A DNA stretch of 32,000 bases from Dickeya dadantii NCPPB 898. GTDB lineage: Bacteria; Pseudomonadota; Gammaproteobacteria; Enterobacterales; Enterobacteriaceae. Location of the stretch: assembly GCF_000406145.1 (NCBI RefSeq), contig NZ_CM001976.1, positions 3,774,955-3,806,954 of the forward strand, written 5' to 3'. Below are positions 1-32,000 of the stretch, one piece after another. Position numbers and translations under genes: made by a program. Position 1 is the stretch's first letter. Each line of letters starts with the position of its first letter. The notes under the pieces were generated by a model, which saw nothing but the letters and a program-made list of their open reading frames with translations, was not told the origin of the DNA and did no database searches.

Positions 1-1
1 G

Positions 2-166
2 CACCCGCGATGCATTGCTGAAAGAGACGGTGAAACAGGGTTACTGGGTGGCGGGCGCACACCTGCCGTTCCCCGGCATCGGCCACGTCGCGGCACAGCA
101 CGACGCCAGCGGCAAAACCAACGGCTATCGTTGGCTACCGGTCAATTACAGCCTGTCGGGGCTGTG
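2..166 (+). CDS. 3' end of an upstream gene truncated by the window edge; possibly an MBL-fold (beta-lactamase-like) hydrolase
   Basis: Frame 2 is open from the window edge to TGA at 164-166. It translates as TRDALLKETVKQGYWVAGAHLPFPGIGHVAAQHDASGKTNGYRWLPVNYSLSGL. The AHLPFPGIGH segment resembles the C-terminal His motif of MBL-fold hydrolases; this is recollection only. Confidence 0.4.
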
Positions 167-186
167 AGTCACCGTCAGCGTCAAAA

Positions 187-211
187 AACGGGCTTTCGCA
201 GAAAGCCCGTT
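187..211. terminator. Bidirectional rho-independent terminator between convergent genes
   Basis: Perfect 11-bp stem aacgggctttc / gaaagcccgtt with loop gca. An A-run lies on one side and T-rich sequence on the other. On the minus strand the hairpin is followed by tttttt, just downstream of the rhiN stop. Confidence 0.7.
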
Positions 212-237
212 CAAAACCTTTCTCTCTTCAAGACGCT

Positions 238-1377
238 TTACAGATAAACGCGCAAATACTCCGACAGGCACAGAATCGCCATCGCCTGACCGTACGGCAT
301 TGAGGTCAGCGGAATCTGGCGGTAATAGTCCAGTTCCTTGCCCATCGCCGTTCCGAAGGACACGTTCAGCAATTCCCCGTTCTCGCTGATATTCGCCACC
401 ACGCCGCGCATCGCCTTTTCCGCCACCTCGGCGTAGCGACGGTCAATGTAGCGCTTACGCACCGCTTTGAGGATGCCGTAGGCAAACCCGGCGGTAGCGG
501 AGCTTTCCAGATAAGAGGTGGGGTCATCCAGCAGGGTGTGCCACAGGCCGCTGTCGTCCTGGTACTTCGCCAGCGCTTCCACCTGGCTTTCCAGCACCTG
601 AATCAGAAAACGGCGGGTGGCGTTGTGTTCAGGCAGATCCAGCAATTCGATGAATTCCGGGATTACAATGGTCAGCCAGCTGTTGCCGCGCGCCCAGCGC
701 GCCTGCGCAAAACTGTGGTTGCCGTCGAAGGTCCAGCCGTGGAACCACAGGCCGCTCTGACGATCCATCAGGTACTGCACGTGCAGCAGGAACTGGTAGG
801 TGGCTTCTTCGACAAACTCGGGGCGGTTGAGCAGCTTGCCGATTTTCGCCAGCGGCAGCACGCTCATCATCAACGTGTCGTCCCACAGTTGATCGGTGTT
901 TTCGCTGTTGTAGACGATATGCTGCAAACCGTCTTTGTGGGTACGCGGCATGTCGTACATCACCCATTCAGCCCAACGTTCGAGATACGGCAGCCAACGG
1001 CTGTCGCCGGTTTCTTCATAACGGTAGGCCAGCGTCAGGAACGGACATACCGTGTTGACGTTTTTGGTCGGCGTCCCTTCGGCCAGCCGGGCGGTGAACC
1101 AGTCATCGATGATAGCGCGCATCCGCTCGTCGCCGGTCTGGCGATAATACTGATAGATGCCGTACAGCCCGATGCCGTGCGTCCATTCCCAGCCGGCCCA
1201 GCCCTTGGTATCAATTACCCGGCCGTCGTCCAGCCGCAACAGGAATTCGCCGGTTTTATCCTCAATGTTGATCAAATTGTCGGTCACCCGGCAAATCAAC
1301 GCTTTTAAATCGTCCCGGGAGATGAAGTATTCGGGCTGGCGCAGCAGTGCGCTATGTTTCACAGGGAAAATGGTCAT
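238..1377 (-). CDS. rhiN: Unsaturated rhamnogalacturonyl hydrolase, glycoside hydrolase family 105 (YteR/YesR/RhiN-like)
   Basis: 379-aa ORF whose sequence I recognise as GH105 (WEWTHGIGLYG, LWDDTLMMSVLPLAK, WARGNSWL). It lies directly downstream of a GPH-family transporter, as in the described Dickeya rhiT-rhiN operon. Confidence 0.8.
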   Translation of the reverse strand: MTIFPVKHSALLRQPEYFISRDDLKALICRVTDNLINIEDKTGEFLLRLDDGRVIDTKGWAGWEWTHGIGLYGIYQYYRQTGDERMRAIIDDWFTARLAEGTPTKNVNTVCPFLTLAYRYEETGDSRWLPYLERWAEWVMYDMPRTHKDGLQHIVYNSENTDQLWDDTLMMSVLPLAKIGKLLNRPEFVEEATYQFLLHVQYLMDRQSGLWFHGWTFDGNHSFAQARWARGNSWLTIVIPEFIELLDLPEHNATRRFLIQVLESQVEALAKYQDDSGLWHTLLDDPTSYLESSATAGFAYGILKAVRKRYIDRRYAEVAEKAMRGVVANISENGELLNVSFGTAMGKELDYYRQIPLTSMPYGQAMAILCLSEYLRVYL

Positions 1378-1456
1378 AACAGATATCCAGTTCCAGTTTC
1401 GTTACACATCAATCGATGACTTCTACTCAATAACGTCTCAATCCACGCAATGCCGT

Positions 1457-3037
1457 TCAATGCACACCGTGGTGAGGCGTTCTGCCGGTCATCGACCGGG
1501 CCGGTGCCTTGTGGCGATTGAGATAACCAATGTTGTTGTTCCCCCACAGGGATTCGTACGGCATACCGGCCAGCATTTCCACCGTGGCACGGGCTTCCGG
1601 CGTGACTTTTTCCGGTACGATGCGGCCTGCCTCACGCATTTTCGCCGTTTCCTGGCGCAGCACTTCATGCGTCTGCAAATTCAGTTTGAAGCGCAGAGAT
1701 ACCAGGAAGCCTAATGCCAGCACCCCGACCGTCCCGAAGCACAGCACCATCAAAATAGTGTGGCTGACGCCCGGTGCCTGCACGCTCTGGCCGGAGACAA
1801 AACCGGACAGTTGCAGCACGATGCCCACCAGCATTACCGCGCCGGCCTGCGAGGCTTTACGAGTCAGGGTCATAATGCCGGCGAAGATCCCTTCACGGCG
1901 CTGGGCGGTGATGACTTCATCCACATCAGCGATGTAGGTATAGGTATTCCATGGCACATAGTTGATGCCGCCGCGGCCCAAACCGGCCAAACCGGACACC
2001 AGCAGCAGTAGCGAGAACGCCGAATGCATGCCGCTGTAGTACAGGAAACCATAGGAGAGCGCGCTCAGACCGAACAGGCAAACCACCATGCGATAGGACG
2101 GCGCCGGGCCGAACTTGATGCACAGCGGGATCATCGCAATCACCGAGATAAATTGCAGGGTCGCCATGGTGCCCATCAGGTTGGACGCCATCGTCGGGCT
2201 TTGCATCAGCACGAATACCACGTAGTAGGTGAAGACCGCGTTGAACACGTCCTGTGCGATGTAACCGCCCAGATACATCCCCAGATGCTGGCGGAAGATA
2301 CGGATACGCAGCGTGGACAACAGTTCAATGTTGAGGCGTTTGAGGCTCTGCCCCAGCGTCAGCGACTGGCGCTCTTTTTCCGCCCGCAACGACGCTTCCG
2401 ACATCTGGTCGCGTGGCCGCTCCCAAGTGAAGAAGTACACCAGCGTCAGCACGCAGGCGCAGATCACCGAGAACACCAGACTGGAGTAGAAGAAGGACAC
2501 CACATTGTCCTTGCCGAAATATCCCAACAAGATACCGGGCAGAAACGCCGCCAGAATCGCCGACAGCTGCGCCAGCGCGATACGCGCGCCGGAGAACTTG
2601 GTCTTCTGTTTGAAATCATCGGTCATTTCCGGCACCAGCGTTTCATACGGCACCAGCACCATGGTGTAGATGACGTCAAACAGCAGGTAGGTAATCAGGT
2701 AGTACCAGTAATCCATGTGGCCGACCCACATCAGGCTGTAGCTGAAGACACAGGGAATACCGAGCAGAATAAAGAACTTGCGGCGCCCGAAGCGTTTGCC
2801 CAGCCAGGTAGAGCCGAAGTTATCGGTCAGGAACCCCATCAGCGGGCTGACCACCGCATCCAGTACCCTGGCCATGGCAAAAATAAAGGTCGCCTCGATG
2901 GGCGTCAGGCCGCAAAAGGTGGTGTAAAAATAGAGCAGCCAGCCGGCGGTGAGCGCCGTGGTGCCGGCCCCGAGGAAATCACCGGAACCGTAGGCCAGGT
3001 AATTCGCCAGCCCAATCTTACGTGTTTTCATCGCCAT
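1457..3037 (-). CDS. rhiT: Glycoside-pentoside-hexuronide (GPH) family cation symporter, rhamnogalacturonide transporter-like
   Basis: 526-aa polytopic membrane ORF with a GPH-type N-terminus (LAYGSGDFLGAGTT). GAGGAAGG lies just upstream of the ATG. An alternative start at 3031 (Met3) is equally plausible. Pairing with GH105 supports RhiT. Confidence 0.75.
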   Translation of the reverse strand: MAMKTRKIGLANYLAYGSGDFLGAGTTALTAGWLLYFYTTFCGLTPIEATFIFAMARVLDAVVSPLMGFLTDNFGSTWLGKRFGRRKFFILLGIPCVFSYSLMWVGHMDYWYYLITYLLFDVIYTMVLVPYETLVPEMTDDFKQKTKFSGARIALAQLSAILAAFLPGILLGYFGKDNVVSFFYSSLVFSVICACVLTLVYFFTWERPRDQMSEASLRAEKERQSLTLGQSLKRLNIELLSTLRIRIFRQHLGMYLGGYIAQDVFNAVFTYYVVFVLMQSPTMASNLMGTMATLQFISVIAMIPLCIKFGPAPSYRMVVCLFGLSALSYGFLYYSGMHSAFSLLLLVSGLAGLGRGGINYVPWNTYTYIADVDEVITAQRREGIFAGIMTLTRKASQAGAVMLVGIVLQLSGFVSGQSVQAPGVSHTILMVLCFGTVGVLALGFLVSLRFKLNLQTHEVLRQETAKMREAGRIVPEKVTPEARATVEMLAGMPYESLWGNNNIGYLNRHKAPARSMTGRTPHHGVH

Positions 3038-3294
3038 CCTTCCTCATTGATTGTATTTATGAAGGTGTTGCAGCGAGCCCAAAACATCGTGGCCGCCGTA
3101 GCGTTAAAGTAGCGAGACGGCAAGGCAAAAACCTTTGCGCGTTTGCCACGGCCCGGGAGGGATTGGCATCCCAGAGAAGAACGTGGCGATCGAGCTCAAG
3201 CTTTTATAAAAAAGTATTTTAGGCCAATAAAACCAACGGTTCGTTTATGGCGATCACAAGGTGAGCGGGTCAGTTTGAAGACAGAAGAACAATC

Positions 3295-3320
3295 GGAACG
3301 CCCCATGATGGCGGCGTTCC
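3295..3320 (-). terminator. Stem-loop immediately downstream of the binding-protein gene
   Basis: ggaacgcc (3295-3302) pairs with ggcgttcc (3313-3320), 6 nt after the stop at 3327-3329. The trailing sequence on the minus strand is only moderately T-rich. Confidence 0.5.
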
Positions 3321-3326
3321 AGACAC

Positions 3327-4382
3327 TTAACGCGGATGCAGAATACGATCAACCTGCTCAGCACTCAGGTCAAAGCCATAGAAGCGCTGGTAGAAGTCGT
3401 GGGTCTCCTTTTCCATATCGATATGTTGCATTTGCTGCGGGTAGAGCGTTTTCGCCAGCCACAGAAACTGCAACGCCTGCTCGGACGTTTCCCTGCACCA
3501 CCAGAACATCCCCTGCGGATTGGCATACACCCGCCCTTGCCGGACGGCCTTTAGCGTTTGCCACTGCGGATCCTGACGGATCGCCGCCGCATCGCTTGCC
3601 CGCATGGTGATAATCACATCTGGCTCGGCCTGCACGATCTGCTCAAGGGAGACTGGCGCCGTACTGACACCCGCCTGGTGAAACCAGGGTTCCGCGACGT
3701 TGATCGCCCCACCGAGATCCAGCCAATCCTGATTGAGGGAGGGGCGACCCGACGTAGTAAGCGGATCACCCACGGCATGATAGACCTTGAGCCGCTGTTC
3801 AGGCGGAATACGTTGTATGACGTCACTAACGCGCCGCACGTTGTCCTGATAATACGCCGCGAAATCGTGGGCGCGCGCTAACGCATCAGGCCCCAAAATC
3901 TCCCCGGTAATCAGAGTGCGTTCCACCATCGCCGCCAGCGAGTTATAGCGCAGCGCCACCACGCGGATCCCCGCCTTGCCCAGCGTATCGGCCTCCGGCA
4001 GCGGCGTACTTTGCGGCACAAACAAGACTTGCGCGCGCATAGCCACCAGTACTTCACTGTTAATGCCCATATCGCCGTTGCGCGACGCCAAGGCGGCCTG
4101 CGCGATCGACGGCACAAACTGACGGAACAACGGCGTATCGCGCACTATTTTGGTGGTAGCAACAATGCGATCGCCATAGCCCAGCATGGCGATAATCGAA
4201 TTCTGCGCGTTCCAGGACGTGGCGATACGTTCTACCCGAGCGGGCACCTCAACCGTACGATCACCGTAGTAATGCACCGTTCTTGTCGGTGCGGCATCCG
4301 CCAGCGCCGAGCCAGCCAGCAGGCAAGCGAGCAACGCCGCCGAAAAACGCCGCGCGCGGCGGCCAATAACAGAATAAGTCAT
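3327..4382 (-). CDS. Periplasmic substrate-binding protein, iron-siderophore/cobalamin (FecB/FhuD-type, class 8) family
   Basis: The ORF-track ORF runs 3327..4463. I place the start at Met28 (ATG at 4382), which gives MTYSVIGRRARRFSAALLACLLAGSALA, a signal-peptide-like N-terminus. It lies 4 nt after the receptor stop. Overall composition is typical of PF01497-type binding proteins. Confidence 0.7.
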   Translation of the reverse strand: MTYSVIGRRARRFSAALLACLLAGSALADAAPTRTVHYYGDRTVEVPARVERIATSWNAQNSIIAMLGYGDRIVATTKIVRDTPLFRQFVPSIAQAALASRNGDMGINSEVLVAMRAQVLFVPQSTPLPEADTLGKAGIRVVALRYNSLAAMVERTLITGEILGPDALARAHDFAAYYQDNVRRVSDVIQRIPPEQRLKVYHAVGDPLTTSGRPSLNQDWLDLGGAINVAEPWFHQAGVSTAPVSLEQIVQAEPDVIITMRASDAAAIRQDPQWQTLKAVRQGRVYANPQGMFWWCRETSEQALQFLWLAKTLYPQQMQHIDMEKETHDFYQRFYGFDLSAEQVDRILHPR

Positions 4383-4386
4383 CGCG

Positions 4387-6567
4387 TCACCAGTCAACGG
4401 AGAGGGAAGCGCGAATTTCTCGCGGTTCGCCCAGGAAAGCGCTGGCGGAACCGTTATTGCCATCAGTACTGCCGGGGAAAATGGACGCCCAGTAGCGCTC
4501 GTTAGTGACGTTATTCACCATCACACGCAGTGCCGCCTTTTTATCGTGCAGTTTAAAGCCGTAACGCGCGCCGAGATCCAGCGTGGTGACCCCCGCTGCC
4601 CAGGAGGTATTGGTGTCGTTAGCCGCTCGCTTACCGGTGTAGTGCAGATTAGCCTGGTACACCAGAGCCGGGTGTGCCGGGTGGCTATACTCCGCCAGCA
4701 GGTTAGCCTGAAACTTAGGCACGCCCACCACCCGCTTGTTGCGGGTTTCCGCCAGCGCGGTTTCCTTCAATTTGGGATCGAGCAGCGTCATACTCCCGAA
4801 CAGGTGCAGACCATCCCAGACTTCGCCATCAGCCATCAGTTCCAGACCGTTGTTGACCTGCTTACCTTGCTCTTTGTAAATGTTGTCAACCGCATTGGTA
4901 TAGGCAAACGGACGTTCCAACCGGAATAGCGCGGCATTCAGGTTAACGCTCCCCCATTGGGATTTCACCCCGGCCTCATATTGGGTACTACGATAAGGCT
5001 TCAATACCTGGCCTTCGTTGGCCGCACCGGTGGGCGCGACGCCCCCTTGCTCAAGGGAATCCGCATAGGCGACGTAGGTCATGACATTGGGCAGCACCTT
5101 ATACATTAGGGAAACCGTCGGACTGGTGCCGGTGTCATGTTGAATGTCGCTGTTATCACCGTAGCTACGCGAAGCGATCCAACTCTGGCTGACGACGCCC
5201 ATGGCCGACCAGCGGTCGTTAAAGGCCACCGTGTCTCCCACGGTGACCGCCTGCTGGGTGCTGCGGCTATCTTTGTAACGCCCGGAACCCGCGTAAAAGC
5301 GGCCATCGCTCGGATCGTTAAAACCGCCCGGTGCGTCAATGGTGCTGTTGCCAAGCAGGTAGCGGTTGCTGCTGCCCAGTGCGGCATAGTTGGTCCACTG
5401 GAATCCGGTGGTGCTGAATACCACATCGTGAGATAAGCCGCCGGTATCAATATGGCCGTTCAGCTGCAACGTATTGCTCAACACCCGGAACCGCCCGGCG
5501 CTATAGGGTTGTGTCAATGTGGTACGCAGTGAACCCTGATTGTCGGTAATGGAATGGGTTAACGTTCGCATACCGCGATCCGCCGTCTGGTAACCGACAC
5601 CACCGGTGATAACCCAATCATTATTGAAATAGTGTTTGAGACGGGTGCTGACCGTTTTGGTCACCAGATCCAGCCCGGCATAAGATTGCCCAAACCCTTT
5701 GCGGCTGACATCCGGCGCGCTGGGAAGCTGGACGTTCGGTCCATAGGAAAAGCCGCCGGCATAGCCCATCTTCTTGAAGCGATATTCGCTGGCATTAAAT
5801 TCCAGTACCGTATCCGGGGAGAGGTTCCAATCCAGCGCCACGCTGGCCAGACGGCGACGCAGCGTACTGTCGCTAACGCTACCCTCGCCTTCATCATGCA
5901 GCAGGTTGATGCGATAACCAAACCGATCGTTTTCCCCGACGTGTCCCCCCAGATCGGCGTGACCTGAAGCGGCGCCTTTGCTGGAGTAACCGACGGTAAC
6001 GCGGTTCAAGGTTTGCGCCGTGGGTCTTTTCTGCACAAAATTAAACTGCCCGGCCGGGCTGGCGGGGCCATAAAGCGCCCCCGTCAGGCTGTTGATCACA
6101 TCCAGCCGCTCCAGCATCTCAACAGGAAAGGCGGTGGTGGAGATGATATTGAGCCCATCGAGGCGACTGTTCGCCAGCACATCCCCTTGCATACCGCGGC
6201 TTTGCGGACGGCCGACATCAATGCCGCCGCGTGCCTGCATCTGCGCCGAGGCGCTGTATTTCAGCAGATCGTTGACATTTTTCGCCTGCTGGTTGGCGAT
6301 CATCGCAGAGGTCACCGTGGTGGTGGAATACGGCGAGTCGACGCGGTCACGCTTGCCTAGCGGCCCAATCTCGACGGCATTGGTGTTCATCCCAGCCCCG
6401 GCCGGATACGGAGAGGCGTCTGTGGGTTTGGCCGTGACTACCAGCACATCCGCCGATTTATCATCATCCAGTTTCGCGCCGCCCTCGGCGGACCAGGTAG
6501 AAAAAGAAACAGCCATCAAAGCAGGCACCAGACAATGAATGCTGTTTTTCCATTTCTGCATTGTCAT
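4387..6567 (-). CDS. TonB-dependent outer-membrane siderophore receptor
   Basis: Start chosen at Met24 of the track ORF (MTMQKWKNSIHCLVPALMAVSFSTWSA signal peptide). A TonB-box-like DVLVVTA follows. Plug and beta-barrel sequence is typical, with a C-terminal aromatic residue (…SLSVDW). Confidence 0.85.
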   Translation of the reverse strand: MTMQKWKNSIHCLVPALMAVSFSTWSAEGGAKLDDDKSADVLVVTAKPTDASPYPAGAGMNTNAVEIGPLGKRDRVDSPYSTTTVTSAMIANQQAKNVNDLLKYSASAQMQARGGIDVGRPQSRGMQGDVLANSRLDGLNIISTTAFPVEMLERLDVINSLTGALYGPASPAGQFNFVQKRPTAQTLNRVTVGYSSKGAASGHADLGGHVGENDRFGYRINLLHDEGEGSVSDSTLRRRLASVALDWNLSPDTVLEFNASEYRFKKMGYAGGFSYGPNVQLPSAPDVSRKGFGQSYAGLDLVTKTVSTRLKHYFNNDWVITGGVGYQTADRGMRTLTHSITDNQGSLRTTLTQPYSAGRFRVLSNTLQLNGHIDTGGLSHDVVFSTTGFQWTNYAALGSSNRYLLGNSTIDAPGGFNDPSDGRFYAGSGRYKDSRSTQQAVTVGDTVAFNDRWSAMGVVSQSWIASRSYGDNSDIQHDTGTSPTVSLMYKVLPNVMTYVAYADSLEQGGVAPTGAANEGQVLKPYRSTQYEAGVKSQWGSVNLNAALFRLERPFAYTNAVDNIYKEQGKQVNNGLELMADGEVWDGLHLFGSMTLLDPKLKETALAETRNKRVVGVPKFQANLLAEYSHPAHPALVYQANLHYTGKRAANDTNTSWAAGVTTLDLGARYGFKLHDKKAALRVMVNNVTNERYWASIFPGSTDGNNGSASAFLGEPREIRASLSVDW

Positions 6568-6814
6568 TTTTTTATCTCGGTTTTGTATGTTGTTTATCGA
6601 TATGTATTTTTTTATATATCGATGCGCAATATACAAAGATACGAGACGCTTTTAAGAAAAAATCTCGTTCTCATTGCCCAGGATCAATTGATAATTAGCT
6701 GAAAAATAAAATGTAATTACTAAGTGGTAGGAAAATCACTCGTAAGGAGCAAGCCAGACGCCGACGGGATCGAAAAAATCCGGGCAGGGAAAAATTGAAT
6801 GTGGAGTCGCAACA

Positions 6815-6872
6815 TAAAAAAACCCCGGGTGCCGAAACCCACCGGGGTTTATCACCGGGCGCGGACGCCCGG
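6815..6872 (-). terminator. eno terminator region (two hairpins)
   Basis: On the minus strand the order is a ccgggcg/cgcccgg hairpin (6855-6872), then an aaaccccgg…ccggggttt hairpin (about 6821-6850), followed by a T7 run (complement of 6815-6821). Confidence 0.7.
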
Positions 6873-6886
6873 CACAAGGCAGACGC

Positions 6887-8218
<1,332 letters not shown>

Positions 8219-8225
8219 TCAGACG

Positions 8226-8255
8226 GCAACGCGCGATCGGAAGACCGCGCGTTGC
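8226..8255 (-). other. Perfect 10-bp GC-rich stem-loop in the pyrG-eno spacer
   Basis: gcaacgcgcg (8226-8235) and cgcgcgttgc (8246-8255) with a 10-nt loop. No T-run follows, so it is a processing, stability or partial-termination element rather than a classical terminator. Confidence 0.4.
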
Positions 8256-8282
8256 TGCAAAACTCATTTCACCGGCAAAACC

Positions 8283-9935
<1,653 letters not shown>

Positions 9936-10146
9936 TTAGGTTTAAGGACGATGGAAAGACCAGGACGGGAAAGTAGTATACCCGAACCTGGGAGGCGTCA
10001 CAAATGATCGTTTTACCCTTTGTGATGTTGACAGGCTCCGGCTGATGCGGTATCTCCCTCCGATGCGGGAGACGATGACCGGGTTTAAAATCAGCCGGAT
10101 AGCGCCAAAAACCGGAAAAAAACCGGCTTTCATTCAGAAAATGATT

Positions 10147-10950
10147 TCAATCCTTTTTTTCTGATGCTTTTACCTGTTGCCAGGCGGCTTCCATCTCATC
10201 AAGCGTGGCGTCGGCAAGGGCTTTACCGCTGTCGCCAATCAGTTGCTCCACCTGCTGGAAACGGCGGGTGAACTTGCGATTGGCCTGTTGCAGCGCGATT
10301 TCCGCCTTGTGCCCGAGATGGCGGGACAGATTAACCGCCGCGAACAACATATCGCCGATCTCCTCGCCCAGTTTTTCCGGGTCGATCACCGCCTGTTGCG
10401 CTTCGACCATCACCTCGTCGATCTCTTCGTACAGCTTGTCTACCACCGGCCCCAGCGTGGCCCAGTCGAAACCGACGGCGGCGCAGCGCTGTTGGATTTT
10501 ATGCGCCTGCATCAGTGCGGGCAGCGCCTGTGGAATATCGTCCAGCTGCGAATGACGGTCTTTTTCCGCCCGCTCCTGCGCCTTGGTCTGCTCCCAGTTA
10601 GCCAGCACCGCGTCGCTGTCCGACAGCGTGGCGTCGCCGAAGATATGCGGATGGCGACGTTCCAGCTTATCGCTGATGGCGTCACACACGTCCGAGAAAT
10701 CAAACAGCCCTTGCTCCTGCGCCATACGGGCGTAAAACACCACCTGAAACAGCAGGTCGCCCAGCTCGCTGCGCAGGTCGTCGAAATCCTTGCGGCTGAT
10801 GGCGTCGAGCACCTCGTAGGTTTCTTCCAGCGTGTAAGGAGCGATAGTGTCAAACGTCTGCTCGCGATCCCACGGGCAACCGTTTTCCGGGTCACGCAGC
10901 CGCTGCATGATGTGGAGTAAGCGCTCAATGGCGGATGAATTCATATTCAT
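10147..10950 (-). CDS. mazG: Nucleoside triphosphate pyrophosphohydrolase MazG
   Basis: 267 aa with tandem MazG domains (RLRDPENGCPWDREQTF…, EEIDEVMVEA…). The start could also be Met3. Confidence 0.93.
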   Translation of the reverse strand: MNMNSSAIERLLHIMQRLRDPENGCPWDREQTFDTIAPYTLEETYEVLDAISRKDFDDLRSELGDLLFQVVFYARMAQEQGLFDFSDVCDAISDKLERRHPHIFGDATLSDSDAVLANWEQTKAQERAEKDRHSQLDDIPQALPALMQAHKIQQRCAAVGFDWATLGPVVDKLYEEIDEVMVEAQQAVIDPEKLGEEIGDMLFAAVNLSRHLGHKAEIALQQANRKFTRRFQQVEQLIGDSGKALADATLDEMEAAWQQVKASEKKD

Positions 10951-10966
10951 GGTAATCCCGATAATA

Positions 10967-11112
10967 AGAGCCTATCCCACCAGGCGTCATTGGCGCAGCC
11001 AGTTGGGACACGGACAGCGCGGAAAAACCGGAGCGTACACGCAGTACGTGAGGATTTTGAGCACTGCCCAGGTCCAAAATGGCAAGTAAAATAGCCTGGT
11101 GGGATAGGCTCT
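10967..11112. repeat. 146-bp MITE/ERIC-like palindromic intergenic element with perfect 19-bp terminal inverted repeats
   Basis: agagcctatcccaccaggc (10967-10985) is the exact reverse complement of gcctggtgggataggctct (11094-11112). It has no coding capacity and sits in the relA-mazG spacer. Confidence 0.6.
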
Positions 11113-11121
11113 AAAATGGAA

Positions 11122-11142
11122 AAGGCGGGACCTGCCCGCCTT
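11122..11142 (-). terminator. relA terminator hairpin
   Basis: aaggcggg / cccgcctt 8-bp stem. On the minus strand it is followed by ttccatttt. It lies 18 nt downstream of the relA stop. Confidence 0.6.
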
Positions 11143-11159
11143 ACGGTACTAAAACAGTA

Positions 11160-13397
11160 TCAATTGCCCTGCAACCGCCGGGCGTCAATCACATCCGGCA
11201 GTTGATTGAGCTTGGCCAGCACCCGGCCCAGCACCTGCAGGTTGTAGATCTCGATGTCCATGTCGATGGTGGCGAGCTGCTGTTTCACGTCGCTGCGGCT
11301 TGAAACCCCCAACACATTGACCTTTTCGTTAGCCAGAATGGTGGTGATGTCGCGCAACAGGCCGCTGCGGTCGTTGGCGGTCACCCGAACCACCAGCGAA
11401 TAGCCGCTGGAGTAGCTTTCGCCCCATACCGCTTCAACGATGCGCTCCGGCGCGTGACTGCGCAGGTCGTCGAGCTGTTCGCAGTCCGCACGGTGAATGG
11501 AGATGCCGCGCCCGCGGGTGATGAAGCCGATGATATCGTCGCCCGGAATCGGCTGGCAGCAGCGCGCGATGTGGTGCATCAGGTTGCCGACGCCTTCCAC
11601 CACCACCCGGCCGTTGTCTTTAGCGCTGGCGCGCTGGGCCGGTTGCTGGGATTTCTGCGTCAGCTGGCGCAGCGCTTCGCGATCCTGCTCTTCCGCGCTC
11701 GGCTGGTTCACTTTCGACTGCAGGAAGTTAACCAACTGATTAAGACGGATATCGCCGCCGCCGATGCCGGCCAGCAATTCATCCATCGAATTGATGTTGT
11801 AACGCGGCAACAGCAGTTTTTCCGCCATCTTCAGGCTCACGCCGAGATGCGCCAGTTCATCATCCAGAATCTGTTTACCCGCCAGGATATTCTTGTCGCG
11901 ATCCTGCTTGCGGAACCAGTTGTGAATTTTGGAACGCCCGCGGCTGGTGGTGATGTACCCCAGATTGGGGTTCAGCCAGTCGCGGCTTGGGTTCGGCTGC
12001 TTCTGGGTGATGACCTCTATCTGGTCGCCCATCTGCAACTGGTAGGTGAACGGCACGATACGCCCGCCCACCTTGGCGCCGATACAACGGTGGCCGATGT
12101 CGCTGTGGATGTGGTAAGCAAAATCCAGCGGCGTGGAACCGGTCGGCAAATCCACCACATCGCCTTTGGGGGTAAACACGTAGACGCGGTCGTCGAACAC
12201 CTGGCTGCGCACTTCGTCGAGCATTTCGTCCGAGTCGGCCATCTCTTCCTGCCAGGCCAGCAACTTACGCAGCCAGGCGATACGCTCTTCGTAACCGGAA
12301 CGTCCGCTGGTGGCGGCGCCTTCCTTGTATTTCCAGTGCGCGGCGACGCCCAGTTCAGCATCCTCGTGCATTTGCCGGGTACGAATCTGGATTTCCAGCG
12401 TCTTGCCGCCCGGCCCCAGCACCACGGTGTGGATCGACTGATAACCATTGGGCTTGGGGTTGGCGACATAGTCGTCGAACTCGTCCGGCAGGTGACGATA
12501 GTGGGTATGCACGATACCCAGCGCGGCGTAGCAATCCTGCAACCGCTCCACCACGATACGCACCGCCCGCACGTCGAACAGTTCGTCGAACGACAGCGAT
12601 TTCTTCTGCATCTTGCGCCAGATGCTGTAGATGTGTTTGGGGCGGCCATACACCTCGGCCTTCAGTTCCTCTTGCGCCATAGAGGCGCGCAGGTTTTTGA
12701 CGAAATCGTCGATGTACTGCTCGCGGTCGATACGACGTTCGTGCAACAGTTTGGCGATGCGTTTGTACTCATCCGGGTGCAGATAGCGGAAGCAGAAATC
12801 TTCCAGTTCCCATTTGAGCTGGCCGATACCCAGCCGGTTAGCCAGCGGCGCATAGATATTGGTACACTCTTTGGCCGCCAGCACGCGCTCTTCTTCCGGC
12901 GCATCCTTCACTTCGCGCAGGTGGGCGATACGCTCCGCCAGCTTGATCACCACGCAGCGGAAGTCTTCCACCATCGCCAGCAGCATACGGCGAATATTAT
13001 CCACCTGCTCGGAGGCCATCGAATCGTGCTGGGTGGCTTTAAGCTGGCGAATCGCATCCATATCGCGCACGCCATGCACCAGATTGACGATATTCTTGCC
13101 GAAGGTTTCCCGCAGCGTATCTTCGTCCACCACGTTGGCGTCCGCCAACGGGAACAGCATCGCCGCGCGCATGCTGTCGTTATCCATGCTTAGCGTGGAG
13201 AGGATTTCCACCATCTCGATACCGCGCCACAGCAGCAGCATCGCATCAGGGTGACCTTCTGTCTTTTCTTCGCAGTAGCGCCAGGTTTCGGCGAGACGCT
13301 CGCACGACGTTTTACTGGCGATACCCAGGGAGGCAATCCACGCGTCCGGCACGAACTTGCCTTCCGTATTCAAATGCGCACTTCTTACCGCAACCAT
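11160..13397 (-). CDS. relA: GTP pyrophosphokinase, (p)ppGpp synthetase I
   Basis: 745 aa, MVAVRSAHLNTEGKFVPDAWIASLGI…, with the RelA/SpoT synthetase, TGS and ACT regions recognisable. Confidence 0.97.
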   Translation of the reverse strand: MVAVRSAHLNTEGKFVPDAWIASLGIASKTSCERLAETWRYCEEKTEGHPDAMLLLWRGIEMVEILSTLSMDNDSMRAAMLFPLADANVVDEDTLRETFGKNIVNLVHGVRDMDAIRQLKATQHDSMASEQVDNIRRMLLAMVEDFRCVVIKLAERIAHLREVKDAPEEERVLAAKECTNIYAPLANRLGIGQLKWELEDFCFRYLHPDEYKRIAKLLHERRIDREQYIDDFVKNLRASMAQEELKAEVYGRPKHIYSIWRKMQKKSLSFDELFDVRAVRIVVERLQDCYAALGIVHTHYRHLPDEFDDYVANPKPNGYQSIHTVVLGPGGKTLEIQIRTRQMHEDAELGVAAHWKYKEGAATSGRSGYEERIAWLRKLLAWQEEMADSDEMLDEVRSQVFDDRVYVFTPKGDVVDLPTGSTPLDFAYHIHSDIGHRCIGAKVGGRIVPFTYQLQMGDQIEVITQKQPNPSRDWLNPNLGYITTSRGRSKIHNWFRKQDRDKNILAGKQILDDELAHLGVSLKMAEKLLLPRYNINSMDELLAGIGGGDIRLNQLVNFLQSKVNQPSAEEQDREALRQLTQKSQQPAQRASAKDNGRVVVEGVGNLMHHIARCCQPIPGDDIIGFITRGRGISIHRADCEQLDDLRSHAPERIVEAVWGESYSSGYSLVVRVTANDRSGLLRDITTILANEKVNVLGVSSRSDVKQQLATIDMDIEIYNLQVLGRVLAKLNQLPDVIDARRLQGN

Positions 13398-13406
13398 AAT
13401 CTCTCC

Positions 13407-14741
13407 CTACTTTACCGAGCCATCGGAACCAAGCAAAAACAGTGCCATCGACTCAAGATGTCCGGTATGTGGAAACATATCCAGCATGGCCAGCCGGGCC
13501 AGACGATAACCGGCAGCCATCAGCACCTTGCTGTCCCGCGCCAGCGTGGTGGGGTTACAGGATATATACACCACCCGCCGGGGAGCCAGTTTCACAATCT
13601 GCGGCATCACTCCCGGCGCGCCGGCACGGGCCGGATCGAGCAGTATCTTATCAAATCCCATCGACGCCCACGGTTGCCGGGTGACGTCCTCTTCCAGGTC
13701 ATGATGATAAAATGTGACCTGCGTCAGCCCGTTACGTTGGGCGTTCTCCCGCCCTTTTTCCACCAGCGCCGCCACGCCTTCGACCCCGACCACGCTGCCG
13801 GCGCGCGCAGCTAGCGGCAGGGTAAAATTGCCCATGCCGCAAAACAGATCGAGCACCCGGTCCTGCGGCTGCGGGTCCAGCCACGTCAGCGCCCGTTCCA
13901 CCATACGCTGGTTGATGTCGTCATTGACCTGAATAAAATCCCGCGGGCTGAACGCCAGCGACAACCCGGCGATGCGATAAGACGGCATGTCGCCGTGCAG
14001 GCATTCCAGCGCGCCGGCTTCCGGCGTCGCAAACAGCGCCGTGCCGTGCCGGGCGGCAAACGCCGTCAGCGCCTGCCGGTCGGCGTCGCGCAACGGATCC
14101 AGATGACGCAAAATCACCAGCGGCCCTTGCTCGGCCAGCACCAGCTCCACGTGCCCGAGCCGCCGGACGGCCTGCAACTGCCCGAGGCAGTCGCGCAACG
14201 GCGCCAGCAGCGCCTCCAGCTCCGGGCGCAAAATCGGGCAGGCGCCGATATCCACCAAATCGTGCGATCCCGCCTGCCGGTAGCCCATCTGCAACCGGCG
14301 CGTTTTCGCCTGATAGTATAATGCAAGGCGCGCGCGACGGCGGTAGGCGTAGGCCGATCCGGCGATCACTTCCGGCTCCGGCGGAACGGCGCCGGTTTCC
14401 CGCGTCATCAGGTGTGTCAGCGCGGCCGCCTTGCTGCGATGCTGCAGCGGCTGGCTGGCATGCTGCTGCTGACAACCGCCGCAAACGGAAAAATGCGGGC
14501 AGCGCGGCGTCACGCGCTCGTCGCTGGTGGTCAACAACCGCCGCAGCCGGGCATGGGCAAACTGGCGTTTCTCCTCCGTCAACTGCACCTCGGCCTGCTC
14601 ACCCGGCAGCACACCGGGGATGAACAGCGTTTTTCCCTGATGGCGGGCTACTCCCTGTCCGAATGGATCCAGATCATTCGCCGTCACGGTAAGGGTTTGC
14701 CGGGTCGTCACGCGCCGGTTTGGAGAGTAGAATTGCGCCAT
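13407..14741 (-). CDS. rlmD: 23S rRNA (uracil1939-C5)-methyltransferase
   Basis: 444 aa, [15 protein letters not shown]…, with the Fe-S cysteine cluster [14 protein letters not shown] and a SAM-MTase C-terminus. Its stop codon is followed after 6 nt by the relA start codon. Confidence 0.93.
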
Positions 14742-14801
14742 AAGTGTGCTGTCATTGATTTAATGGAATAGTCGACCTTAATTGTCCCACATTGGAACCT
14801 C

Positions 14802-17567
14802 ATGACCAAATACAGTCTGCGCGCACGTATGATGATACTGATTCTGGCCCCGACCATGCTTATCGGGCTGCTGCTCAGTAGTTTTTTCGTCATCCACCGC
14901 TATAACCAGTTGCAGGAACAGTTGGCCGACGCCGGCGCCAGTATCATTCAACCGCTGGCGGTCAACAGCGCCTATGCCTTGACCCAACGTCAGCCGGAAT
15001 CGCTGCGGCAACTGGTCAATATGCTGCATCGTCATCACTCCGGCATTGTGCGCACCATCAGCGTATTCGACGCCCGCAACCAGCTGATTGTCACCAGCAA
15101 CCCCAACAATCCACACGGCCAGTTGTTACAGGTGCCGTCCGGCAACCCGTTGCCGACCACTCTGCGGCTGCAAAACGAAGAAGAGTGCCTGGTGTTGCAG
15201 ATGCCTATCGAAAACGAGGGCGAAGTCTCCGCGGGTACGATTATCAGCCGGCAGGCGCCGATGGGTTATGTGGCGGTCGAGTTGGATTTGAACACCATCC
15301 GGTTGCAGCAATACCGGGAGATGTTCATGGCCGCGATGCTGTTGCTGTTCTGCATGGGCGTGGCGATGCTGCTGGCTTATCGATTGATGCGCGATGTGAC
15401 CATTCCCATCCGCAACATGGTGGAAACGGTGGATCGTATCCGTCGCGGCCAGTTGGACAGCCGGGTGGAAGGCCACATGCTGGGCGAGCTGGACATGCTG
15501 AAAAACGGCATCAACTCGATGGCGATGTCGCTCACCGCCTATCACGAGGAGATGCAGCAAAATATCGATCAGGCCACCTATGACCTGCGCGAAACGCTGG
15601 AACAGATGGAGATCCAGAACGTTGAGCTGGATCTGGCCAAAAAGCGGGCTCAGGAAGCGGCGCGCATCAAATCCGAGTTCCTGGCCAACATGTCCCACGA
15701 ACTGCGCACGCCGCTTAACGGCGTTATCGGTTTTACCCGCCAGACGCTGAAAACCCAACTGACGTCGACCCAGAAGGATTACCTGCAAACCATCGAGCGC
15801 TCCGCCAACAATCTGCTCAATATCATCAATGACGTGCTGGACTTCTCCAAGCTGGAAGCCGGAAAACTGGTGCTGGAGAACATCCCGTTCTCGCTGCACA
15901 ACACGCTGGATGAAGTGATTATGCTGCTGGCGCATACCGCTCATGAGAAAGGGCTGGAACTGACGCTGAACATCCAGCATGACGTGCCGGAACAGTTCGT
16001 CGGCGATCCGCTGCGTTTGCAGCAAATCATCACCAATCTGCTGGGCAACGCCATCAAGTTTACCGAACAGGGCAACATTGATATCCGCATCGAAAAGCGC
16101 AGGCAGGAGAGTGTGCAGGTGCTGCTGGAAATCCAGATCAAGGATACCGGCATCGGTATTGCCGAAGCGCAGCAGACCCAGCTGTTTCAGGCGTTCCGTC
16201 AGGCAGACACCAGTATTTCACGCCAGCACGGCGGCACCGGCCTGGGGCTAGTGATTACCCAACGACTGGTACGGGAAATGGGCGGCGATATCAGTTTCCA
16301 CAGCAAACCGAATCAGGGCACCACCTTCTGGTGTACCGTCAACCTACAGTTGAACCCGCACGTGCTGGAACCCGATTATCACTTTGATCGTTTACAGGGC
16401 AAACATCTGGCCTACGTGGAAGCCAACCCGGCGGCGGCTCAGGCAACGCTGGATATTCTGGTGCATACGCCGCTGACCGTCAGCTACAGCCCGACGCTGG
16501 AACAGTTGCCGGAACGCACCTTCGACATCCTGCTGATCGGCGTACCGATCCACTACCGCAATACGCTGCTGGATTTCACACCGCTGATTCGTGACTTCTG
16601 CCGTCTGGCATCCTGCGTGATTCTGGCGCTGCCGAGCATGGCGGAAATGGAAGCGGAACAGCTGAAATCGTTCGGCATCCACGCCAGCCTGAGCAAGCCG
16701 ATTACGGCGCCGCGGCTGTTGGCGATGCTGCAGGATAACAGCCTGTTTAGTCAGGACAGCAACGAACTCGCGCTACCGCCGCCCACCATGTCGTTCAGCC
16801 GTTTGCCGCTCAGCGTCATGGCGGTGGACGACAACCCGGCCAACCTGAAGCTGATCGGCGCGCTGCTGGAAGAACAGGTGGAGAACATCATTCTGTGCGA
16901 AAGCGGCGCCGACGCCATCGCCCGCGCGCAGGGCACCCATCTGGATATCATTCTGATGGACATACAGATGCCCGGCATGGACGGCCTGCAGGCCAGCGAG
17001 CATATCCGCCAACTGTCGCAGCATACGCATACGCCGATCGTGGCGGTAACCGCGCACACCATGAGCGGCGAGCGCGAAGTGCTGCTGCAATCGGGTATGG
17101 ATGATTATCTGTCCAAACCCATCGACGAACAGATGCTGCGCCAGACGCTGCTGCGCCATGCCTGTAAAACACTAAGCGAACCGCCCGCGCTGCCGCCGCC
17201 GGCGGTCACGGCACAGTCGCCGCTGTCGCTGGACTGGGACCTGGCGTTGCGACAGGCTGCCAGCAAACCGGATCTGGCGCGCGACCTGCTGGTCATGTTG
17301 CTGGATTTTCTGCCGGATGTGCGTCAGCAGGTGGACGCGGTGCTGGTGGGGACCCCACCGGACAATCTAGTCGACATCATCCACAAACTGCACGGTAGTT
17401 GCAGCTATAGCGGCGTACCGCGGCTCAAGCAGATCTGCCACTGCCTCGAACAGGCGCTGCGCAAAGGCATGTCGGTTGATGAACTGGAACCCGAATGGCT
17501 GGAGTTGATGGACGAAATGGCGAATGTGGAAAAAGCGGCGCGCAAACGGCTGGAAGCCTCAGCCTGA
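14802..17567 (+). CDS. barA: Hybrid sensor histidine kinase BarA/GacS (HAMP, HisKA, HATPase, receiver, HPt)
   Basis: 921 aa, [30 protein letters not shown]…, H-box [10 protein letters not shown], receiver [14 protein letters not shown], and a C-terminal HPt ([11 protein letters not shown]). Confidence 0.95.
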
Positions 17568-17673
17568 AACGCCGGCCGGCGATTTAAAAACAGAATGCCA
17601 TCAGGCAGGCGGATGCACGCAAAGGCAGCGCCTGCCGGTTGGTCAGCCGTCGCGGCGACGGCCAGCGACGAGC

Positions 17674-18816
17674 TCAGGAAATCGCCTGCGCCAGTTTGAT
17701 GGTGGCGGCAATATTGCGTGCGGTCATCCGTACATTGTCGGCGGCGTTATCCAGCGCTTCCTCCAGCGAACAGATGTTGTAAAGCACGCTGAATACCGCA
17801 TCCAGCCCATGATCGTGCACCACGCCCACGTCGGCCGTCAGGCTGCCGGCAATGCCGATCACCGGTTTGTGGTAGCGTTTAGCCACAGAAGCGACGCCAA
17901 TCGGCACCTTGCCGTGAATAGTCTGACTGTCGATACGGCCTTCGCCGGTGATCACCAGCGACGCATCCCTGACCAGTTCATCCAGCCCTAACGCTTCGGT
18001 GACAATCTCGATGCCGCGACGCAATTCCGCGCCGCAAAACGCCAGCAACGCCGCGCCCATGCCGCCGGCGGCGCCTGCGCCCGGCACCGGCTCCACGTCG
18101 ATGTCCAGATCGTGGCGGATCACTTCCGCATAGTGCCGTAATGCCTGATCCAACTGTTCCACCATCGCCTTGGTGGCGCCTTTCTGCGGCCCGAACACCG
18201 CCGACGCGCCCTGTTTGCCGGTCAGCGGATTGGTGACATCGCAGGCCACCTCAAACCGGCACTGCCGGATACGCGGGTCCAGCGAGCGAGTATCAATGTG
18301 CGCTAGTCGCGCCAGCTCAGCGCCGCCAAACCCGATCGGCTGCTTCGCGTCGTCCAGCAACTGCGCGCCCAATGCCTGCACCATCCCAGCGCCGCCATCG
18401 TTGGTGGCGCTGCCGCCGATGCCGATAATACAGTGGCGAACGCCGTGATCGAGCGCGCAGCGAATCAGCTCGCCGGTGCCATAGCTGGTGGTCAGCAGCG
18501 GATTACGCAGGTGCGGCGGCACCCGTTCCAGTCCGCTGGCGGCCGCCATCTCGATGAACGCCGTTTTTTCATCCCCTGACAGCCCGAAAAAAGCGTCGGT
18601 ATCATCGCCCAGCGGACCGGTGACGTTCACCTTGACGATTTTTCCGCGGGTTGCCGCCACCATGGCCTCCACGGTTCCCTCCCCCCCATCGGCGACCGGC
18701 AGTTTTACGTAGCTGGCGTCGGGGAACACCTCCCGAAAGCCGGCCTCAATCTGCGTCGCCACTTCCTGGGCGGATAAGCTCTCTTTGTAAGAATCCGGTG
18801 CGATAACTATTTTCAT
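17674..18816 (-). CDS. garK: Glycerate 2-kinase
   Basis: 380 aa, MKIVIAPDSYKESLSAQEVA…VADGGEGTVEAM…, a close match in pattern to E. coli GarK/GlxK. Its position after garL-garR favours garK. Confidence 0.9.
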   Translation of the reverse strand: MKIVIAPDSYKESLSAQEVATQIEAGFREVFPDASYVKLPVADGGEGTVEAMVAATRGKIVKVNVTGPLGDDTDAFFGLSGDEKTAFIEMAAASGLERVPPHLRNPLLTTSYGTGELIRCALDHGVRHCIIGIGGSATNDGGAGMVQALGAQLLDDAKQPIGFGGAELARLAHIDTRSLDPRIRQCRFEVACDVTNPLTGKQGASAVFGPQKGATKAMVEQLDQALRHYAEVIRHDLDIDVEPVPGAGAAGGMGAALLAFCGAELRRGIEIVTEALGLDELVRDASLVITGEGRIDSQTIHGKVPIGVASVAKRYHKPVIGIAGSLTADVGVVHDHGLDAVFSVLYNICSLEEALDNAADNVRMTARNIAATIKLAQAIS

Positions 18817-18853
18817 AAACGACTCGCGTCATCAACTACCCGCGCTGTAGGCT

Positions 18854-19010
18854 GTGTCCCGCAATTATTCGCGTCGCCGACGTAGAACCAGGGCCAAGTC
18901 ACAGTGTCCCGCCTGACGCGGCGCGTGTCTGGCTTGCCAAACTACGCGGTTCGCGTCCGCTCTCGCTGCGATTTGACCGCCAGCCGCTGTCACGCACAAT
19001 TGCGGGACAC
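18854..19010. repeat. REP-like structured spacer carrying three copies of GTGTCCCGC (two direct, one inverted)
   Basis: gtgtcccgcaatt (18854-18866) is the reverse complement of aattgcgggacac (18998-19010). A third gtgtcccgc lies at 18904-18912. It sits within a 270-bp non-coding gap inside the garLRK transcription unit. Confidence 0.4.
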
Positions 19011-19087
19011 AACCAGGAACCGGCGCAAGTCAAAAATGTTCCGTTAACCGGGCGGCCCCGCGCCTTGTGCCGGCGCCGCCCCGTCAA

Positions 19088-19972
19088 CTACCGAGTAACT
19101 TCCACTTTCGCCAGTTTCTCGTAATAACGAGCCAGCGCGCTGTGGTCGGCGCTGCCCAGATCGTCGGCCTTCAGCGCCTGCATCATTTCCATCACCGCGG
19201 CGGTCAGCGGCAACTGCGCCCCGACGCCGTGAGACGTATCCAGCGCGTTAGCCAGATCCTTGATATGCAGATCGATACGGAAACCGGGCTTAAAGTTGCG
19301 GTCCATCACCATCGGCGCCTTGGCATCCAGCACGGTGCTACCTGCCAGACCGCCGCGAATCGCCTGATACACCAGGTCCGGATTCACGCCGGCTTTGGTC
19401 GCCAGCACCAGCGCTTCCGACATGGCGGCGATATTCAGCGCCACGATGACCTGATTCGCCAGCTTGGTGACGTTGCCCGCGCCGATATCGCCGGTGTGCA
19501 CCACCGAACCGGCCATCGCCTTCATCACCTCATAGCTGCTGTCGAACACCGCTTTGTCGCCGCCGACCATCACCGACAGCGTACCGTCGATCGCTTTTGG
19601 CTCGCCGCCGCTGACCGGCGCATCCAGCATAACGACGCCTTTTTCCGCCAGCGCCGCGGCAATTTCACGGCTGGCCAGCGGGGCGATAGAACTCATGTCG
19701 ATCACCACCGCGCCTTTGCGCGCGCCCTCGATCACGCCGTTCTCACCCAACACCACCTCTTTTACATGAGGCGAGTTCGGCAGCATGGTAATCACGATAT
19801 CGCTCTGCTCAGCGACCGCTTTCGGCGTTTCAGCCGAAGTGGCGCCCGCCGCGACAACTTCGGCGACCGCCGCGCTGTTTCTGTCCAGCACGACCAATGA
19901 GTAACCCGCTTTGATCAGGTTTTTGCTCATCGGTTTGCCCATGATACCCAGTCCAATAAAACCAATTTTCAT
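19088..19972 (-). CDS. garR: 2-hydroxy-3-oxopropionate (tartronate semialdehyde) reductase
   Basis: Start moved to Met8 of the track ORF (MKIGFIGLGIMGKPMSKNLIKAGYSLVV), matching the Rossmann N-terminus of E. coli GarR. Confidence 0.9.
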   Translation of the reverse strand: MKIGFIGLGIMGKPMSKNLIKAGYSLVVLDRNSAAVAEVVAAGATSAETPKAVAEQSDIVITMLPNSPHVKEVVLGENGVIEGARKGAVVIDMSSIAPLASREIAAALAEKGVVMLDAPVSGGEPKAIDGTLSVMVGGDKAVFDSSYEVMKAMAGSVVHTGDIGAGNVTKLANQVIVALNIAAMSEALVLATKAGVNPDLVYQAIRGGLAGSTVLDAKAPMVMDRNFKPGFRIDLHIKDLANALDTSHGVGAQLPLTAAVMEMMQALKADDLGSADHSALARYYEKLAKVEVTR

Positions 19973-20046
19973 TGCGATAACCTCGTTGTCCATTCAGTGA
20001 CATGGTCAGATATGTTTACGGCCGATGCGGCCCTGATTAATCCAAG

Positions 20047-20817
20047 TTACTTTTTGAATTTGTCGCACAGCGCCTGCGTGGCGCCGCGGAACACGCCCAG
20101 ATCGCTGCCCACCGCCACAAAACGCGCGCCCCATTCCAGATAACGGCGGGCATCCGCTTCCACCGGCGCCAGAATGCCGCTCGGCTTGCCGTGGGCGGCG
20201 GCGCGTTCAAAGATGTGGCGAATCACTTTCTGCACTTCCGGATGATTGGGCTGCCCCAGATACCCCAGCGCGGCCGACAGGTCGCCCGGGCCGACGAAAA
20301 TGCCGTCAACGCCGTCCACCGCGGCGATCGCGTCCAGGTTGTCCACCCCTTCCTGCGTTTCGATCTGCACCAGCACGGTGATGTTGTCGTTAATGGTGGC
20401 GAAGTAGTTCGGTTCGGTGCCGTAAGCGTTGCTGCGATGTCCAACAGACACGCCGCGAATACCGGCCGGCGGATAACGGGTCGACGCCACGGCGCGGACG
20501 GCCTCCTCTTCGCTTTCCACAAACGGGATCAGGAAGTTGTAGAAGCCGATATCCAGCAAACGCTTGATGATTACCGGCTCATTACAGGGCGGACGCACCA
20601 CCGGCGCGCTGTGGCTGCCTTTCAGCGCCATCAGTTGCGGAATAAAGGTGTTGATGTCGTTCGGCGCGTGCTCGCCGTCCAGTACCAGCCAGTCAAACCC
20701 CGCCAGCCCCAATACCTCGGTGGAAATCGGATTACCCAGTGCGCACCAGCAACCGATCAGGGTTTTCCCCTGCTGTAAATCCTGGCGAAATTGGTTAGGC
20801 AATAGTGGCGTCTTCAT
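20047..20817 (-). CDS. garL: 2-dehydro-3-deoxyglucarate aldolase
   Basis: 256 aa, collinear with E. coli GarL (…[16 protein letters not shown]…[22 protein letters not shown]…FKK). Confidence 0.93.
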
Positions 20818-20839
20818 GTTTTGTCCTTACTCTTTACCT

Positions 20840-20860
20840 CGCCGCCCCGGATGGGCGGCG
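20840..20860 (-). other. GC-rich intra-operon stem-loop between gudD and garL
   Basis: cgccgccc (20840-20847) pairs with gggcggcg (20853-20860) with a 5-nt loop. No T-run follows. Confidence 0.4.
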
Positions 20861-20886
20861 CGTCTTAATTAACGAACAACGATGGG

Positions 20887-22227
20887 TTAACGAACCAGAC
20901 AGGGGCGTTTATTATCAAACGTCCATTTGGGAACCAGGTACTGCATGCCGACGGCGTCGTTACGCGCGCCCAACCCCATGTTTTTATACAGCTCATGAGC
21001 TTTCATTACCTGATCCATATCCAGTTCGACGCCCAGACCCGGTTTCTTCGGCACTTCGACCATACCGCCGACGATTTGTAACGGTTCTTTGGTCAAACGC
21101 TGATTACCTTCCTGCCAGATCCAGTGGGTATCAATGGCGGTGATGCGGCCCGGCGCGGCGGCAGCCACGTGGGTGAACATCGCCAGTGAAATATCAAAAT
21201 GGTTGTTGGAGTGCGAACCCCAGGTCAAGCCCCACTCATGGCACATCTGCGCCACGCGCACCGACCCTTGCATGGTCCAGAAATGCGGGTCCGCCAGCGG
21301 GATATCCACTGATTGCAGGGAAATGGTGTGCCCCATCTGACGCCAGTCGGTGGCGATCATGTTGGTGGCGGTGGGCAACCCGGTGGCGCGGCGGAATTCC
21401 GCCATCACTTCACGGCCGGAGAAGCCCTGTTCGGCGCCGCACGGGTCCTCGGCGTAAGCCAGCACGCCGCGCAGTTGTTTGCCGAGGCGAATCGCTTCCT
21501 CCAGCGACCAGGCGCCGTTCGGGTCCAGCGTGATGCGCGCCTGCGGGAAATGTTTGGCCAGCGCGGTCACCGCTTCCGCTTCTTCGCTGCCGGCCAGCAC
21601 GCCGCCTTTCAGTTTGAAATCGTTGAAGCCGTATTTTTCATACGCCGCTTCCGCCAGACGCACCACCGTTTCCGGCGTCAGCGCCTCTTCGTGGCGCAGG
21701 CGATACCAGTCGCATTTTTCATTCGGCTGGCTCTGGTACGGCAGGTCGGTCTTGTTGCGATCGCCGATGTAGAACAGATAGCCCAGCATCTCCACCGCGT
21801 CACGCTGTTGACCGTCGCCCAGCAACGCCGCCACCGGTACGTTCAGGAACTGCCCCAGCAGGTCCAGCATCGCGGCTTCAATGCCGGTTACCACGTGAAT
21901 GGTGGTGCGCAGGTCGAAGGTTTGCAGGCCGCGGCCGGAGGAGTCGCGGTCGGCGAACTGGTTGCGCACCGCGGTCATCACGTTTTTGTATTCGCCCAGC
22001 GTTTTACCCACCACCAGCGCGGCGGCGTCTTCCAACGTCTGGCGGATCTTCTCGCCGCCGGGAATTTCACCCACACCGGTATGGCCCGCGTTGTCTTTGA
22101 GGATCACGATATTGCGGGTGAAGTACGGCGCGTGAGCCCCGCTGAGGTTTAGCAACATGCTGTCGTGCCCGGCGACAGGGATCACCTGCATACTGGTAAT
22201 AACCGGGGTGGAACTTTGCGACGTCAT
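20887..22227 (-). CDS. gudD: Glucarate dehydratase
   Basis: 446 aa, collinear with E. coli GudD (…[53 protein letters not shown]…). Confidence 0.92.
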
Positions 22228-22242
22228 GATAGTTTCCTTCTG

Positions 22243-23604
22243 TTAAAACGTTGAATTCTTAGGTAACTCACGTCCGAATACCGGGCGTTTGCGATCAAAC
22301 TTCCAGCCGGGGATCAGGTACTGCATGGCCGCCGCGTCATTACGCGCGCCGCTCGGCAGTTTTTTGTGCAGCTCATGGGCTTTCATCACCTGTTCCATAT
22401 CCAGTTCGATACCCAGCCCCGGTCGCTCCGGCACCTTGATTTTGCCGTTCACAATCTGCAGCGGTTCTTTGGTCAGATGCTGGCCTTCCTGCCAAATCCA
22501 GTGGGTGTCGATCGCCGTCGGCTTACCGGGCGCCGCGGCGCCTACGTGGGTGAACATCGCCAGCGAAATGTCGAAGTGGTTATTGGAGTGGCAACCCCAG
22601 GTCAACCCCCACTCGTCGCACAGCTGCGCCACTCGCACCGCGCCATGCATGGTCCAGAAATGCGGGTCCGCCAGCGGAATATCCACCGACTGCAACATCA
22701 CGGCGTGGTTCATCTCACGCCAGTTGGTGGCGATCATGTTGGTGGCGACCGGCAAACCGGTGGCGCGACGGAATTCCGCCATCACCTCGCGGCCGGAGAA
22801 ACCCTGCTCGGCGCCGCACGGATCTTCGGCGTAAGTCAGCACACCGTTCAGGCCCTTGCACAAGCCAATCGCTTCATCCAGCAGCCAGGCGCCGTTCGGG
22901 TCCACCGTGATGCGAGCATCCGGAAAACGCTTTTTCAGCGCCTTGACGGCGTCGATTTCCAGCTCGCCCGGCAGCACGCCGCCTTTCAGCTTGAAGTCTT
23001 TGAAGCCGTAGCGATCGGCCGCCGCTTCCGCCAGCCGCACCACCGATGCGCTGTCCATCGCCTTCTGATGACGCAGGTGATACCACGGATGCTTACCCTG
23101 CTCGCCTTCAAGATAAGGCAGATCGGTTTTGGTGCGATCGCCGATATAGAACAGGTAACCAAGCACCGTCACGTCGTCGCGCTGCTTGCCCGGCCCCAAC
23201 AATTCAGCCACCGGCACATTCAGGTGCTGACCCAGCAGATCCAGCAGGGCGGCTTCCAGTGCGGCGACAGCGTTGACCCGCAATTCGAACGTCCAGGCGC
23301 CGTTGCCGAACGAGTCGAAATCCGAAGACTGGTTGCCTTTGTGAACCTGATGCACCAGATGGTTCATGCGCGCCACCTGCGCGCCCACCACCAGTGGGAT
23401 TGCCGCCGTCAGCGTGTTGTAAATCACCTCGCCGCCCGGCGCTTCGCCTACGCCGGTGTGCCCGGCGTTGTCTGTCAGAATCACGATGTTACGGGTGAAA
23501 TACGCCCCGTGCGCGCCGCCAATATTGAGCAACATGCTGTCATAGCCCGCGACGGGGATGACTTTCATGTCGGTAATGACAGGGGTGTCTTGCGTACTGC
23601 TCAT
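22243..23604 (-). CDS. gudX: Glucarate dehydratase-related enolase-superfamily protein
   Basis: 453 aa paralogue of gudD with GudX-type residues (…[39 protein letters not shown]…). Its position between gudP and gudD matches E. coli. Confidence 0.85.
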
Positions 23605-23624
23605 AGTCTCATCCTTACCCTACA

Positions 23625-24977
23625 TCATTGGGGTTTGTAGGGTTTCAATTCGATGCGCTTGATATCCTGCACGATGAACAGGAAGCTCAGAATCGCCACC
23701 AGCGCATGGATACCGACGTAGATCAGGCCGCCGTTGAACGAACCGGTGCTGCCGACGATGTAGCCGATGGCAATCGGAGTCACAATGCCGGAGATGTTGC
23801 CGAACATGTTGAACAGGCCGCCGCTCAGGCCGCTGATTTCTTTCGGCGCCGTATCCGCCATCACCGCCCAGCCCAGCGCGCCGATGCCTTTGCCGAAGAA
23901 CGCCGCCGCCATCACCGCAATCACCACCCATTCCGTGGTGACGTAGTTACAAACCACCATCGACATGGAGAGCAACATACCCAGCACAATCGGCGTCTTA
24001 CGGGCAACGGTAAGTGATTGGGTGCGACGCATCAGGTAATCGGAAATCACGCCGCCCAGCACGCCGCCCACGAATCCGCAAATGGCCGGGATCGACGCCA
24101 CAAAACCGGCTTTCAGAATCGACATACCGCGCGCCTGAACCAGATACACCGGGAACCAGGTAATAAAGAAGTAGGTCAGCGCGTTGATGCAGTATTGACC
24201 AAGATAGACGCCCATCATCATGCGGGAAGTCAGTAATTGTTTAATCTGATGCCACTTCTCGCCGCGGGCGACCTCTTTTTTCGTCGCCGACACATCCATG
24301 TTGACCAGCGCGCCGCCCGCTTCGATGTACTCCAGTTCCGCCTTGTTCACGCTGGGGTGATCTTTCGGGTCGTGAATCACTTTCAGCCACAGGAAACTGA
24401 TAACGATGCCAAGACCGCCCATGAACCAGAATACGTGCGCCCAACCCACTTCGTGCGTCAGCCAGCCCATGATGGGAGCGAAGATAACGGTGGCGAAATA
24501 CTGGGCGGAGTTAAAGATAGCGACGGCGGTACCGCGCTCCTGCGCCGGGAACCAGGCCGCTACAATGCGGCTGTTACCAGGGAAGGACGGGGATTCGCAC
24601 AACCCGACCATAAAGCGCAGCATAAACAGCGAAATCACGATGGCTGAACCGTGGAACAGATCCACGAACCCTTGTAACAGGGTAAACAGCGACCAGGTGA
24701 AAATACTCCAGAAATAGACTCGTTTGGAACCGAAGCGGTCAAGCAGCCAGCCGCCGGGGATTTGGCCGATGACATAAGCCCAGGAAAACGCGGAGAAGAT
24801 ATAGCCCATGCCCACGGCATCAAGACCAATCTCTTTGGACATGGCGGAACCGGCGATGGAGATCGTGGCGCGGTCGCCATAGTTGAATGACGTGACAATA
24901 AACAGCATCACGACAATCCAGTAACGGGCGTTGGTTTTCTTTTGTAATACGCCTGCTGCTGTGCTGACGGTATTCAT
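23625..24977 (-). CDS. gudP: MFS (ACS family) glucarate/galactarate transporter
   Basis: 450 aa, 12-TM-like, FNYGDRATISIAGSAMSKEIGLD… typical of GudP/GarP. It is the first gene of the gudPXD order. Confidence 0.88.
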   Translation of the reverse strand: MNTVSTAAGVLQKKTNARYWIVVMLFIVTSFNYGDRATISIAGSAMSKEIGLDAVGMGYIFSAFSWAYVIGQIPGGWLLDRFGSKRVYFWSIFTWSLFTLLQGFVDLFHGSAIVISLFMLRFMVGLCESPSFPGNSRIVAAWFPAQERGTAVAIFNSAQYFATVIFAPIMGWLTHEVGWAHVFWFMGGLGIVISFLWLKVIHDPKDHPSVNKAELEYIEAGGALVNMDVSATKKEVARGEKWHQIKQLLTSRMMMGVYLGQYCINALTYFFITWFPVYLVQARGMSILKAGFVASIPAICGFVGGVLGGVISDYLMRRTQSLTVARKTPIVLGMLLSMSMVVCNYVTTEWVVIAVMAAAFFGKGIGALGWAVMADTAPKEISGLSGGLFNMFGNISGIVTPIAIGYIVGSTGSFNGGLIYVGIHALVAILSFLFIVQDIKRIELKPYKPQ

Positions 24978-25021
24978 GATGAACTCCTACTTTCAGATAG
25001 CGGTTAGCTCATTCATTCCGA

Positions 25022-25051
25022 ATAACAACACAATGTATAACAACACAATGT
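25022..25051. repeat. Perfect 15-bp tandem direct repeat (ATAACAACACAATGT x2), 45-75 nt upstream of the gudP start
   Basis: Read directly: 25022-25036 equals 25037-25051. It is a possible regulator binding site in the gudP leader or promoter. Confidence 0.8.
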
Positions 25052-25549
25052 AGGGTTGGGTTACCAGAATGAAATCAAGAGTCGGTAATAGTTTGAAACC
25101 TGAGCAAAGGAACAAACAGAACAGCAAAAATAAACCACGAGACCTCTTCGACTTCTGGAGAGAATTATAAAGGGCGACTTTGGCAGCCTCACTGGACAAG
25201 CGCCCAACAATTACCGCCATCACCAACACGGATCATTGCAATCGCCCAACGGATTGGGAGTCATTTCACGAAAACGCCGTTTTTTGTCGTTCTGGTCGCA
25301 GAGCATGGTGGTGCCGATAAGGAAGGAAAAACGCGGGGAACGGAATAATGTGACAAGTCTCACTGCCTATTGTTTCTTCGCCAGAGAAATTAAGCACAGT
25401 GCATCAGGATGTCGGTCAATTGCATAATGCCTGTTGGCAGAAAGCTCACCTATACTGGTGCCGAGCAAAGTCATTATTAGCAGTAGCAGCGAAAATAAAC
25501 CGCGCGTTATAACTTTAACCAGCGTTATAAACATATGAAGGTTAACATC

Positions 25550-27124
25550 ATGTCAGATAACATAACAAAGGGTGTGGCCAGTGAGCGGCCGCTTTATATC
25601 AAGGTCCATGAGTCTGACAATGTTGCCATTGTCGTCAACAATAACGGCCTGAAAGCCGGCACCCGATTCAACTGCGGCCTGGAACTGAAAGAACACGTAC
25701 CGCAGGGTCACAAGGTCGCATTAAGCGATATCGCCCTCGGCGCGTCCATCGTCCGTTACGGCGAAATCATCGGCTACGCCCTCAGGGACATCGCCCGCGG
25801 CAGTTGGATCGATGAGTCGTTGGTGGAATTGCCCAACGCCCCGGCGCTGGAAACACTGCCGCTGGCGACTCGGGTTCCACCTGCACTGCCACCGCTGGAA
25901 GGTTATACCTTTGAAGGCTACCGTAATCCGGACGGCAGCGTCGGCACCAAAAACCTGCTCGGCATTACCACCAGCGTCCATTGCGTCGCCGGCGTGGTGG
26001 ATTACGTCGTCACGCTGATCGAACGCGACCTGCTGCCCCGTTACCCCAACGTGGATGGCGTGGTGGCGCTGAACCATTTGTACGGCTGCGGTGTGGCGAT
26101 CAATGCCCCGGCCGCGGTAGTGCCGATTCGCACCATCCATAACCTGGCGCTGAACCCGAACTTCGGCGGCGAGGTGCTGGTGGTCGGGCTGGGTTGCGAA
26201 AAACTCCAGCCGGAACGCCTGTTGCAGGGCACGCCGGATGTGCAGGCCATCTCACTGGACGACACCAGTATCGTGCGGCTGCAGGATGAACATCATGTCG
26301 GTTTCAAATCGATGGTGGACGATATCCTGACCATGGCGGATAAGCATCTGCAACAGCTCAACCGCCGTAAGCGCGAAACGGTGCCGGCTTCCGAACTGGT
26401 GGTCGGCATGCAGTGCGGCGGCAGCGATGCCTTTTCCGGCGTGACCGCCAACCCGGCGGTGGGATTCGCCTCCGACTTGTTGGTACGTTGCGGCGCCACG
26501 GTGATGTTTTCCGAAGTCACCGAAGTCCGTGACGCCATCCATCTGCTCACGCCACGCGCCATCAATGAAGAAGTGGGTAAACGCCTGCTGGAAGAGATGG
26601 CCTGGTATGACGATTATCTGGACAGCGGCAAGACCGACCGCAGCGCCAACCCGTCTCCCGGCAACAAGAAGGGTGGCCTGGCCAACGTGGTGGAAAAAGC
26701 GCTGGGGTCTATCGCCAAATCCGGCACCAGCGCGATTGTCGAAGTGCTGTCGCCGGGTCAGCGCCCGACCAGGCGCGGTCTGATTTACGCGGCCACGCCG
26801 GCCAGCGACTTTGTGTGCGGCACGCAGCAACTGGCTTCCGGCATCACGGTGCAGGTCTTCACCACCGGACGCGGCACCCCTTACGGGCTGAAAGCCGTGC
26901 CGGTTATCAAGATGGCGACCCGCACGGCGCTGGCGGAACGCTGGCATGACTTGATGGATATCAACGCCGGCACCATTGCCACCGGCGAAGCCACCATTGA
27001 GGATGTGGGCTGGCAGTTATTCCGTTTTATTCTGGATATCGCCAGCGGCAGGAAAAAAACCTGGTCCGATCAATGGGGCCTGCACAACGCCCTGTCGGTA
27101 TTCAACCCGGCGCCGGTTACCTGA
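25550..27124 (+). CDS. garD: Galactarate dehydratase
   Basis: Collinear with E. coli GarD (…[25 protein letters not shown]…FNPAPVT). Start placed at Met6 of the track ORF (25550) because GAAGG lies 8 nt upstream. 25535 remains possible. Confidence 0.92.
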
Positions 27125-27165
27125 TACGCCTATTTACGCGTTAACCACCCACGCGTTAACCGCCC

Positions 27166-27204
27166 CGCTCGCCACCGGATGTTTGATCCGGTGGCGAGCG
27201 TTTT
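27166..27204 (+). terminator. Strong rho-independent terminator of garD
   Basis: 14-bp perfect stem cgctcgccaccgga / tccggtggcgagcg, 7-nt loop, followed by tttt. Confidence 0.85.
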
Positions 27205-27475
27205 AAAATATTTCCCGCCCGCAACCTTTTATTAATTAGCTATATCATCCACGTAAATTTATTTTCGATAGAAAATAGCCAGCCGTTCATTTCATTGCGT
27301 CACCATTTAATTTCACTTAATAATTCGCACTATTGCCTTTTATTTTCACAAAGCACTTTTTCGTTACTGCTGTTAATAAAACGTTTTTATTGTGATCTCG
27401 GCTTTAAGAAAAAATAGAACAATATTTAATAAACCCAAATAAGGTAAAAAAAACGCCGCTCAAAAAATGATTTCA

Positions 27476-27503
27476 TTGACAACACAAAGACGCAAAGCAT
27501 AAA
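27476..27503 (+). promoter_or_regulatory. Candidate sigma-70 promoter inside the AT-rich leader
   Basis: Perfect -35 TTGACA (27476-27481), 16-nt spacer, then CATAAA (27498-27503). The region is AT-rich, so chance matches are likely. Confidence 0.25.
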
Positions 27504-27538
27504 TTCCCCCTTACAAAAAAATGGAATAACTTTACTCA

Positions 27539-27571
27539 GGGATGCTTTGAAATTTAAAGCGCCCTTTTTTT
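27539..27571 (+). terminator. Intrinsic-terminator-like hairpin plus T7 about 145 nt upstream of the aer-like start (attenuator or small-RNA 3' end)
   Basis: gggaugcuuu / aaagcgccc stem (9 pairs including one G-U, one bulged A), 7-nt loop, followed by ttttttt (27565-27571). It is oriented for the plus strand only. Confidence 0.5.
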
Positions 27572-27713
27572 CGTATCTTTTAACCTTGTGTTAAAAAAAA
27601 TAAAAATGATGATTCAACACACCTCTCAGCCCGTGTGATTAATCAGGCCGTGCTCACACGTCGGCCCTTCTATTCTCACGATATATTATTGATACACAGC
27701 ATCGGGGTTTCCA

Positions 27714-29249
27714 ATGAGGGTTAATGCACCTATTACACAACAGGAATACCTGTTGGATGACGGCACTACATTAATGTCGACCACGGATGTTAAAAGCCAC
27801 ATCACTTACGCCAATTCCGCCTTTATCCGCGTCAGCGGTTTTGATGAACATGAATTGATGGGAACGCCGCACAATATTGTGCGTCATCCGGATATGCCTG
27901 TCGAAGCCTTCGCCGACATGTGGTACACGCTGCAGCAGGGAGACAGCTGGACCGGTCTGGTTAAAAACCGTCGCAAGAACGGCGATCATTACTGGGTACG
28001 CGCCAACGTCACGCCGGTTTATCACCATAATCAGCTCGCCGGTTATATTTCGGTGCGCAATACCCCCAAAGCGGAAGAAATTCAGGCGGCGGAACCCTTG
28101 TACGAAGCAGTACAAAGTAAGCAGGCGCGCCATCTTCGGTTTTATAAAGGACTGGTGGTTCGAACCGGTGTGTTCTCGGTTCTGTCGCTGTTCCAGCGGC
28201 TATCGGTACGCTCACGGTTACGACTCGCGGTCCTGCTTGGCGGTCTGGTGCCGCTGGCGCTGACCTTACTGGGTTGCGGCGCGACGACGTCGATTGTCGC
28301 TACCCTACTATTGATGGTAACGATCGATCGGTTTCTGCAACGGCAAATCGCGCATCCGCTGCGTTTGATTCTGCGCCAGGCGCAACAGGTGGTGTCAGGT
28401 CGCCGGGCGGACAGCATTCATCTCAACCGGGTGGATGAAATCGGCCTGCTGCTGCGGGTGGTCAATCAGTTCGGGCTGAACCTGCATTCGCTGGTGGACG
28501 ACGTCGGCACGCAGGTCGCGGGCATCAACAGCGTCAGCCAGCAGTTAGCCGACAGCAACGGCGATCTGAGCGCGCGCACCGAGGAAACCTCCGCCAATCT
28601 GCAACAGACAGCGGCAGCCATCGAGCAGATTACCGTCGCGGTTCAACAGAGCGCGGACACCGCCACACAGGCGACCCAAATGGCGCAAAACGCCAGCCTG
28701 TCCGCCAGTAAAGGCGGCGATATCATGGCTGAAGCAGTGGGCATGATGGAGGCGATTTCGAACGCCAGCCGCAAAATCGTCGATATCATCGGCGTCATCG
28801 ACAGCATCGCGTTTCAGACCAACATCCTGGCGCTCAATGCCGCGGTGGAAGCGGCGCGGGCCGGTGTGGAAGGACGCGGCTTTGCCGTCGTAGCGGCGGA
28901 AGTACGTAGCCTGGCGCAGCATTCCGCGTCTGCCGCCCGCGAAATCAAAACGCTGATCGATGCCAACATGACCAGCGTTGAAAACGGCAGCGCGCTGGTG
29001 GACAAAGCCGGTCTGCATATTCAGGACATCGTCAACGACGTGCAACAGGTCGCGACCATGATCAGCGAGATCAGCAACGCCACCCGCGAACAAACCGCCG
29101 CGCTGTCGCTGATTAATGACTCCATTGCCCAGATCGAGCAGATGACCGCCGGCAATACCGGTATGGTCGATCAGTCAGCCGAGTTCGCCACCAGCCTCAG
29201 CAGGCAAGCGCTGCGGTTGACCGATGCGATTAATGTCTACGGGAAATGA
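27714..29249 (+). CDS. aer: Aerotaxis-type methyl-accepting chemotaxis protein (N-terminal PAS, membrane hairpin, HAMP, MCP signalling domain)
   Basis: 511 aa, collinear with E. coli Aer: TTLMSTTD…HNIVRHPDMP…KNRRKNGDHYWVRANV (PAS/FAD region) and IAFQTNILALNAAVEAARAG…GFAVVAAEVRSLA (highly conserved MCP hairpin). Confidence 0.85.
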   Translation: MRVNAPITQQEYLLDDGTTLMSTTDVKSHITYANSAFIRVSGFDEHELMGTPHNIVRHPDMPVEAFADMWYTLQQGDSWTGLVKNRRKNGDHYWVRANVTPVYHHNQLAGYISVRNTPKAEEIQAAEPLYEAVQSKQARHLRFYKGLVVRTGVFSVLSLFQRLSVRSRLRLAVLLGGLVPLALTLLGCGATTSIVATLLLMVTIDRFLQRQIAHPLRLILRQAQQVVSGRRADSIHLNRVDEIGLLLRVVNQFGLNLHSLVDDVGTQVAGINSVSQQLADSNGDLSARTEETSANLQQTAAAIEQITVAVQQSADTATQATQMAQNASLSASKGGDIMAEAVGMMEAISNASRKIVDIIGVIDSIAFQTNILALNAAVEAARAGVEGRGFAVVAAEVRSLAQHSASAAREIKTLIDANMTSVENGSALVDKAGLHIQDIVNDVQQVATMISEISNATREQTAALSLINDSIAQIEQMTAGNTGMVDQSAEFATSLSRQALRLTDAINVYGK

Positions 29250-29268
29250 TTAATGTCTACGGGAAATA
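29229..29268. repeat. 20-bp tandem duplication spanning the aer-like stop codon
   Basis: attaatgtctacgggaaatG (29229-29248) is followed by attaatgtctacgggaaatA (29249-29268), 19/20 identical. The stop TGA is at 29247-29249. Confidence 0.85.
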
Positions 29269-29368
29269 ATGGTTGGCGCAAAGATACAATTCTTTACGCC
29301 TTGCCCCGAGCAAAGGGTAGATAGAATTCGCTTTTTGGTTAATAATCACTCATAAGATCGCGCCAGGT

Positions 29369-29376
29369 GCCGATAA
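29369..29376 (+). promoter_or_regulatory. Sigma-28 (FliA)-type -10 element upstream of small gene A; -35 poorly positioned
   Basis: Exact GCCGATAA, 59 nt before the ATG. The upstream aatcac…taag segment is homologous to the gene B promoter but carries about 7 extra nt, so no TAAA lies at consensus spacing. Confidence 0.4.
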
Positions 29377-29427
29377 CAGAGATAGCAGGGACAGTCCCCT
29401 GCCCAGACGACATAATCAGGAGGATGT

Positions 29428-29760
29428 ATGCTGAGTCCAATTACCAGCTCTGCGTTTGCAGTGATGCCGGTGCCAGCATCCACCAGCGTCGAAACCAACA
29501 CTGAACAGAAGGTTTCCGATCGCAATCTGCAAAACCTGAAAGCCGCCGAGACATCTGGCGAAAGCACGAAAAAGCAGCAGGAAACCACGATTAACGGTCA
29601 GCAGCAGTCGATGCAGGCCCAGATTGTCGTGATGCAGGGTCAAATCGCACAGTTGCAAACCCAGCAAGTGCCGCCGCCGCAGGAAAGCAAACCGCTGGTC
29701 AAGCCGGTTGAAGGCGTCAATCGCCCGTCGGCCGAACACGCGATTGATATTTACATCTGA
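29428..29760 (+). CDS. Small Q-rich coiled-coil protein, FlxA-like family (most divergent of three paralogues)
   Basis: 110 aa with SD AGGAGG 4 nt upstream. It shares the QxxMQAQIxxxQxQIxQLQ core and the C-terminal IDIYI with the next two ORFs, and is followed by its own terminator. Confidence 0.75.
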   Translation: MLSPITSSAFAVMPVPASTSVETNTEQKVSDRNLQNLKAAETSGESTKKQQETTINGQQQSMQAQIVVMQGQIAQLQTQQVPPPQESKPLVKPVEGVNRPSAEHAIDIYI

Positions 29761-29790
29761 TCGGTCGGAACGTGAAATCACATAGCCAAG

Positions 29791-29820
29791 CCCGCTACCA
29801 ACCCAGCGGGTTTTGTTTTT
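29791..29820 (+). terminator. Rho-independent terminator of small gene A
   Basis: cccgct / agcggg stem with an 8-nt loop, followed by ttttgttttt. Confidence 0.75.
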
Positions 29821-29844
29821 CAGGGTGAAGGCAATCTCAATCAT

Positions 29845-29873
29845 TAAAATCACCTCGTAAGCTGCACCGATAA
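29845..29873 (+). promoter_or_regulatory. Sigma-28-type promoter of small gene B
   Basis: TAAAATCA-N13-ACCGATAA compared with the consensus TAAAGTTT-N11-GCCGATAA. The -10 lies 44 nt before the ATG. Confidence 0.5.
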
Positions 29874-29909
29874 CAACATCACGGGTATCACGATTTCAAG
29901 GAGATACGT

Positions 29910-30260
29910 ATGGTAGGTTCAGTTGGTTCGGCAACATCAACTCCGGGAGCAGCAAGCACCAGCACCGCAGGCGTTGAACAAAAGGTCGTGCAACTCACCA
30001 AGCAGGTTCAGTCCCTGACCAAAGAGCTGGGTACAGTGGCAGCAAAAATGCTCGCAGCTAAGACGGATGAAGAGCGCCAGTTGCTTCAGCAGCAGCAGAA
30101 AATGCTGCAGGCGCAGATCCAGCAATTACAGCAGCAGATTCAGCAACTGCAACAGCAAAAAGCCCAGCAGCAATCACAAGCAACGGACATCACCTCGTCC
30201 GCTCAGCAGGAAAAGAGTAATCCGCTTGCCGCTGACCGTTCGGTCGATATCTATATCTGA
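29910..30260 (+). CDS. Small Q-rich coiled-coil protein, FlxA-like family
   Basis: 116 aa with SD AAGGAG 6 nt upstream. Ser/Thr/Gly/Ala-rich N-terminus, TDEERQLLQQQQKMLQAQIQQLQQQIQQLQQQK core, C-terminal VDIYI. Confidence 0.8.
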   Translation: MVGSVGSATSTPGAASTSTAGVEQKVVQLTKQVQSLTKELGTVAAKMLAAKTDEERQLLQQQQKMLQAQIQQLQQQIQQLQQQKAQQQSQATDITSSAQQEKSNPLAADRSVDIYI

Positions 30261-30319
30261 TAGACCATTATTCCTGCTGACGCATTTGTATGGTCTTTGT
30301 CAGGAAAGCGAAAAGCCAA

Positions 30320-30347
30320 TAAAGATACCACTGTGCTATGCCGATAA
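30320..30347 (+). promoter_or_regulatory. Sigma-28-type promoter of small gene C (best match of the three)
   Basis: TAAAGATA-N12-GCCGATAA compared with the consensus TAAAGTTT-N11-GCCGATAA. The -10 lies 44 nt before the ATG, the same distance as for gene B. Confidence 0.7.
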
Positions 30348-30383
30348 CGGCATAGCCACTGTGGCTATTTTCAGGAGGAATTT

Positions 30384-30752
30384 ATGGCAAGCTCTATCGG
30401 CTCGGCAACATCAGCCGTTTCTGCGTCATCAGGCAGCGGTAGCGCCAGTATTGAGCAGCAGATTTCCCAGTTAAATAAGGAAATTCAAACGCTGTCCAAG
30501 CAAGCGGTTAAGCTGACTCAGCAGGTGAAAGACGCAACAACAGATGAAGAACGTAAATTGCTTGAACAGCAGCAAAAGATGATTCAGGCGCAGATCCAGC
30601 AACTGCAGGCGCAAATTCAGCAGTTGCAGCAGCAAAAAACACAACAGGCTCAGCAGAATCAGCCGTCGGAGGTTTCCTCCATTCAATCAACCAAGCCTCA
30701 GGAAGGCGTTAACGCGCCGACGGATGAGAACAGCATCAATATTTACATCTAA
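30384..30752 (+). CDS. Small Q-rich coiled-coil protein, FlxA-like family
   Basis: 122 aa with SD AGGAGG 5 nt upstream. Core TDEERKLLEQQQKMIQAQIQQLQAQIQQLQQQK is nearly identical to gene B. C-terminal INIYI. Confidence 0.8.
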   Translation: MASSIGSATSAVSASSGSGSASIEQQISQLNKEIQTLSKQAVKLTQQVKDATTDEERKLLEQQQKMIQAQIQQLQAQIQQLQQQKTQQAQQNQPSEVSSIQSTKPQEGVNAPTDENSINIYI

Positions 30753-30789
30753 TCCCGTGTCTGGCTGATTATCGCCTGAAATGAATGAA

Positions 30790-30826
30790 AGCATCATTTA
30801 TCGATATGATTAATGGTGCTTTTTTA
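30790..30826 (+). terminator. Rho-independent terminator after small gene C (possibly bidirectional)
   Basis: agcatcat / atggtgct stem (8 pairs, one G-U), about 15-nt loop, followed by tttttt. The reverse orientation has a weaker T-rich tail. Confidence 0.65.
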
Positions 30827-30923
30827 TTGGGTGAAAGCCTGTGCGGAAGGCAAATAATAGCGACGCCAGAGAGCAGCAAAGAATGCGGTCATCAGCCATT
30901 GACTCCCGCTATTAAGGTATCAA

Positions 30924-31043
30924 GATAGCAATGTACCTGAGATAGCTATGTACCTGAGATAACAATGTATCTGGAACAACAATTGTATCTGAAACAACAA
31001 TGTATCTGGAACAACAATGTATCTGAAACAACAACGCATCAGG
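30924..31043. repeat. Array of seven contiguous 17-18-bp tandem repeats (consensus rAyAACAATGTAyCTGr)
   Basis: Units: gatagcaatgtacctga, gatagctatgtacctga, gataacaatgtatctgg, aacaacaattgtatctga, aacaacaatgtatctgg, aacaacaatgtatctga, aacaacaacgcatcagg. The last unit overlaps the ypeB stop codon. Confidence 0.85.
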
Positions 31044-31260
31044 GCTGGGGACGGCGCAGCGGCTTAACCAACCCCTGCAACCCTTCCATCTTAATCGCCA
31101 GCGTAATCTGCATCAGTTCCCCTAACCGCCCCGCCGGGAATTCGCCCTTGCGGGCGAACCAAAGAAGATACTCTTCCGGCAAGTCGATCAGCATCCGGCC
31201 TTTGTATTTGCCAAACGGCATTGGCGTATTGGCTATCGCCAGCAGATCCGCTTTTTCCAT
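31039..31260 (-). CDS. ypeB: DUF3820-family small protein (YpeB-like)
   Basis: 73 aa, …MPFGKYKGRMLIDLPEEYLLWFARKGFP-type motif. It starts 7 nt after the ligA stop, the same arrangement I recall for E. coli ligA-ypeB. Confidence 0.75.
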   Translation of the reverse strand: MEKADLLAIANTPMPFGKYKGRMLIDLPEEYLLWFARKGEFPAGRLGELMQITLAIKMEGLQGLVKPLRRPQP

Positions 31261-31267
31261 CTTGCCT

Positions 31268-32000
<733 letters not shown>

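What the first reader, a model, noticed from the sequence alone, without database searches (positions are those of the whole stretch)
29340..30830. Triplicated stand-alone cassette: FliA-type promoter, strong SD, small Q-rich coiled-coil protein with conserved xDIYI C-terminus
Three ORFs of 110, 116 and 122 aa start 482 and 474 bp apart.

Each is preceded by a (G/A)CCGATAA octamer, the sigma-28 -10 consensus, and by AGGAGG or AAGGAG. The first and third are followed by clear intrinsic terminators. The array therefore looks like three monocistronic units, not an operon.

The proteins share four parts:
- a Ser/Thr/Gly/Ala-rich, probably disordered N-terminus with no signal peptide
- a heptad-like Q/L/I core (QQQKM[LI]QAQIQQLQ…QIQQLQQQK)
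- a polar linker
- an invariant hydrophobic tail: IDIYI, VDIYI or INIYI

I recognise this as the FlxA-like family, whose founding member is a FliA-dependent E. coli gene of unknown function. A three-copy array next to an aerotaxis receptor has no known role.

The disordered N-terminus combined with class-3-type promoters suggests late flagellar type III export substrates or filament- or motor-associated factors. That suggestion is inference.

Copy A has diverged in both its protein and its promoter spacing (about 7 nt inserted between the -35-like and -10 elements), which suggests subfunctionalisation or decay.
Basis: partly seen in the sequence, partly recalled or inferred. Interest (0 to 1): 0.7.

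Follow-up and report, generated by a model that had tools for sequence, protein, structure and literature searches.

The report
Three tandem FlxA-family flagellar-regulon genes
A Dickeya dadantii chromosome carries three tandem copies of flxA, a small flagellum-co-regulated gene whose function is still unknown; the array is real and expressed but belongs to an already named family.

Summary
Three ORFs (110, 116 and 122 aa) start at 29428, 29910 and 30384. Each has a strong Shine-Dalgarno sequence and an upstream (G/A)CCGATAA octamer. All three score above the Pfam FlxA (PF14282) cut-off.

The window is Dickeya dadantii. The array sits at a conserved site beside ypeB-ligA, where Pantoea and Enterobacter carry one flxA-like gene. 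Dickeya and its relatives carry two to four (A-C, A-B-C, A-C-D, A-B-C-D).

Every family gene examined (29 in 13 genomes) has a sigma-28-like site upstream. A published transcriptome map of strain 3937 refines the operon picture:
- Copy C starts 6 nt after its octamer.
- Copy A's strong start lies upstream of its octamer, at a sigma-70-like promoter.
- Long reads span A-B and B-C.

Copy A is not decaying (dN/dS about 0.03). B and C evolve faster.

The predicted protein is a helical hairpin with disordered ends. Both ends carry conserved motifs: M[TS][TS]I at the N-terminus and GVNRPT…[IVL][DN][VI]Y[IV] at the C-terminus.

My best mechanistic guess is a late flagellar type III export substrate, or a partner of the export gate. 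This is inferred, at about 0.45. Verdict: new members of a known family of unknown function; moderate interest.

The parts
29318..29346 (+). Sigma-70-like promoter of copy A (TAGATA, 17 nt, AATAAT)
   Evidence: Consensus scan. The block TTGGTTAATAATCACTCAT is conserved in Dickeya and Prodigiosinella. The TEX-supported start at 3889541 in strain 3937 maps to window 29355, 8 nt after this -10 element.
29369..29377 (+). Sigma-28 -10-like element GCCGATAAC upstream of copy A, with no matching -35
   Evidence: PWM -10 score is 14.4-14.7 with no -35 match, for a total of about 11.5-11.9. The element is invariant in Dickeya and reads ACCGATAAC in Prodigiosinella, whose flanks have diverged. It lies at +15 of the mapped transcript, so it is a possible second promoter, not shown to be used.
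29385..29402 (+). Stem-loop in the 5' UTR of copy A (GCAGGG…CCCUGC)
   Evidence: Predicted fold. The stem is kept in Prodigiosinella as GCAGAAC…GUUCUGC, with two G-C to A-U double changes.
29428..29760 (+). Copy A, a 110-aa FlxA-family protein (Dda3937_00183 orthologue)
   Evidence: Pfam FlxA 30.7 bits. dN/dS is 0.024-0.036. The tail reads EGVNRPSAEHAIDIYI. The AF2 model is low-confidence, with helices at 27-42 and 54-80.
29788..29820 (+). Intrinsic terminator after copy A
   Evidence: Scan and fold. The Nanopore 3' end at 3890001 maps to window 29814, in the U tract. The published map rates this termination site 'strong+pred'.
29845..29874 (+). Sigma-28-like promoter of copy B (TAAAATCA, 13 nt, ACCGATAAC)
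   Evidence: PWM total is 16.8-17.8, second best in the window. B orthologues have TAAAGTCA-N12-GCCGATAGC. No transcription start was retained here in the 3937 map.
29910..30260 (+). Copy B, a 116-aa FlxA-family protein (Dda3937_00182 orthologue)
   Evidence: Pfam FlxA 53.7 bits. It lacks the GVNRP motif, as does E. coli FlxA. dN/dS is 0.17-0.18. It is present only in D. dadantii, D. undicola and D. fangzhongdai.
30320..30348 (+). Sigma-28 promoter of copy C (TAAAGATA, 12 nt, GCCGATAAC)
   Evidence: Best sigma-28 PWM match in the 32-kb window: 16.9 with fixed spacer, 24-25 with spacer 12. The start at 3890540 in strain 3937 maps to window 30353, 6 nt after the octamer. TAA[AG]G and GCCGATA are conserved across Dickeya and Prodigiosinella.
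30384..30752 (+). Copy C, a 122-aa FlxA-family protein (Dda3937_00181, identical protein)
   Evidence: Pfam FlxA 91.8 bits. The exact protein is found on CP002038.1. The AF2 hairpin has helices at 20-50 and 54-91 with pLDDT above 90; residues 1-19 and 92-122 are disordered.
30787..30826 (+). Intrinsic terminator after copy C
   Evidence: Fold z = -3.4. The Nanopore 3' end at 3891009 maps to window 30822, in the U tract. It is the primary termination site, rated 'strong+pred'.
27714..29249 (+). Aer-like receptor gene upstream (PAS-HAMP-MCP signalling); a neighbour, not part of the array's transcripts
   Evidence: Pfam domains. Nanopore co-transcription of aer with A was 'invalidated'. No sigma-28 motif lies in its 590-nt upstream region.

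Best explanation
The region holds three paralogous genes of the FlxA-like family (PF14282) in Dickeya dadantii.

Locus and copy number (shown):
- The array arose by local expansion at a conserved chromosomal site beside ypeB-ligA.
- The pair A + C is ancestral to Dickeya and Prodigiosinella.
- B, and in other strains a fourth type D, were added later.

Protein (shown):
- Each gene encodes a protein of about 12 kDa.
- For copy C the predicted fold is a confident antiparallel helical hairpin flanked by a disordered Ser/Thr/Gly-rich N-terminus and a disordered C-terminal tail. Copy A's model is low-confidence, and B was not modelled.
- The family conserves a short motif at each end: M-[TS]-[TS]-I at the N-terminus, and G-[VI]-N-R-P-[TS]-x4-5-[IVL]-[DN]-[VI]-Y-[IVA] at the C-terminus. 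A and B start MLSPI and MVGSV, and B lacks the GVNRP part.

Expression:
- Shown: C has its own sigma-28-type promoter and a matching transcription start.
- Motif only: B has a sigma-28-like promoter.
- Shown: A is driven mainly by a sigma-70-like promoter. It also has a conserved sigma-28 -10 element just downstream, which may act as a second promoter.
- Shown: terminators follow A and C, with partial read-through.

Mechanism (inferred, not shown): the proteins are non-essential accessories of the late flagellar programme and are handled by the flagellar type III export apparatus. The disordered N-terminus would act as the export signal. The invariant-Tyr C-terminal peptide would dock on a partner, such as the FlhA cytoplasmic ring or an export chaperone. 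The proteins would then either leave the cell as late substrates or modulate the export gate.

Confidence in identity, coding status and expression is about 0.95. Confidence in the export-linked mechanism is about 0.45.
For: Family and coding status:
- Pfam FlxA scores are above the cut-off for all three.
- Purifying selection acts on all three: dN/dS is 0.03 for A, 0.17-0.18 for B and 0.12-0.17 for C.

Synteny and copy number:
- Pantoea and Enterobacter have one copy between gltX and yfeR-yfeH-ypeB-ligA.
- Dickeya and Prodigiosinella have 2-4 copies between aer and ypeB-ligA.

Promoters:
- The PWM was built from E. coli FliA ChIP-seq sites.
- It ranks C first and B second in the window.
- It finds a site upstream of 29 of 29 family genes in 13 genomes.
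- E. coli flxA expression is 280 in wild type against 2 in a fliA mutant (PMC4183435).

Transcripts:
- The D. dadantii 3937 map gives transcription starts for A and C, 3' ends after A, B and C, and read-through A-B and B-C (PMC9239193).

Structure:
- The AF2 model of C shows a hairpin with pLDDT above 90 and termini with pLDDT below 50.

Motif statistics, from 91 family representatives:
- Tyr at position -2 in 75.
- D or N at position -4 in 83.
- The G[VIT]N motif in 64.
- An M[TS][TS]I start in the majority.
- Only 1.15 charged residues on average in the first 20.

Export hints:
- E. coli FlxA was found in a culture exoproteome, co-enriched with FlgK, FliD, FliC, FlgL and FlgM (PMC6391000).
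- FlxA was the only flagellar-regulon gene named among those with opposite mRNA and protein changes at 42 C. At that temperature flagellar export is impaired, and cellular FlgM is maintained while secreted FlgM drops (PMC6551532).
- Precedent: FlaG is a small secreted protein that competes at FlhA (PMC11536152).
Against: - No direct secretion or interaction data exist for any FlxA-family protein.
- The exoproteome that contains FlxA also contains the cytoplasmic proteins CheY, isocitrate lyase and glucan phosphorylase, so cell lysis is not excluded.
- The direction of the mRNA/protein discordance at 42 C is not stated in the text I could read.
- Copy A's main mapped promoter is sigma-70-like, not sigma-28. 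At least one paralogue is therefore not strictly coupled to the flagellar programme.
- No cognate chaperone gene lies nearby.
- Fold and sequence searches return only generic coiled coils.
Confidence: 0.45

Rival explanations
1. The proteins are cytoplasmic and never exported. The helical hairpin oligomerises, and the C-terminal [IVL][DN][VI]Y[IV] peptide tethers it to a cytoplasmic partner of the motility or chemotaxis machinery. This would resemble the way the C-terminal pentapeptide of some chemoreceptors tethers CheR and CheB. The paralogues would tune that partner.
For: - A conserved linear motif sits at the end of a disordered tail.
- An Aer-type receptor lies next to the array in Dickeya and Prodigiosinella.
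- Copy A has a sigma-70-like promoter and very strong constraint.
- There is no signal peptide.
- The exoproteome evidence is compatible with lysis.
Against: - Adjacency to aer is lineage-specific. Pantoea, Enterobacter, Hafnia and E. coli copies have other neighbours.
- aer is not co-transcribed with A and has no sigma-28 motif.
- The family-wide uncharged Ser/Thr/Gly N-terminus with a conserved M[TS][TS]I start has no obvious role in a purely cytoplasmic adaptor.
- The tail does not match the xWxxF chemoreceptor pentapeptide (from my own knowledge, not tested).
Confidence: 0.3
2. The proteins are exported and then act outside the cell, as filament- or surface-associated factors or as factors that meet the host or competitors. 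Exposure would explain why B, C and D evolve fast and recombine, while A stays conserved as an intracellular or partner subunit.
For: - B and C have 5- to 50-fold higher dN than A.
- Their dS against D. undicola and D. fangzhongdai (0.9-1.6) exceeds that of the flanking genes (0.16-0.58). This points to allele replacement, as is typical of exposed proteins.
- Paralogue content varies among strains.
- The A + C pair is always present.
Against: - dN/dS stays well below 1.
- The family occurs in enteric, plant-associated and environmental Enterobacterales alike, so a host-specific role is unlikely.
- There is no evidence of extracellular localisation in Dickeya.
Confidence: 0.15
3. The genes are prophage-derived morons or an anti-phage function, switched on with flagella for example against flagellotropic phages. 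The founding E. coli gene lies in a prophage.
For: - E. coli flxA lies inside the cryptic prophage Qin.
- An identical gene is on phage PhiR42_1.
- E. coli FlxA defines phrog_11044.
Against: - Only 1 of 50,697 phage records carries it.
- The Dickeya, Pantoea and Enterobacter genes sit among housekeeping genes at a conserved chromosomal site.
- PADLOC gives only weak coiled-coil matches. The Dickeya copies have no significant PHROG match beyond B's weak hit to phrog_11044 (E = 2e-4).
Confidence: 0.05

Closest known systems
E. coli K-12 FlxA (b1566; founding member of Pfam PF14282)
   Same: - Same Pfam family and similar size (110 aa).
- Uncharged Ser/Thr-rich N-terminus, central coiled coil and an [IV]DIY[IV] C-terminus.
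- Stand-alone gene with a sigma-28 promoter, TAAAGATT-N11-GCCGATAG.
- Function unknown.
   Different: - The E. coli gene is a single copy inside the Qin prophage. The Dickeya genes form a chromosomal 2-4-copy array beside ypeB-ligA.
- Identity is low: 24-27% for B and C, and no significant BLASTP match for A.
- E. coli FlxA and copy B lack the GVNRP[TS] motif that A, C and most family members carry.
- Copy A has an additional, dominant sigma-70-like promoter.
FlaG of polar flagellates (Campylobacter, Vibrio, Pseudomonas)
   Same: - It is a small accessory protein of the flagellar system that is secreted by the flagellar type III system.
- It is dispensable for assembly.
- It acts by competing with FliS-flagellin at FlhA (PMC11536152).
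- This is a model for how a small non-structural flagellar-regulon protein can work.
   Different: - No sequence relationship was detected: FlaG is not among the Pfam hits returned.
- FlxA is a helical hairpin by prediction.
- No filament-length phenotype or FlhA binding is known for FlxA.
- The resemblance is functional analogy only.
FlgM (anti-sigma-28 factor)
   Same: - It is a small protein of about 100 aa that is transcribed from a sigma-28 promoter and exported as a late flagellar type III substrate (from my own knowledge). It is largely disordered, which applies only to FlxA's termini.
- Its cellular level is maintained when export is impaired at 42 C (PMC6551532). That may parallel the FlxA protein/mRNA discordance.
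   Different: - No homology.
- FlxA has a confident helical hairpin core.
- Its C-terminal motif is unrelated to the sigma-28-binding region of FlgM.
- There is no evidence that FlxA binds FliA.

Membership tests
FlxA-like protein family (Pfam PF14282) | Score at or above the Pfam gathering cut-off (26.3 bits) | tested here: met
   A 30.7, B 53.7 and C 91.8 bits.
FlxA-like protein family (Pfam PF14282) | Protein of about 100-130 aa with a central coiled coil and no signal peptide | tested here: met
   Lengths are 110, 116 and 122 aa. AF2 gives a helical hairpin at 20-91 in C. A's model is weaker. The absence of a signal peptide was judged by eye from the N-terminal sequence; no signal-peptide predictor was run.
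FlxA-like protein family (Pfam PF14282) | Extreme C-terminus [IVL]-[DN]-[VI]-Y-[IVA] | tested here: met
   Tails are IDIYI, VDIYI and INIYI. In 91 family representatives, Tyr is at position -2 in 75 and D or N at position -4 in 83.
FlxA-like protein family (Pfam PF14282) | G-[VI]-N-R-P-[TS] motif 12-16 residues before the C-terminus (majority feature, absent from E. coli FlxA) | tested here: met
   A has EGVNRPS and C has EGVNAPT. B (EKSNPLA) lacks it, as does E. coli FlxA. 64 of 91 representatives have it.
FlxA-like protein family (Pfam PF14282) | Transcription dependent on the flagellar sigma factor FliA | tested here: inconclusive
   Motif level: C is strong, B is moderate, and A has a -10 element only. 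The 3937 map gives C a start 6 nt after its octamer, gives A a start upstream of its octamer at a sigma-70-like promoter, and gives B none. Dependence on fliA itself cannot be tested with these tools.
Late flagellar type III export substrates | Export into the medium that depends on the flagellar export gate and on hook completion | not testable with these tools
   There are only indirect hints for E. coli FlxA: its presence in an exoproteome with FlgK, FlgL, FliD, FliC and FlgM, but also with CheY, and its protein/mRNA discordance at 42 C.
Late flagellar type III export substrates | Disordered N-terminal export signal | tested here: inconclusive
   Residues 1-19 of C have pLDDT below 50. The family N-termini are 66% S/T/G/A/N/Q, average 1.15 charged residues in the first 20, and mostly start M[TS][TS]I. 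This is compatible with a signal but not diagnostic.
Late flagellar type III export substrates | Dedicated export chaperone (FlgN, FliS or FliT type) or sigma-28 as chaperone | not tested
   No such gene lies next to the array. Interaction prediction for multi-chain complexes was not available.
Prophage moron / anti-phage defence gene | Location in a prophage or defence island, or a match to known defence families | tested here: not met
   The flanks are garD, aer, ypeB and ligA. PADLOC gives only weak coiled-coil hits. Only the E. coli subtype is phage-borne.

The most novel reading that the evidence does not exclude
FlxA-family proteins may be an unrecognised class of small clients or modulators of the flagellar type III export gate in peritrichous Enterobacterales. 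They would be recognised through a conserved N-terminal M[TS][TS]I signal and a C-terminal invariant-Tyr peptide that docks on FlhA-C or on an export chaperone. In Dickeya the ancestral A + C pair would form a heteromeric four-helix bundle, with a constrained, sigma-70-expressed subunit (A) partnering fast-evolving, sigma-28-expressed exported subunits (B, C, D).
Probability: 0.2. Interest if true: 0.65.

Novelty: new member of a known kind. Interest (0 to 1): 0.38.

Why it matters
FlxA has been a textbook 'FliA-dependent gene of unknown function' since 1997, and no mechanism has been proposed for it. This locus adds several handles for experiments:
- a conserved chromosomal home for the family;
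- a natural series of 1-4 paralogues;
- two conserved terminal motifs flanking a predicted hairpin;
- one paralogue that has moved to a sigma-70-type promoter and is under very tight constraint.

Together these make the question directly testable by secretion assays, tail-peptide pull-downs and multi-gene deletions in a genetically tractable plant pathogen.

If the export-gate reading holds, it would give peritrichous enterobacteria a counterpart to the FlaG-type modulators of polar flagellates. If it fails, the finding remains an ordinary paralogue expansion of a small accessory gene.

Tried and rejected
Searches that led nowhere:
- A PDB sequence search with the family profile returned only designed or generic coiled coils.
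- Foldseek of the copy C model against PDB returned only generic helical hairpins, with E above 0.7. The hits included HP0958, CT398, CdsO and phytoplasma phyllogens, and none were significant.
- NCBIfam gave no family match.
- Rfam on 27000-32000 gave only a sub-threshold isrG match.
- PADLOC and PHROGs gave nothing meaningful for the Dickeya copies.
- A single-sequence word-index homologue search gave one hit, because the sequence is low-complexity. A profile was needed.
- The genome-collection scan was swamped by Q-rich patterns and returned only two loci. Other loci came from exact-protein look-ups.
- The locus tags Dda3937_00181 to Dda3937_00184 appear in no searchable main text.
- Supplements of the 42 C study are not held, so the direction of the FlxA change could not be read.
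- The rows of Table S1B that give the predicted sigma factor for these transcription starts are truncated in the stored copy.

Ideas considered and rejected:
- Copy A as a decaying copy. Rejected by dN/dS.
- A 7-nt insertion in A's sigma-28 promoter. Replaced by a separate conserved sigma-70-like promoter that matches the mapped start.
- Co-regulation of aer with the array. There is no sigma-28 motif, and co-transcription was invalidated.
- A remnant of a D copy between C and ypeB. None was evident by eye; this was not tested rigorously.
- The C-terminal tail as an outer-membrane-protein beta-signal or a chemoreceptor pentapeptide. The patterns do not match, judged from my own knowledge.
Full report
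**Observation**

The sequence shows three + strand ORFs, at 29428-29760 (110 aa, copy A), 29910-30260 (116 aa, B) and 30384-30752 (122 aa, C). Their starts are 482 and 474 bp apart.
- Each ORF has a strong Shine-Dalgarno sequence 4-6 nt before the ATG: AGGAGG, AAGGAG and AGGAGG.
- Each has an upstream octamer: GCCGATAA at 29369, ACCGATAA at 29866 and GCCGATAA at 30340.
- RCCGATAA occurs 7 times in the window against 1.66 expected, and no shuffle of 100 reaches 7.
- The tails are IDIYI, VDIYI and INIYI.
- A canonical terminator follows A, and an A/U-rich 12-bp stem with U6 follows C (z = -3.4). Only a weak hairpin follows B.

**Family**

All three proteins exceed the Pfam gathering score for FlxA (PF14282), with 30.7, 53.7 and 91.8 bits against 26.3. 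NCBIfam, PADLOC and PHROGs add nothing for the Dickeya copies.

An exhaustive HMMER search of 1.84 billion representatives found only 50 clusters at E <= 0.001. A profile search found 82 proteins. Every source-named hit is from Enterobacterales: Pantoea, Enterobacter, Kluyvera, Cedecea, Hafnia, Serratia, Erwinia, Citrobacter, Yersinia, Brenneria and Dickeya. Many hits are unnamed metagenome proteins. NCBI already names the Dickeya proteins 'FlxA-like family protein'.

**Organism and locus**

Copy C's exact protein is encoded on CP002038.1, at about 3.89 Mb. The published map of D. dadantii strain 3937 uses matching coordinates. The window itself matches other assemblies, such as GCA_013168575.1, and differs from 3937 by small indels.

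The array lies between an Aer-type receptor gene and ypeB-ligA. Pantoea and Enterobacter have a single flxA-like gene in the same neighbourhood, in the order gltX, flxA, yfeR-yfeH-ypeB-ligA. Hafnia has one elsewhere. E. coli's copy is inside the Qin prophage, and an identical gene is on one phage of 50,697 records.

Copy content varies within Dickeya and its relative Prodigiosinella:

| Content | Genomes |
|---|---|
| A + C | Prodigiosinella, D. oryzae, three other Dickeya |
| A + B + C | the window, D. undicola, D. fangzhongdai |
| A + C + D | D. lacustris, Dickeya CP094338 |
| A + B + C + D | D. fangzhongdai CP092458 |

The triplication is therefore one state of a variable 2-4-copy array built on an ancestral A + C pair.

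**Selection**

Nei-Gojobori estimates against other Dickeya species are below.

| Gene | dN/dS | Protein identity |
|---|---|---|
| A | 0.024-0.036 | 94-99% |
| B | 0.17-0.18 | about 72% |
| C | 0.12-0.17 | 69-83% |
| aer | 0.06-0.10 | 89-97% |
| ypeB | 0-0.05 | 92-100% |

All three are real genes. Copy A is the most constrained, which rejects the 'decay' idea.

The dS of B and C against D. undicola and D. fangzhongdai is 0.9-1.6. That far exceeds the flanking genes (0.16-0.58) and suggests allele replacement or recombination.

**Promoters**

I built a position weight matrix from the E. coli FliA ChIP-seq sites with FAT score above 4 (PMC4183435).
- Copy C's site, TAAAGATA-N12-GCCGATAAC, is the best match in the whole window.
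- B's site, TAAAATCA-N13-ACCGATAAC, is second.
- A has a perfect -10 element but no -35.

I then rebuilt the matrix with E. coli flxA left out of the training set. It found a site within 150 nt upstream of 29 of 29 family genes in 13 genomes, with -10 scores of 9.6-14.7. The 95th percentile of the total score in background windows is 10.6.

Alignments show the octamer is invariant even where the flanks diverge, as in Prodigiosinella.

**Experimental transcript map**

The published map of strain 3937 (PMC9239193, Tables S1A and S2D) places the four genes in transcription unit 1618. These are Dda3937_00184 (aer), _00183 (A), _00182 (B) and _00181 (C). I mapped its coordinates onto the window.
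- Start of A: a TEX-supported 'strong+pred' internal start at 3889541 corresponds to window 29355. This is 14 nt upstream of A's octamer and 8 nt after the -10 of a sigma-70-like promoter, TAGATA-17-AATAAT (29318-29346). That promoter's block is conserved across Dickeya and Prodigiosinella.
- Start of C: a 'medium+pred' start at 3890540 corresponds to window 30353, 6 nt after C's octamer, as expected for a sigma-28 promoter.
- Start of B: none was retained.
- 3' ends: Nanopore 3' ends lie after A (29814, in the U tract), B (30325) and C (30822, in the U tract).
- Co-transcription: long reads validate A-B and B-C but not aer-A.

In summary, C is a sigma-28 unit. B may rely on its weaker sigma-28-like site and on read-through. 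A is mainly sigma-70-driven, with a conserved sigma-28 -10 element at +15 that could be a second promoter. The aer gene has no sigma-28 motif.

**Protein anatomy**

AlphaFold2 with the family alignment predicts copy C as follows (mean pLDDT 72.5).
- Helices at 20-50 and 54-91 form a hairpin with pLDDT above 90.
- Residues 1-19 and 92-122 are disordered, with pLDDT below 50.

Copy A's model is low-confidence (54.7), with a shorter first helix. A's similarity to other genera is confined to helix 2 plus the tail.

Across 91 family representatives:
- The C-terminus is [IVL]-[DN]-[VI]-Y-[IVA], with Tyr in 75 of 91.
- A G[VIT]N(R)P[TS] motif lies upstream in 64 of 91. It is absent in B and in E. coli FlxA.
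- The N-terminus usually starts M-[TS]-[TS]-I.
- The first 20 residues are 66% S/T/G/A/N/Q and contain about one charged residue.

Both conserved motifs therefore sit in disordered ends of a small hairpin. That is the anatomy of a protein that is recognised by, or docks on, something else.

**Mechanism**

What is shown: family membership, coding constraint, transcripts, and promoter types.

What is inferred: a link to flagellar type III export. The support is as follows.
- The founding member is under class-3 control, with expression of 280 against 2 in a fliA mutant.
- It is co-regulated with flagellar genes in other data sets.
- The termini have the signal-like features described above.
- E. 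coli FlxA appears in an exoproteome alongside FlgK, FliD, FliC, FlgL and FlgM (PMC6391000).
- FlxA shows discordant mRNA and protein changes at 42 C, when export is impaired and cellular FlgM is maintained (PMC6551532).
- FlaG provides a precedent as a small secreted competitor at FlhA (PMC11536152).

The evidence against is as follows.
- The exoproteome also holds cytoplasmic proteins such as CheY.
- The direction of the 42 C discordance is not stated in the text I could read.
- A is sigma-70-driven.
- No structural or sequence relative is informative.

I put the export-linked reading at about 0.45, a purely cytoplasmic tethered adaptor at about 0.3, an extracellular role as a sub-case at about 0.15, and a phage or defence role at about 0.05.

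**Verdict**

It is a new set of members, and a variable multi-copy arrangement, of an already named family whose function is unknown. It is not a new kind of system.

The value added here has four parts:
- the conserved locus;
- the 2-4-copy series;
- the split between a constrained sigma-70-type paralogue and faster-evolving sigma-28-type paralogues;
- the two terminal motifs.

Interest is moderate (0.38).

Noticed in passing
window 29228-29267: A perfect 20-bp tandem duplication (GATTAATGTCTACGGGAAAT x2) spans the aer stop codon, so the stop context is repeated (…GGGAAATGA TTAATGTCTACGGGAAATAA). It is absent from strain 3937, where the aer-to-A spacing is 160 nt against 179 nt here. It is present in several other D. 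dadantii assemblies.
   Followed up: partly
window 30923-31034: A 17-bp minisatellite (CAATGTATCTGAAACAA, about 6 copies) lies between copy C and ypeB. The copy number of the exact pattern ranges from 2 to 8 among D. dadantii strains. It was not found in the other species' loci. In other Dickeya this is where the fourth paralogue (D) sits.
   Followed up: partly
window 29385-29402 and 30352-30368: Short stem-loops lie in the 5' UTRs of A and C. C's sits at the 5' end of its mapped transcript, and A's would sit at the 5' end of a sigma-28-initiated transcript. A's stem is kept in Prodigiosinella through two compensatory G-C to A-U changes. The folding z-scores are unremarkable (-1.3 and -0.6). 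They may be mRNA-stabilising 5' hairpins.
   Followed up: partly
window 30340-30351: The -10 element of copy C is embedded in a perfect palindrome, GCCGATAACGGC. It is conserved in most of the Dickeya species examined, sometimes as GCCGATAACGGT. Its significance is unknown.
   Followed up: no
window 29910-30752 compared with L007 and L015: B and C have synonymous divergence from D. undicola and D. fangzhongdai (dS 0.9-1.6) several-fold above the flanking aer and ypeB genes (0.16-0.58). The window's C is closer to the D. oryzae-type allele. This suggests allele exchange or gene conversion inside the array.
   Followed up: partly
L022 4735-5121; L026 3501-3887; L027 3501-3917: A fourth paralogue type (D, 128-138 aa, ending …S[IV][DN]VYI or GVDVFV) with its own sigma-28-like site follows C in some Dickeya. 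It scores only 'faint' or not at all against Pfam FlxA in the precomputed annotations.
   Followed up: partly
window 27125-27713: The Aer-like receptor gene has no sigma-28-type motif in its 590-nt upstream region (best PWM score 5.5), unlike E. coli aer. Its mapped primary start in 3937 is 3887687.
   Followed up: partly
window 30113-30157 and 30585-30636: In-frame 21-nt tandem repeats (2.1-2.5 copies) encode the repeated heptad QIQQLQ(Q/A) in B and C. These are DNA-level heptad duplications that could change coiled-coil length by slippage.
   Followed up: no
window 25313-25320 and 18421-18428: Two further GCCGATAA octamers lie on the + strand. One is 222 nt upstream of the garD-like dehydratase gene (no -35 match, total PWM score 5.2). 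The other is inside the 17674-18816 ORF on the opposite strand. They are probably chance matches or weak intragenic FliA sites of the kind seen in E. coli ChIP-seq.
   Followed up: partly
L017 2901-3503: In Prodigiosinella the aer-to-A spacer is about 600 nt instead of about 160. By eye it contains a stretch resembling the 3' end of the upstream dehydratase gene (…CGCTGGCATGATCTCATGGAGATCAATGCTGG…). This may be a duplicated gene fragment.
   Followed up: no
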